Origin: an uncultured delta proteobacterium
GTDB lineage: Bacteria; Desulfobacterota; Binatia; Binatales; Binataceae
Reading direction: 5' to 3'
NCBI GenBank assembly: GCA_963794325.1
Contig: CAWCDG010000003.1
Coordinates: forward strand, 224,001 to 288,000
DNA length: 64,000 nt
The translations under genes were made by a program, and so were the position numbers. Under the pieces are notes generated by a model. The model was given only the letters and a program-made list of their open reading frames with translations. It made no database searches and was not told where the DNA came from. Positions 1 to 64,000 of the stretch are shown piece by piece. Positions within the stretch are counted from its first letter, which is position 1. Each line of letters begins with the position of its first letter.

Positions 1-1
1 C

Positions 2-67
2 TCCGTCTTCTTAAGCTCGGGAAGCCAGGTGCGCCTCGGCGACATCCGCTTCGTCCTGCAACTGTAG
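2..67 (+). CDS. 3' end of a gene cut by the window edge, probably an FHA-domain protein
   Basis: Translates SVFLSSGSQVRLGDIRFVLQL*, resembling the last strands of an FHA domain. Confidence 0.4.
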   Translation, partial: SVFLSSGSQVRLGDIRFVLQL

Positions 68-74
68 CTAGTAG

Positions 75-91
75 GGCGGCCCGCCCCACTA
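75..91. repeat. REP-like half-site between convergent genes
   Basis: GGCGGCCCGCCCCACTA is the exact reverse complement of 20583-20599. Confidence 0.55.
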
Positions 92-102
92 TCAATACCC
101 GA

Positions 103-1467
103 TCAGTGGCCCGCCCTTTCCAGCGCTTGCGGCGCGAGGAATGAGTTGTCCACCGTTCCCATGTCGATATACCAGCATTCGCGATCGGGCGCGGTCGCGC
201 CGGGCATATAGACGACCGAACTCGCACCGGTCTGGAGATCTTCGTCCACCAGCCCCACCTGGAATATCCGCTTATATGGATAGATGGCGATTTTCGCGTC
301 GGGCACCGGGCGGTCGCGATAAGTGTCGAAGGTCGCGATCGTCTTCCATAGCTTGCCATCGCGATCGTACTGATCCGACGCCGTGATGAACCATCCTTCG
401 GAATCGATATAGAAGATGCGCTTGGGGATGCTCATATCCTGGCCCGGCTTCGCATCCGCCTCGATCACATACAAATGCCGCATCTCCCAGTTTTCCGGGC
501 AAATTGTTTTGCCGCCATCGTACGGGCATTGCACCTCTGGCGAGTGGTCGGCGTGCACCGATGCCAGCATCTCCTTCTCACCGAGGAACCGGTAATTAAA
601 ATCTTCGATCTTTGCTGAGAACCCGAAATACGAATCCGGATCGAGTGTGTTCGCGAAAGGGGCGGATCCACTGCCTCCGCCCGCGCCGCCGGCTCCCCCC
701 GCCACGCTTCCGCCTCCACCGCCTCCGCCACCGCCAAATCCCGGCAGCGACCCGATACTGTCCGAGAGCTCGTTGGACCCCTCACGACGCAGGTGGCGCG
801 TCGCGGGATTGTACACCCAGACGTTGTCGTCGATTTTTGGATCGATATGCCGCTGCCGCACCATCCCGTAACCGCGCAGCGACGACGGCTCCATGAACGG
901 ATAAAAGCCGAAACGATAACGAATCCCGCTGGCGACGCCGTCGGGATCGGTTGGTATCGGCGGCACTTCGATACGGCCGATATTGTTGTAGAATGCGAAG
1001 TGCCCCACCGTGTAATAGCTAAGCGGCGTGCCGGTGGCGTGCTTCTCGAAGGTGGCGACCTCGGGAAAGCGCATGTCGATGTCGTCGCTGTAAAGCGGCC
1101 GGAAGCTGAAATTCCACATCACCTTGGTCGCCATCTGCGGATCGTTCGGATCGAGCAGCGGGAACGGCTGCCCCGCGACGTAACCCTTGAGCGTGCCGTT
1201 GGGCAGCAGCTGAACCTGGGGCGAGTACTTCTCGGTCGCGGTTTTGAACGGCGGCGGCCAGTCGAGCTTGTCGCTCGGCACGATCCGGAGCTGCATGCCC
1301 TCGCGCACCAATATGTAATTGCCCGGGCTGAGCAGGTCGATGACCTTTTCCGCATTGTCCTTGGTGATCACATCGCCCGGCTTGACCGCGGCCTGCGCCG
1401 GCGCGAGCGCGCACAGCATCGCCGCCAACAATGTCCCACTCACGATTCGCAACGGTAGCAATTGCAT
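103..1467 (-). CDS. DUF1329-family exported protein with a Gly-rich insertion
   Basis: Signal peptide; motifs PGDVITKDN, G.PFP, VW.Y.P..R..RR, KR.FYID, YDRDGKLWK; AAGGAG RBS upstream. Confidence 0.8.
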   Translation of the reverse strand: MQLLPLRIVSGTLLAAMLCALAPAQAAVKPGDVITKDNAEKVIDLLSPGNYILVREGMQLRIVPSDKLDWPPPFKTATEKYSPQVQLLPNGTLKGYVAGQPFPLLDPNDPQMATKVMWNFSFRPLYSDDIDMRFPEVATFEKHATGTPLSYYTVGHFAFYNNIGRIEVPPIPTDPDGVASGIRYRFGFYPFMEPSSLRGYGMVRQRHIDPKIDDNVWVYNPATRHLRREGSNELSDSIGSLPGFGGGGGGGGGSVAGGAGGAGGGSGSAPFANTLDPDSYFGFSAKIEDFNYRFLGEKEMLASVHADHSPEVQCPYDGGKTICPENWEMRHLYVIEADAKPGQDMSIPKRIFYIDSEGWFITASDQYDRDGKLWKTIATFDTYRDRPVPDAKIAIYPYKRIFQVGLVDEDLQTGASSVVYMPGATAPDRECWYIDMGTVDNSFLAPQALERAGH

Positions 1468-1589
1468 ACGACTCCTTATAATTCGTCGGCGCCAATCAGG
1501 GGCGCGATGCGGCGCCTATCTTACAGTAGTTAGGCTGGTATCGAAAATATCTCTTGATTGGCCCTCCACCCGCTCCCTATGATCGAGTC

Positions 1590-2039
1590 ATGGTGACACA
1601 TGCTATTTCAAGGACATTTATTTTCGCGATCGCGCTTGTGGCGATCGTGTGTATCGCAGCTCGGGCTGACGCGCAGATGCGCCCGATGATGATTCCGCTA
1701 ACCACCACGATGGTTATCACCAAGCCGGCGCCCGGCGAGATCTACGGGAACAAGCAGGTAGTTACGATGGGCGTAAGCGGAAAGACCTACAAGTTCGTGC
1801 TCAACGACGCCTACGTCGACGATCCGCGAGGCATCATCCGTTGGCCGGACATCTGGCAGTTGGTCAGGCAGTACAAGCCGAACTTCAACGTCACCGGATT
1901 GGGCGAGGACACGTTTGCGAAAATGAAGCCCGGCGAGACTTTGACGGTGCGCGGGATGTTCTCCGGCAACAACCAGACCTACGAAGTGATGGGCACAGAA
2001 CCCGGCGGCGGCACTTTCGCCCCCGGCCAACACTACTAG
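1590..2039 (+). CDS. Hypothetical exported protein
   Basis: N-terminal signal peptide ending ADA; host-like codon usage. Confidence 0.7.
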   Translation: MVTHAISRTFIFAIALVAIVCIAARADAQMRPMMIPLTTTMVITKPAPGEIYGNKQVVTMGVSGKTYKFVLNDAYVDDPRGIIRWPDIWQLVRQYKPNFNVTGLGEDTFAKMKPGETLTVRGMFSGNNQTYEVMGTEPGGGTFAPGQHY

Positions 2040-2124
2040 AGTGTAGTCGTCAAGCAGCTCGCTGCTTGATAATCCGGGCGACGACTCCGGGCTTTAGGTC
2101 TTTCCGAGCCATCTTGAGATCGTA

Positions 2125-2217
2125 GGCGAGATGTTGAAGGAAGAGTTTTTAGCCGAATATGGCGTGTCGCAAAATCAGCTCGCGAAGACAATTGGCATAT
2201 CTCCGAATCGGATCGCC
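2125..2217 (+). pseudogene. higA: Fragment of a HigA-family HTH antitoxin
   Basis: GEMLKEEFLAEYGVSQNQLAKTIGISPNRIA matches the HigA N-terminal HTH; similarity stops where the convergent SRPBCC gene ends. Confidence 0.65.
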
Positions 2218-2220
2218 TTC

Positions 2221-2715
2221 TTAACTCCCCATAATCACCGCTAGCTCGCGCTCCCGATACTCGAAAATCTGCGCGAGGCTCCGCGCGACGAACAGATGAT
2301 ACGCAATCTCGCCGAGCGGCCCCAGCGGCATCGCATACTCGACGCGATCTTTCACTTCCGTCGCGCCGCCGCCGACATCCCTGAAGAAATGGCTATGACG
2401 CCACAATGCGTACGGCCCTTTCTCCTGCACATCGACAAACTTCTTCGGCGGTTCGACGATCTCAATCCGCGTCTGCCAATGGACCGGCACGCCATACAGC
2501 CGAATCTGGTAATCGATCAGCGTCCCGGGATGCATGACTTCAGGCGGCGTCGAGAGAAATTTGAATTGCAGAAACTTCGGCGTCAGCCGCTTCAGATTGC
2601 GCGCATCGGAGAAAAATCTGAAGGTCTCGGCAATCGGCCGAGGCACAATCTGCGTGCGCTCGAGCGTGCGAACTTTCACGTGGTCGAGCGTATTGGATTC
2701 GACGCGGTGAATCAC
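2221..2715 (-). CDS. SRPBCC/cyclase-family protein
   Basis: Motifs F.FFSDARNL..LTP, F.DVQEKGPY..WRH.H.F, T.V.DRVEY..P.G. Confidence 0.85.
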   Translation of the reverse strand: MIHRVESNTLDHVKVRTLERTQIVPRPIAETFRFFSDARNLKRLTPKFLQFKFLSTPPEVMHPGTLIDYQIRLYGVPVHWQTRIEIVEPPKKFVDVQEKGPYALWRHSHFFRDVGGGATEVKDRVEYAMPLGPLGEIAYHLFVARSLAQIFEYRERELAVIMGS

Positions 2716-2733
2716 CAGACCGCCGCGCCGAAC

Positions 2734-3249
2734 GGTAGTGCCCTGATTTGAATACTAGAATGACAAACTACGGTGAGGTATCGGAGGGTTATATAAGGCT
2801 GAGCAGGACAAAGATTATGCCGATGGTCGCGACGTTCCAGACTATCGAGCGGACCAGCGGGACGCCGAAGGCGTAGAGCGGCACGTAGGCCACACGGCCC
2901 CAGAAATAGAGTTGCGCGCCCCACGCGGTCATCCAGTTGTGGCGGCCAATGACGTTGGCAACCAGGATCGCCGCGACGAATAGCGGAAAGGTTTCCCTGA
3001 AATTGCTCAACGCGCGTTCGAGCCGCGCGGCGACGCCGGTGAGCGGCGGCATCGCCTGATCACGCGCGCTGGCCGCCCACCGGTATCCGTACTGGACGCT
3101 GGTAGCGTGCGCGCTCAGGACGATTTGTACCAAGCCGAGCGCAGCACTCAACGCGAGCATCTGAAGTTCGATGGTCATGATTTCAGTGCGGTATTTTGCC
3201 GCGTCCTTTTTCAGAGAGTAATGCTCTCGATTCAAATTAGGACAGTACC
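2734..3249. mobile_element. Non-autonomous cassette with IS1-like inverted ends and an 8-bp TSD, carrying a MAPEG gene
   Basis: Left end GGTAGTGCCCTGATTTGAA (2734-2752) and right end TTCAAATTAGGACAGTACC (3231-3249) are 16/19 inverted; CGCCGAAC is duplicated at 2726-2733 and 3250-3257. Confidence 0.85.
2789..3178 (-). CDS. MAPEG-family membrane protein
   Basis: Start MTIELQML; motifs ARL.RA..NF.E.FP.F and GA.LYFW.R..Y.PLY..G.P..RS. Confidence 0.85.
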   Translation of the reverse strand: MTIELQMLALSAALGLVQIVLSAHATSVQYGYRWAASARDQAMPPLTGVAARLERALSNFRETFPLFVAAILVANVIGRHNWMTAWGAQLYFWGRVAYVPLYAFGVPLVRSIVWNVATIGIIFVLLSLI

Positions 3250-3337
3250 CGCCGAACCTCACAAGTTGTGCCGCTATCCGCGCGTAGTGTAACTTTGTAG
3301 GCTCAAATAAAGGAAAAAGCAGCACAAAATCGGGTAA

Positions 3338-5035
3338 ATGAAAAAACTTACGGGAGCACAAATCGTTATCGAGAGCCTCATCGCCGAAGGCGTCGATGTA
3401 ATCTTCGGCTATCCCGGCGGCGCCATCCTGCCGACTTACGACGCGCTACTCGACTCAAAAATCAAGCACGTTCTGGTCCGTCACGAACAGGGCGCGACAC
3501 ACATGGCCGAGGGCTATGCCCGCGTCAGCGGACGCCCCGGCGTCGTGCTGGTTACCTCAGGCCCTGGCGCGACCAACACCGTCACCGGAATCGCCGACGC
3601 GTACATGGACTCGACTCCGATGGTAGTCCTGTCGGGTCAGGTTCCCACCACGATGATTGGCAACGACGCTTTCCAGGAAGCCGACTTCGTCGGTATCACG
3701 CGGCCGTGCACCAAGCACAATTTCCTCGTCAAGAACGTCAAGGACATCTCGCGCATCATCAAGGAAGCATTTTATATCGCCGGTAGCGGACGTCCCGGTC
3801 CGGTCGTCGTCGATTTGCCCAAGGACGTGCAGCAGGCCGAGCACACTTTTCATCTCTCCGAGAAAGTTGAGCTGCGCGGCTACAAGCCGACGATTCGCGG
3901 CAATCCCCGGCAAATCGAGCGCGCGATCGAAGCGATCGAGAAAAGTTCGACACCGCTCTTCTACGTCGGCGGAGGCGTGCAGTGGTCCGGCGCGGCGTCC
4001 GAATTGCGCGAACTGGTGCGAGGACTGGGGATTCCAATCACCGAGACGCTGATGGGACTCGGATCCTTCCCGGCTTCCGACCCGTTGCGGCTCGGGATGC
4101 TCGGGATGCATGGTTCGTACGGTACCAACACCGCGGTCTGTAACACCGACTGCCTGATCGCGGTAGGCGCGCGCTTCGACGATCGCGTCACCGGCAAGAT
4201 TTCCGAATTCGCACCGAAGGCCGAAACCATCATCCATATCGACATCGACCCGTCGTCCATTTCGAAGAACGTCAAGGTGGATGTTCCGATCGTCGGCGAT
4301 ATCAAGTCCGTACTCACAGACATGCTGACCCAGATCAAAGGCCGCGAGAGTATCGGAAAGCGCCGCGCCGAGTGGTCGAAATGGCATCAGCAGATTCTCC
4401 AGTGGCAGAAGGAGAAGCCGCTCTACGAGAACGGCAATCGCGGCGAGAGCGTCTCACCGCTCGACGTCATCGCCGAGATGCACAACATCACCAAGGGCGA
4501 CTGCATAATCGCGACTGACGTCGGACAGCATCAGATGTGGGTGGCGCAGATGTTCCCCTTCGAGAATCCGCGCTCGTGGCTGACCTCCGGCGGCTTGGGC
4601 ACGATGGGCTACGGATTGCCCGCGGGAATCGGTGCGACCTTCGCCGCGCCCGACAAGAAAGTAGTGGTCGTCAGTGGCGACGGCTCGATCCAGATGAACA
4701 TCCAGGAGCTGGGTACCGCCGTTCAATATAATGTGGATATCAAAGTAATCATCCTGAATAACTACTTCCTCGGGATGGTTCGCCAATGGCAGGAGAAGTT
4801 CTACGCCGAGCGGTATTCCTACTCCGCGATGTCGGTGCCGAATTTCGTCAAGCTGGCCGACGCGTACGGCATGCACGGCTTCCGGATCGAAAAGGCGAAG
4901 GATCTCGTCGCGACGATGAAAGAAGCATTCGCGACCCCCGGACCGGTGCTCATCGACGTCGTGATCCCGAAGGAAGAAGCCGTGATGCCGATGATTCCTC
5001 CGGGCGGCGCGATGTCCGAAATGCTCTTCGCCTGA
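3338..5035 (+). CDS. ilvB: Acetolactate synthase large subunit (biosynthetic type)
   Basis: FGYPGGA, RHEQGA, TSGPGATN, DVGQHQMW and the GDGS TPP-binding motif. Confidence 0.95.
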   Translation: MKKLTGAQIVIESLIAEGVDVIFGYPGGAILPTYDALLDSKIKHVLVRHEQGATHMAEGYARVSGRPGVVLVTSGPGATNTVTGIADAYMDSTPMVVLSGQVPTTMIGNDAFQEADFVGITRPCTKHNFLVKNVKDISRIIKEAFYIAGSGRPGPVVVDLPKDVQQAEHTFHLSEKVELRGYKPTIRGNPRQIERAIEAIEKSSTPLFYVGGGVQWSGAASELRELVRGLGIPITETLMGLGSFPASDPLRLGMLGMHGSYGTNTAVCNTDCLIAVGARFDDRVTGKISEFAPKAETIIHIDIDPSSISKNVKVDVPIVGDIKSVLTDMLTQIKGRESIGKRRAEWSKWHQQILQWQKEKPLYENGNRGESVSPLDVIAEMHNITKGDCIIATDVGQHQMWVAQMFPFENPRSWLTSGGLGTMGYGLPAGIGATFAAPDKKVVVVSGDGSIQMNIQELGTAVQYNVDIKVIILNNYFLGMVRQWQEKFYAERYSYSAMSVPNFVKLADAYGMHGFRIEKAKDLVATMKEAFATPGPVLIDVVIPKEEAVMPMIPPGGAMSEMLFA

Positions 5036-5052
5036 ACTAACGAGGTGCACAT

Positions 5053-5598
5053 ATGGCCGCGCGCGTACCTTATCTGAATCGCGAGGATCTACCCGAAGCC
5101 GACCGCGTCATCTTTGACAACCTCGCCGCCGAGCGCGGCGGCACCGTCGGCAACATCTTCCGCGCACTGGCGCATACGCCAAACCTGCTGCGCCGCTTCT
5201 GCCAGATAGGCAGTGAGCTTCGCAACAAAACAGAGCTCGATCCAAAGCTCCGCGAACTCGCCATCTGCACCGTAGGACGCCTCACCGATGCGCAGTACGA
5301 GTTCGTACATCACTGGAACCTCGCGCGGCGCGTCGGCGTCTCCCGCGAACAGCTCGAAGCACTTGCCGACTGGGAAAAATCTCCGACCTTCAACGACCAC
5401 GAGCGCGTCGTGATCCGTTACGCCGTCGAGGCGACCAACAACGTCCGCGTCACCGACGCCACCTGGAACGCGCTGAAGGCATTCCTCGACACACGCCGCA
5501 TCATGGAACTGGTCCAGAACGTCGCCTTCTACAACATGGTGGTGCGCGTGCTGGTCCCGGTCGGCGTCGAGTTGGAGCCCGGCACCACAAAGCAATAA
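5053..5598 (+). CDS. Carboxymuconolactone decarboxylase/AhpD-like family protein
   Basis: LDPKLRELAI, YE..HH...AR..G, ELV..VAFYNMV.R. Confidence 0.8.
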   Translation: MAARVPYLNREDLPEADRVIFDNLAAERGGTVGNIFRALAHTPNLLRRFCQIGSELRNKTELDPKLRELAICTVGRLTDAQYEFVHHWNLARRVGVSREQLEALADWEKSPTFNDHERVVIRYAVEATNNVRVTDATWNALKAFLDTRRIMELVQNVAFYNMVVRVLVPVGVELEPGTTKQ

Positions 5599-5695
5599 CC
5601 GCGCGCCACTTTTTTATTTGACATCGCGGTTGAGCGAATGCGACTTTTTTCGCAGTTGCGCTGATTCGACCTGTCAGTCGACGGGAGGTTGAGCC

Positions 5696-7393
5696 ATGGC
5701 GGAATTCGATGTTGTCATTCGCGATGGAATGGTGGTGGACGGAACGCGGATGCCGCGCTTTCGCGGCGACGTCGGGATCAAGGACGGTCGAATCGCCAAG
5801 ATCGGCCGGCTGCGTTCCACCGACGCCGCGAAGACCATCGACGCGTCGGGACTGATCGTCGCGCCCGGCTTCGTCGATCTGCACACCCACTACGACGCGC
5901 AACTGTTCTGGGATCCCTACTGCTCGATCTCGAGCTGGCACGGCGTCACCTCGGTCGTAATCGGCAACTGCGGGTTCGGCTTCGCCCCGGTGCGTCCCGA
6001 GAGCCGCGAGCGCGCGATGCTCACGATGACGCGCGTCGAAGCGATTCCATACGCATCGATGAAGGCCGGGATGCCGTGGGATTGGACCACGTTCCCCGAA
6101 TTTCTCGACAGCATCGATCGCCGTCCCAAGGCGGTGAACATCCTGCCGTACGTTCCGGTCTCGCCGCTGCTGACGTGGGTGATGGGTCTGGAAGCGGCCA
6201 AGACGCGGCCGCCCACCGAAGAGGAGACGCGCGAGATTTGCCGCCTGCTCGACGAGGCGATGGACGCCGGCGCATGCGGATGGTCCGCCCAGCGCCTCGA
6301 CCCGAAAGGTCCCGCATGCGTGCAGCGCGACTTCGACGGCACGCCGATGGTCAGCGACCTGATGGCCGACGAAACCTGCCTCGCGCTGGCGCGGGTGCTC
6401 GGCCGGCGCAACGAAGGCTTCATCCAGATGACGCTGGTGAGCGCCGATCCGATGCACGACCTGAATCACTTCGAGCAGCTGGCCGAGCTTAGCGGACGGC
6501 CGGTGCTCTACAACGTCGTGCAGCCTCGCGACCAGCATCCTTATGTGCATCGCGGGCAAATGCAGTGGCTCGAGAGTTGTCGCAAGCGCGGGCTTCCCGT
6601 GTATGGGCAAGCGGTCACCAGCGACACCGGGATGCTGTTCACGTTCATCGACTGGAACCTGTTCGACGATTCCCATGCGTGGTGTGACGCCACCACCGGC
6701 ACCAGTGCGGAGCGGATGGCGAAGCTGGCGGACCCTGCCCGGCGCGACGCGCTCCGGGTCAGTCTGCCGCGGGTCATCACCGAGGAGTTCGATCAGATTT
6801 TCGTCGTGCAGGTCGCGCGCGGCGACATGAAGGAATACGAAGGGCTCACGCTGCGCGAATTCGCCGCTCGGACCGGCAAGCATCCGGTGGACGCGATGCT
6901 CGATCTGGCGGTCGCTGACGAGCTTCGCACCGAGTTTTACGCGCCGGGACCCAATAAGAACATGGATTTCATGAAGGAGATGATCGACGATCCATACCTG
7001 ATTCCCGGGGTTTCAGACGGCGGCGCGCATACAAAATTCTTTACCGGCGGACAGTACCCGACTGAATTTCTCGCGTGGCTCGTGCGCGAGTACCAGATGC
7101 TGAGCCTCGAAGATGCGCACTGGCGACTGAGCGCGCTGCCCGCGATGTGCGCGGGATTCAGCGACCGCGGAGTGCTCCGCGAAGGCGCGCCCGCCGACGT
7201 TGTGATCTACGACTACGACAAACTCGCGATGCGCCCGGTCGAAATCGCCCACGACTTCCCCGGTGGCGAATGGCGTCGCGTGCGCAAGGCGGACGGATAC
7301 AGGTACATAATCGTCAACGGAGAGATCACGATGCGCGACGGCGAAGAGACGGGCGCGTCGGCGGGAAGGCTGCTGCGCCACGGCAAAGCCTGA
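5696..7393 (+). CDS. N-acyl-D-amino-acid deacylase-family amidohydrolase
   Basis: APGFVDLHTHYDAQ, HGVTSVVIGNCG, SDGGAH, DRG.LREG.PAD. Confidence 0.9.
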   Translation: MAEFDVVIRDGMVVDGTRMPRFRGDVGIKDGRIAKIGRLRSTDAAKTIDASGLIVAPGFVDLHTHYDAQLFWDPYCSISSWHGVTSVVIGNCGFGFAPVRPESRERAMLTMTRVEAIPYASMKAGMPWDWTTFPEFLDSIDRRPKAVNILPYVPVSPLLTWVMGLEAAKTRPPTEEETREICRLLDEAMDAGACGWSAQRLDPKGPACVQRDFDGTPMVSDLMADETCLALARVLGRRNEGFIQMTLVSADPMHDLNHFEQLAELSGRPVLYNVVQPRDQHPYVHRGQMQWLESCRKRGLPVYGQAVTSDTGMLFTFIDWNLFDDSHAWCDATTGTSAERMAKLADPARRDALRVSLPRVITEEFDQIFVVQVARGDMKEYEGLTLREFAARTGKHPVDAMLDLAVADELRTEFYAPGPNKNMDFMKEMIDDPYLIPGVSDGGAHTKFFTGGQYPTEFLAWLVREYQMLSLEDAHWRLSALPAMCAGFSDRGVLREGAPADVVIYDYDKLAMRPVEIAHDFPGGEWRRVRKADGYRYIIVNGEITMRDGEETGASAGRLLRHGKA

Positions 7394-7411
7394 AGCAGCG
7401 CGAATTCGTCG

Positions 7412-8077
7412 ATGGTCAAGACGTTCAATTTTTTCAAGCGCAAGCCCGGCCTCAGCGTCGAGGACTTCCGCAACTACTGGCTGAACGAACACGCCGCGAT
7501 AATTCGCGCGATCCCCGAGATACGGAAATACTTCGCGTCGATCACGCTGCCGTCGGCCTACCGCAATCGCGAGCCATTGTACGACGGAATCTCCGAGGCG
7601 TGGTTCGAGGACGAAACCGTGATTCGCGCTACCGCCGATTCGGCACCGCGCCGCGCCGCGCACGCCGACGACGCGAAGTTCGTCGATATGTCAAAGGTCG
7701 GCGCGATCATCGTCGACGAAATCATCCAGAAAGAGGGAACGCTCGCCGACGGCGCAGTGAAAATGTTCTCGCTGCTAACGCGCAAGCCCGGCACCGACGT
7801 CGCCACGTTCCAGACATACTGGCGAACGCATCACGGCCCGCTCGCCGCGAAAATTCCGCAGGCACGCCGCTACGTGCAATGTCACGTGAGGACATCCTCA
7901 TATGATGGCGGCAAGACGCCGCGCTACGACGGCGTCGCAGAGCTGTGGTTCCACAATTTTGATTCGGTGCGCGATTCCGGCAACACCGAAGAGTATCGCG
8001 CGGTGAAAATCGACGAGCCGAAATTCCTCGCGCTCCCGTTTCCATTCATAATCGCCTCCGAACACCGAATCGTGTGA
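7412..8077 (+). CDS. Tandem EthD-domain protein
   Basis: Two RKPG..F..YW...H...YDG..E.WF units. Confidence 0.85.
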   Translation: MVKTFNFFKRKPGLSVEDFRNYWLNEHAAIIRAIPEIRKYFASITLPSAYRNREPLYDGISEAWFEDETVIRATADSAPRRAAHADDAKFVDMSKVGAIIVDEIIQKEGTLADGAVKMFSLLTRKPGTDVATFQTYWRTHHGPLAAKIPQARRYVQCHVRTSSYDGGKTPRYDGVAELWFHNFDSVRDSGNTEEYRAVKIDEPKFLALPFPFIIASEHRIV

Positions 8078-8436
8078 CACTCGCGCACCCAGATTTCTAC
8101 GAACAGGGAATCGATCTCTTCAATGAGGGCCGCTTCTTCGAATGCCACGAAGCATGGGAGGAAATCTGGAAGCGCTCCGAGGGTGAGGTCAAACTCTTCT
8201 ACCAGGGATTGATTCAAGCCGCCGTCGCAATTCTCCACGCCCAGCGCGGAAACCTCGAAGGCGCACGATCGCTATACGAGAAAGCGTCGGCCAAGCTCGA
8301 CAAGATTCCGCACGAGCACATGGGCCTCGCAGTAGGCGAACTGCGAATCGAGCTGCGCGAGTTTATAGAAATCGCAACCCGCGCCGACGGCAGCGCGCTG
8401 CCAAATCCGCCGCACTTGCGACGGCTCCCAAAATGA
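8074..8436 (+). CDS. DUF309-domain protein
   Basis: LFNEG.FFECHE.WEE.W and YQGLIQ.AVA..H. Confidence 0.9.
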   Translation: MTLAHPDFYEQGIDLFNEGRFFECHEAWEEIWKRSEGEVKLFYQGLIQAAVAILHAQRGNLEGARSLYEKASAKLDKIPHEHMGLAVGELRIELREFIEIATRADGSALPNPPHLRRLPK

Positions 8437-8448
8437 ACCGCCCGAATT

Positions 8449-8534
8449 ACCTCTCCCGCGGCTGGCGACTCTGCCGACAGCCGCAAACCAGGAGAGGTCG
8501 TCCGACGATACTATCGTCGGAGGGGTGAGGGCGC
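8449..8534 (+). repeat. Composite palindromic repeat, left flank of DUF559
   Basis: ACCTCTCC-loop-GGAGAGGTCG-hairpin(TCCGACGATA C TATCGTCGGA)-GGGTGAGGGCGC. Confidence 0.75.
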
Positions 8535-8611
8535 TCGTATCGAGCACAATGCGAGCAGCTCGCCTGCACCGAGGCGCGACCTCACCCTTTACGAGAGGTA
8601 TACTGCGAACG

Positions 8612-8965
8612 ATGCGAACGAAACCGCCCACCGATCCCATAATTCTCGATCGCGCCCGCCATATGCGGCGAGAAATGACCGAAGCTGAGCGTAAACTCTG
8701 GAGCATTCTCCGAAATCGGGCTCTGGTCGGCGTCAAGTTCAGGCGACAAATGCCGATAGGGAATTATATCGCGGACTTTTGCTGCGTTGACCATCGGTTG
8801 ATCGTGGAATTAGACGGCGAGCAACATGCCGAGCAAGAAGCCGCGGACGAATCCAGGAGTCGTTTTTTGGCCAAAGAGGGATTTCGGGTGCTGCGCTTTT
8901 GGAATGACCAGGTGCTGAGTGGCTCGGATTTTGTGGCGGCGGAAATACTTGCGGCTATCACTAAT
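8612..8965 (+). CDS. DUF559 endonuclease-like domain; no stop of its own, frame continues into tilS
   Basis: AR.MRR.MT.AE..LW, KFRRQ.PIG.YIADF, LIVELDG..H, G.RVLRFWN. Confidence 0.85.
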
Positions 8966-8974
8966 GACGAGCGG

Positions 8975-9026
8975 GCGCCCTCACCCGTCGCGCGAGGCGC
9001 ACGACGACCTCTCCGGGGGGAGAGGT
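8975..9026 (-). repeat. Composite palindromic repeat, right flank of DUF559 (inverted relative to the left flank)
   Basis: GCGCCCTCACCC-hairpin-CGACCTCTCC GGGG GGAGAGGT. Confidence 0.75.
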
Positions 9027-9046
9027 GTAAGAGTAATCTCGTCACA

Positions 9047-10453
9047 ATGCTTCGGAACCCTGAAAAGAAGGTAATCGGCGCGATCGAGGCCGCTCTCCTG
9101 CGCGCGGGTGCGCGTCGCGGCTCGGCCATTCTCGTCGGATTCTCCGGCGGTGCAGATTCCGTCGCGCTGACCTGCGCGATGCTCGAGCTTCGCGGCCATC
9201 TGGGACTCCGCATCGTGGCCGCGCATCTAAACCATCGGATCCGCGGTGATGAGGCCGACCGCGACGAGGAATTCGTGCGGCGGATGTGTGCACGGCTCGC
9301 GATTGAGTTGACCGTCGAGCGTGCCGATGGGCTGGACGCCTCGACCTCTACCGCGAACCTCGAGGAACGCGCCCGCGATGCCAGGCGCGAGTTTCTGCTG
9401 CGCGTTGCCGACCGCGTTCATGCCGATTTTGTAGCGCTCGGACACCATCGCGACGATCAGGCTGAGACTGTGTTGATGCGATTGATGCGCGGTAGTGGCG
9501 CGGCTGGCCTGTCGGCGATGGCCGAACGTGGGCCGGGACGCCTTATTCGCCCGATGTTGTCGGTGTCGCGCGCCGAGATTCGTGAATATCTCGAAGCTCG
9601 TGCGATTCCATTCGTTGAAGATTCGTCTAATGCGTCGCTGGACATTCTGCGCAACCGGATTCGGGTCGAGCTGCTGCCATTGCTCGAGCGCGAGTACGCG
9701 CCGGGCTTCAGCGGGCGGCTGTTCGAATTGGCGAGCGAGATGCGCTCGCTCGACGAGTTGGTCACCGCAATTGCCGCGCGCGAACTGGACGCGATGCGCG
9801 CCCATGGCGATGCGCTCGACGTTTCCGGCTTCGCCGTTGTGAATCGCGCGGTGCAGGCGGTCGTGATTCGGCTGTTTCTTGCCGAGCGAATCGGATCGTT
9901 GCGTAAAATCTCGCGCGCGCATGTCGAGAGCGTGCTTCATCTTATTGTCGAAGGCGGCCCCAGCGATTCGATCGACCTTCCGGGCGGCTGGCTCGCCAGG
10001 CGCGAGTACAATTTTCTTCGGTTGATGAATGTCCGAGAGCGCGCGGCTGCCGACATATCGTTTTCCGTTCCGATCGCCGCCGATGGTGTCACAATCGTCG
10101 ATGCAGCGGGCTTCAAGTTCGAGTCTTCGACGATTGCCGCAGCCGACGCCTCGATGCCCGATAGTCCATCTGTCGCGATGTTCGACGCCGCGAAAATCGC
10201 CGACGCAGGTTTGATCGCGCGCAATTTTATGGAGGGCGACCGGATTCATCCGATGGGCATGCGCGGTACGCGCAAGGTCCACGACGTGTTCGTCGATCGG
10301 AAACTGCCGCAGGCGTCACGCGGCCGCTTCCCGGTCGTCACGCTGGCCGGCGAAATCGTGTGGCTCCCCGGACTCGCACGCGCTGAATGCGCCCGCGTCA
10401 CCAAGGCCACCGAAACCATACTGCGCGTTGAGGCGTCTGAAATCGCCGCTTAG
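9047..10453 (+). CDS. tilS: tRNA(Ile)-lysidine synthetase
   Basis: SGGADS PP-loop, HLNHRIR, GHHRDDQAET, RP.L, RNRIR; directly upstream of ftsH. Confidence 0.93.
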   Translation: MLRNPEKKVIGAIEAALLRAGARRGSAILVGFSGGADSVALTCAMLELRGHLGLRIVAAHLNHRIRGDEADRDEEFVRRMCARLAIELTVERADGLDASTSTANLEERARDARREFLLRVADRVHADFVALGHHRDDQAETVLMRLMRGSGAAGLSAMAERGPGRLIRPMLSVSRAEIREYLEARAIPFVEDSSNASLDILRNRIRVELLPLLEREYAPGFSGRLFELASEMRSLDELVTAIAARELDAMRAHGDALDVSGFAVVNRAVQAVVIRLFLAERIGSLRKISRAHVESVLHLIVEGGPSDSIDLPGGWLARREYNFLRLMNVRERAAADISFSVPIAADGVTIVDAAGFKFESSTIAAADASMPDSPSVAMFDAAKIADAGLIARNFMEGDRIHPMGMRGTRKVHDVFVDRKLPQASRGRFPVVTLAGEIVWLPGLARAECARVTKATETILRVEASEIAA

Positions 10454-10503
10454 CGCATTCCACATTGCGCGCGCATTAACCAGCGTGATACTTTTTTAAT
10501 AGC

Positions 10504-12432
<1,929 letters not shown>

Positions 12433-12523
12433 TCGTCTCGCGCGCGTAGGCGCGCCGCTCCGATCGATTCGATTTCGCGCAGCGAGTTGGTGGCCGCGCG
12501 GGTGAGGTGTGGGTGCGGATGCG

Positions 12524-13486
12524 ATGCGACAGTCGCGGATTCAATCCAAATCTTCATCCAGTGATCGCGGTGGATCCAAACAGACGCCGCGATCGTCGTA
12601 TTCAGATCTCAAGCTGGCAGACGGGCGGGTAATCCGGTTCCCTGCCGTGATGGGCGTGCTCAACGTGACGCCCGACTCTTTCTCCGACGGCGGACGGTAT
12701 CTGGAGGCCGACCGCGCCGTCGATCACGCGCTCGCGATGGAAGCGGCGGGCGCCGACATTGTCGATATTGGCGGGGAGTCGTCGCGCCCCGTTGGCGCAC
12801 TAGAGGTTCCCGTCGAAGTCGAGCTTGCGCGCGTCACGCCGGTTCTCGAGCGCCTCGGCAAGCGGCTCAAAGTGCCAATCTCGATTGACACCCGCCGGGC
12901 CGAGGTGGCGCGCGTAGCGCTCGAATCGGGTGCCGCGATAATCAACGACATCACCGCCCTCGAGCACGACCCCGAAATGGCGCCGCTCGCGGCGCGAACG
13001 AAATGCGCTGTAGTGCTGATGCATATGCGCGGCGGTCCCGCAGATCATATCAAGTTCGCGCACTACGACGACGTCGTCCGCGAAGTCGCCGAGTACCTCG
13101 AAGCAGGCGCGAGATTTGCCGCCGCGGCAGGGGTCGCGCGCTCGCGAATTATCCTCGATCCGGGACTAGGTTTCGCCAAGAACGCGCAGCATAATCTGAG
13201 GTTGCTGGCCGACTTGCCCGTCCTCTGTGCGCTCGGCTATCCGGTATTAGTAGGAGCGTCGCGCAAGACTTTCGTGTCTCGACTCTCGGTCGGCACCGCC
13301 GCTGTCGGCACCGCCGCGGGGGCGGGCGAGCGAGAGCTGGAATTCGGCACCGCGGCTGCGAACGCGATTGCGATTGCGGCTGGCGCGTCGATAGTACGCG
13401 TGCACGACGTTGGCGCGGCCGTCGCCGTGGTCCGGATGGCGGCGGCAATAGCGGGACGAGATCAACGGTTCAATCGCGATGCATAG
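12524..13486 (+). CDS. folP: Dihydropteroate synthase
   Basis: MGVLNVTPDSFSDGG, DIGGESSRP, LDPGLGF, SRK, RVHDV; start uncertain. Confidence 0.95.
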   Translation: MRQSRIQSKSSSSDRGGSKQTPRSSYSDLKLADGRVIRFPAVMGVLNVTPDSFSDGGRYLEADRAVDHALAMEAAGADIVDIGGESSRPVGALEVPVEVELARVTPVLERLGKRLKVPISIDTRRAEVARVALESGAAIINDITALEHDPEMAPLAARTKCAVVLMHMRGGPADHIKFAHYDDVVREVAEYLEAGARFAAAAGVARSRIILDPGLGFAKNAQHNLRLLADLPVLCALGYPVLVGASRKTFVSRLSVGTAAVGTAAGAGERELEFGTAAANAIAIAAGASIVRVHDVGAAVAVVRMAAAIAGRDQRFNRDA

Positions 13487-14231
13487 TTACATACCAATGA
13501 TACCGCAGCCGCGATGGCAGGACGTGCTCGACATCCTGATCGTCGCATACGTGATCTACCGGATCGCGATGCTCATTCGCGGCACGCGCACGATGCAGAT
13601 GGTGCTGGGGCTGGTGATCGTGGGCGGCGCGTTCGTCGCGTCGCAAGTGCTCGGACTGTTCACCCTGAACTGGCTGCTGAATAATTTTCTCGGCTCGTTG
13701 TTCGTAATCCTGGTGGTAATATTCCAGGCGGACATTCGCCGCGCGCTGACCCGGGTCGGTGCGCAATCGTTTCTCGGCCGCAATGCGGCGACCGCCACCC
13801 CTGCCGAGGAAATAGCGACCGCGGCGGCATGGTGCTCGGCCCGCCGTGTCGGTGCTTTGATTGTGATCGAGCAGGACGACGGGCTGGGCGAGTTCGTCGA
13901 GAGCGGCAGAATCGTCGATGCCAGGGTTTCGCCGGAATTGCTCGAAACAATTTTCATGAATGGCTCGCCGTTGCATGATGGCGCGGTGATAATTAACGGT
14001 GACCGTGTGCTTGCGGCGGCGTGTCTGCTGCCGCTCTCGCAGAATCCCAATGTGAGCCTGTCGCTCGGCACGCGGCATCGCGCGGCGATCGGATTGAGCG
14101 AGGACAGCGACGCGGTGGTGCTGGTGGTTTCCGAGGAGAGCGGAATGATTTCACTGGCGCGCGGCGGCGTGCTGAGCCGTGGACTGGAACCGGCCGAAGT
14201 TTTGTCCACCCTGAGGAAGCTGCCGGGTTAG
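13479..14231 (+). CDS. cdaA: Diadenylate cyclase CdaA/DacA
   Basis: Three N-terminal TM segments; LHDGAVI and GTRHRAA DAC motifs. Confidence 0.95.
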   Translation: MHSYIPMIPQPRWQDVLDILIVAYVIYRIAMLIRGTRTMQMVLGLVIVGGAFVASQVLGLFTLNWLLNNFLGSLFVILVVIFQADIRRALTRVGAQSFLGRNAATATPAEEIATAAAWCSARRVGALIVIEQDDGLGEFVESGRIVDARVSPELLETIFMNGSPLHDGAVIINGDRVLAAACLLPLSQNPNVSLSLGTRHRAAIGLSEDSDAVVLVVSEESGMISLARGGVLSRGLEPAEVLSTLRKLPG

Positions 14232-14241
14232 GAGCGATAGA

Positions 14242-15240
14242 GTGGAGATCGACGGACGACGCGCGATGAGGATGAGCAATTTCAAATATCTATCCGCAAT
14301 CTCGCGCCGGCTCCGCGACAGCAACATCGGTCTGCGCGTCCTGGCCGTGGCGCTTGCGGTCGGGCTCTGGATCTTCGTCAACGCGGGCGAGCGCGGCGCG
14401 GTCGAGTCGCTGACCGTGCCTATCAGCTATGCTTCGCTGCCGCCGGGGATGGTGATCGTGAACAATCCGCCGACCCAGGTGAAGATCGATGTCACCGGCC
14501 CGCGCACGCTGCTGTCGCTGCTGGATCCCCAGCGCCTCACCCTCAAGGTCGATCTGCGCAGCTTTGCGGCCGGACAATCCGATTTCAAAATTTATCCCGG
14601 GATGTTCAACGTCGGACGAAACACGTCGGTGACGAGCATCTCGCCGGACCAATTGTCGCTTGATATCGATCAACAGGTTACGCGCGACGTGCCCGTCCAT
14701 CTCGCGGTTCAGGACCGGGTCGCGCCCGGCTACGCGATTTCATCGGTGGATATTACGCCGTCAAGCGTTACTATCGTCGGCCCCAGCCGCTATGTGGCGC
14801 CGCTCACGTCGGTCAGCACCGAGCCGTTCGATCTCAAGGGACTTACTTCTGAAACCACCCGTTCAGTTGAGATCGTTCCTCCCGATCCGTCGCTTGGATT
14901 GTCCACCGGCCACGTCGAGGCCAAGGTAAATGTCGCCGAGGCGATCGCTGATCGCGAGTTTCATCCGGACGTCGAGGTCAAGGACAGCGGCTTCAAGTAC
15001 CGCGTCGTCCCCAAGCAGGCGACGCTGACGATTCGCGGCCCCGCGGTGAAGCTGGCCGGCCTCGCGCCGAAGGGGCTCGCCTACGTTGACGCCAACGGAC
15101 TCGCGCCGGGCTCGCATGAATTGCCGCTGCAGGTGACGCTGCCGGACGGAATGCAGTTGGTGCGCCAGTCGCCCGACAAGGTTAGACTGCGTATGTATCA
15201 CGAGAAGCTGTCCACCACCTCTGATGAGCACCCATCGTAA
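14242..15240 (+). CDS. cdaR: CdaR/YbbR-repeat regulator
   Basis: N-terminal TM plus repeated V.V.GP units; located between cdaA and glmM. Confidence 0.85.
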   Translation: MEIDGRRAMRMSNFKYLSAISRRLRDSNIGLRVLAVALAVGLWIFVNAGERGAVESLTVPISYASLPPGMVIVNNPPTQVKIDVTGPRTLLSLLDPQRLTLKVDLRSFAAGQSDFKIYPGMFNVGRNTSVTSISPDQLSLDIDQQVTRDVPVHLAVQDRVAPGYAISSVDITPSSVTIVGPSRYVAPLTSVSTEPFDLKGLTSETTRSVEIVPPDPSLGLSTGHVEAKVNVAEAIADREFHPDVEVKDSGFKYRVVPKQATLTIRGPAVKLAGLAPKGLAYVDANGLAPGSHELPLQVTLPDGMQLVRQSPDKVRLRMYHEKLSTTSDEHPS

Positions 15241-16588
15241 ACTTTTCGGCACCGACGGCGTCCGCGGCGTCGCCAACCTCGAGCCGATTACCTCGGAGAC
15301 GGCGCTCAAGCTCGGCCGCGCGCTCGCGCACGTCTTCCGCAATACCACCGGGCGTCACCGCAGAATTCTGATCGGCAAGGATACGCGGCTGTCGGGATAC
15401 ATGCTCGAGACCGCGATGGAATCCGGGATCTGCTCGATGGGCGTGGACGTATGGCTGGTTGGCCCGCTGCCGACGCCCGCAATCGCGTTCCTGACCCGCA
15501 GCATGCGCGCCGACGCCGGCATCGTCATATCGGCCTCGCACAATCCTTTCCAGGACAACGGAATCAAGTTTTTCTCGAGCGAGGGATTCAAACTGGACGA
15601 CGAGACCGAGCGCCGAATCGAAGCGCTGGTGTTCGACGAAGCGGAGATCGAGAAGAATCGCGCGCGCCCCGACGACATCGGCAAGGCGACGCGAATCGAC
15701 GACGCGCTCGGCCGCTACCAGGTGTTTCTCAAGTCGTGCCTGCCGCGCTCGGTGGTATTCGACGGCCTCAAGGTCGCGATCGATTGCGCCAACGGCGCGG
15801 CCTACAAGGTCGGTCCCGAGGCGCTCGAAGAGCTCGGCGCCGAGGTCGTCACGATCGGCGTCGATCCCGACGGTAAAAATATAAATCTGAATTGCGGCGC
15901 GATGCATCTTGAGGCGATCCGGGAAACCGTTCTGCGCGAGCACTGCAACGTCGGTATCGCGCTCGACGGCGACGGCGATCGCGTGATGCTTATCGACGAG
16001 CGCGGCGAAGTATGGGACGGCGACGACGTGATGGCGCTGCTCGGACGCAAGCTCGCCGCCGAAGGCCGGCTCCACGGCAACGCTGTCGTCGCCACCGTGA
16101 TGAGCAATTTCGGACTCGAGCTTGCGCTGCGCGACGCGGGTGTGCGGCTGATTCGCACCGAGGTCGGCGACCCCTCGGTCGCGCGCGAGATGCGCCTGAA
16201 CTCGTACAACCTCGGCGGCGAGCAATCGGGCCACGTCATCTTCATGGATCACTCGACCACCGGCGACGGCCTGATAAGCGCGCTGCTGGTCCTCGCGCAA
16301 CTGGTCGACAGCGGCCGAACCCTCAGCGAGCTTCGCGCGATGCGCCGCGTGCCGCAGGTGCTCGAAAACGTCCGCGTTAAAAATCGCATGCCGCTGGCTG
16401 AGATGCCCGACGTGCAGCGAATAATGGCCGACGCCGAAGAGCGCCTGGCTGGCACCGGCCGCCTCCTGGTCCGCTATTCCGGCACCGAAATGCTCGCCCG
16501 CGTGATGGTCGAAGGCGAAGACGCCGCCCAAATCAAAACGCTCGCGCAAGAAATCGGCGCCGCCATCCAGAAACACGCCGGCGCCTGA
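15224..16588 (+). CDS. glmM: Phosphoglucosamine mutase
   Basis: FGTDGVRG, SASHNP, DGDGDR, GGEQSGH, RYSGTE. Confidence 0.97.
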   Translation: MSTHRKLFGTDGVRGVANLEPITSETALKLGRALAHVFRNTTGRHRRILIGKDTRLSGYMLETAMESGICSMGVDVWLVGPLPTPAIAFLTRSMRADAGIVISASHNPFQDNGIKFFSSEGFKLDDETERRIEALVFDEAEIEKNRARPDDIGKATRIDDALGRYQVFLKSCLPRSVVFDGLKVAIDCANGAAYKVGPEALEELGAEVVTIGVDPDGKNINLNCGAMHLEAIRETVLREHCNVGIALDGDGDRVMLIDERGEVWDGDDVMALLGRKLAAEGRLHGNAVVATVMSNFGLELALRDAGVRLIRTEVGDPSVAREMRLNSYNLGGEQSGHVIFMDHSTTGDGLISALLVLAQLVDSGRTLSELRAMRRVPQVLENVRVKNRMPLAEMPDVQRIMADAEERLAGTGRLLVRYSGTEMLARVMVEGEDAAQIKTLAQEIGAAIQKHAGA

Positions 16589-16589
16589 T

Positions 16590-16678
16590 ACTGGGTGCAG
16601 AGCTTGTCCTGAGCGAAGCCGAAGGAGGTCACCCCTGCCCAAGGAAGTGTGAAACCCACGGCGGGTTTCACGTTCAAT
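16590..16678 (+). repeat. Intergenic palindromic repeat, copy A, containing a 24-bp insertion
   Basis: Core GTGAAACCCACGGCGGGTTTCAC; homologous to the inverted copy at 49539-49602. Confidence 0.8.
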
Positions 16679-16693
16679 AAAATGATTCCCCGC

Positions 16694-17449
16694 TCACTTT
16701 CGTTTCGCGCGCTTCACCTCGGTCGGCTTCGATCCCAGCGCCTTCAGATACGCCTTCACCGTTCGCGTGAGACCCATATAGAGCGCGTCCGAAATCAGCG
16801 CATGCCCGATTGAAACTTCCTGCAACCCTTTCACTGCCTTCACGTAGGTCGGAAGATTCTTGAGATCGAGGTCATGCCCCGCATTCACGCCGAGCCCGAT
16901 CTTCCGCGCCAAGCGCGCAGTCTCGCGATGCGCCGCGAGTATCGTTTTGCCGGCGGACGTGCCGAACGCATGCGCATACGGCCCGGTGTACAACTCGATT
17001 CGATCGGCTCCGAATTTTCGCGCGAGCTCGATCTGCTCGGCGTCAGTCTCGAGAAAAAGACTGGTGCGGATGCCTGCGTCGCGAAACCTCGCGAGCACCT
17101 CGCGCAACCAATCAGCCGCGCCACCCTTCAGGTTCCATCCCGCGCTCGAGGTCAGCACACCAGGCGGGTCGGGCACCAGCGTCACCTGCGTCGGCCGCAC
17201 CCGCATCACCAGGTCGATAAACTCCTCGCCCGGATATCCCTCGATGTTGAACTCGACCGTCAGCATCGCGGCGAGATCGAACACGTCCTGAAATGTGATG
17301 TGCCGGGCGTCGGGTCGCGGATGAACGGTTATCCCCTGGCATCCCGCGGCAATACAGGTGCGAGCCGCCTCGACGACGTTCGGAATATCTCCACCCCGCG
17401 CATTCCTGAGCGTCGCAATTTTATTGACGTTAACGCTAAGCCGAATCAT
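16694..17449 (-). CDS. pdxJ: Pyridoxine 5'-phosphate synthase
   Basis: LSVNVNKIATLRNARG, ITVHPRPD.RHI, IELYTGPY, VNAGHDL, EVSIGHALI. Confidence 0.95.
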   Translation of the reverse strand: MIRLSVNVNKIATLRNARGGDIPNVVEAARTCIAAGCQGITVHPRPDARHITFQDVFDLAAMLTVEFNIEGYPGEEFIDLVMRVRPTQVTLVPDPPGVLTSSAGWNLKGGAADWLREVLARFRDAGIRTSLFLETDAEQIELARKFGADRIELYTGPYAHAFGTSAGKTILAAHRETARLARKIGLGVNAGHDLDLKNLPTYVKAVKGLQEVSIGHALISDALYMGLTRTVKAYLKALGSKPTEVKRAKRK

Positions 17450-17528
17450 CCGGCTCAACGTTACCAGACCCCCACCGCTCATTCACGGGTAGTGTGCATG
17501 GTGTAATATTTTGTTGGGTTATCTGATC

Positions 17529-19082
17529 ATGATCCTCCTCGACGCCGTCCAAAGCCGCGAACTCGACCGAATCAGCCAGGATAAGTACGGGATACCGTCA
17601 GACTCGCTGATGACGCGCGCCGGCGAGGCGGTTGCCGACGCTCTCGTCGAGCGGTTTCCCGAGGCTGCCACCGACGTGCTTGTCGTCGCGGGCAAGGGCA
17701 ACAACGGCGGCGACGGATTCGTGGCGGGACGGCGTCTCATTCAGGACGGCTTCGCGGTGCGCGCGGTCCTGCTCGGCCGCGCAGCGGACTTGAAAACAGA
17801 TGCGGCCCGCGCGCACGCGGATTTCCGCACTGCCGGCGGCAAAGTGATCGAGGCAGTTGGAGAGTCGGCTCTCGAAACCGCGCTGGGCAAGAAGCCGAGC
17901 GCTGCCATCGACGCGATTTTCGGCTCCGGACTGAATGCCGAGGTGAAAGACGCACCGCGCCGCGCGATCGAGATTGTGAATGCATTTGAATTGCCCATCG
18001 TCGCTGTCGATATCGCGTCAGGAGTCAATTCGGATACCGGCGCTATTATGGGCGTCGCGATTCGAGCTTCGCTCACCGTGACGTTCGGCTTCGCCAAGTT
18101 CGGCCACGTTTCGTATCCGGGCGCGGGACAAACCGGCGAAGTGCGAGTTGCCGATATCGGTTTCGCACCGCATGCGATTGACGAGATAGCACCGCGCGGC
18201 CGATTCCTCGAGCGCGCGGACTTGCAGCATCTGATTCGCCCGCGGCCGGAGAATTCGCACAAGGGCATGTATGGGCATCCTCTCGTGATCGCCGGCGCTC
18301 GCGGCAAATCCGGCGCCGTACTGCTCGCATCGCGGGCCGCGCTGAGGACCGGCGCCGGCCTGGTCACCGCCGCGATGCCGGAATCGATCCAGCCGATCGT
18401 CGCGTCGGGTCAGGCCGAGCTGATGACGGAACCGATTGCCGATCGCGACGGGCATTTTGACGGCGCCCACGCACCCGATGCGTTGAAGATGATCCTCGAC
18501 GGTAAGAACGCGCTGATCGTCGGTCCGGGAATCGGCGTTACAGATGATACGAAGCGACTCATCGAATGGCTCATTTCCGACGCTTCCGAGCGCGATCGCC
18601 CGATGCTTATCGACGCGGACGGGTTGAACGCGCTCGCCGCGATCGGTTGCGAGTCTTTGAAGCGCGCGCGCGGTCCCGTCGTTCTGACGCCTCATCCGGG
18701 AGAAGCCTCGCGCCTGCTCGGAATTCCCACTACGGCTATCAACGCCGATCGCGTCTCGGCAGCACGTAGGCTTGCAGAGCGGACAGGAGCGACTGTGCTG
18801 ATTAAAGGCGCTCGCTCGGTTATCGCATCTCCCGACGGCGACATCTATATCAACTCGACCGGAAATCCTGGCATGGCCACGCCGGGAATGGGCGATGCGC
18901 TGTCGGGAATCGTCGGCGCGATGCTCGGACAACATATGAGCCCGCTCGACGCTCTCGCGTTCGGCGTCTTTCTCCACGGCTGCGCGGCAGACCGGGTCGC
19001 TCAGCGTATCGGACGCATCGGCTACATCGCCGGCGACCTCATCGACGAGCTGCCCGCCGCTCTGGAAGCGCTATCGAAGTAG
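17529..19082 (+). CDS. nnr: Bifunctional NAD(P)H-hydrate epimerase/dehydratase
   Basis: GKGNNGGDG, DAIFG.G, HKG.YG, DADGLN, LTPHPGE, GMGD.L.G. Confidence 0.95.
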   Translation: MILLDAVQSRELDRISQDKYGIPSDSLMTRAGEAVADALVERFPEAATDVLVVAGKGNNGGDGFVAGRRLIQDGFAVRAVLLGRAADLKTDAARAHADFRTAGGKVIEAVGESALETALGKKPSAAIDAIFGSGLNAEVKDAPRRAIEIVNAFELPIVAVDIASGVNSDTGAIMGVAIRASLTVTFGFAKFGHVSYPGAGQTGEVRVADIGFAPHAIDEIAPRGRFLERADLQHLIRPRPENSHKGMYGHPLVIAGARGKSGAVLLASRAALRTGAGLVTAAMPESIQPIVASGQAELMTEPIADRDGHFDGAHAPDALKMILDGKNALIVGPGIGVTDDTKRLIEWLISDASERDRPMLIDADGLNALAAIGCESLKRARGPVVLTPHPGEASRLLGIPTTAINADRVSAARRLAERTGATVLIKGARSVIASPDGDIYINSTGNPGMATPGMGDALSGIVGAMLGQHMSPLDALAFGVFLHGCAADRVAQRIGRIGYIAGDLIDELPAALEALSK

Positions 19083-19112
19083 TAGAGCTATTTTGATAAC
19101 TGAGTAATCGCG

Positions 19113-19616
19113 ATGCCTAATGCCGCAACAGACTCGGGCGCGACCGTGGTCACGATGGTGATCGAAAGCCGCTCGCCGCACGAGACCAAGTCGTGGGGAC
19201 GGCGGCTTGCCTCTCTGCTCGAAGGCGGGGAACTGCTCGGATTGATCGGTGACCTCGGCGCGGGCAAGACCGTCTTCATCAAAGGCCTTGCGAGCGGACT
19301 AAGCCTGCGCGAGGAAGACATCCTGAGTCCGACCTTCACGATGATCCAAGAGCATCACGGCCGCTTCCCGCTTTATCACATCGATCTCTACCGCCTCGAA
19401 GAGGCGACCCTCGACGACCTCGGCCTCCGCGAATACCTGTTCTCCGCAGGCGTCGCCGCCGTGGAATGGTTCGAGCGCCTGCGCGACAGCGCCGAGATGG
19501 AATTCCTGTCAGTGCGAATCAGCTATGCCGGCGCCAACCTCCGCCGCATCGAATTCAGCGCCGTGGATTCCCGCCACGCACAAATAATTTCCAAGTTGAA
19601 ACGCAGCTTCGCCTGA
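19113..19616 (+). CDS. tsaE: t6A biosynthesis ATPase TsaE
   Basis: GDLGAGKT, SPTF, YHIDLYRL, VEW. Confidence 0.95.
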   Translation: MPNAATDSGATVVTMVIESRSPHETKSWGRRLASLLEGGELLGLIGDLGAGKTVFIKGLASGLSLREEDILSPTFTMIQEHHGRFPLYHIDLYRLEEATLDDLGLREYLFSAGVAAVEWFERLRDSAEMEFLSVRISYAGANLRRIEFSAVDSRHAQIISKLKRSFA

Positions 19617-19657
19617 GTCGTCGCAGAAGTGCCTAAGAAGCGGTTCCTGAAATGAAA

Positions 19658-19701
19658 TTCCGGTTCCCCTTCCCGTTCGGGAAGGGGTTAGGGGTTAGGT
19701 T
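19658..19701 (+). repeat. Hairpin plus GGGGTTA repeat, copy 1
   Basis: TTCCGGTTCCCCTTCCCGTTCGGGAAGGGGTTAGGGGTTAGGTT; two more copies at 52782 and 54103. Confidence 0.85.
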
Positions 19702-20023
19702 GCTTGCTCATCTCTCGACGCACTGGATAGTCCACGACAATCGCCCGCCCATCCGTGATCGCTCTCACAAAATGCTTTGTCTCCGGCGGCACGATCGCGA
19801 CGAACCCCGGACCCGCGATTTGCGTCTTACCGCCAATCTTAACTTCGAGCTGCCCTTCAATCACGTTCCAGACTTCCTCATTCGCATGCGAGTGCTCATG
19901 AATCGTTGACCCGGCCTCGAACACATAGTGCCCGAAGGTCATGCTCTCCGAATCGAAGTATTTGCCCTTCCATCCGGGGAGCCGCTCGATTGTCTTCAAC
20001 TTGTTAGTGTCGATGAAAGGCAT
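19688..20023 (-). CDS. Cupin-domain protein
   Basis: HEHSH.NEE...V.EG and IVPP..KH cupin motifs. Confidence 0.85.
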   Translation of the reverse strand: MPFIDTNKLKTIERLPGWKGKYFDSESMTFGHYVFEAGSTIHEHSHANEEVWNVIEGQLEVKIGGKTQIAGPGFVAIVPPETKHFVRAITDGRAIVVDYPVRREMSKQPNP

Positions 20024-20139
20024 CTTCTTCTCTCCGCTTGAGGCCGGAATTCATGGCTGATATCTAAACAACCGCCGCCCAAGGCGAAAGTTACGCTAGC
20101 ACACGCAAATCCCGCGGTAAGATGGAACGGAGAATCCAA

Positions 20140-20569
20140 ATGAGAAAGGTTGTGCTCGCAATCGTCGCGATGTTCCTGATGCTCGGCTTGTGCTCAGCCG
20201 CGCCGACCCACGCACAGCCCGGGCCTCCGCCGGACCACGAGGGACCTCCGCCCCCGCCGGACCACGGGGGACCGCCGCCTCCGAGTTACCGGGATCGCCT
20301 CCGCGACCGGGCACACCGGGAATGCGAATTGGAACACCATGAGTGTGAGAGAAACTGGCACAACGTCTGCGACATGCAGCATGACCGCTGCGAAGCCTCC
20401 CATCAGGATTGTGAGGACGCCGCCAAAGCCGGCGAGGTCTCCCACGAGGTTTGCGAGCGACAGCACCGCAACTGTGACGAACAACATCACAGCTGCGACG
20501 ATCAGGTTCATGGATGTGAGTCGCTACATCGGGAGTGCGAGGATCGAGTCAGAGGAGCTGTACGATTGA
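20140..20569 (+). CDS. Secreted protein with a Pro-rich linker and His/Cys heptad repeats; 3' end uncertain
   Basis: GGAGA RBS, signal peptide, ten Cys at ~7-aa spacing. As written the ORF runs to 20673 through a REP; removing one G near 20554 gives ...VRELYD* at 20569. Confidence 0.7.
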
Positions 20570-20582
20570 TCGAACCACGAAG

Positions 20583-20707
20583 TAGTGGGGCGGGCCGCCG
20601 TGCCCGCCATCGACGCGTGGGCGTCCGCGTCCACGCTTACCGAGGAATGACTCTGGGTGTGGCCGCACTTTGAGGAGGCGGCCCCCGGGCACATAGGCCC
20701 GCCCCAC
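20583..20707. repeat. REPIN-like inverted REP doublet
   Basis: GTGGGGCGGGCCGCCGTGCCCGCC ... GGGCACATAGGCCCGCCCCAC. Confidence 0.65.
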
Positions 20708-20727
20708 TGAAACCAGGACAATACGCG

Positions 20728-21016
20728 CCCGCGATGGCCGCTGGCGTGACGGATCGGCTATGGTCAGTTGAAGATTTGATCGTGCAAGGGCACTAACGCA
20801 ATGCTGACCTTTCGCTTTATCGAATCCAAGAACGCAATCGAGGTCGAATTTGACAACGCAGGTATGGCAGCGCTTTTAGAGGAACTCGCTCTGCTGATAC
20901 ATCACCGCAATCACACCCATTTACGAACTCCGGCATTAGGCGGAAGTGAGCTATCGAGAAAGTCCGAGGTGTCGGAGGTGACGATCTACTATCGTCGTTC
21001 AAATTAGGACACTACC
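20728..21016 (+). mobile_element. IS1-family element remnant: transposase tail, passenger gene and right end
   Basis: PAMAAGVTDRLWSVEDLI* at 20728-20796; end TTCAAATTAGGACACTACC at 20998-21016 is 18/19 identical to 3231-3249. Confidence 0.75.
20801..21007 (+). CDS. Small passenger protein resembling the Imm32 immunity family
   Basis: HTHLRTPALGGSELS resembles the Imm32 H.HL.TP..GG.EL motif; its stop lies inside the IS end. Confidence 0.55.
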   Translation: MLTFRFIESKNAIEVEFDNAGMAALLEELALLIHHRNHTHLRTPALGGSELSRKSEVSEVTIYYRRSN

Positions 21017-21100
21017 GCCCTCCGCAAGGGGCTGGTTTGATGCCCATTTTCCGATCATAATGCTTGATTACCCCATTTTTCGGGGTAAACGGTAACTCTG

Positions 21101-22348
21101 GTGGGATTAGTCGTTCAAAAATACGGCGGAACTTCCGTCGGCTCAATCGAGCGGATCAAGGCGGTCGCCGATCGCGTCGTAAGAGTGCGCGACGCCGGCG
21201 ATCGAATCGTCGTGGTCGTGTCCGCGATGGCCGGTGAGACCAATCGGCTGTTTGCGCTCGCATCCGAACTCAGCGAATCTCCCAGCGCCCGCGAGACCGA
21301 CGTGCTGGTCGCGACCGGCGAGCAGGTCTCAGCCGCTCTGCTCGCGATCAGGCTCCAATCGATGGGCCATCCGACGGTTTCGATTCTCGCTTTTCAGATG
21401 AATCTGACGACCGACTCGAATCACGGTCGCGCGCGAATCACGTCCGTGCAATGCGACCGCGTGATCCGCGCGCTCGACGAGGGACAGATTGTTGTCGTGG
21501 CCGGATACCAGGGCGTCAACCCAAGCGGCGATATCACAACGCTTGGCCGCGGCGCCTCGGACCTAACCGCCGTTGCGCTCGCAGCCGCTCTCAAAGCCGA
21601 CGCGTGCGAAATCTACACCGACGTGGACGGCGTCTATACCGCCGATCCCAACGTATGCCCCAAAGCAAAGAAACTCGGGCGCATCTCTTATGATGAAATG
21701 CTCGAGATGGCGGGGCTCGGCGCGAAGGTCCTGCAAACCCGTTCCGTTGAACTCGCCCGCCGCTACAACGTGCCGCTCGTCGTCCGCTCCAGCTTCGGTG
21801 AAGGGGAGGGGACATGGGTCGGACAAGAGGATCAGTCGATGGAGGACGTGCTCGTCTCGGGCGTAACGCTCGACCAGAATCAAAGCAAGATAACCGTCGC
21901 CGGTGTCGAGGATCGTCCCGGTCTCGCGGCGAAGATTTTTAGTCCGATCGCGGAGGCGGGAATCGTCGTCGATATGATTATCCAGAACGCCAGCGCCGAC
22001 GGCCGTACCGACATGACGTTTACGATCGGTCGCGAGGATCTGAAACGCGCACTGGAAATCGTCGAGCGCACGGCCCGGGAAATCGGCGCGGCCGGCGTCC
22101 GGCACAACGACCAGGTCGCCAAGGTCTCGGTGGTCGGCGTTGGAATGCGCACGCATTCGGGCGTCGCGTCCACGATGTTCAAAGTGCTGGCGGCCGAGCG
22201 AATTAATATCGAGATGATTTCGACCTCGGAGATTAAAGTCTCGGTGGTGGTCAATTCCAAATACGGCGAGCTCGCGATGCGTGCGCTGCACGACGCGTTT
22301 ATCAACGGCGACGGCGGGCATAGCGGCACGCCGCGGGAGTCAGTTTGA
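21101..22348 (+). CDS. lysC: Aspartate kinase
   Basis: VQKYGGTSV, TTLGRG.SD, DVDGVYTADP, two ACT domains, ISTSEIK. Confidence 0.97.
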   Translation: MGLVVQKYGGTSVGSIERIKAVADRVVRVRDAGDRIVVVVSAMAGETNRLFALASELSESPSARETDVLVATGEQVSAALLAIRLQSMGHPTVSILAFQMNLTTDSNHGRARITSVQCDRVIRALDEGQIVVVAGYQGVNPSGDITTLGRGASDLTAVALAAALKADACEIYTDVDGVYTADPNVCPKAKKLGRISYDEMLEMAGLGAKVLQTRSVELARRYNVPLVVRSSFGEGEGTWVGQEDQSMEDVLVSGVTLDQNQSKITVAGVEDRPGLAAKIFSPIAEAGIVVDMIIQNASADGRTDMTFTIGREDLKRALEIVERTAREIGAAGVRHNDQVAKVSVVGVGMRTHSGVASTMFKVLAAERINIEMISTSEIKVSVVVNSKYGELAMRALHDAFINGDGGHSGTPRESV

Positions 22349-24033
22349 GTCCGATGGCGGATGCAAAACATATCCAGGTTTACGACACCACGTTGCGCGA
22401 CGGGTGCCAGTCCGAGGACGTTTCGCTGACGGTCGAAGACAAGGTCACGATTGCCGAGCGGCTCGATGATCTCGGGTTCGATTACATCGAAGGTGGATGG
22501 CCGGGCTCGAATGACCGCGACGCGGCCTTCTTCAAAGAGATCAAGAAAATCAAGATTCGCCACGCAAAGATCGCCGCCTTCGGATCGACGCGGCGTTCAG
22601 GAGTGCGCGCCTCCGCTGATCGCAATCTTCAATTGCTCTTACGCACCGGAACTCAGGTCGCGACCGTGGTCGGCAAGACCTGGGACATGCACGTGCGCGA
22701 GGCGCTCAGAATCCCGCTCAACGAAAATCTTGAGATTCTCAACGACACTATCGCCTTTCTGAAAAAGAACTTCGACGAAGCTATCTTCGACGCTGAGCAT
22801 TTCTTCGACGGCTATTTTCACAATCCCGAATACGCGATTGCCTGCTTGAAAGCCGTGGACGACGCAGGCGTAACACTGATCGCGCTGTGCGACACCAACG
22901 GCGGACGCCTGCCGCATGAAATCGAGGCTGCGGTGACGGCGGCTCGTGCCGCGGTGAATTGCCCGATCGGAATCCATTGTCACAACGACTCCGAAGTTGC
23001 GGTCGCCAACACCTTGGCTGGTGTGCATGCGGGCGCAACCCAGGTGCAGGGCACTATCAACGGCTTCGGCGAGCGATGCGGTAACGCCAACCTGGTTTCG
23101 ATCATCGCGAATCTGCAGCTCAAACTCGGCTACCATTGCGTGCCGCCCGCCAAGCTCAAGACGATGCGCGAGGTCTCGACCCTGGTGTACGAGCTTGCGA
23201 ACATCACGCCGTTCGCGCGCCAGCCGTACGTCGGCCGCAGCGCATTCGCGCACAAAGGCGGCCTGCACGTGTCCGGAATCCAGCGCAACACCGCGACCTA
23301 TGAGCACATCGATCCCGCGCTGCTCGGCAACGATCGCCGCGTCCTGCTCTCGGAGCTGTCCGGTCGCGCCAACATCACCTACAAAGCGAAAGAGTTCGGC
23401 CTTGAGATCGGCAATGCGAGCGACGACAAGATCGGCGCGCTGCTCGATGAGCTCAAGCGCCTCGAAGGCGCGGGCTACACTTTCGACGGCGCCGACGCCT
23501 CATTCGAGCTGCTCATGCTCCGCACGCTCGGTCTCGCCAGGGAGCATTTCAACTTCGTCAGCTTCCGCGTGTTCGACGACAAGTGGCATGAGGACCGCGC
23601 CCCGTTCAGCGAAGCGGTCGTCGTACTCGAAGGTCCCGACGGCGTGCGCACCCGCAACTCCGCAATCGGCAACGGCCCCGTCAACGCCCTCGATTCGGCG
23701 CTGCGTTCCGCGCTTCTGCCGTACTATCCAAATCTCGAAGCCATGCAGCTGGTCGATTACAAAGTTCGCGTGCTCGACAACGGCGCAGGCACCGAGGCGC
23801 GCGTCCGCGTGCTGATCGAATCGACCGACGGCAAGCGGCGATGGGGTACGGTCGGCCTTTCGAGCAACGTCGTCGAGGCGAGCTGGCAAGCGCTGGTTGA
23901 CTCGGTCGAATACAAGCTGCACAAGGATAATGTGAAGCCGCGCGCCAAATCGGCCGCTGGAAAAGGAAACGGAGCGCGTCCGCGGTCCGCCAAATCCGCG
24001 GAGAACAGCCACGCCGCCCATTCGAAGGCCTGA
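22345..24033 (+). CDS. cimA: Citramalate synthase
   Basis: [45 protein letters not shown]. Confidence 0.92.
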
Positions 24034-24061
24034 CGCGCGGCGGCAAAACGAGGTTCGTACC

Positions 24062-24778
24062 ATGGGTGTTCTGAGCCGAATGAAGGAAGACATCCAGTCG
24101 ATTTTCGACCGCGACCCGGCCGCGCGCAGCACTATCGAAGTGGTGCTCCTGTATCCCGGCCTGCACGCCATCTGGGCCTACCGAGTCGCACATTGGCTCT
24201 GGGAGCATAACTGCAAGCTGCTCGGACGCCTCGTAAGCGAGATCGCGCGCTTCATCACCGGAATCGAAATACATCCCGGCGCGAAAATCGGTCGCCGCTT
24301 GTTCATCGATCATGGGATGGGCATCGTGATGGGCGAGACTACGGAAATCGGCGACGACGTCCTCATCTACCAGGGCGTCACGCTCGGCGGCACCAGCACC
24401 AAAAAAGAGAAGCGCCACCCGACGCTCGAGGATCACGTGATGGTCAGCACGGGCGCGTCGGTTATCGGCCCGGTGCGAATCGGCGAAGGCAGCAGAATCG
24501 GCGCGGGCGCAGTTGTGGTGTCGTCGTGTCCGCCGTGGTCAACGGTCGTGGGAATTCCCGGCAAGGTGATTGAGGGCGACAACCCTCGCCACGACGTGAT
24601 GGAACTCGATCACGCCAAGCTGCCCGACCCGGTCGCGCGCGCGATGGGCAATCTAATCGAGAAGCTCAACCGGATGGGCGTGCGGATGGAAGAAATCGAG
24701 GAGCGTCAGGACTGCCTCGAAGACAAAGTCAGCGAGCACCTTCCGCCGACCCCCGATCGCATCGCCAACAAGGGTTAG
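24062..24778 (+). CDS. cysE: Serine O-acetyltransferase
   Basis: [27 protein letters not shown]. Confidence 0.96.
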
Positions 24779-24834
24779 CTGGAAGTCGCCATCGTCGGCC
24801 ACCTCGCCTGCTTTTCGTCTGAAACATCTACGGC

Positions 24835-25449
24835 CTAACTCTGCTTGATTGTCTCGTCGATCTTTGAGGCCAGGCCCCAGGCAGCATACCTCAGAACGAG
24901 CTTCTCCGCGGACATGAGCGAAACGGCATGCCCCCCGGAGGCGATGCTGATGGGCGGAATGACACCGGTTTCGGTCTGGGATTTGCTGCTGATGAGGTCG
25001 GCCATCGTCTTGCCAGTTTGCTGATCAACGAGGGTCGCCTTCACTACTGCGGTATTTTCGGGCCTGAAGTAGAACCCGCCAGGAACAAGTCCAAGTGCGG
25101 TCGCTTCGGCCTTCTCCCCGGTTGTGCTTTGGGAGTACGACACGATGCTGCACGTTATCCGCAACGCCTTGGATGGCTGCTTTCCTTGCTCGGCGATCTC
25201 GTATCCCTTTGTGCGCAAGGCCGACTCCAACTCGTCGGTGAAGAAGCTGCTGACGTCGAAAGAGAAAGTCTTCCCTGTATCGTTCGTGACTTTTTCCACC
25301 TCGAAAACACGGTAACCGGCAAGAGATGCGCCGACTTCCACCCTGATATGTGTTAGCTGTGTTTCCGGTATGGCGCAACTTTGCAGAAAGAAGAGGAGCA
25401 GCAGACACTGCCGGGGCCAACGAAGTTTAGCTTCGACCTCTCCTCGCAT
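24835..25449 (-). CDS. Putative lipoprotein (DUF4410-like)
   Basis: Hydrophobic stretch ending LQSC (lipobox-like); start uncertain. Confidence 0.55.
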   Translation of the reverse strand: MRGEVEAKLRWPRQCLLLLFFLQSCAIPETQLTHIRVEVGASLAGYRVFEVEKVTNDTGKTFSFDVSSFFTDELESALRTKGYEIAEQGKQPSKALRITCSIVSYSQSTTGEKAEATALGLVPGGFYFRPENTAVVKATLVDQQTGKTMADLISSKSQTETGVIPPISIASGGHAVSLMSAEKLVLRYAAWGLASKIDETIKQS

Positions 25450-25478
25450 ATGCGTCCAACCTGGCATTGCGTATACCG

Positions 25479-26498
25479 CTATTTCTTCTGATGCGGCGTG
25501 CCGATGTACGGAAACTCCTTGAGCGTGTCGCTGTGCGGCTTGAGGCCGCTGGGGGGACATTCATTCTTGGTCAGGAACGCGAGCCGGTAATCGATCACGT
25601 CGTCAGTGAAGACACGGCCGTTGGGATACTTCGCCGGCTTCGACGGATTGAAACTCATCACGTCGGGCAACGTTCCCTCTTTGTCGATCGCTGCGATCGC
25701 CTCTTCACGCGAGTAGTTGCCGGTATGTCCCATCAGATGCACGAACTGATCGATCCATCGCTTGCGATCGTTCACTGGCTCGCTCGCGTTGTATTCCAGC
25801 TTGGTATCGTCGGTGTTGAAGAAACTGCTGACTGAAGGATGGCCCGCGCGATCGACGTGAAGGAGCTTGCCGTCCTGCCGCACGCTGCATCGTCCCCAGA
25901 TATGTACCACGGGCTTCGGCGCCAGTTCGTTGGTCGGCAGCTCGATCACCGTCGAGAACACGTTGGCTGCTGTATTGGAATCCACGCCGGTCCACGGAGA
26001 CTTGCCGCCGAGATCGCGCAGATGAGGTTCGGTGAAATTCCGTTTGCCCCTGATATCGAACAGAGCCTTGATACCATCAAAATCGAAGAAGAAGGCGTCG
26101 CTGCGGCTCCCGGCGAAGAATGTGTATTCGCCCGCTTTGACGATGTTGGGCTTGGGCCCGAACGAGACCTCCGCATCGGCGACGATCTTCTTCCCAACCG
26201 CTTCGACCGAGCGCGACTCCGCGCCCTTGGCCAGAAACACGTTGAAGGTTTGCTTACCGTTTTGCGGTTTCGAGAACACGTAGCTAAAAGCGATGTCCGT
26301 CAACAAATCACCATCGTTGTCGATGTTGAGGCGGTAGATGGCGTCGGGATGGAGCGCGTCGGCGTTCGGATTTGCATTGAGGATGATCACAGTCCGCGAT
26401 GGATCGGTCGGTGACTGGAACGCGTACAGGTCGCACAGATCGAGCCGTTGATCTCCGAGCGGCGGTCCGAGACTGAGTCCAGTGAAGTGGTTTGACAT
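25479..26498 (-). CDS. DUF4331-family protein
   Basis: MSNH, D..DLYAF, FAG.R.D.FFFD, VDR.G.P, PNGR..TDDVID, FPY.G.P. Confidence 0.85.
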   Translation of the reverse strand: MSNHFTGLSLGPPLGDQRLDLCDLYAFQSPTDPSRTVIILNANPNADALHPDAIYRLNIDNDGDLLTDIAFSYVFSKPQNGKQTFNVFLAKGAESRSVEAVGKKIVADAEVSFGPKPNIVKAGEYTFFAGSRSDAFFFDFDGIKALFDIRGKRNFTEPHLRDLGGKSPWTGVDSNTAANVFSTVIELPTNELAPKPVVHIWGRCSVRQDGKLLHVDRAGHPSVSSFFNTDDTKLEYNASEPVNDRKRWIDQFVHLMGHTGNYSREEAIAAIDKEGTLPDVMSFNPSKPAKYPNGRVFTDDVIDYRLAFLTKNECPPSGLKPHSDTLKEFPYIGTPHQKK

Positions 26499-26594
26499 TT
26501 CCTTTCTCCTTGGAAAATCGAAAATGTGGATGCGTTGACCTTCGAAATATTAACAACGGCGCCATTCTGTGTCGCCCGATTTTTTTTGACGACC

Positions 26595-27791
26595 TCAGAG
26601 CTTATGTCCGAAGCCCGCGCCCATCTCGTACTCATTCGGACTCTCGATTAACTTTCCACTGACGATTCGCTCGAATCCAAACGGCGTCAGATCAACCGTC
26701 GTGCTCGCACCGGTCAGAATCAACTCGGCCATCGACGCGCCAACCTGTGGCGCAGTCTTGAATCCGGTGCCGCTGAAGCCCGCCGCGACGAACAGGTGCT
26801 CGACGTTCGGCACCGGCCCCATCACGGCGCGCGCGTCCGGGCTGACGTCGTAAATGCCGGCGTGGCCGCGAGAGTAGGGCGCATCGGCCATCGCAGGAAT
26901 CCGCTTTGCGAGACGCTTACGCACCGCCCCGACAAAGTCGTCGTCGTTGCTCTCGCGAAAGTCGTCCGGATTCGCCTCCGCCTCGATCTTCCATCCACCA
27001 AGCCCGGCCAGCGTGAGATCGTCGCCATGCGGACGAAAGTAACTGCCCGCGATCGTATCTATATAGATGCAATGTTTGATTGGAGGGGGCCGTTTGAAGA
27101 ATGCAATCTGCGCACGCTCGCACTTGATACCGATCTTCAAGCCCAACGGTGCGAGCAGCGCATCAGTCCACGGTCCAGCGACGACGCATACCGCGTCGGC
27201 CTCGTGAACGCGCCCATCGCTATCGACGACTCCCGTCGCTCGACCGCCGCGATGCACGATTCGCGCAATAGCCGTATTCGTCGAGAACTCCGCGCCGTAA
27301 CCTTTCGCCGCGGCAGCGAGCGACTCCGTCGTCGCGACGGGATCGGCATAACCGCTGTGCGGCTCGAACGCAGCAAGCGCGATGTCATCGACAAATGCGT
27401 CAGGCTCGAGCTTCCGCAACTCAGCCGCAGTCACAACTTCGGTATCGACGCCGACGCGCTGGAGCATCGCGACATTCGCTCGAAGTCGCGCTGCATTTCG
27501 TTCATCAACCACGACCGCGAAACCGGTTTCGACGAAACCGCATCGCCCGCCGACGATGTCGCTCCAATTGCAGAAGTATTGATAACTCTTCCAGGCCAGC
27601 GTTGCTTCAGGCGCGAACGTATAATGCATCCTGACCAGTGCGCCCGACCGCGCCGACATCCCGGCGCAAATTCCGCCTTTGTCGAACACCCGCACGCGCG
27701 CTCCGGCGCGCGCAAGATGGAACGCGATCGAGCATCCAACCACGCCCGCGCCAATCACGATTATGCTCGCGTCCGATGCCGTGTCCGTCAC
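26595..27791 (-). CDS. FAD-dependent oxidoreductase (DAO/sarcosine oxidase beta family)
   Basis: IGAGVVG, AG.YD.SPD, AGFSG.GFK. Confidence 0.9.
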   Translation of the reverse strand: MTDTASDASIIVIGAGVVGCSIAFHLARAGARVRVFDKGGICAGMSARSGALVRMHYTFAPEATLAWKSYQYFCNWSDIVGGRCGFVETGFAVVVDERNAARLRANVAMLQRVGVDTEVVTAAELRKLEPDAFVDDIALAAFEPHSGYADPVATTESLAAAAKGYGAEFSTNTAIARIVHRGGRATGVVDSDGRVHEADAVCVVAGPWTDALLAPLGLKIGIKCERAQIAFFKRPPPIKHCIYIDTIAGSYFRPHGDDLTLAGLGGWKIEAEANPDDFRESNDDDFVGAVRKRLAKRIPAMADAPYSRGHAGIYDVSPDARAVMGPVPNVEHLFVAAGFSGTGFKTAPQVGASMAELILTGASTTVDLTPFGFERIVSGKLIESPNEYEMGAGFGHKL

Positions 27792-27867
27792 GCGAAGAAC
27801 CCCGTCTTTTTCCAATGATCAGTGTACGATAAGCTAATCGCCGCCCCCGTGGCGAACATAACTATCC

Positions 27868-29031
27868 ATGCCAATCTATCTTGATCATAACGCGGGCGCT
27901 CCTTTGCGCAGCGAAGCGGCCGCCGCGATTTCGCGCCTGCTGGCGGAGGGGCCAGGCAACCCCTCGTCGGTGCATCGCGCGGGTCAGCGCTCGCGCCGGA
28001 TGCTCGAGGCTGCGCGCGCGCAGGTTGCCGCGATTGTCAGTGCCGAGCCGCGGCAGATCGTGTTCACCAGCGGCGGCACCGAGTCGAATAATCTCGCAAT
28101 CTTCGGCGCGATCACCGCAGCATCGCGGCGGCGCAAAATTATTTCCTCCGAAATCGAGCACTCATCCATCCTTGCGCCGCTGGCGGAACTCGAGCGCCGC
28201 GGCTTCGATGTGGTGCGAATCGCGCCAGACGCCGACGGACGAATCGACTGCTCGCGCGTACTCCCTGCGCTGGACAACGAGACTGCGCTGGTCACGCTCG
28301 GATTGGCGAACTCCGAAGTCGGAACGATTCAGGACCTCGCGCCGCTCGCATTGACGTGTAAAGAATCCAGTGCGCTGTTTCACATCGACGCAGCGCAGGC
28401 GGTTGGCCGGATTCCGGTCGACGTGAACGCTCTGGGATGCGATCTGATGACGCTCAGCGGCCACAAGCTCGGCGCGCCGTCGGGCATCGGCGCGCTGTAT
28501 ATCCGCGACTTCGCAAAGTTTTCTCCAACGATTTTTGGTGGCCCGCATGAAAACGGCATGCGTGCGGGAACGCCCAATCTGCTTGGCGCAGTGGCATTCG
28601 GCGCAGCAGCCGAAGCTGCGATGAATGCGAGAGAGGCGGAGTTGGAGCGAATCGGCTCACTGACCTCCACTCTCTTGATGCGACTGCGCGAAGCGATTTC
28701 CGGCCTTCGCCTGAACGGCCCGACAGTTGGCAGGTTGCCGAACACGCTCAACCTGACGTTTCCGGGCGTGCTCGGCGAGAGCATGCTGATTGCGCTCGAT
28801 CTCGAAGGCGTCGAAGTGTCGATGGGATCGGCGTGCGCAGCCGGAGCCGTCGAGCCGTCGCACGTCCTGCGCGCGATGCGGCGTAGCGTCGCCGATGCCC
28901 GCAGCTCGCTCAGAATCAGTCTTGGATGGAGCAACACCGCGGCGGAAATCGACGCGGTCGCGACGATCATCCCGTCAGTGTGGCGACGCGTCGCCGACGC
29001 CGAACCTTTGTCTGAGGTGGCTGCGCGATGA
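27868..29031 (+). CDS. iscS: Cysteine desulfurase
   Basis: YLDHNA, GNPSS.H, FTSGGTESNN, SGHK, GSAC. Confidence 0.9.
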   Translation: MPIYLDHNAGAPLRSEAAAAISRLLAEGPGNPSSVHRAGQRSRRMLEAARAQVAAIVSAEPRQIVFTSGGTESNNLAIFGAITAASRRRKIISSEIEHSSILAPLAELERRGFDVVRIAPDADGRIDCSRVLPALDNETALVTLGLANSEVGTIQDLAPLALTCKESSALFHIDAAQAVGRIPVDVNALGCDLMTLSGHKLGAPSGIGALYIRDFAKFSPTIFGGPHENGMRAGTPNLLGAVAFGAAAEAAMNAREAELERIGSLTSTLLMRLREAISGLRLNGPTVGRLPNTLNLTFPGVLGESMLIALDLEGVEVSMGSACAAGAVEPSHVLRAMRRSVADARSSLRISLGWSNTAAEIDAVATIIPSVWRRVADAEPLSEVAAR

Positions 29032-30125
29032 AGCCGCGAGTGCTGGTCGCGATGTCGGGCGGCGTGGACAGTAGTGTCGCGGCCGCGCTTCTGCGCCAGC
29101 AGGACTACGACGTCGTCGGCGTCGCGATGCGTCTCGCGCCCGAGCCGGCCGCGCCAATCGCGAAGCGGCGGGGCACTTGCTGCTCGCATGACGACTTCGA
29201 AGATGCGCGCCGGGTGGCGGAGCGCATGGATTTCCCCTTTTACGTGATCGATTTGCGCGCCGATTTTGCCGCGCGGGTGGTCGACAACTTCGTCTCCGAA
29301 TATCTCGGCGGTCGCACGCCGAATCCGTGCGTGATGTGCAATCGCGAGATCAAGTTCGATCGCTTATGGAGCCGCGCCCGTGCATTAAATGCCGACTACG
29401 TCGCGACCGGTCATTACGCGCGGATCGAGCGCGGGGTGGACGGCAGGTTTCACCTGCTGCGCGCCGTCGACGACACCAAGGATCAGTCGTACTTCCTTTT
29501 CACACTCGGGCAGGACGAACTGGCACGAACTATTTTTCCGCTCGGCTTGATGACCAAGACTGAAGTTCGCGCACGCGCGCGCGCGTTGGGACTGTCGACC
29601 GCCGACAAGCCGGAGAGCCAGGAAATCTGCTTCGTTCCTGACGGCGACTACGCGAGCTTTGTCGAGCGGCGCAGCGATCCCGAGCAACTTCGCCCCGGCG
29701 CCATCATCGACGGTGACGGAAAGCGTCTGGCGGATCACGCCGGCGTGCATCGATTCACCGTCGGACAGCGCCGCGGCCTGGGTATCGCGGCTGGCGAGCG
29801 GCTGTACGTTCGCGAGATTCGCGCCGAGTCGGGCGAGGTCGTGGCTGGACGCCGCGATGAACTTGATTCATCGGGCCTGATCGCCAATCGAATCAGCCTG
29901 GTCGATGAATCGATCGCGGCCGGTGGCGCGCTGAGTGTCGAGGTGAAGATTCGCTATCGGCATCAAGCGATCCCCGCGACCATGCGCGTAGATTCCGATC
30001 GCCGCGCGCAGATTCGGTTCGCATCGAGCGGTCCTGCCGTGACGCCGGGACAAGCCTGCGTGTTTTACCGCGGGGACGAAGTGATCGGCGGCGGATTTAT
30101 CGAGCGCGCGATCGAGGCGAAGTGA
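29028..30125 (+). CDS. mnmA: tRNA 2-thiouridine synthase
   Basis: AMSGGVDS, TPNPC..CN, ATGHYA, KDQSYFL, TVGQRRG, PGQ. Confidence 0.97.
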   Translation: MKPRVLVAMSGGVDSSVAAALLRQQDYDVVGVAMRLAPEPAAPIAKRRGTCCSHDDFEDARRVAERMDFPFYVIDLRADFAARVVDNFVSEYLGGRTPNPCVMCNREIKFDRLWSRARALNADYVATGHYARIERGVDGRFHLLRAVDDTKDQSYFLFTLGQDELARTIFPLGLMTKTEVRARARALGLSTADKPESQEICFVPDGDYASFVERRSDPEQLRPGAIIDGDGKRLADHAGVHRFTVGQRRGLGIAAGERLYVREIRAESGEVVAGRRDELDSSGLIANRISLVDESIAAGGALSVEVKIRYRHQAIPATMRVDSDRRAQIRFASSGPAVTPGQACVFYRGDEVIGGGFIERAIEAK

Positions 30126-31459
30126 CGATGGCAACACGCTTCGCGATCGCAACGCTCGGATGCAAGGTGAATCAGTACGATTCCGCGATTATCGAGTCGC
30201 GTCTGCGCGGACGCGGGATGGAACGTCGCGAGTTCACCGAGCAGGCGGATGTTTATATCGTCAACACCTGCACGATTACCGATCGCGCTGACGCCGAGAG
30301 TCTGCGGATAGCGCGGCGCGCGCGTCGGCTGAATCCGAAGGCGCGAATCGTCATGACCGGATGCCTCGCACAAGCGAGTCCTGCCGTTTTGGCGAAAGCA
30401 TCGGAGGTCGATGCGGTGATCGGCCTCGGCAGGCTCGACGACCTCGAGCGCGCAGCGGCTTCAGGAGCGGGCGAGCGCGTGATGGTCACCAACCTGCGCA
30501 AAGAGAAGGCGCGGATTGAAATGGCCGCGGTCACTCTGGACGGTCATACACGCGCGTTCCTCAAGTTGCAGGAAGGGTGCGATCAGTTCTGCACCTTTTG
30601 TATCGTACCGTTTTCGCGGGGCACGTCGCGCAGCGTCGAGCCGCGCCGCGTGATGGCGGCGCTCGACGATCTTCACGCGCGCGGCTTCAAGGAAGTCGTT
30701 CTCAGCGGCGTCCATCTCGGCGGCTATGGCAAGGACCTCGAGCCGCCGGTCGAGCTCGAAGATTTGCTCGAGATGATCGCCGAGCGATGCCCGATTGAGC
30801 GCGTCCGGATAAGCTCGCTCGATCCCGAAGAGTTGAGCGATCGGATCGTCGAGACAATTTCGGGCAGCGCAAAATTCTGCCCGCACCTGCATCTGCCATT
30901 GCAGTCCGGTGACGACGAAACCTTGTCGCGGATGCGACGGCGTTATCAACGCGATTATTTTCGCGATCGCATCGAGCGCGTTCTGCGCGCATGGCCAGAC
31001 GCCGCGATTGGCACCGATCTGATCGTGGGGTTTCCGGGCGAGACGGAAGCGCATTTCGAGTCGTACTTTAACTTTGTCGAATCGATGCCGCTGGCATATT
31101 TTCACGTGTTTCCGTATTCAGTCCGGGCAGGGACCACGGCGGCAAAGTTTTCCGGGCGAGTGAAGCCTGCGGAGATCAAGCGGCGCGCGGCTATGATGCG
31201 CGAACTGGGCGATCGCAAGCGCGCGGAAATCGCTCGGCGGTTTGTCGGAACAACACTTAAAGTATTACTTGAAGAGCGTGGAGCGGATGGCAAGCTGCGA
31301 GGATACAGCCGCAACTACCTGCGCGTATCGACGCACGGCCCCGACGAACTGACAAATCGCGAAGTCGAGGTGGAGGCGTCAACCGTTGAAGGCACCCAAC
31401 TGGTTGGGGAGATTGTTCGGCCGTGGGCAGATCGAACTGCCTGCGGCGGAGCCTCCTGA
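30122..31459 (+). CDS. mtaB: tRNA methylthiotransferase MtaB
   Basis: TLGCKVNQYDS, CDQFCTFC radical-SAM motif, HVFPYS.R.GT. Confidence 0.92.
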   Translation: MTMATRFAIATLGCKVNQYDSAIIESRLRGRGMERREFTEQADVYIVNTCTITDRADAESLRIARRARRLNPKARIVMTGCLAQASPAVLAKASEVDAVIGLGRLDDLERAAASGAGERVMVTNLRKEKARIEMAAVTLDGHTRAFLKLQEGCDQFCTFCIVPFSRGTSRSVEPRRVMAALDDLHARGFKEVVLSGVHLGGYGKDLEPPVELEDLLEMIAERCPIERVRISSLDPEELSDRIVETISGSAKFCPHLHLPLQSGDDETLSRMRRRYQRDYFRDRIERVLRAWPDAAIGTDLIVGFPGETEAHFESYFNFVESMPLAYFHVFPYSVRAGTTAAKFSGRVKPAEIKRRAAMMRELGDRKRAEIARRFVGTTLKVLLEERGADGKLRGYSRNYLRVSTHGPDELTNREVEVEASTVEGTQLVGEIVRPWADRTACGGAS

Positions 31460-32147
31460 AAGTCACGGCACCAAACTCGAACGCCTGCTCGGCTATGCGT
31501 TCGTGCGGCCGGATTTGCTCGAGACCGCGTTGACGCATCCGAGCGCGGCGGTCGGCAGCGACGTTCATTACGAGCGGCTCGAATTTCTTGGCGACGCGGT
31601 GCTCGATCTCGCGATTGCGGATTTGCTGATGCGCAAGTTTCCAACAGCGAAAGAAGGCCCGCTGTCCAAGCAGCGCGCGTCAATCGTAAACGCGCGCACG
31701 TTGGCTCTGAAAGCGCAGGCAATTGAACTGAACGTTATGATGCGGTTAGGCAAAGGCGAAGAAAAAAGCGGCGGGCGCGAGAAGACCTCGATCCTGGCCG
31801 CGGTGTTCGAGGCGGTGATCGGCGCGATCTACACCGACGGCGGACTTGTGCCAGCGCAGCAAGTGGTCGAGCGCCTTTTTGAAAATGATATCGGCGGCCC
31901 GTCTGCGGAGCGCGATTACAAAACCGAATTGCAGGAAATCGCGTATCGGCATTTTCACACGCAGCCAGTGTACGAACTGGTCGCTGCGGAAGGACCCGAT
32001 CACGCCAAACGGTTCACGACCCGAATCCGAATCGCGGGACGCGACCTCGGCGTTGCCGAAGGCGGCAGCAAGAAGCAAAGCGAGCAGGCCGCCGCGCGGC
32101 TGGCGCTCGATCGAATTGAAGAGGAACGCGGTGAGCGCAATGGGTGA
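31386..32147 (+). CDS. rnc: Ribonuclease III
   Basis: ERLEFLGDAVL; dsRBD DYKT.LQE; start uncertain (overlaps mtaB). Confidence 0.95.
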   Translation: MKAPNWLGRLFGRGQIELPAAEPPESHGTKLERLLGYAFVRPDLLETALTHPSAAVGSDVHYERLEFLGDAVLDLAIADLLMRKFPTAKEGPLSKQRASIVNARTLALKAQAIELNVMMRLGKGEEKSGGREKTSILAAVFEAVIGAIYTDGGLVPAQQVVERLFENDIGGPSAERDYKTELQEIAYRHFHTQPVYELVAAEGPDHAKRFTTRIRIAGRDLGVAEGGSKKQSEQAAARLALDRIEEERGERNG

Positions 32148-33027
32148 GCATCGCGCAGGATTCGTGGCGGTCGCCGGACGCACTAACGTCGGCAAGTCGA
32201 CGCTGGTGAATCGGTTGGTAGGGCACAAGGTTGCGATCGTAACGCCGCGTCCGCAGACTACGCGCCGGCGAATTCTCGGAATCCGCAGCGACGCCGACGC
32301 GCAGCTCCTGCTGATCGATACGCCGGGACTGCATGAGGCGAAGAAGCAGCTCAATCAGCGAATGGTGCAGACAGCGCGCCGCGCAATCGCGGAGGGCGAA
32401 GTCATTCTGGTCATGGTCGAAGCCGGCGATCATCTGAATCCGGGAGATCGCGCAGTGCTGATTGATATTCGCGCGCTCGGCCGTCCGACCGTGATTGCGA
32501 TCAACAAGGTCGACCGCATTCCGCGCGCGCAACTGCTGCCACTGATCGAGGAAATCAACCGCGGATTCCCCGGCGCCGAGATTGTTCCGGTCAGCGCGCG
32601 CACCGGCGAAAACGTCGATGAGCTGCTGGCGACGTTGAAGCGGATGCTCCCCGAGAGCCCGGAGCTGATGTCGCCGGATGAGTACACCGATCAGACCGAG
32701 CGAATGATCGCGGAAGAGATTGTACGCGAGAAAATATTTCTGAAGATGCGCCAGGAGATTCCATTCTCAACCGCCGTCAAGGTCGAGAAATTCGAAGACG
32801 ACGAGGAACGCAAGCTGAAAAGGATCGGCGCGACGGTTGTAATCGATCGCGAATCGCACAAAGGAATGCTGATTGGCGCCGGCGGCGGCACGCTCAAGGA
32901 GATCGGCACGGCGGCTCGAATCGAGCTCGAGGAAATCCTCGGCGCGCGCGTGTTTCTCGAAATCGTCGTCAAAGTTGAACGCGACTGGACGCGCGATCCT
33001 CGCAAGCTCGCGGAGTTCGGACTGTGA
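32140..33027 (+). CDS. era: GTPase Era
   Basis: GRTNVGKST, PQTTR, DTPG, NKVD, KH domain. Confidence 0.96.
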   Translation: MGEHRAGFVAVAGRTNVGKSTLVNRLVGHKVAIVTPRPQTTRRRILGIRSDADAQLLLIDTPGLHEAKKQLNQRMVQTARRAIAEGEVILVMVEAGDHLNPGDRAVLIDIRALGRPTVIAINKVDRIPRAQLLPLIEEINRGFPGAEIVPVSARTGENVDELLATLKRMLPESPELMSPDEYTDQTERMIAEEIVREKIFLKMRQEIPFSTAVKVEKFEDDEERKLKRIGATVVIDRESHKGMLIGAGGGTLKEIGTAARIELEEILGARVFLEIVVKVERDWTRDPRKLAEFGL

Positions 33028-34475
33028 CGAAGCCGCGAAGAACACTGGGAGCCGAGGCGCGTCGGATTGCCGCCGAAGGTCTGTCGGCCGTCGTACTGGT
33101 TGGGCGCGCGAACGCCGGCAAGTCCACCCTGTTCAATCGAATCGCCAAGGGCGGGCGTGCGATCACCAGCGCGATTCCCGGCACCACGCGCGATCTAAAT
33201 TTCGCGCGCGCGAAATACGGAGACCGCGAATTCGTGGTGGTCGATAGCGGTGGGCTTGAGCTTGGTGGGCATGAGCGGATGACGGATCGTATCGTCACCG
33301 AGGCGCTCGCGGCCGTCGGCGTCGCGGACGTTGTCGTGTTTATCCTCGACGGCAAGGCTGGCCTGAGCGACGCCGATTCGGAAGCGCTCGCGCTCGTGCG
33401 CGAAACCGGATGCCCGCTGCTGCTGGCCGTCAACAAGATCGACCGGCCAGGGCAGGAGGCCGAGGCCTCCGAGTTCTATGCGCTCGGCGGCGACGAATTG
33501 TTCTTCATCTCAGCGGCGCATGGACGCGGTGTCGAGGAGCTGCTCGATCAAGTCGTTGCGCGGCTGCCCGAAAGCGAAAGCGCTACCGCCGCGGCTCCCG
33601 ATTTGAGACTCGCGCTGGTCGGCCGTCCCAACGTCGGGAAGTCGTCGATCCTCAATCGCCTGTCGGGCTTCGACCGCGCGATTGTCGACGACACTCCCGG
33701 CACGACGCGCGATCCGGTGGACGTGCGGCTGACTTCGCATGGCCGCGACGTGCTGTTGATCGACACCGCCGGAATCCGGCGGCCGCCGAAGGTCGAAGGC
33801 GAGCTCGAGCATCATTCCGTCGGCCGCGCGATCGAGACGATTCGGCGCGCGAACGTCGTGCTGCTGGTGATCGACGCGAGCGAGGGAATCACCGACCAGG
33901 ACGCGCGGCTGGCGCGGCTGGTGGATACCAGCGATCGCGCGATGGTGATCGTGTGCAACAAGTGGGACGTCGCGGCCAAGCAGGGCCGCAAGGTCGCGAC
34001 GTTCATCCGCGACGCACACGAGCGTTACCCGTTCCTCGAGTACGCGTCGATGGTGTTCACCTCGGCGGTGACTGGTGACGGCATCGATGGCATCATTCCG
34101 GCCGCGACGCAGGCGGGAGATTCCTGGCGTGCAGTGTTCCAGACCTCGCGGCTGAATCGAACGCTTGCGGAGGCGACTGCCGCGATGGATCCGCCGCAAG
34201 TCGACCGCCGCCGCCTCAACCTGATGTATGTGACGCAGGTCGGCAACGCGCCGCCGCGCTTGCGATTTTTCACCAACGTCGAACACGGCATCCCGGCGCA
34301 TTACATCCGCTTCATCGAAACCCGATTTCGAAAAGCTCTGGGGCTGGTCGGCACGCCGCTGCGACTGGATTTCCGACGCACCGGCCGCTCATGGGTACAA
34401 GGCGCTCCGCCGCGGCCAACGCGCGGGAAGCCTCGCAACCGCCCCGCAGCGCGAAGCAAGCCGGCGCGCGCGTAG
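33024..34475 (+). CDS. der: Ribosome biogenesis GTPase Der
   Basis: Two GTPase domains, each with PGTTRD. Confidence 0.95.
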   Translation: MTKPRRTLGAEARRIAAEGLSAVVLVGRANAGKSTLFNRIAKGGRAITSAIPGTTRDLNFARAKYGDREFVVVDSGGLELGGHERMTDRIVTEALAAVGVADVVVFILDGKAGLSDADSEALALVRETGCPLLLAVNKIDRPGQEAEASEFYALGGDELFFISAAHGRGVEELLDQVVARLPESESATAAAPDLRLALVGRPNVGKSSILNRLSGFDRAIVDDTPGTTRDPVDVRLTSHGRDVLLIDTAGIRRPPKVEGELEHHSVGRAIETIRRANVVLLVIDASEGITDQDARLARLVDTSDRAMVIVCNKWDVAAKQGRKVATFIRDAHERYPFLEYASMVFTSAVTGDGIDGIIPAATQAGDSWRAVFQTSRLNRTLAEATAAMDPPQVDRRRLNLMYVTQVGNAPPRLRFFTNVEHGIPAHYIRFIETRFRKALGLVGTPLRLDFRRTGRSWVQGAPPRPTRGKPRNRPAARSKPARA

Positions 34476-34548
34476 TGCGTGCACTGTGGAACGTTGAGCG
34501 GGGCGGCGTTTCTTACGCCGCGACGCGTCCGGTATATTTCAATATACA

Positions 34549-36078
34549 GTGATTCTGATTTTAGATTTCGGCAGCCAGTACACGCAGCTGATCGCACGGC
34601 GCGTGCGCGAGGCGAACGTGTATTGCGAAATCCATCCGTTCAATTTCGCGCCCGAGAAAATTCGCGCGCTGAATCCGCGCGGGATAATTCTCTCGGGCGG
34701 ACCGGCGAGCCTCTACGATGAGAATGCGCCCGATATCTCCGACGAGGTGCTGAACCTCGGCTGTCCCGTGCTCGGAATCTGCTACGGGCTGTACGTGATA
34801 GCTCTGCACATGGGCGCAAAGAGCGTCGGCTCGCGCAATCGCGAGTACGGTCCGGCGACTCTGGTGATCGACGGCGATGACCTGCTGTTCGAGGGCCTCG
34901 ACGGGCGCGAGCATCGCGTGTGGATGAGTCACGGCGATCGCGTCGAGGCGCTTCCCGCCGCGCTGTGCGCAATCGCGCATAGCGACAACTCGCCGTACGC
35001 GGCGTTCAAGTCGCGCGACGGTCGCGTCCGCGGCATCCAGTTTCATCCCGAGGTCGTGCACACGCCGTGCGGCACTCAGGTGCTGCGCAACTTCGTGCTG
35101 AAAATCTGCGGCGAGCGCGGCGACTGGACGATGGCGAATTTCGTCGAGACCAAGCTCGCGGAGATTCGCAAGCAGGTCGGGCCGTCCGACAAGGTGCTGA
35201 TGGGTCTGTCGGGCGGCGTCGATTCCTCCGTGGCCGCCGCGCTCATCCATCGCGCAATCGGCTCGCGTCTGCATTGCGTGTTCGTTGACACTGGACTGCT
35301 CCGCGCCGGCGAGCGCGAGCGCATGGAGAACACATTCGCAGGCCAGCTTGGCATCGACCTGAAAGTGACAGATGCGTCCGAGCTCTTCCTCTCGCGCCTC
35401 GTGGGCGTGATTGACCCCGAGCAAAAGCGGCGCATCATCGGCCATACCTTTATCGACGTGTTCGAATCCGAGGAAGTAGTGAAGGGCGCGAAATTTCTCG
35501 GGCAGGGAACGCTCTACCCCGACGTCATCGAATCGGTCTCGTTCAAGGGTCCATCCGCGGTGATCAAGAGCCATCACAATGTCGGCGGATTGCCGGAGAG
35601 GATGCGGCTCGAACTGGTCGAACCGTTACGCGAGTTGTTCAAGGACGAAGTGCGCGACGCAGGACGCCAGCTCGGACTTGCGGCGGAGGTCGTCGATCGC
35701 GAGCCGTTCCCGGGGCCGGGCCTGGCAGTGCGAATCGTCGGTGAGGTCACGCGCGAGCGGCTCGATTTGCTTCGTCGCGCCGACGCGATCGTCATGCAGG
35801 AAACTGCCGCCGCCGGATTCGGTCTCAAACTGTGGCAGGCGTTCGCGGTCCTGCTGCCGCTCAAGACGGTCGGCGTGATGGGCGACGGGCGCAGCTACGA
35901 AAGCGTGATTGCGATTCGCGCCGTCGAGTCGATGGACGGGATGACGGCGGATTGGGCGCGGCTCGAGCCTGCCTTTCTGGCCCGCGTATCGAGCCGAATC
36001 ACCAACGAGGTCAAGGGCGTCAACCGAGTCGTCTACGACATCACGTCGAAGCCGCCGGCGACGATCGAGTGGGAGTGA
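34549..36078 (+). CDS. guaA: GMP synthase (glutamine-hydrolysing)
   Basis: ILDFGSQY, GICYG, QFHPEV, SGGVDS, KPPATIEWE. Confidence 0.98.
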   Translation: MILILDFGSQYTQLIARRVREANVYCEIHPFNFAPEKIRALNPRGIILSGGPASLYDENAPDISDEVLNLGCPVLGICYGLYVIALHMGAKSVGSRNREYGPATLVIDGDDLLFEGLDGREHRVWMSHGDRVEALPAALCAIAHSDNSPYAAFKSRDGRVRGIQFHPEVVHTPCGTQVLRNFVLKICGERGDWTMANFVETKLAEIRKQVGPSDKVLMGLSGGVDSSVAAALIHRAIGSRLHCVFVDTGLLRAGERERMENTFAGQLGIDLKVTDASELFLSRLVGVIDPEQKRRIIGHTFIDVFESEEVVKGAKFLGQGTLYPDVIESVSFKGPSAVIKSHHNVGGLPERMRLELVEPLRELFKDEVRDAGRQLGLAAEVVDREPFPGPGLAVRIVGEVTRERLDLLRRADAIVMQETAAAGFGLKLWQAFAVLLPLKTVGVMGDGRSYESVIAIRAVESMDGMTADWARLEPAFLARVSSRITNEVKGVNRVVYDITSKPPATIEWE

Positions 36079-36079
36079 C

Positions 36080-37534
36080 GTGACGGTTCGCACACGTTTC
36101 GCGCCGAGCCCGACCGGCTCGCTGCACATCGGCAACGTCCGTTCGGGGCTGTTCGCGTACCTGTATGCGCGGCACAATCACGGCACATTTATTCTGCGCA
36201 TCGACGACACCGATCTCGAGCGCTCGACCAAGGAATCGCTCGAGGAGCAACTCGCGGACTTGAAATGGCTCGGAATGGAATGGGACGAAGGACCGCCTGA
36301 CGAGTCATACTTTCAGACCAATCGAGTCGAGCGGCATCGCGAGGCGGCGCTCCAACTATTGCGCGAGCACAAAGCATATCCGTGCTACTGCTCGGCGGAG
36401 GAACTCGACGCCAAGCGCAAGCAGGCCGAACGCGAGCATCGAAAGCCGGTGTACGATCGCAAATGTCGCAACCTCGAATTTCCTTCGGACCTGGCGCTGC
36501 CTGATAAATCCGCCGGTCGCAACTACACGATCCGATTTTCCATGCCGCTCGACGGCGAGACGGTGGTCGACGATCTCGTCAAGGGCCGGATGGTCTTTCA
36601 GAACAGCGAGCTCGACGACTTCATCATCGTGCGTTCTGACGGCTCGCCGATTTACAACTTCGCGAGCATCCTCGACGACGTCGACATGCAGGTGACGCAT
36701 ATCGTTCGCGGCGACGACCACGTCTCGAATACTCCGCGCCAGATGCAGATGGCGTATGCGCTCGGGTTCACGCCACCGGCGTTCGCGCATCTCCCGCAGG
36801 TGCTTGGCCCCGACGGATCGAAGCTGTCCAAGCGTCATGGCGCGACCTCGGTGGTTGCGTATCGCGAGGCCGGCTATTTCGCGGAGGCGCTGCTGAATTA
36901 CCTCGCGCGGCTGGGATGGTCGCATGGCGATCAGGAAATTTTCTCGAAGGACGAGTTGATACAGTATTTCGGTTTCGAGGCGTGCGGCACATCTCCGGGA
37001 GTCTTCAACGCCGAGAAATTGCTCTGGCTCAATTTTCACTATCTGAAAGTTCGGCCCCTTCCGCAGCTGGCCGCAGAGGTCAAACCGTTCATCGCCACGC
37101 GCGGATGGACGATTCCGGGCGACGACGGATGGCTCGAACGGGCCCTCGCGACGCTGCAGGAGCGGGCCAAAACTCTCGTCGAACTGGTGGATTTCGCATC
37201 GTTCTACCTCAACGACAACATCGAGATCGATCCGAAAGCGGCGGCAAAATTTCTGAAGCCGGAAATCGCGGATGCGTTACGCGCGCTGGCGGCTGAGCTC
37301 GCGGCAAGCGAGGGCGAGTTCACCGAGGCGTCGGTGAAGGCCGTGTTCGAGTCGGTTCTGCCGAGATTCAATCTCAAGCTCGGACAACTGGCGCAGCCGG
37401 TTCGCGTCGCGCTGACCGGAGGCACCGTCAGCCCCGGGATTTACGAAGTCATCGCCGTGCTTGGCAAACGACGCACCGTCGATCGCCTCAACTCCGCCGT
37501 CCGCCGAATCGAGGATCAACCCGCGGTCACTTAG
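36080..37534 (+). CDS. gltX: Glutamate--tRNA ligase
   Basis: RFAPSPTG.LHIG, KLSKRHG. Confidence 0.96.
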   Translation: MTVRTRFAPSPTGSLHIGNVRSGLFAYLYARHNHGTFILRIDDTDLERSTKESLEEQLADLKWLGMEWDEGPPDESYFQTNRVERHREAALQLLREHKAYPCYCSAEELDAKRKQAEREHRKPVYDRKCRNLEFPSDLALPDKSAGRNYTIRFSMPLDGETVVDDLVKGRMVFQNSELDDFIIVRSDGSPIYNFASILDDVDMQVTHIVRGDDHVSNTPRQMQMAYALGFTPPAFAHLPQVLGPDGSKLSKRHGATSVVAYREAGYFAEALLNYLARLGWSHGDQEIFSKDELIQYFGFEACGTSPGVFNAEKLLWLNFHYLKVRPLPQLAAEVKPFIATRGWTIPGDDGWLERALATLQERAKTLVELVDFASFYLNDNIEIDPKAAAKFLKPEIADALRALAAELAASEGEFTEASVKAVFESVLPRFNLKLGQLAQPVRVALTGGTVSPGIYEVIAVLGKRRTVDRLNSAVRRIEDQPAVT

Positions 37535-38045
37535 CTGTCGGCGGCAGCACCAGGATTTGACCGTTCATCTCCGGCTGATGCACCGCGCAGTAGAAGGGGA
37601 AGATGCCGTCCCTGTGAAATGTGAAAACGTACGAGGTCTTGGTGAGCGGCATCAGCTTCAGATGCATCAGCACGGTTGAGTCGGGCGCGGCCAGCATGAA
37701 GTCGTGCTCGTCGTCGGGCTGCAGATTCCAGAACGTGAGCATCGTCGGCACTTCGCGACGCACCGCAATGAAGGTCGGCGAGAACGCATACACCTCGCCG
37801 AATTTCGCCACCGTCTCCTTCGGCCCCGTCTCTTTGATTGCGACCGCCTCGGTCAGAACGATCACCTCCGCTTCCGGTGTGCCCGTTTTCGAGACGGAAA
37901 GGATCTTCGACGCCTCCGCGTTCGGCAGGTAAAAGTTCTTGTCCATCGGCGGCGCTGCCGCGGCGCCCGCAACGACACTCAACGTCACGAATGCCGTCAT
38001 CAGCACTCGCCTTCGAATCGCGTAAACCACTTCCCAGCTACTCAT
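37527..38045 (-). CDS. Exported cupredoxin-domain protein
   Basis: Signal peptide; H...C-x2-H-x3-M type-1 copper ligands (FYCAVHQPEMNG); start uncertain. Confidence 0.75.
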   Translation of the reverse strand: MSSWEVVYAIRRRVLMTAFVTLSVVAGAAAAPPMDKNFYLPNAEASKILSVSKTGTPEAEVIVLTEAVAIKETGPKETVAKFGEVYAFSPTFIAVRREVPTMLTFWNLQPDDEHDFMLAAPDSTVLMHLKLMPLTKTSYVFTFHRDGIFPFYCAVHQPEMNGQILVLPPTAK

Positions 38046-38065
38046 CCAAATAGTACCTTTGTTGC

Positions 38066-38668
38066 ATGAGTGTACTCGTACCATATGTAGTCGAGCAGAC
38101 CGGCCGCGGCGAACGTTCCTACGATATCTATTCGCGACTGCTCAAGGACCGAATCGTGTTCCTGGGCGGCACGGTGACCGACGACCTTGCCAACCTTGTC
38201 ACCGCGCAACTGCTGTTCCTCGAGTCCGAGGATCCGGAGCGCGAAATTAATATGTACATCAACTCGCCAGGCGGGTCAGTCACCGCCGGGCTCGCCATTT
38301 ACGACACGATGCAATTCGTAAAGCCTCCCGTGTCGACGCTGTGCGTAGGGCAGGCCGCCAGCATGGGATCGCTGCTGTTGGCCGCTGGAGCCAAGGGCAA
38401 GAGATACGCGCTGCCGCACTCGCGAATTCTGATTCACCAGGTTTCAGGCGGATTCGAGGGACAGGCGAGCGACATAGAGATTCATGCGCGCGAGGCGCTG
38501 CGTCTTCGAGAAATCCTGAACGAGATTCTCGCTCATCACACCGGCCAGAACGTCAAGAAGATCGAGAAGGACACTGACCGCGACAACTTCATGTCCGCGG
38601 CGCAGGCAGTCGAGTACGGACTGATCGACGAAGTGATCGCGGGGCGGCCCATCAAGGCGTCGCTTTAG
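38066..38668 (+). CDS. clpP: ATP-dependent Clp protease proteolytic subunit
   Basis: [30 protein letters not shown]. Confidence 0.97.
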
Positions 38669-38726
38669 GGCCCACGCGGGCCGCGCTCGCCTACGGACGC
38701 GGAACCTTGAAATCTGCCGTCGTTCG

Positions 38727-40445
38727 CTACAGCAGCGGACCGTCGCTACCGAGCATCGCGCGCCTGATCAACTTGATCGGAACCGCGCCCTGCTTGAGAA
38801 AAGCGTCGTGAAATTTGCCTAGGTCGAATGCCGCGCCTTGCTGCTTGCGAACGTCCTCGCGCAATTTCAAAATCATCAGCTTGCCCAGTTGATAGCGCAG
38901 GTATCCGGGATCGCCGGTGCCGCGCAGCGCCTCGACCATGGCGTTGTGCGGCGTCTGGTAAGCGCTGTCCTCGAAAAACTTCGCAGCCTGATCGACCGTC
39001 ATCCCTTGCGTGTGCATCCTGATTCCGACCAGATACCGGCACGCGCGCATCAGCGCCATCTGTAATTGCGCCAGCCGATACTTCGGATCGCCGTCACGTA
39101 GGCCTTCGTCCAGCATCATCTGCTCACAATAAAATGCCCAACCCTCGATGTCCGCGCCCGATCCATAGATCAGCCGCACGACGTCCGGGTTGTGCCGGTT
39201 GTTTAGGAACTGCACGTAATGTCCCGGAAAGACTTCGTGCACCGACGTATCTGAAATGCTTGGCGCAGAATAGAAAGCGAGCAACTGCTCCTTCTTCGCG
39301 GCGTCCCACGACGGATCGGGAAGCGTGACGTAAAAAAACGCCTCTGGCGTTTTCTCAAACGGCCCCGGCGAGTCCATCGACGCGAAGGTCGTCGCGCGCA
39401 TGTACGGCGGCGTCTCGCGCACCATCGGCAGCACATCCGACGGAATAGTCGCGATATGATGCGCGATGACGTAAGCGCGAATGCTCGCGAGTCCCGCCGC
39501 GACGGTCGGTAGGACGTGCGCCGCATCGGGATGCTCGCGCGTGAGCGAATCCATCACCTCCGCCGGCGAGCGTTTCGGATCGATCAGCGCGGCCGTTTTC
39601 TGGAACTCATCGCGCAGCCGCGCCAGCTCCTTGACGCCCACCTGCTCCAGCTGATCAAGCGGCATATCGACCATGTCGCTGTCGTTGAGCATCCTGCGAT
39701 ACGCGTTGGCGCCGATCGCGTAATCGCCCGACGCCCTGGCCGCCAGATCATTTTTCAGCCACTGCTCGTAGTTCTGGATCGCTGCGACCAGATTTGCATT
39801 CGCCTTCGCGAACGCTTGCTTGTCGGGACCGTCGGCGACCTTCGCGAATGCAAGCGGAACGTCATTGTTAAAGAATCCAATCGTCGCCGGCATTTGCTGA
39901 AGCGCGATATCGACGAATACCTTCGGCGTAAGTGCAGGCTGCAAGTTGACTCGCGCAGCCTCAAGGCTCTTGAGCGCCGCAACTTCCCGCGCAGTCACCG
40001 ATCGCATCCTCGACTCGGCCGGCGCGAACTCGCGCTTGATCAGCGCATTCACCCCCGAAGTCGGCAGATACATCTCGGGTTCGCGCTGATAGCTGCGGAG
40101 TTGCTCGGTCCAAAGCAGCTCGCCGTCCGCATGCGCCAGCAGCCATTCGCGATCAGCTTCGTTCGCCGCCGAAAGATATTTCGGGTCGTCCGCGCCGAAC
40201 AAACCGATCCACTTCTTCGCGTGACGGATCACCTCGTCGATGCCGTGCGCACTCACGTCATCGACTCGATCATCAAAGCGATGGTCCCCCAGCGATGTCG
40301 CGCGCTCAGGATAAAGCTGCAACTCAGCCTGTACGAACTGCGATACCTGCGCCCTGAATGCGCGATTAGGCGCTGACCCGGTTTCAGCAGTCGCCGTCGC
40401 GGCGATCGCGACGACGAGAGCGATCGTCGCGATGAAACGCGTCAT
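38727..40445 (-). CDS. DUF885-family exported protein
   Basis: Signal peptide; HEVFPGH, EGWA.Y.E, Y.LGK. Confidence 0.88.
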   Translation of the reverse strand: MTRFIATIALVVAIAATATAETGSAPNRAFRAQVSQFVQAELQLYPERATSLGDHRFDDRVDDVSAHGIDEVIRHAKKWIGLFGADDPKYLSAANEADREWLLAHADGELLWTEQLRSYQREPEMYLPTSGVNALIKREFAPAESRMRSVTAREVAALKSLEAARVNLQPALTPKVFVDIALQQMPATIGFFNNDVPLAFAKVADGPDKQAFAKANANLVAAIQNYEQWLKNDLAARASGDYAIGANAYRRMLNDSDMVDMPLDQLEQVGVKELARLRDEFQKTAALIDPKRSPAEVMDSLTREHPDAAHVLPTVAAGLASIRAYVIAHHIATIPSDVLPMVRETPPYMRATTFASMDSPGPFEKTPEAFFYVTLPDPSWDAAKKEQLLAFYSAPSISDTSVHEVFPGHYVQFLNNRHNPDVVRLIYGSGADIEGWAFYCEQMMLDEGLRDGDPKYRLAQLQMALMRACRYLVGIRMHTQGMTVDQAAKFFEDSAYQTPHNAMVEALRGTGDPGYLRYQLGKLMILKLREDVRKQQGAAFDLGKFHDAFLKQGAVPIKLIRRAMLGSDGPLL

Positions 40446-40471
40446 GAAGTGCGCAGCGGTTTTCACTCGGG

Positions 40472-41212
40472 CTACTTCAATGTGGCGGCAAACAACTCCG
40501 TCAGCTTTCCGAACGCGCGATCTGCCTGCGGCTGGTTGTAAACCGGGGCGTCGGCTGTCGTCCAACCGTGGAACGCTCCCTCGTAAACTTCGCTTTCATA
40601 TTTACCGCCCCACGCCGCGAGCGCGCGATCGAACTTGTCGATCGCCTCTTGCGGCATGCTCCGATCTTTGGTCGCGTGTCCGAGATACAGGCGCGCCTTG
40701 ATCCGCGGCAGCACCAGATGCGGGCTGGTCGGCTCATCAGTGTAGAGACCGCCGCCATGGAACGACGCCATCGCCGCAACCTTGTCCGGCATCGCGGCCG
40801 CCGTACGCATCGCAAAGGCGCCGGTGAAGCAGTAGCCGACGACGCCGATCGACGCCCCACTCGAGGCACTATTACTCGCGAGAAAATTCACGTAGGCCTT
40901 CGCATCGCTCTCGACCGCGTCCGGAGTCAGCGGCGCCCGCAGCTCGCCAAACCGCTTCATCGTGCGAGCGTCCCCCAAGCCAATCGTGACGTCGATGGCC
41001 GGCGGCTTGGTCGTGCGATAGAACACGTTCGGCATCAACACCGTGTAGCCCTTCTCCGCCAGCCGTTTCGCCATATCTCGATGAGACGGCCGGATCCCGC
41101 CGATGTCGGTCAAATGGATGACGCCCGGAAGCCGGCGATCTGCTTCTGCCCGATAAATAAAACCGTCGGCCGTCCCGTCCGTCGTGCGAATCTCAATTGC
41201 CTCTTCGATCAT
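40472..41212 (-). CDS. Dienelactone hydrolase-family protein
   Basis: VGYCF.G, SFHGG, Y.GA.HG. Confidence 0.9.
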   Translation of the reverse strand: MIEEAIEIRTTDGTADGFIYRAEADRRLPGVIHLTDIGGIRPSHRDMAKRLAEKGYTVLMPNVFYRTTKPPAIDVTIGLGDARTMKRFGELRAPLTPDAVESDAKAYVNFLASNSASSGASIGVVGYCFTGAFAMRTAAAMPDKVAAMASFHGGGLYTDEPTSPHLVLPRIKARLYLGHATKDRSMPQEAIDKFDRALAAWGGKYESEVYEGAFHGWTTADAPVYNQPQADRAFGKLTELFAATLK

Positions 41213-41335
41213 TGTTCTTTCCTCTCAAGTTGAAATTGTCGCCGCGAGCCGTTTATCGATATACCACACACAACAAATTTCGGTCGCTATTGACAGCATA
41301 CGCGCCATCCGCGATCGGTTGCGTAGGTGTCCCTG

Positions 41336-42121
41336 ATGCCGAGCCGAATTCATCAATTCTACGCGGTGGCCTTCGAGGAGAACTTTTCGCTCCGCCAGAT
41401 CGCGCCCGCATTTCCGGAGGCAAGGACCTCGCCGCTCGAGATGTTCGTGCCGGTCGAGTCCGACGGCGGCCTCTACTTCTTTCCCTTTGGCGCAATCGTT
41501 ACGCACGACGTCCCGTCCGATCAGCGCGAGCGAATCTTCGGCCGCCTCACCCAGGTTCTGCCTAAACTCACCACCCGGATCATCCGCGAAGATTACTCGG
41601 TACTCGAGGACCCCGCCGCGACCATCGGAATCTCCAACGGGATGCTGCGGGTTGACAAGCTCACCCCGCAGCGCGCGGGAATCGTCGCGCTGACTGTGGG
41701 GCAGAGCGCCGCGATGGAATACTACGAGCGCATCGTGGACGACCTGTTCGCGCGGACTTCCCAGTTGGTCGAACGAATGGCGACGCGCGGAACCGTGCCG
41801 TATCGGGTCACGCCGCTCCATCGCTTTATCGGCGAGGCGATTTCGTCGCGTACCGAAGTTCTCGCCGTGCTCCACCTGCTCGATAAACCCGACGCGGCAT
41901 GGGAAGACTTCGCGATGGATCTCATCTACGACGACCTGCGAGACGAGTTCGACCTCGTCGATCGCTACGCCGCCCTGACCAGCAAGCTGCAAAGCATCCA
42001 GGAATCGCTGGTCCTCGTGCTGGACGTCGCGCGCGATCGCCGGCTGGTATTGCTCGAAGTAATCGTCGTGCTGCTGATTTTGCTCGAAGTGATTCTCAGC
42101 ATCGGGCACTTCACCTTGTAG
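41336..42121 (+). CDS. RMD1/DUF155-family protein
   Basis: FPFGAIV, LLDKPD..W, YDDLRDEFDL..R, C-terminal TM LE.IVV.LI..E. Confidence 0.75.
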   Translation: MPSRIHQFYAVAFEENFSLRQIAPAFPEARTSPLEMFVPVESDGGLYFFPFGAIVTHDVPSDQRERIFGRLTQVLPKLTTRIIREDYSVLEDPAATIGISNGMLRVDKLTPQRAGIVALTVGQSAAMEYYERIVDDLFARTSQLVERMATRGTVPYRVTPLHRFIGEAISSRTEVLAVLHLLDKPDAAWEDFAMDLIYDDLRDEFDLVDRYAALTSKLQSIQESLVLVLDVARDRRLVLLEVIVVLLILLEVILSIGHFTL

Positions 42122-42222
42122 GATTATTCGACAACTCGCGTTAATATTGCCGCAACACTCGTCTGGTACTTTCATCATCGCGCGAACTATATTGTCGCAC
42201 CTTGGATCGTTGGGAGCATTCG

Positions 42223-42663
42223 ATGTCGGACGAAATTCCATCTCGCGAAAAACCTTTCGACGCCGGACTCGTGCTGCCGGGACAATACGCTGACCTGGTC
42301 AGGCGGAATCACGTTATCGAAGGCGAGCTGAAACTTCTGCTGGCCGTCCTGGAAGACGCGATTCGATGCTATCTGCGAAACGTGAACAGCAAGGAAGGCG
42401 AGCGCCGCCGCGACTTCGTCGAGGTCAGAAACTGGTTCGAAGGCAATCGAACCGGCGCACTGGGCGGCGATATTTTTAGCTTCGAGAATCTGTGCGCGGC
42501 GCTTAGCATCGAGCCGCTCGTCCTGCTCACGCGCCTCAAGATCCTGACTATCGGCGATCTTCCGTCGCGCCGTTACCAGATGCGCCGGCATCGGCCGCTG
42601 TCGAGCCTCCGGCGTCCCAACGGAATGCGCAAACGTGGCGCCGCGCACTCCCACGGCACGTGA
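42223..42663 (+). CDS. Hypothetical protein with a basic C-terminal tail
   Basis: GGGAG RBS; helical motif LLLAVLEDAI...EVRNWF...FSFENLC..L.I. Confidence 0.7.
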   Translation: MSDEIPSREKPFDAGLVLPGQYADLVRRNHVIEGELKLLLAVLEDAIRCYLRNVNSKEGERRRDFVEVRNWFEGNRTGALGGDIFSFENLCAALSIEPLVLLTRLKILTIGDLPSRRYQMRRHRPLSSLRRPNGMRKRGAAHSHGT

Positions 42664-42691
42664 CGGTACCCTTGCATACCGCGGTCCGCGG

Positions 42692-43204
42692 TCAATCGAA
42701 CTGCCATCTAGTCGCGCTGCCCTGAAATTCCCCGGGCGTCGCATCGACGCCGATCACCTTGCGCGGACGCACCGCGAAAATCGGGCCCATATCGAGTACC
42801 GTTTCGGGTTTGAGATCCCACTGGTATTTCGGATTGTACGCTTCGACGAATCGCCGGATCGCCGCCGCATCGGTGACTGGTTCGGCGATTCCTTCCAGCG
42901 AAACCGCTTGAGTTCCATCTTCGGGGCATACGACGCAATTTGGATTTGTCGCGAGATTGCGCACCTTGCGCGACTTCGCGCCGCTGCTGAAGCAGAACGC
43001 GTCGTCGATCCATACACCCCACACCGGCACGCAATGCGGCCGGCCGTCGGGACACGTCGTCGCCACCCAATAATTGCGAGCCTTTTCTAGTCGCTCGACC
43101 GCCCAATCCCACGGCAGCAGCCCTCGACCGCCGCTCGCGTCGAGGATTCCATATCCTGGCATGTAAGGCCGACTTGCTTCTGGCGTCGCGCGCTTGGTTT
43201 CCAT
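42692..43204 (-). CDS. Pyridoxamine 5'-phosphate oxidase-family protein
   Basis: YW.AT..PDGRPH..PVWGVW, SRK.RNL..NP. Confidence 0.85.
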   Translation of the reverse strand: METKRATPEASRPYMPGYGILDASGGRGLLPWDWAVERLEKARNYWVATTCPDGRPHCVPVWGVWIDDAFCFSSGAKSRKVRNLATNPNCVVCPEDGTQAVSLEGIAEPVTDAAAIRRFVEAYNPKYQWDLKPETVLDMGPIFAVRPRKVIGVDATPGEFQGSATRWQFD

Positions 43205-43395
43205 GCCGCCCACGATCTCACCCGCGGATTATTTCGCGCAACCCGGCAGGCCCAAAAAGCCGAAAACCAAAGAGACAAAATAATTGCGCGAGACGCGAGG
43301 CCGGAGGAGTCGCCGGGACTTACCCGGGATGCTCCGAGCCTGTGCCGCGCTCGCGCAAAATCAAAACCGGAAAAACCAAAGCGGACTAACTTTCG

Positions 43396-43710
43396 TCAGT
43401 CACGCCATCTTGCCCAGTCATGATGATGTTCGTGGACCCAGTCCGGATGATGGTCGTACCACCAATCACGATCGCGCCACACATGGCCTTCGTCCCAATC
43501 GCCATCGTGGTCACGCCATTCCGGGTATGCGTTCACCCATTCGGGATGATGATGCCAGACCCAACCCGGATGGTTGTTATGCCACCAGTGCGCATCGTGC
43601 CATTCATGATGGTCATCCCAATCGCCCCAATGGTCTGCATGAGCAACCACCGGCGCAGCCGCAAACAGTGCAGTCAGGGCCGCAGCGGTGAAAAAAGTCC
43701 GAAGTTTCAT
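43396..43710 (-). CDS. Small secreted Trp/His/Asp-rich repeat protein
   Basis: AAGGAGG RBS, signal peptide ending AHA, two 30-aa repeats. Confidence 0.8.
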   Translation of the reverse strand: MKLRTFFTAAALTALFAAAPVVAHADHWGDWDDHHEWHDAHWWHNNHPGWVWHHHPEWVNAYPEWRDHDGDWDEGHVWRDRDWWYDHHPDWVHEHHHDWARWRD

Positions 43711-43932
43711 TGCCGGATACCTCCTTGGCAAAAGCAAAAGAGACAGATTGATCGGGGAAGATAACCCCACGCGATCAATTACGGAGCATCGACAATGCCA
43801 GTTTCAGGCGGACCGGAAATCCTGAAAAATCAGTGATCTTCAGAGGGCAGGGGCACCGCGGGTGAGAAGCGGGCCAGGAAAAATCTACACAAGGAACAAG
43901 TGAGGGTAACTCGATGTTGCGTAAAAATTCTT

Positions 43933-44008
43933 TGGTGGGCAGGGAGTGAATCGAACACTCGACACAAGGATTTTCAGTCCTTTGCTCTACCGACTGAGCT
44001 ACCTGCCC
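43933..44008 (-). tRNA. tRNA-Phe(GAA)
   Basis: GGGCAGGTAGCTCAGTCGGTAGAGC...CTGAAAA...GTTCGATTC...CCTGCCCACCA, 76 nt. Confidence 0.97.
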
Positions 44009-44083
44009 ACCGTGACGCGACGCGTTCGCGATGAGGCGAACCTTCATTCGTACCGATGATTACCGCGCCGTGCAACGGCTCGC

Positions 44084-45067
44084 TTATCGTTTGAGTTCGG
44101 CCACTCGCGACTCGACGAAATCTATCACCTTGCCCTCCAGGTTCGCGCCGTCGAGCCGGTCGATCTCCTGCACCCCGGTCGGGCTCGTCACGTTCACCTC
44201 GGTCAGATAGTCGCCGATGATATCGAGGCCTACGAAATACAGCCCGTCGCGCTCCAGCCGCGGCTTCAGCATCGCACAGATTTCGCGATCGCGCGCCGTG
44301 ATCGGCGCCTTCACGCAATTGCCGCCGACATGGATATTCCCGCGATGCTCGTCGTCGCGCGGCACTCGCAGCGTGCATCCGAGCGGCTCGCCGTTCAGCA
44401 CTATCAGCCGCTTGTCGCCTTTGCGCGCCTCGGGGAGATAGCGCTGCGCCATGATTAGCCGCGTTTCGAATTGCGTCACGGTCTCGAGAATCGCGCCGAG
44501 GTTGCGATCCTTCGAAGTAGCGAGGAACACACCTTCGCCGCCGTGCCCGTCGAGCGGTTTGACGATCATCTCGCCGCCCTGTTCCTCGAGGAAAGCCTTG
44601 AGCCTTGGAATTTCATAGGTCACCAGCGTCGGCGGGATCGCATCGGGGAAATTCAGCGAGTAGAGCTTTTCGTTAGCCTCGCGCAGCCCGGCTGGATTGT
44701 TGAGCACGAACGTCTGCCGCTCATCGGCCAGGCTCAGCAGCATCGTCGTGTAAAGGTAGGCCGCGTCGGCCGGCGGGTCCTTGCGCATGAAGACCGCATC
44801 GAAGTGCTCGATCGGATACTCGCCGCCGTCGTCGAGAAACTTGTAATGAGGATTCCCGCGCCGCGTCAGCTCGCATTGCCGCACCCGCGCAATCACCTTC
44901 CGGCCGCGGGCGAAGAGGTCCCGCAGCCCGAGGAAATAAATTTCGTGGCCGCGGAACTGCGCCTCGAGCATGAACACGAACGTGGTGTCCTTGTCGACGA
45001 TCACCCGGTCGAGCGGGTCCATGATAAACGCAAACTTGCGCGCGCTCGTCTTATTCCGTTTCGGCAT
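44084..45067 (-). CDS. gshB: Glutathione synthetase
   Basis: FIMDP, MRKDPP, KPLDG.GG, GDKR, RGN...GG, EVNVTSPTG. Confidence 0.96.
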   Translation of the reverse strand: MPKRNKTSARKFAFIMDPLDRVIVDKDTTFVFMLEAQFRGHEIYFLGLRDLFARGRKVIARVRQCELTRRGNPHYKFLDDGGEYPIEHFDAVFMRKDPPADAAYLYTTMLLSLADERQTFVLNNPAGLREANEKLYSLNFPDAIPPTLVTYEIPRLKAFLEEQGGEMIVKPLDGHGGEGVFLATSKDRNLGAILETVTQFETRLIMAQRYLPEARKGDKRLIVLNGEPLGCTLRVPRDDEHRGNIHVGGNCVKAPITARDREICAMLKPRLERDGLYFVGLDIIGDYLTEVNVTSPTGVQEIDRLDGANLEGKVIDFVESRVAELKR

Positions 45068-45794
45068 CTTCTCCTGATCCTTGTCTTAACCCCTGTGCGA
45101 TGCTGACCGCTGCCAGAGCCGCTGTCTCGCTTCTGAGACGATTTGGTCCAAGTCCGGCGGCGACGAAGCCGGCTGTTGCGGCCTTCGCGCGTTCGTTGGC
45201 GTCGAAATCGCCCTCCGGTCCGACCGCTATCAATATCGCACGCGGATGCGCGCGTCGAATCACGCTGCTGAGCGGCTCACTGCCTTGCGCGCAGACTACG
45301 GCTAGCGTTTCCGGTGGCACGCTGCGAATCAAGTCGTCGATGCTGACTGGCGATCGCACTTCCATCGCGGATGTGGACTGGCTTTGCTTGGCGGCGGCGA
45401 GGGCGAGCCGGCGCCATCTTGCGACGCGCTCCGCACCCGGTGTCCGGACCAGGCCGCGTGCGCATATAAGAGGCCAGAGTTCGGACGCGCCTAGCTCGGC
45501 TGCTTTCTCGACTATGAGGTCCATGCGCGGGCCTTTGATGATTGCGGCTGCGAGGATGATTTGAGGTCGAGCGGGGGAGGGCGACGATGACTCGACGCGA
45601 ATCACGGCGCGGTCGCGTTCATAACGATCGATCACGCCGCGATGTTCGACGCCGGCGGGATCGAGTAGCGACACGGGCGCATCGAGCGGCAGGCGCAGGA
45701 CGGTGCGCATGTGATGCAACTCTGCGCCATCGACGTGCGCGAGGCCTGACGCGTCGGGTGCGCGCGCGATCGAAAAACGGCGCGGCGATGCCAT
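45051..45794 (-). CDS. rsmE: 16S rRNA m3U1498 methyltransferase
   Basis: HH...VLRL, EKAAELG, VGPEG.F, LGPN.LR.ETA. Confidence 0.92.
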   Translation of the reverse strand: MASPRRFSIARAPDASGLAHVDGAELHHMRTVLRLPLDAPVSLLDPAGVEHRGVIDRYERDRAVIRVESSSPSPARPQIILAAAIIKGPRMDLIVEKAAELGASELWPLICARGLVRTPGAERVARWRRLALAAAKQSQSTSAMEVRSPVSIDDLIRSVPPETLAVVCAQGSEPLSSVIRRAHPRAILIAVGPEGDFDANERAKAATAGFVAAGLGPNRLRSETAALAAVSIAQGLRQGSGEDAETE

Positions 45795-46726
45795 CAGCGT
45801 GGCGCCCGCGCTATCACGAGCGTCGTCCATCCGCGATGCGTCTTGCGGCTGAGGCATCGGAGCGGCGACCGGTAATGGGTCAGCACTTCGCCGGCTTCGT
45901 CGGCGAGGAAGCCGCCGAGCACGATGCGTCCGCCGGGCGCGACGATTCGCTTCAGATGCGGCGCGAGCTCAATCAACGTGCCGCTCAGAATATTCGCCAC
46001 GATCAGATCGAAATGGCGATGTATCGAAACGAGCGGCACCGACGAGAATCGGATCGACTTCTCGACGCCGTTGAGGCGCGCATTGGCGCGCGCGTTTTCC
46101 AGCGCCAGCGCATCGATATCAATTGCGATTATTTCGGCGCTTCGATCGCCGAGTAGCGCCGCCGCGATCGCCAGCACTCCCGAGCCGGTGCCCGCATCGA
46201 GGATCGACCGCGGCTTATGCGTGCCGATGATCGACTCGATCGCACGCAGCGCGCCCGCCGTCGTCGGATGGTGTCCGGTGCCGAACGCCCGCGCCGGTTG
46301 GACGACGATAGTCGTGCGGCCCGCCTGATGTTCGCGCTTCCACGGCGGAACGATCAGCATTCGGCGCCCGACACGAAAAGGCCCGAAACGTTTCATCCAG
46401 AGCGTGGACCATCCGGGATCGACGATTTTGCGCGCACCGTCAACGACGGCGCCGTCAGCCAGCATCCCGGCCTGCTCCAACGAAAGTTTGAGACGCGACA
46501 GATCGCTCGCGGAAATCGCATCGAAGTAAGCTTCGAGCGCGACGGTCTTCTGCTCCCGCGCCCGCGGGAGTTTCATCCCGGCGACGGCGCATCCGATAGC
46601 GCCGCCCGCCACGAGGATTCCCGCGGCTTCATCCGCAAGATGCGCGTGCGTGCGGAATATCGCTCGCGTGTAACTACGGCGAGATGCGGTTGCGCGTTGC
46701 ATAATGGCCGGGCTGGAGTTTGGCAT
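45794..46726 (-). CDS. prmA: Ribosomal protein L11 methyltransferase
   Basis: AFGTG.HPTT, LD.GTGSG.LAIAA, VANIL; the track ORF extension to 46828 is translated REP. Confidence 0.9.
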   Translation of the reverse strand: MPNSSPAIMQRATASRRSYTRAIFRTHAHLADEAAGILVAGGAIGCAVAGMKLPRAREQKTVALEAYFDAISASDLSRLKLSLEQAGMLADGAVVDGARKIVDPGWSTLWMKRFGPFRVGRRMLIVPPWKREHQAGRTTIVVQPARAFGTGHHPTTAGALRAIESIIGTHKPRSILDAGTGSGVLAIAAALLGDRSAEIIAIDIDALALENARANARLNGVEKSIRFSSVPLVSIHRHFDLIVANILSGTLIELAPHLKRIVAPGGRIVLGGFLADEAGEVLTHYRSPLRCLSRKTHRGWTTLVIARAPR

Positions 46727-46752
46727 CCGCGCAGATTTCTTTCGAGGGGCTG

Positions 46753-46828
46753 GTGGCACAGGCTTTAGCCTGTGATTTTCTGGTCCATGCAAATCGAGGA
46801 AGGAATTACAGGCTGGAGCCTGTGCCAC
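46753..46828. repeat. REPIN-like inverted REP doublet
   Basis: GTGGCACAGGCTTTAGCCTGTG (46753-46774) and ACAGGCTGGAGCCTGTGCCAC (46808-46828). Confidence 0.75.
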
Positions 46829-46998
46829 GTGCAGAAAGCTCCGGGATTCTTCGCTGCGCTATGAATGACTCGAAGAGGGCGAATGCACAAAGGTGTTGTG
46901 GATGGGATAAGCGGGGTGGGTTTGCGCCTTTGCGCGATGGGCGCGTAAACTTGGGTCATTATTAGACTTCGATTTTTTCATGCTGGTGGAGGCGGGCT

Positions 46999-47700
46999 GT
47001 GCTGAACATAGCCCATCGCGGGGCGAGCGGCACTTTTCCCGAGAACACCCTGAGCGCATTTCGCGCCGCTATCGACGCGGGTGCGGATATGTGCGAGCTC
47101 GACGTACAGCTCACGCGCGACGGCGCCGTCGTTGTCATTCATGACGAGACCGTCGAGCGCACTACCGACGGCAAGGGCGAAGTCGTGGAGCTGACGCTTG
47201 AAGAGATCAGGCGGCTGGATGCGGGCGCGAAATTTAAGGGCGGGGTGATCAAGAGCGAGCGGATTCCTACGCTCGATGAAGTGTTTGACGTCACCAGCGG
47301 CAGGTGCGGACTGAATATCGAGCTCAAGGCGGGCGGGGTCGAGCATCAGGTTGCGCAGATCATGCAGGCGCGCAATGCGTTCAGCGACAGTGTCGTGTCG
47401 AGCTTCGATTGGGAGTTCCTGAAAAAAATCCAGCAGCTGCATTTTAATGTTCGCGTCGGATTGCTCGCCGAGGAAAAGCCGGTCGACCTGATGATGAACG
47501 CGGTCGCGATGCGTGCGCATTCGATTAACCCGCGTTGGGACATGGTCACCGCCGACCTGTGCAAGGCGGCGCACGAGCGCGGCCTCAAGGTGTACACCTG
47601 GACCGTCGATGCGGACGCGCGGATGCGCGCGCTGATCGAATGCGGCGTTGACGGTATCATGACGAATTATCCCGAGCGCTTGCGGACAGTGAAAAAGTGA
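46999..47700 (+). CDS. Glycerophosphodiester phosphodiesterase
   Basis: IAHRGAS...PENTL, E.DVQLT.DG, IHD, NIELK, WTV. Confidence 0.92.
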   Translation: MLNIAHRGASGTFPENTLSAFRAAIDAGADMCELDVQLTRDGAVVVIHDETVERTTDGKGEVVELTLEEIRRLDAGAKFKGGVIKSERIPTLDEVFDVTSGRCGLNIELKAGGVEHQVAQIMQARNAFSDSVVSSFDWEFLKKIQQLHFNVRVGLLAEEKPVDLMMNAVAMRAHSINPRWDMVTADLCKAAHERGLKVYTWTVDADARMRALIECGVDGIMTNYPERLRTVKK

Positions 47701-47718
47701 TAAAGTGATGGGCGGCTG

Positions 47719-49528
47719 ATGGCGCAGTTCGGCGACAGCAAAGTTGAAGAGGTCCGCGCCCGCGCCGATATCATCGAAATAATCGGCTCACACGTCCGTC
47801 TGCGCCGCGCGGGGCGCAACTTCGTCGGGCCTGTGCCCGTTCCATAACGAGAAGACGCCGTCGTTCTCAGTGAATGCCGAGCGTGGATTCTTCCATTGCT
47901 TCGGATGCGGCGTTGGCGGCAGCGTGTTCGATTTCATCATGCGCGTCGAAGGCCTTACCTTCGGCGAAGCGCTTCGTTCCCTCGCAAAAAAATACGGCGT
48001 GACACTTCCCGAACACGATGTATCGGGACCCGCGGCGGGCGAGCGCGAAGCGATGCTCAAGGCGAGCGAGGTCGCCGCCGAATTTTTCGCGCACGTGCTG
48101 TGGAACACAACCGACGGCGCGATGGCCCGCGATTACCTGAAGTCGCGCGGTATCAGCGTCGAGACGGCCCGCGCGTTCATGTTGGGATACGCGCCGAGCC
48201 GGCCCGCATCGCTGGCGAAGGCGCTCGAGAAGCGCGGCTTGCGCGAGGCAGGGGTCAAGGTCGGGCTGGTCAAGAAAGACGGCGACGCCGCCTACGACAT
48301 GTTTCGCGCGCGCGTGATGTTCCCGATTCGCGACGCGCAAGGCCGCGCGATTGCATTCGGCGGCCGCGTGCTCGACGCGCGCCTGCCCAAATACATCAAC
48401 TCGCCCGAGTCGCCGTTGTACTCGAAAGCGCGGACGCTCTACGGATTGTTCGAAGCACGGCAGGCGATTTCATCGACCGCGACATCGGGGAGAGATCGCG
48501 CAATTCTCGTCGAAGGATACTTCGACGTGATTGCTCTGTGGCAGGCCGGATTTAAAGAAGCGGTCGCGGGATGCGGCACGGCGCTGACCGTCGATCAGCT
48601 TCGGGTGCTTGCTCGCTACACGAAAAATGTGATCGCATGCTTCGACGGCGACGCGGCGGGGCGGAAAGCCTCGATGCGGGCACTGGAGATCTTCCTGCAG
48701 GCGGGGTTGCTCGGGCGGGGAATATTTATTCCGTCGGGTTTCGATCCCGACACCTTCGTCCGCGAGCGCGGCGAATCCGCGTTCGCGGAGCTGACCGAGA
48801 AATCCGAGTTGCTGGTCGATTATTTCATTCGAGATCAGGTCGAGAAGGTCGGGGGTCCAACTGCGCCTCTGGATAAGAGATTTGAAGCGGCGAAGCTGAT
48901 TTCCGAAAAGCTGCGACTCATCAGCGACGAATTTCAGTTCAATATGATCGTTCGAAAGACCGAGGGCTTGTTGGGCGTTGGCGAGGACGTACTGCGCAAA
49001 GAGGCGCGCGGACCGGGACGGTCCGCGACGCCGTCGCGGTTCGCGCGCGATACGCGCGCGAACCCCAATCCGCCGCCCGCCGCGGCGGGCGGCGGCGACG
49101 CCGGCGCGAAGGCCGAGATCGGCCTTGTCGCGCTGGCGCTGCTCCATCCTGAACTGCGCAATGAAATTGCGCAGTCCAATGCGACGGCGAATTTCGAAGA
49201 AATTCGCCTCGGCGGAGTCCTCGCTGATCTCTGCCGCACCGAGGAGCCATATACCGCGCTCGAGCAATGGATTGCCGATCGATTGACCGCAGATGAGCAG
49301 GGCCGGGTCAGCGAGTTTGCAGTCGGGCCGCAGACCGAGGAGGTCGAGGACGAGACTCAGAAATATTCCGGCGACCTCGAGAAATGCCGCTCGCTGATGA
49401 ACGACTATGTCGTTGCGCTCGAGCGGCGTCGTCGCGCGCGCGAAGTCGGGCGACTGCGCGGGAGCGCCGCGGACGCATCGACCGCGCAGGCCGTGATCGC
49501 GTTGCGGCGCGAGAGCCGCGGCGCGTGA
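47719..49528 (+). CDS. dnaG: DNA primase, with one extra base near 47827-47831
   Basis: ADI.E.I...V.L...GRNF in one frame, then LCPFH.EKTPSF...CFGC in the next; KYINSPE, EGY.D, TOPRIM FDGD.AG. Confidence 0.93.
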
Positions 49529-49538
49529 GGGAATACAC

Positions 49539-49602
49539 ATCAAATGTGAAACCCGCGGTGGGTTTCACGCTTCCTTCGGCATGGGTGACCCTTGCACCCA
49601 GT
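49539..49602 (-). repeat. Intergenic palindromic repeat, copy B (no insertion)
   Basis: Reverse complement ACTGGGTGCAAGGGTCACCCATGCCGAAGGAAGCGTGAAACCCACCGCGGGTTTCAC aligns with 16590-16678. Confidence 0.8.
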
Positions 49603-49711
49603 GAGAGGCGCGAAATGTTGAGGCGTTATTTTGCAGCGTAAGTTTCGACATTCAGCCCTTAATGTTGCTGCACGAACTTGCTACCATCATAAGCGCTTGA
49701 TGCTTTTTCGA

Positions 49712-49787
49712 GGGCCCATAGCTCAGCCAGGTTCAGAGCTGCCGGCTCATAACCGGCTGGTCCCAGGTTCAAATCCTGGTGGGCCCA
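49712..49787 (+). tRNA. tRNA with CAT anticodon, probably tRNA-Ile2; CCA not encoded
   Basis: GGGCCCATAGCTCAG...GCCGGCTCATAACCGGC...GGTTCAAATCC...TGGGCCCA; paired 1-72 and no GGG/CCC anticodon stem, so not the initiator. Confidence 0.88.
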
Positions 49788-49892
49788 TACCATTCGTGCC
49801 CGGTGAACTGAGTGCCGGCGGTTTAGCGATTCTGGAACAAACAGTGGAAAAGAATTTTGCGCGATCGCGCACAACATTAGTGGAGGTACGAC

Positions 49893-50618
49893 TTGCGTGA
49901 AGAGATAACCCGGCTGATGGATCTCCAGATCATCGACCGGCAGCTTCAAGAGTTGGAGCAATCGCTGTCCTCGATTGCTGGGCGTGTTGACCAACTTCGC
50001 GTTGAGAACCAGAACAATCAGACGGAACTCGATCGCCTTACCGATCAAGACAAAACAATAACCTCAACCCGCAAGAAGGCCGAGCGCGAGCTGGCCGAGG
50101 GCGAAGTCAGAATCCGCAACAAGCGGATGCGCTTGACGCTGGTGCGCAACGATAAGGAACTGCAGGCGCTCACGCATGAGATCGAATCGCTGAAAGAAAC
50201 CAATCAGCGGCTCGAGACCGAGTTGCTCATGTCGATGGAAGGCGCGGACGTGCGGACCGCGCGAATCAAGGAGCTGACTGAGGTGATCGCGAAGGGACGC
50301 GTTGATCAGACGGCAGCGGAAAAAGAAATCGCGGCCGAGGTCGAGGAGCTCAAGGGCAATATCGCGAAGCATCGGAAGGCGCGAGAGAAGGTCGCCGAGA
50401 ATATCGACGCCGGCCTGCTGTCGCGCTACCAGATGATTTTCAGCCGCCGTGCTGGCGTCGCGGTTGCGAAGGCGGTGGGCGGAACCTGCCAGGGATGCAG
50501 GATGCGGCTGCCGCCCCAGCTGTACAACGAGATCCAGAAGCATCTGCAAATCCACTTCTGCCCGAACTGCCAGCGCGTGCTGTATTACGAGGAGCCCGCG
50601 GAAAAGGCTGATTCGTAG
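49893..50618 (+). CDS. Coiled-coil plus C4 zinc-ribbon protein (DUF164-like)
   Basis: L..LQ..D, long coiled coil, CQGC...CPNC.R.L; GGAGG RBS with TTG start. Confidence 0.9.
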   Translation: MREEITRLMDLQIIDRQLQELEQSLSSIAGRVDQLRVENQNNQTELDRLTDQDKTITSTRKKAERELAEGEVRIRNKRMRLTLVRNDKELQALTHEIESLKETNQRLETELLMSMEGADVRTARIKELTEVIAKGRVDQTAAEKEIAAEVEELKGNIAKHRKAREKVAENIDAGLLSRYQMIFSRRAGVAVAKAVGGTCQGCRMRLPPQLYNEIQKHLQIHFCPNCQRVLYYEEPAEKADS

Positions 50619-50676
50619 TCAAGGAAGGGGGACCTGACGGAATAAATTCCGCATCTCTGTCGCAGTAGGACGAAAT

Positions 50677-51267
50677 TTATTTCGTCGATTGTTTTTCCTC
50701 GGCAGAGACGGTCCACCGATCGCCCTGCCGAATCAGCGTGAACACTGCCGGCATCGGAATCGATTCCCAGAACGCATAGTCGACATTCGGTATGAAGGCA
50801 TGCAACGCGAGCGCGATCAGATTCCCGTGGCTCGCAACGATCACCGTGCCGGCTTTGTGCCGCGCAGCGACCGTCTCGAGGACCTGCACGACTCTCGACT
50901 GCGCGACGCGACTGCTTTCTCCACCATGCGGTGCATAGTCGAAGTCGTTCCACGAGCACTTGAGATGCTCTCGCCAGTTCGGCAAATCTGCCGGCGAGAG
51001 CAGGCGTTCGCGGAGGTCATCGGCGGTTTCAATGCTGAGGCCGCGTGCGCGCGCGATCGGCTCGATAGTCTGTCGCGCGCGCAGGTAGGGACTCGAATAG
51101 GCAGCATCGATGCGCGTTGAGCCGTGAATCTGGCGCAGCCGCTCCGCATCCCGCATCCCCTTCGCCGTGAGCGGACGATTGAACTCATCGAAGCCCTGCG
51201 TCCCGGGTGCGACCGGCTCGGCGTGGCGCACGAGGAGAACGGTTAATAGGGAATCAGCGCGCGCCAT
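50677..51267 (-). CDS. Histidine phosphatase-family protein
   Basis: LVRHAE, SSPY.RA.QT, GES, SHG. Confidence 0.88.
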   Translation of the reverse strand: MARADSLLTVLLVRHAEPVAPGTQGFDEFNRPLTAKGMRDAERLRQIHGSTRIDAAYSSPYLRARQTIEPIARARGLSIETADDLRERLLSPADLPNWREHLKCSWNDFDYAPHGGESSRVAQSRVVQVLETVAARHKAGTVIVASHGNLIALALHAFIPNVDYAFWESIPMPAVFTLIRQGDRWTVSAEEKQSTK

Positions 51268-51274
51268 CGACTTT

Positions 51275-52279
51275 TTAACGTGTCAGGACCGCGCGGAAGC
51301 GGACTTTGCCGGTTATCATTCGGTCGTAGGCTTGTTCGGCTTGTTCAATCGGGAACGTCTCGATCATCGCGCGCACTCCCGTCTGCGCGGCAAACTTGAG
51401 CGTATCCTCCGAATCCTTCGAGGTCCCCGCCGGCCATCCCGTGATCGTCCTTTGTCCGCCGATTAACTGGAGCGACGAGACGGAGAAGGGTTCCGCGCTC
51501 GCGCCGACGATCACCAATCTTCCTTTCACACCGAGCCCGTCCACCAGCGGGCCGAACGATTTCGCGTCGGGCGCGGTCGCCAGGATCGCACTTGCGCCTC
51601 CTTCCTTCATCAACTCGGCGGCGACGTCCTGCCTGGCGCTGTCTATATAACGCCGCGCGCCCAATTTCAGCGCGAGCGTCTGCTTGTCCTCGCCGCGTCC
51701 GATCGCGATCGTGTCGAAGCCGAACTTTGACGCCCACTGAATACCCAAATGCCCCAGTCCGCCGATTCCCTGGATCGCAACGACATCGCCGGGCCCCGCG
51801 CCGCTGTGCCGGAGCGCATTGAAGGTCGTGATACCGGCGCACATCAGCGGCGCCGCTTCTTCCGGCCGTAACGAGTCGGGAACATGCGCGAGCGCCTCGA
51901 CCGGTGCGACAACCTGCGCCGCGTAGCCGCCGTCGTAGCTGATTCCGGGAATCTTCAGGAATTTGCAGTTGACAAAATCGCCGCGCCGGCACGGATCGCA
52001 TCGAAAGCAGTTTCCACCGTGCCATCCGACTCCAACCCGGTCGCCCACTTTCCAATCGCCGACATCTTCGCCGAGCGCGTCGATCACCCCGGCAATCTCG
52101 TGTCCGGGCGATCGCGGATAGGTGATTCCCGGCCACGCTCCCTCCTTCGTAAACGAGTCGCTGTGACATACTCCGCACGCTTGAACTTTAATCCGAACCT
52201 GTCCGCGCGCCGGCTCGACGATTTTATCGTCAAATGCTTTGAAGGGACCCTTAGCTTGTTCGACTCGAATGGATTTCAT
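51275..52279 (-). CDS. Zinc-dependent alcohol dehydrogenase
   Basis: CGVCHSD, PGHE, C..C..C..G, GIGGLGH. Confidence 0.93.
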   Translation of the reverse strand: MKSIRVEQAKGPFKAFDDKIVEPARGQVRIKVQACGVCHSDSFTKEGAWPGITYPRSPGHEIAGVIDALGEDVGDWKVGDRVGVGWHGGNCFRCDPCRRGDFVNCKFLKIPGISYDGGYAAQVVAPVEALAHVPDSLRPEEAAPLMCAGITTFNALRHSGAGPGDVVAIQGIGGLGHLGIQWASKFGFDTIAIGRGEDKQTLALKLGARRYIDSARQDVAAELMKEGGASAILATAPDAKSFGPLVDGLGVKGRLVIVGASAEPFSVSSLQLIGGQRTITGWPAGTSKDSEDTLKFAAQTGVRAMIETFPIEQAEQAYDRMITGKVRFRAVLTR

Positions 52280-52391
52280 GATTTATCTCCACACGTTCGA
52301 GTATCGGTCATCATCAGAATTACGCCGGTGTCCGAGTTGTGTCAGCACTGAAGATGGGAGCGGAAATCGAAAAGGTGCTACTCTAACTGCG

Positions 52392-52735
52392 CCGGAGTGA
52401 GTCGGGCGATCGCTTCCCTTCAATGGGAAGAGGAAAGTCCGGGCTCCGTAGGGCAGGATGGCCGCTAACGGCGGCGCGGAGCGATCCGCGGAAAGTGGCA
52501 CAGAAAATACACCGCCCGAAAGGGTAAGGGTGAAATGGTGGGGTAAGAGCCCACCGGCGCACGAGTGATCGAGCGCGCATGCCAAACCCCATCCGGAGCA
52601 AGACCAAATAGGAGGCTGAGCGGCCCGCTCTTAAGGCCTCGGGTATGGTCGCATGAGCCGTCGAGCAATCGACGGCCTAGAGGAATGATCGCCGCCCGCA
52701 AGGGACACAGAACCCGGCTTACAGACTCACTCCGG
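52392..52735 (+). ncRNA. rnpB: RNase P RNA, class A
   Basis: GAGGAAAGTCCGGGCT, ACAGAAA, GGGTGAAA, GGTAAGAG, AGAACCCGGCTTA; ends pair as CCGGAGTGAGTC/GACTCACTCCGG. Confidence 0.97.
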
Positions 52736-52781
52736 TTTCTTTTGGTGAATTGGCGTCTTGAGAGGGAGAGTCCTACCCGCA

Positions 52782-52826
52782 TCCGGTTTCCCCTTCCCAC
52801 GATGGGAAGGGGTTAGGGGTTAGGTT
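52782..52826 (+). repeat. Hairpin plus GGGGTTA repeat, copy 2
   Basis: TCCGGTTTCCCCTTCCCACGATGGGAAGGGGTTAGGGGTTAGGTT. Confidence 0.85.
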
Positions 52827-54037
52827 CCCTCGAAGGCATTCACCTCGCGCGCCGCCTTCTCCAATCCTCGCAACACCCCAGTCCCCGACATCACGTATCC
52901 CGCCACTCTCGACAGCGCCGCCAAATCCCGCACCCCGACTTCAATCTCAGGCGCGATCGCCAGCCGCACTCCCTTCGGCAACTCCCGCGCAAACGCCGCA
53001 ACGCGCTCGATCTCGTCGAGCGTCCGCTTACGATATTCCTCAAAATAATGGACCAGCCGGCCGAACCCGTTTGCGCTGGCGCCGTCTCTTCCCATCGACG
53101 ATCGCAATTCGGAAATCGCCGCCAGATGACTCAGCGGACGCTCCGCGGAGTCCGCGACCGCCGTCCAGGTCCGCTCATCGAGGAAGCGATTGATCACGAT
53201 TGCGGAGAGCTTGAGTCCCTCGGCATCCATTTGAGAAAGCAGTTCGCGCGCTTGTCGGATTCGATCGGGCTCCGCCGTCGTCACCATCACGAATTTCACC
53301 GCCGGCGAATGGAGCAGCGCCTCAGTCTTCTGCAGCCGGTCGATAATCGCGTCCATGCTCTCAGCCATCGCCGCGAAAAAGTCCGTGATCGTCGAGAGCA
53401 CCGTCGTGCCGGCAAACCGCTCGAGTTCGCGGACGACGAATCGCGCCGCATTGCTCGCGACCTTCATCGCAATCCGGCTCGCCGACAGCGACGGCGTGAA
53501 CAGCCATCGCGCGGCGCGTGAATCGAGCAGCCGAATCAGCTTGGCCGGCGTCTGCAGGAACTCGAACGAATGCGACGCGGGCGGAGTATCGACGACTTCG
53601 AGATCGAACGCGCCCGTTTGATGAAGATCGTAGAGCCGCTGCAGCGCCGCGAACGCCTCCGATCCCGCGAACTCCGCCGTCAGGCTTTTGTAGAACGGAT
53701 TATCGAAAATTTTTTCTCGCGTCGCCGAGTCCGTAACAAATCGCTTGATGACGGCGTCCCATTCTCCCGATACATCGAGCATCATCGCGGACAACTGAAG
53801 ATGGGTGTCGAGTCCAGCCGCCGCAAGCTGTCGCGCGCCGATTCTGGTCGGCTGCCCGCCCAGCCGCGCGAGCCCAAGCGCATCGCGGAGCCGCTTTGAC
53901 GGATCTACTGTAATCACCGCGCTGTTGAGATTCGCGGACGCCCCGGCCAGCGCAAGCGCCGCCGCAATCGTGGTCTTCCCGACCCCGCCAGTCCCGAGCA
54001 AAATCGGAATCGAGCCTTTAGTAAGCAGGTCTTTCAA
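52820..54037 (-). CDS. ArsA/GET3-related P-loop ATPase
   Basis: GTGGVGKTT, TVDP..RL.DALG, VVDTPP. Confidence 0.85.
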   Translation of the reverse strand: MKDLLTKGSIPILLGTGGVGKTTIAAALALAGASANLNSAVITVDPSKRLRDALGLARLGGQPTRIGARQLAAAGLDTHLQLSAMMLDVSGEWDAVIKRFVTDSATREKIFDNPFYKSLTAEFAGSEAFAALQRLYDLHQTGAFDLEVVDTPPASHSFEFLQTPAKLIRLLDSRAARWLFTPSLSASRIAMKVASNAARFVVRELERFAGTTVLSTITDFFAAMAESMDAIIDRLQKTEALLHSPAVKFVMVTTAEPDRIRQARELLSQMDAEGLKLSAIVINRFLDERTWTAVADSAERPLSHLAAISELRSSMGRDGASANGFGRLVHYFEEYRKRTLDEIERVAAFARELPKGVRLAIAPEIEVGVRDLAALSRVAGYVMSGTGVLRGLEKAAREVNAFEGT

Positions 54038-54102
54038 CTGTCGACTCCGTCGAACTACACAATATCAGGCCCACTCCATATTTCCTCAACGAATCTTCCT
54101 TT

Positions 54103-54146
54103 TTCCGGTTCCCTTTCCCGCTCGGGAAGGGGTTAGGGGTTAGGTT
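54103..54146 (+). repeat. Hairpin plus GGGGTTA repeat, copy 3
   Basis: TTCCGGTTCCCTTTCCCGCTCGGGAAGGGGTTAGGGGTTAGGTT. Confidence 0.85.
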
Positions 54147-54280
54147 GCCGCGACAGGCGGCATGCGCCCACTGCGACAACCGTTGTCATCTCGGCGCGGT
54201 AAGATGTGGACACTCGAGTTCGACGCCGACACAGATCGGGGAATACAATTCTGACCGGAAGTGGAGTGGGAGGTGGTTTG

Positions 54281-55549
54281 ATGGAGCCGGAAATAGTGGT
54301 GGCGGCGTTGGCCGTTCTGAGCGTCCTGTCGATTGCGGGGTTTCTGATCGTACTTCGGAAGCTGCGCTCGCTTCCCGCAAATGATTCCTTCGCAAAATTC
54401 GCGGATCATCTCGACATCGTCGCGCGCAGCCTCGACGAAAAATTGACCCAGACGCGCACCGACCTCGCCGGACGCCTCCAGCAAGCGCAGGGCGATCTCA
54501 GCCTCGCGACCGCCGATCGATTGTCGAAAGGGTTCCTCAATCTCAACGCAGCATTGGAGCAGCATCTCTCGGCTGGACGCCAGGAGCAGGCGAATTCGCT
54601 CAAGCTCGAGATTTCCGCGCTGACCACGCAGACCCGGGAAAGTATCGAGGCGATTCGCTCCGATGTCGGCGAGAAGCTCACCGCGATTACCACCACCGTG
54701 CAGGTGAAGCTCGATCAGAATATCAAGGACGGCTTTGCGCAGTTCGAGAAAGTGCAGAGCCATCTCAATGAAGCGCAGGAGCAGTTGAAAAATCTCGGCG
54801 TGATCGGCGCCTCAATCAACGACCTCAATAACCTGCTCAAGATGCCGCATCTGCGCGGACGTTTCGGCGAGCAGGGGCTCGAACGGCTGCTCGAGGACTT
54901 CCTGCCGCGTCATATGTACGACTTGCAGGCGTCGCCCGGCGGCGAAGGCTCCGGCCGCGTCGATGCGCTCATCAAGTTCCCCGACCGCGTGCTGCCGATC
55001 GACGCCAAGTTCCCGCGAGAGCAAGTGCTCGCCTTGTTCGAAACCAACGATCCTCAGGCGCTTGATCAGGCGCGCGTCGAATTCGAGCGCGTGATGAAGG
55101 AGCAGGCCAAGCGAATCGCCGGTTACATCCGGCCCGAAGCGGGCACCACCGACATGGCGCTGATGTATCTCCCGAGCGAGACGCTCTATATGGAAGCGGT
55201 ACTCAACGCGGAGCTGAGCGATTGGCTGAACAAGAAGCGTGTTTATCCCGTGTCACCGAACACGCTGATCGTGACGCTGCAATCGATCCAGATGGTTTTC
55301 AAAATGTACGAGTACGCGAAGGGGCATGAGCGCGCGACCGAGGAATTGAAGAAGGCGCAGAACGCGTTTGGCCATTTCGAGAATCAGTTCGAGGCACTGG
55401 GCAAGTCATTGTCGAAAGCGCAGGACGCCTTCGAGGTCGCGAAAGGGCATCTGACGAAATATCGCAATCGCGTGACGGGGCTGACTGGGGAGCCGGCGCC
55501 TGAGTTGGAATTTCCGCCGCCGCCGACGAATCTGCGGGAGATTGCGTAG
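54281..55549 (+). CDS. rmuC: DNA recombination protein RmuC
   Basis: N-terminal TM, coiled coil, RG.FGE..L, PIDAKFP, A.MYLPSE, VSP.TL. Confidence 0.92.
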   Translation: MEPEIVVAALAVLSVLSIAGFLIVLRKLRSLPANDSFAKFADHLDIVARSLDEKLTQTRTDLAGRLQQAQGDLSLATADRLSKGFLNLNAALEQHLSAGRQEQANSLKLEISALTTQTRESIEAIRSDVGEKLTAITTTVQVKLDQNIKDGFAQFEKVQSHLNEAQEQLKNLGVIGASINDLNNLLKMPHLRGRFGEQGLERLLEDFLPRHMYDLQASPGGEGSGRVDALIKFPDRVLPIDAKFPREQVLALFETNDPQALDQARVEFERVMKEQAKRIAGYIRPEAGTTDMALMYLPSETLYMEAVLNAELSDWLNKKRVYPVSPNTLIVTLQSIQMVFKMYEYAKGHERATEELKKAQNAFGHFENQFEALGKSLSKAQDAFEVAKGHLTKYRNRVTGLTGEPAPELEFPPPPTNLREIA

Positions 55550-55687
55550 GATAGGAGCGCGCGCAGCGCGCGAACTCAGAAACCGGAACCGGCTTCGCTG
55601 AGGCGAAGCTGTCCGAGGCCCGTTCCTCCCGTCGCTACGCTCCCGTCGTCAGGGTGACACATCGGGCTCGCGTCGCTCGCTAACAAA

Positions 55688-56878
55688 CTATTCGGATTCT
55701 TGATCGGACGGGGGTGGGGGTTTTAGTTGGCTGCGTTCTTTGCCGGCGACGATCCATCGCTCGACTTCGTGGCGCTCTCTCTTTAAGAAGCCGGCGATTG
55801 CGCGCTTTAGGTCCGGGTTCGAGACGTAGTGGATGCTGCGCGTTAGCGCGGGATCGAAGCCGCGCAGCCATTTGTATTCGCCGCCGGCGCCTGGCTCGTA
55901 GCGCTGGATGCCGTGCAGGATCGAGTGCTCGATTCCCGCGTAGTAGCACACGTTGAAGTGCAGGAAGCGATAATCGCGGAAGCATCCCCAGTAGCGGCCG
56001 TACATCACGTTAGCCTTCGCCAGATTGACCGCGCCCGCGACGAGTTCGCGCCCCGCATACGCGCCGATGAAAACCATGTTGCGCTTGAACGTCTTGCGCA
56101 GGAGATCGAAAAAATCCGGGGTCAGATACTGACGGCCCCAGTACAGCTTCTCGATTGTCGAGCAGTAGATTCGGTACATGTCGGCGAAAGTCTTGTCGGG
56201 AATTTCTTCGCCCGCCGTCACGCGGATGTGAACGCCCTGATCGTCCATCGCGGCGCGTTCATGACGAACCGCCGTGCGACGCTTGTGCTTCAGGCGATCG
56301 AGGTAGTCGTCGAAGGTCGCGAAGCCCGCGTTGTGCCAATGATACTGATAGCCAAGCCGCTCCATGAATCCGATCGGCGCGAGCGCGGCGGCCTCGTCGG
56401 GCTCGCAGAAGTTGACGTGCACGCTCGAGAGTTTGTTGTCCTCGCAAATCGAGGTGAGCGCGAGGCCGAGCAGATTTATCAGGCCGCCGCGATCGGCGCC
56501 CGGCGCGGTGAGAAATCGGCGTCCGGTATGCGGCGTGAACGGCACGCCGACCAGAATTTTCGGGAAGTAGCGCAGCCCGGCGCGCTCGGCCGCGTCGGCC
56601 CATCCGTGATCGAACACGAACTCGCCCATGCTGTGCGTTTTGAGGTAGAGCGGGCAAGCCGCGACGATTTGTTTTTTGGGGCCTTGGCGAACAATCAGAT
56701 GATAGGGGGCCCAGCCGGTGTCGCGCGCGGCCGATCCGGATTGCTCCATCGCGCGCAGCCAGTCCCATTCGACGAACGGCGAGTCGTCGGGTGCGAGCAA
56801 ACTGTCCCACGCATCACGCGAAATTTTGTCGATTCCCTCGACGATTGCTACGTCGAGCCTTGGCGCAGCTTCATTCAT
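55688..56878 (-). CDS. FemAB-like GNAT protein (DUF482 type)
   Basis: YLK.HS.GEFVFD..WA.A, VPFTP.TG.R, YGRYWG, LHF..CYY, GAGG..K..RGF.P. Confidence 0.9.
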
Positions 56879-57002
56879 TGCACAGTCAAAGTATCAGACT
56901 TATCGCAATCGAACCGAATTTCTCTGGATCCTCTCTAGGCATCGCCGGATTTGTTATTATATTTATCAGACGGGGCGAGGTGCTCCGAGCGATCGAGGTG
57001 TG

Positions 57003-57377
57003 ATGGCAGATTTGCTGCGCAAAATTTCGGCGCGAATCACCGACGGTGACGGCAGTGGCGACGGCCGCTCCGGCGACAGCGATATCGTTACCGAGCGCAA
57101 GACCCGCACCAAGTCCAAGACCGCCAAGCCGCCTCTGTACAAAGTAATTTTGCTCAATGACGACTACACGCCAATGGAATTTGTCGTCGAAGTTTTGAAG
57201 GCCGTATTTCACAAACCGCATGCGGATGCGACGCGAATCATGCTGCACGTGCATCAGAACGGGATGGGCGTCGCGGGCGTGTATCCTTTCGAAGTCGCGG
57301 AGACCAAGACCAACACCGTCGAGGAACTCGCGCGGCAGGCCGAGTATCCGCTCAAATGCGTGATGGAAAAGGAGTAG
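57003..57377 (+). CDS. clpS: ClpAP adaptor ClpS
   Basis: [26 protein letters not shown]. Confidence 0.96.
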
Positions 57378-57417
57378 CCAGGCAGTACCATCGATGGCTT
57401 CATCGAATAACAACATT

Positions 57418-59740
<2,323 letters not shown>

Positions 59741-59748
59741 TCTGGTCT

Positions 59749-59770
59749 CCTCCTCCCACGTGGGAGGAGG
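59749..59770. terminator. Perfect 22-bp palindrome between convergent clpA and nadB
   Basis: CCTCCTCCCACGTGGGAGGAGG; no U-tract, so it may be a REP. Confidence 0.5.
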
Positions 59771-59781
59771 GAATTCGGACT

Positions 59782-61413
59782 TCAGATCTGATCGAGCGGC
59801 TTTTGCAGTACCGTTGGATGCACGAATTCTGCGCCGGCCGTTTCGGGATGATCGATGTTGTAGTGCAGGCCGCGGGACTCGCGGCGGTTCATCGCGGAGC
59901 GTACGACCAGCTCCGCGACCTTCGCCAGGTTGCGCAACTCGATCGTGTCGGCGTCGAGCAGATGGTCCCAGTAGTAGCTGTGGATCTCGTCCTTGACCAA
60001 CTCGATTCGGCGCAGCGCGCGCTCGAGGCGCCGGTCGCTGCGCACGATGCCGACGTAGTTCCACATCAGGCGGCGAATCTCGTCCCAGCTCTGCGTGATC
60101 ATCACGCGCTCTTCGCTGCGAATCGCGCGGCCGGGATCCCATTCGGGAAACTCCGGCGGCGCGCCACCTCCTGACACAACGATTTCGCGCGCCGACGCGA
60201 AGCCGCGACGGCCCATCACCGCCGCCTCGAGCAGCGAGTTCGACGCAAGCCGGTTGGCGCCATGCAGTCCCGTCATCGCGACTTCGCCGGCTGCGTACAG
60301 GCGCGGTATCGAGGTGCGTCCGTCGAGGTCGGTCTGCACACCGCCGCACATATAATGAGCCGCCGGCACCACCGGAATGGGGCCTTTGGTGAGGTCGTAG
60401 CCAAAGCTCAAGCATCGCTTGAAGATATTCGGAAACCGCTTTTTGATGAAATCGGCCTCGCGATGGCTCAGATCCAGATACACGAAATCCAGGCCATGGC
60501 GCTTCATCTCGGAATCGATCGCGCGTGCAACGACGTCGCGCGGCGCCAGTTCGGCGTCCGGATGGTAGCGCTTCATGAAGGCGGTCCCGTCGGGCAGTTT
60601 CAGAATCGCGCCCTCGCCGCGCAGCGCCTCGGAAATCAGAAAAGACTTGGCGGCAGGATGGTACAGGCAGGTCGGATGGAACTGGTAGAACTCGAGATTC
60701 GCGACCGACGCTCCCGCCCGATACGCCATCGCGACGCCGTCGCCCGACGCGATGTCGGGATTGGTCGTGTAGAGATAGACCTTGCCGGCGCCACCGGTCG
60801 CGAGCATCGTGGCGCGCGAAATCACTTTGCGAATTTCGTGAGTGGTGCGATCGAGCGCATAGACGCCCCAGCATGCGCCGGGCTTGCCGGCGCTGGGAGT
60901 CTCGACCAGCAGATTGATCGCGACGTGATTTTCCAGAGTGCGGATATTGGGGCGAGCGGCTGCAGCTGCGGTCAGCGCGCGCATTATCTCGCGGCCGGTG
61001 AGATCCTGAGCGTGAAGCACCCGGCGATGGCTATGCCCGCCTTCCTGGCCGAGGTCGTATTCGAGCTCGTTGTCGTCGGTGCCCGTGTTCTCGACGCGGG
61101 TGAAGCGAGTGCCGAGCCGGATCAGCTCGCGCACCGCCTCGGGACCTTCGCGCACGATAGTCTCCACCGCGGCGCGATCGCACAGGCCGGCGCCCGCGCG
61201 CAACGTATCCTCTATATGCGATTCGAACGAGTCGTCGACGCTCCACACGCTGGCGATTCCGCCTTGCGCATATGCGGTGTTGGCCTCGGAGCTGCCGGCC
61301 TTGGTGAGCACGGTGACGGTGCCGACTTCGGAGGCCTTAAGAGCGAAGGTCAGGCCCGCGATGCCGCCGCCGATTACCAGGAAGTCGCTGAACAGTTGCG
61401 CGTTGTGCCTCAT
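59782..61413 (-). CDS. nadB: L-aspartate oxidase
   Basis: YAQGGIA, EGGHS.RR, QFHPT, LISEALRGEG, LHGANRLASNSLLE, ESRGLH. Confidence 0.96.
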   Translation of the reverse strand: MRHNAQLFSDFLVIGGGIAGLTFALKASEVGTVTVLTKAGSSEANTAYAQGGIASVWSVDDSFESHIEDTLRAGAGLCDRAAVETIVREGPEAVRELIRLGTRFTRVENTGTDDNELEYDLGQEGGHSHRRVLHAQDLTGREIMRALTAAAAARPNIRTLENHVAINLLVETPSAGKPGACWGVYALDRTTHEIRKVISRATMLATGGAGKVYLYTTNPDIASGDGVAMAYRAGASVANLEFYQFHPTCLYHPAAKSFLISEALRGEGAILKLPDGTAFMKRYHPDAELAPRDVVARAIDSEMKRHGLDFVYLDLSHREADFIKKRFPNIFKRCLSFGYDLTKGPIPVVPAAHYMCGGVQTDLDGRTSIPRLYAAGEVAMTGLHGANRLASNSLLEAAVMGRRGFASAREIVVSGGGAPPEFPEWDPGRAIRSEERVMITQSWDEIRRLMWNYVGIVRSDRRLERALRRIELVKDEIHSYYWDHLLDADTIELRNLAKVAELVVRSAMNRRESRGLHYNIDHPETAGAEFVHPTVLQKPLDQI

Positions 61414-61582
61414 CAGTGTCCTCGTTGTGTCAATTTGACGCTACTCGGTCTGCGCTCGGCCAGTCAAGGCGATCGCGATGCTCGCGATTTGCCCCCTCTG
61501 GACGATTCCAATATTCTTGGGAGCGCAGATCGAAACGAAAAGACCTGAGATTCGTCTAGAGGCTGAGGGCAATCTCGTGCCG

Positions 61583-62164
61583 ATGACGCCGCCCAACATA
61601 GTCACGCTGTTCCGGATCGCCACTGCGCCGTTCCTGATCTGGATCCTGATGCACACCGGTCCAACCGCGTCGTGGCTCGCGGCGGCAGTATTCTTCGTCG
61701 CGACGGTGAGCGATTTCTTCGACGGCTACCTGGCGCGCAGCTACGACTACGTCACCACGCTCGGCAAATTTCTCGATCCGATGGCCGACAAGCTGGTGGT
61801 CACGACTGCGCTGATCATGCTCGCCGGGATGGCGCGATCGCCGCACGTGCCGGCCTGGATGGTGGTGGTGCTGGTGACGCGCGAAATAATGGTGACGGGA
61901 CTGCGCGCGGTCGCGGCGGCGGAAGGGCTGATCGTCGGCGCCGAGGAGCTCGGAAAATACAAGATGACGCTGCAGGCGATCGCGATTCACGGCCTGCTGA
62001 TTCATTACACGTATCTGCACGTCGATTTCTTCGCGGCCGGGATGTTTATCCTGTGGCTCGCGATGGCGGTGAGCGTCTGGTCGGGTATCGATTACTACGT
62101 GCGCGTCGTGCGCGAGCTGCGGCCGAAGCCAATCGCGGCGAGCAGCAAGCGCGCGGTGATTTGA
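61583..62164 (+). CDS. pgsA: CDP-diacylglycerol--glycerol-3-phosphate phosphatidyltransferase
   Basis: PN..T..RI, D..DGYLAR......GKFLDP.ADK; followed by tRNA-Gly. Confidence 0.93.
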   Translation: MTPPNIVTLFRIATAPFLIWILMHTGPTASWLAAAVFFVATVSDFFDGYLARSYDYVTTLGKFLDPMADKLVVTTALIMLAGMARSPHVPAWMVVVLVTREIMVTGLRAVAAAEGLIVGAEELGKYKMTLQAIAIHGLLIHYTYLHVDFFAAGMFILWLAMAVSVWSGIDYYVRVVRELRPKPIAASSKRAVI

Positions 62165-62216
62165 CAGGCGGCCTCGCGCCGGATAATCAGAAGGATTCGA
62201 TCTACCGGTTCGGAGA

Positions 62217-62292
62217 GCGGGTGTAGCTCAGTTGGTAGAGCGCGTGCTTGCCAAGCACGAGGTCGTCGGTTCGAAACCGATCACCCGCTCCA
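62217..62292 (+). tRNA. tRNA-Gly(GCC)
   Basis: GCGGGTGTAGCTCAGTTGGTAGAGC...CTTGCCAAG...GGTTCGAAACC...CACCCGCTCCA, 76 nt. Confidence 0.97.
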
Positions 62293-62381
62293 CATTAGGC
62301 AAACCATTAAAGGGTCATCGATGATGCCAGCACGATCCTCGGGAAACTGGTGGTCGGCGCGGCGGATGGAAGATTCAGAAG

Positions 62382-63515
62382 CTACGCAGTGAAGCGCAAT
62401 GAATCGGCGATAGCGCGGCTGGTGGCCGACCGCGCGGGAATCGCGGCGCTCAGCAGGCCGATCGCGGCTGCGACCGCCACGCTTTCGGTTGCGACGCTCG
62501 GCATCAGATGGAGACCGAACTCAGGGCCGAGCAGAGCGGGGCCGGCGAGGCGAAGGGCCACGTAGGAAATCGCGCATCCGACCGCACCTGCCACCAGACC
62601 CATCAGCAGGCCTTCGCCGACGATGAGGCCGATCAGCGAGGCGCGGGTGAAGCCAAGCGCGCGCATCACGGCGAGCTCGTTGCGTCGTTCGCGGACCGAC
62701 ATCGCGGCGGTATTCGCGGAGACCAGCGCGATCACGATCACCACGATTCCTGCAAACAACTCCGCGCCGACGAAGAGCAATCGAAAATCGTGAAGCTGCG
62801 ACTGGGCCACGCCGAGCTCGGTCTGGGTCGAGGTCTCGAAGGGGGCGTTGGCGAAACGCGCGTCGATTTCCTTGATCAGCGGCTGCGCGGACTCGGACGC
62901 GTCCGCTTTGACGAAAAAGATCGCGACCTTGCCCTGGAAGTCGGTGAGCTGGTTGAGCCGATCGATCGGCACGATCACGAAATTGTTGACCAGCTGGTTG
63001 CCCAGCGTGCCCGCGATGGTCAAATCTAGGTCGGCGGGGGGCGACAGTCCGTGCAGGATGATGTGGTCGCCGACCTTCCAGTTGAAGCGTTTCATCAGAG
63101 CGGGACCGACCAGCCCTGCCGAGCGTGAGCGCCCGAGCGCGGCGGCATCGCTGGCCGAGGCCCATTCAGGCCAGATGACGTGTAACTGATCGGGATCGAG
63201 ACCGACTACCGGTATCAGCTCGCCGGCCTTGCGATAGCTGGTCATCATGACGAGGTACCCGGTCATCGCGCTGACGTGCGGAAGATCGCGGATGGTCTCG
63301 GCGTAGGCGGCGGGCAGCAGGTAGCTGTACCCGGCCTTGTTGCCGCAGATGAGGCGCAGCGCGCTCACGCGATCGCGAAGAATCCGCGCCGCCACGGCGG
63401 GCACGCTCATCAGCGCGGCAAAGATGCAGGTCGAGACGGCGATCGACAGGACGCTGAGAATTGTGCGGCGGCGATTGCGCAGCAGGTTGCGGATGATCAG
63501 GGGAACGAACTTCAT
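62382..63515 (-). CDS. FtsX/MacB-family ABC transporter permease
   Basis: RNLLRNRRRT.L, ANT..MSVRER..E.AV.RALGF, C-terminal TM segments. Confidence 0.88.
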   Translation of the reverse strand: MKFVPLIIRNLLRNRRRTILSVLSIAVSTCIFAALMSVPAVAARILRDRVSALRLICGNKAGYSYLLPAAYAETIRDLPHVSAMTGYLVMMTSYRKAGELIPVVGLDPDQLHVIWPEWASASDAAALGRSRSAGLVGPALMKRFNWKVGDHIILHGLSPPADLDLTIAGTLGNQLVNNFVIVPIDRLNQLTDFQGKVAIFFVKADASESAQPLIKEIDARFANAPFETSTQTELGVAQSQLHDFRLLFVGAELFAGIVVIVIALVSANTAAMSVRERRNELAVMRALGFTRASLIGLIVGEGLLMGLVAGAVGCAISYVALRLAGPALLGPEFGLHLMPSVATESVAVAAAIGLLSAAIPARSATSRAIADSLRFTA

Positions 63516-63609
63516 CGATCGGCACGAGCGGTGCTGAGCGCTCGCCTCAAAATACAATACGGGTAGGCTCAAGTTGAAGGTGTCCAGTCATCGACAACGA
63601 GGTTCAACC

Positions 63610-64000
63610 ATGAAGATCGTCGTCATCGGCGGCACCGGTCTGATTGGCTCGAAGACTGTTCCCATCCTGCGCAGAGGCGATCATGAGGTCGTCGCCGCCT
63701 CGCCCAAAAGCGGCGTCAACACCATCACGGGCGAGGGGCTCAAAGAGGCCTTGGCCGGCGCGCAGGTGGTGATCGACCTCGCCAATTCGCCATCATTTGA
63801 AGACAACGCGGTGCTGGAATTCTTCGAGACCTCGGGCCGCAACCTTCTCGCGGCGGAGGGCGCGGCCGGCGTCCGGCACCATGTCGCGCTATCCATCGTC
63901 GGAATCGACCGATCGGACAATGGCTATTTCCGCGCCAAGGTCGCCCAGGAGAAACTGATCGAGACCTCCGGCATCCCCTACACCATCATCCGCTCGACCC
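63610..64000 (+). CDS. NmrA/SDR-type NAD(P)-binding protein, cut by the window edge
   Basis: MKIVVIGGTGLIG, GV.HHVALSIVG, Y.RAK..QE. Confidence 0.85.
   Translation, partial: MKIVVIGGTGLIGSKTVPILRRGDHEVVAASPKSGVNTITGEGLKEALAGAQVVIDLANSPSFEDNAVLEFFETSGRNLLAAEGAAGVRHHVALSIVGIDRSDNGYFRAKVAQEKLIETSGIPYTIIRST

Follow-up and report, generated by a model that had tools for sequence, protein, structure and literature searches.

A 516-bp MAPEG gene cassette in a soil bacterium is a probable mobile insertion cassette derived from an IS1-like transporter element

The window analyzed here, the whole 64,000-nucleotide stretch of DNA from a soil bacterium, contains between two ordinary genes an element of 516 bp that carries one intact MAPEG gene and is without a transposase. 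Its identification as a mobile insertion cassette (MIC)-type derivative of an IS1-like transporter element, working like MIC231, is well supported by the comparisons presented below. The element alone is of modest interest, and behind it stands a large family with many cargoes.

The element lies between two identical copies of an 8-bp target duplication, CGCCGAAC, at 2726-2733 and 3250-3257, and is bounded by inverted ends, downstream of MAPEG at 2734-2752 (plus strand) and upstream of it at 3231-3249 (minus strand), which match at 16 of 19 positions, the likeness ending at base 20. The probability that ends like these and a perfect 8-bp repeat would meet by chance in 64 kb is about 0.001 as a rough upper estimate. 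An earlier note, made from the letters alone, had described the 516-bp cassette in these terms, and its duplication, its 16/19 ends, and its lack of a transposase were all confirmed. Flanked by a duplication and bounded by terminal repeats, the element looks like a product of transposition and not an integron cassette. The terminal repeat at 2734-2752 is the counterpart of the right end in the parental transposase-MAPEG element, the match to genome G083 starting exactly at its tip; it is followed by a spacer from the end to the MAPEG stop (2753-2788), also common to G083 within a block of 481 bp (96%), by the gene for a MAPEG-family membrane protein of 129 amino acids (2789-3178, minus strand), and by a 36-bp leader (3179-3214, minus strand). 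The leader holds a hairpin and a T-run on the plus strand (3186-3204) and is shared with G083 and with metagenome copies L157-L160 and L162, where it lies behind an IS1-like transposase tail, but not with the copies flanked by glutathione S-transferase (GST)-like genes. The deletion junction is at about 3214/3215, and the 16 bp between the shared block and the end (3215-3230) gave no match when 164 other genomes of the order were searched.

Four public soil runs, all from one study and possibly including the source sample, provided contigs for the site: one from run X1 spans the filled site (2416-3351, 4 differences), and junction contigs were obtained for the left side in X3 and for the right side in X2. 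The element is therefore not an assembly artefact. The X1 contig differs at four positions in MAPEG (2955, 2997, 3062, and 3112), two of them in agreement with metagenome copy L158, and these differences represent strain variation or consensus errors. A joint in run X1 that skips 2680-3262 was not counted as an excision; the contig is about 88% alike and its intervening letters are unresolved.

The host flanks are an SRPBCC/polyketide-cyclase-like gene (2221-2715, minus strand), co-oriented with MAPEG and downstream of it, and a divergent gene for an ilvB-type acetolactate synthase large subunit (3338-5035, plus strand), which is named from sequence alone and is conserved in relatives. The earlier note had looked to relatives for a clean empty site and regarded its absence as fatal to the cassette idea. 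Such a site was found in relative G021, which has exactly one copy of CGCCGAAC and no element, and the window minus the element and one repeat is identical to G021 at 234 of 275 aligned bases. The element is thus a true insertion. Orthologous loci were recovered from 29 relatives among 61 genomes searched, and none of the 29 has such an end at this site. Both flanking genes are present in 16 of these loci, the SRPBCC anchor being missing in 13, and in 10 of the 16 syntenic loci the flank-to-flank gap is −3 to 19 bp. Other inserts of 219-598 bp occur in six of the 16 syntenic relatives, and the gap upstream of ilvB (window 2716-3337) is an insertion hot spot.

The assignment of the MAPEG gene rests on a PF01124 match of 77 bits (cut-off 23.4) and on its place in a tree; its third-position GC of 0.80 is host-like, and a scan of 2600-3400 found no promoter consensus near it. 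In G083, which belongs to another genus, the last ∼60 transposase codons precede the 481-bp block shared with window 2734-3214, which stops at the same tip and lies at an unrelated site of the genome; a search of 14 kb gave no left end, so a complete parent has not been seen. Five metagenome contigs of one locus contain the same 439 bp (97%) behind the same transposase tail. In the tree, from which G083 was left out, these tail-linked copies and the window gene form a clade (support 94), and the sister group (support 93) contains three copies adjacent to GST-like genes, named from their sequences. Together, these copies indicate that MAPEG rode behind a transposase first and that the transposase was lost afterwards; the gene capture envisaged in the earlier note, in which the gene is taken directly between two ends, is contradicted by the transposase-linked stage in G083 and the metagenome contigs. 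The window element is accordingly derived by deletion from an IS1-like element that carried cargo, which makes it a MIC, and its descent from the IS1-like lineage is nearly certain. A second two-ended MAPEG cassette was found neither in 165 genomes of the order (one of the searches scored three candidates per genome) nor in the best 80 of 202 metagenome loci, none of which has an end. A paralogous MAPEG gene at C4:1103587 and the copies in G004, G027, G018, G012, and G072 were considered as cassettes and rejected, having no such ends. Two other types of repeat were seen near MAPEG copies: in L033 (G018:C2, ∼1071400-1071900), a ∼20-bp direct repeat flanks the gene and duplicates the 3′ end of a neighboring gene, and in L159 (also L157, L158, L160, and L162), gene-sized units, one of which is the transposase tail with MAPEG, are set apart by four palindromic repeats of ∼55 bp (2678-2735, 3399-3450, 3541-3598, and 4758-4817 in L159), which have TG-rich tips and are different from the IS1-like end.

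The earlier note would also have given up its cassette if the motif were never associated with a transposase or with target duplications elsewhere; such associations were found, and the IS1-type character that had been ascribed to the ends is borne out by the relatives. The end motif is present in 36 of 47 genomes of the genus (none for a reversed control), and five elements of 2,118-3,349 bp in the genus have the same ends, 8/8 duplications, and a single-ORF IS1-like transposase, accompanied by a small basic ORF as an accessory and by passengers that differ from element to element. Among the 46 elements listed in the wider census described below, the duplication is 8 bp in 43, 9 bp in two, and 7 bp in one. 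Members of the IS1 family have GGnnnTG ends and 8-9-bp duplications, as do the parent elements here, and classical IS1 (InsA/InsB) has an N-terminal zinc finger and a frameshifted two-ORF transposase. The parent transposase is a single ORF of about 276-290 amino acids without N-terminal Cys pairs; its best match is NF033558 (47-51 bits, cut-off 100), its score against PF03400 is 20-22 bits (cut-off 24.1), and its nearest plasmid relatives (45-48%) are annotated “IS1 family transposase”. It is best described as IS1-like, seemingly closest to IS1 yet below curated cut-offs, and we take the ISMhu11 subgroup to fit the parent transposases. Asp66, Asp137, and Glu202 are invariant in six transposase sequences and are the predicted DDE triad, with a presumed catalytic role. 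The small basic ORF, which has a GGxKGG-like motif and no convincing Pfam match, occurs in eight of eight large elements (L097-L101, L114, L085, and L089), and tRNA genes were called inside two autonomous elements (Ser-CGA, 73 nt, L100:1996-2068; Gly-CCC, 92 nt, L089:2035-2126).

An intact transposase with these ends, which the earlier note had proposed to seek, was found in relatives but not in the host assembly (85% complete), where only three transposase tails were found; with only these, the suggestion that the host genome may “run” a capture and delivery system is not supported. The assembly does contain a 396-bp cassette (C4:762632-763027) with a 7/8 duplication, a transposase tail, and a 96-residue ORF, a 3,166-bp block of lower GC (C4:702058-705223) with an 8/8 duplication and a degenerate left end, and a 33-bp palindrome of this end type (C4:62416). 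The second end in the window, at 20998, together with the transposase tail and the different passenger to which it had been linked, is real in all three parts. The last 23 codons of an IS1-like transposase (20725-20796, plus strand) are abutted by the tip of a degenerate, away-facing end (20708-20725, minus strand) that is part of a neighboring remnant, and are followed by a 68-residue passenger ORF (20801-21007, plus strand) that terminates at a stop inside a consensus terminal repeat (20998-21016, minus strand). This repeat is unpaired: within 8 kb there is neither a partner that faces inward nor a duplication. The passenger, for which there is a weak lead to Imm32 (feature score 0.85), recurs in G002 (L110; 196/232 bases), where it is enclosed in a cassette of 290 bp that has two ends, the partner end being a different one; cargo-plus-end halves are thus shuffled. 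Nearby, at 20586-20707, is a member of a REP-like palindromic repeat family with 62 genome matches, five of which adjoin an IS1-like end. Small ORFs with one common signal peptide-like leader and different bodies were seen at C4:487294, C4:1786841, and C2:131834 and in L055 and L111, and two leader-sharing ORFs of the host genome (G000) sit just inside IS1-like ends. The host also has a passenger-carrying element of the IS1595 family whose transposase is frameshifted (C3:115364-117750) and a second, intact IS1595 transposase (C4:1741858-1742301), the ends of which were not found.

A scan of the genome collection gave at least 124 loci with the end (80 with long flanks and 44 with 300 bp), of which at least 46 have paired ends, at least 28 have a duplication of at least 7/8, and at least 14 have a long transposase match; the loci listed come from Acidobacteriota, Verrucomicrobiota, Planctomycetota, Alphaproteobacteria, Bacteroidota, Chloroflexota, Binatia, and others. 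The census covered loci L037-L156 and L237-L360 and one region of the host's own genome, with paired ends lacking a duplication left out, and divided the elements into autonomous forms, cassettes (>200 bp with <200 residues of cognate transposase), and mini-elements (≤200 bp). Among the loci listed, at least 46 distinct duplication-flanked elements comprise 13 autonomous elements, 20 cassettes, and 13 mini-elements of 32-195 bp, six of which, 32-42 bp long, carry 7/8 or 8/8 duplications; the chance of a 7/8 duplication at random pairs is 0.0007. The cassettes, which include the window element, are commonly 257-562 bp, and their cargo includes NUDIX, GNAT, glyoxalase, and MAPEG proteins and many small ORFs of unrecognized family, among them many membrane genes; L316 keeps 115 residues of transposase, and the ORF of L289 is presumably a nested IS3-type ORF. 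The cassette idea therefore extends beyond MAPEG, as the earlier note had surmised, many transposase-free cassettes with varied cargo and 8-bp duplications having been found. No recombinase gene other than the transposase was seen to be common to the elements. The NUDIX cassettes form a series in which L116 has a transposase fragment, the gene, and an end, L112 has an end, a tail, the gene, and an end, and a transposase-free form of 485-488 bp occurs at two unalignable sites, the copies being 95% identical and each having its own duplication (8/8 and 7/8). The presence of one NUDIX cassette at two unrelated sites indicates that such cassettes can move as units, and among the loci listed it is the only one of the 20 found at two sites. 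L107 and L108 were rejected as two jumps, being one orthologous insertion, and the idea that deletions in the transposase tail stop at one fixed point was also rejected, since the junctions are spread over profile positions 14-70 and a small group near 68-72 is too weak.

The ends themselves have an unexpected trait. Read outward in one frame, the consensus end encodes Ser-Asn-stop, and after 34 mini-elements were dropped from 234 distinct ends, the stop was present in 179 of the remaining 200. An ORF of at least 60 codons closes at this stop in 55 of the 179 ends, or in 51 of 175 (49 clusters) when four transposases are removed, compared with 13 and 8 of 179 in the control frames and one of 21 ends without the stop, although the p-values of this comparison are inflated by related ends. 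Most of the 51 non-transposase ORFs have no Pfam match and 24 have a membrane-like segment; the recognized domains (Rap1a, Eco29kI, and cation efflux) are nearly whole and end 3-9 residues before the stop. An Eco29kI-type nuclease (L130:1018-1722) and a Rap1a immunity protein (L270:1179-1715) are among the proteins that terminate inside an end. In L111 (1289-2580, G030), three same-facing ends behind a transposase tail each close a different ORF, and a 6/8 duplication surrounds the array. A stop occurs in just one outward frame of the end, so that random deletion and selection would give the same bias, and the simplest reading is that deletions ran up to the end and selection kept those that left a gene intact. 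A near-palindromic 9-mer common to both ends forms the middle of the 33-bp palindromes (12+9+12), the arrangement that slippage would be expected to give; the nearly precise excision of Tn10 involves comparable slippage.

The history that we judge somewhat the most probable, up to and including a jump in the 516-bp form, is that of a MIC arising from a cargo-carrying IS1-like element. MAPEG, the nearest non-IS relatives of which adjoin GST-like genes, would have come to sit in such an element behind the transposase and ahead of the right end, an order of transposase tail, MAPEG, and end that survives as a relic in G083. An internal deletion, for which the graded series of sister elements is the model, would then have removed the transposase and the rest to ∼35 bp from the left tip. 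A cognate DDE transposase, needing only the ∼19-bp ends, inserted the element with an 8-bp stagger between SRPBCC and ilvB; the empty site establishes the insertion, and its occurrence after the deletion and in trans is the probable order. In its present position MAPEG is co-oriented with SRPBCC and may be transcribed from the host's divergent promoter. Of the single-gene cassette moved in trans that had been proposed from the letters, the IS1-type ends, the true insertion, and the cognate transposases stand, but the jump of the short form has no second two-ended copy in the 165 genomes to bear it out. For this reason shrinkage in place, in which a full cargo-carrying IS1-like element inserted, lost its interior, and left a stranded relic that never moved in short form, is a strong rival, although we consider it the less probable history. 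It accords with the single copy of the MAPEG cassette, with the tails that are all that is left of the transposase in the host assembly, with the many remnants whose tails are cut at varied points, and with the 33-bp end-to-end palindromes, which look like further in-place collapse. Against it stand the NUDIX cassette, found in one short form at two sites, the excess of short duplication-flanked elements over autonomous ones among the loci listed (33 to 13), and the absence of any such end at this site in the 29 relatives' loci. The perfect duplication is expected under either path.

Two further explanations are much less probable. That the ends, or mini-elements of 33-39 bp, act as a dedicated platform taking up genes at their inner edge into integron-like arrays is very unlikely, although the 51 ORFs in 49 clusters that stop inside an end, the domains finishing just before that stop, the three-ended array of L111, and the six smallest duplication-bearing mini-elements could all be read in this way: MAPEG uses its own stop, 55 bp from the tip, and leaves the stop inside the end unused, the transposase-tail intermediates point to deletion, the junction positions vary, no shared recombinase besides the transposase was seen, and the stop bias is equally given by random deletion and selection for an intact gene. 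Movement of the cassette by the IS1595-family transposase of the host is still more strongly disfavored. The host has an intact match, and IS1595 elements with 8-bp duplications and passengers are described in PMC5704250, but the ends of the element at C3:115364-117750 are different (4/19 alike), and the 13 autonomous elements with the ends of the cassette, among the loci listed, encode an IS1-like protein. The IS1-like lineage might also be a cross-phylum shuttle for single genes, in which the 19-bp end is a portable stop codon and the trimmed genes are minimal, complete, trans-mobilizable units that stack into arrays; we regard this as unlikely, although less so than the platform. If true, soil genomes would receive small genes for membrane, detoxification, and immunity proteins, and possibly newly born ORFs, from a cassette pool that resembles an integron's but has no integrase.

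Cassettes of this type are invisible to transposase-based annotation, and if they are moved in trans, a 19-bp motif would be enough to map a hidden traffic of single genes among soil bacteria. The series from parent through tail-bearing intermediate and cassette to 33-bp scar makes the long-assumed path from transporter IS (tIS) to MIC to MITE directly testable.

The view of the earlier note that this is a candidate undescribed system does not hold, since the class is already known as MICs and transporter ISs (PMC6199540 and PMC3129680). No account of IS1-ended MICs, or of ends that supply the stop codons of their cargo, was found in the literature searched, the scope of which did not extend to key ISfinder reviews or to ISfinder/TnPedia. 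In PMC6199540, MICs are defined as two inverted repeats without a transposase around one or more genes and are about 700 bp-3 kb in size, and trans-transposition is proven for MIC231 with IS231; MICs and transporter ISs are standard categories in PMC3129680 and PMC9330008, and the modularity of IS231 is treated in PMC2266710. Like MIC231/IS231 of Bacillus cereus and the Tn3-derived MICs of Xanthomonas, the window element has two ends, no transposase, a passenger, and a duplication, with cargo that varies across its relatives; its ends are shared with autonomous ISs, in relatives and not in this assembly, and its duplication is matched by an empty site. It is not MIC231, being without the IS231-type ends (CAT…) and 10-12-bp duplication given in PMC2266710, and at 516 bp it is below the size range quoted above. 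The parents resemble the transporter ISs of the IS1 and IS1595 families (e.g. MTnSag1 and tISCpe8; PMC3129680 and PMC5704250) in having a single ORF for a DDE transposase, passengers between short ends, and 8-bp duplications, the last also stated for IS1595 tIS in PMC5704250. The window element differs from a transporter IS in having lost the transposase, which its relatives retain; the parents differ in falling below the NCBIfam IS1 cut-off, in lacking the N-terminal zinc finger, and in having the small basic accessory ORF, and their single-ORF transposase without N-terminal Cys pairs also distinguishes them from classical IS1. The ends of the host's IS1595 element match at only 4 of 19 positions. 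MITEs are similarly non-autonomous, end-defined, and duplication-flanked, and the 13 relatives of 32-195 bp among the loci listed fit that description, whereas the window element carries a complete 129-residue gene and is single-copy. Although the MIC class is known, the IS1-like lineage of the ends, the small size, the spread over several phyla, and the cargo that often closes at a stop inside the end appear to set this family apart from the MICs described.
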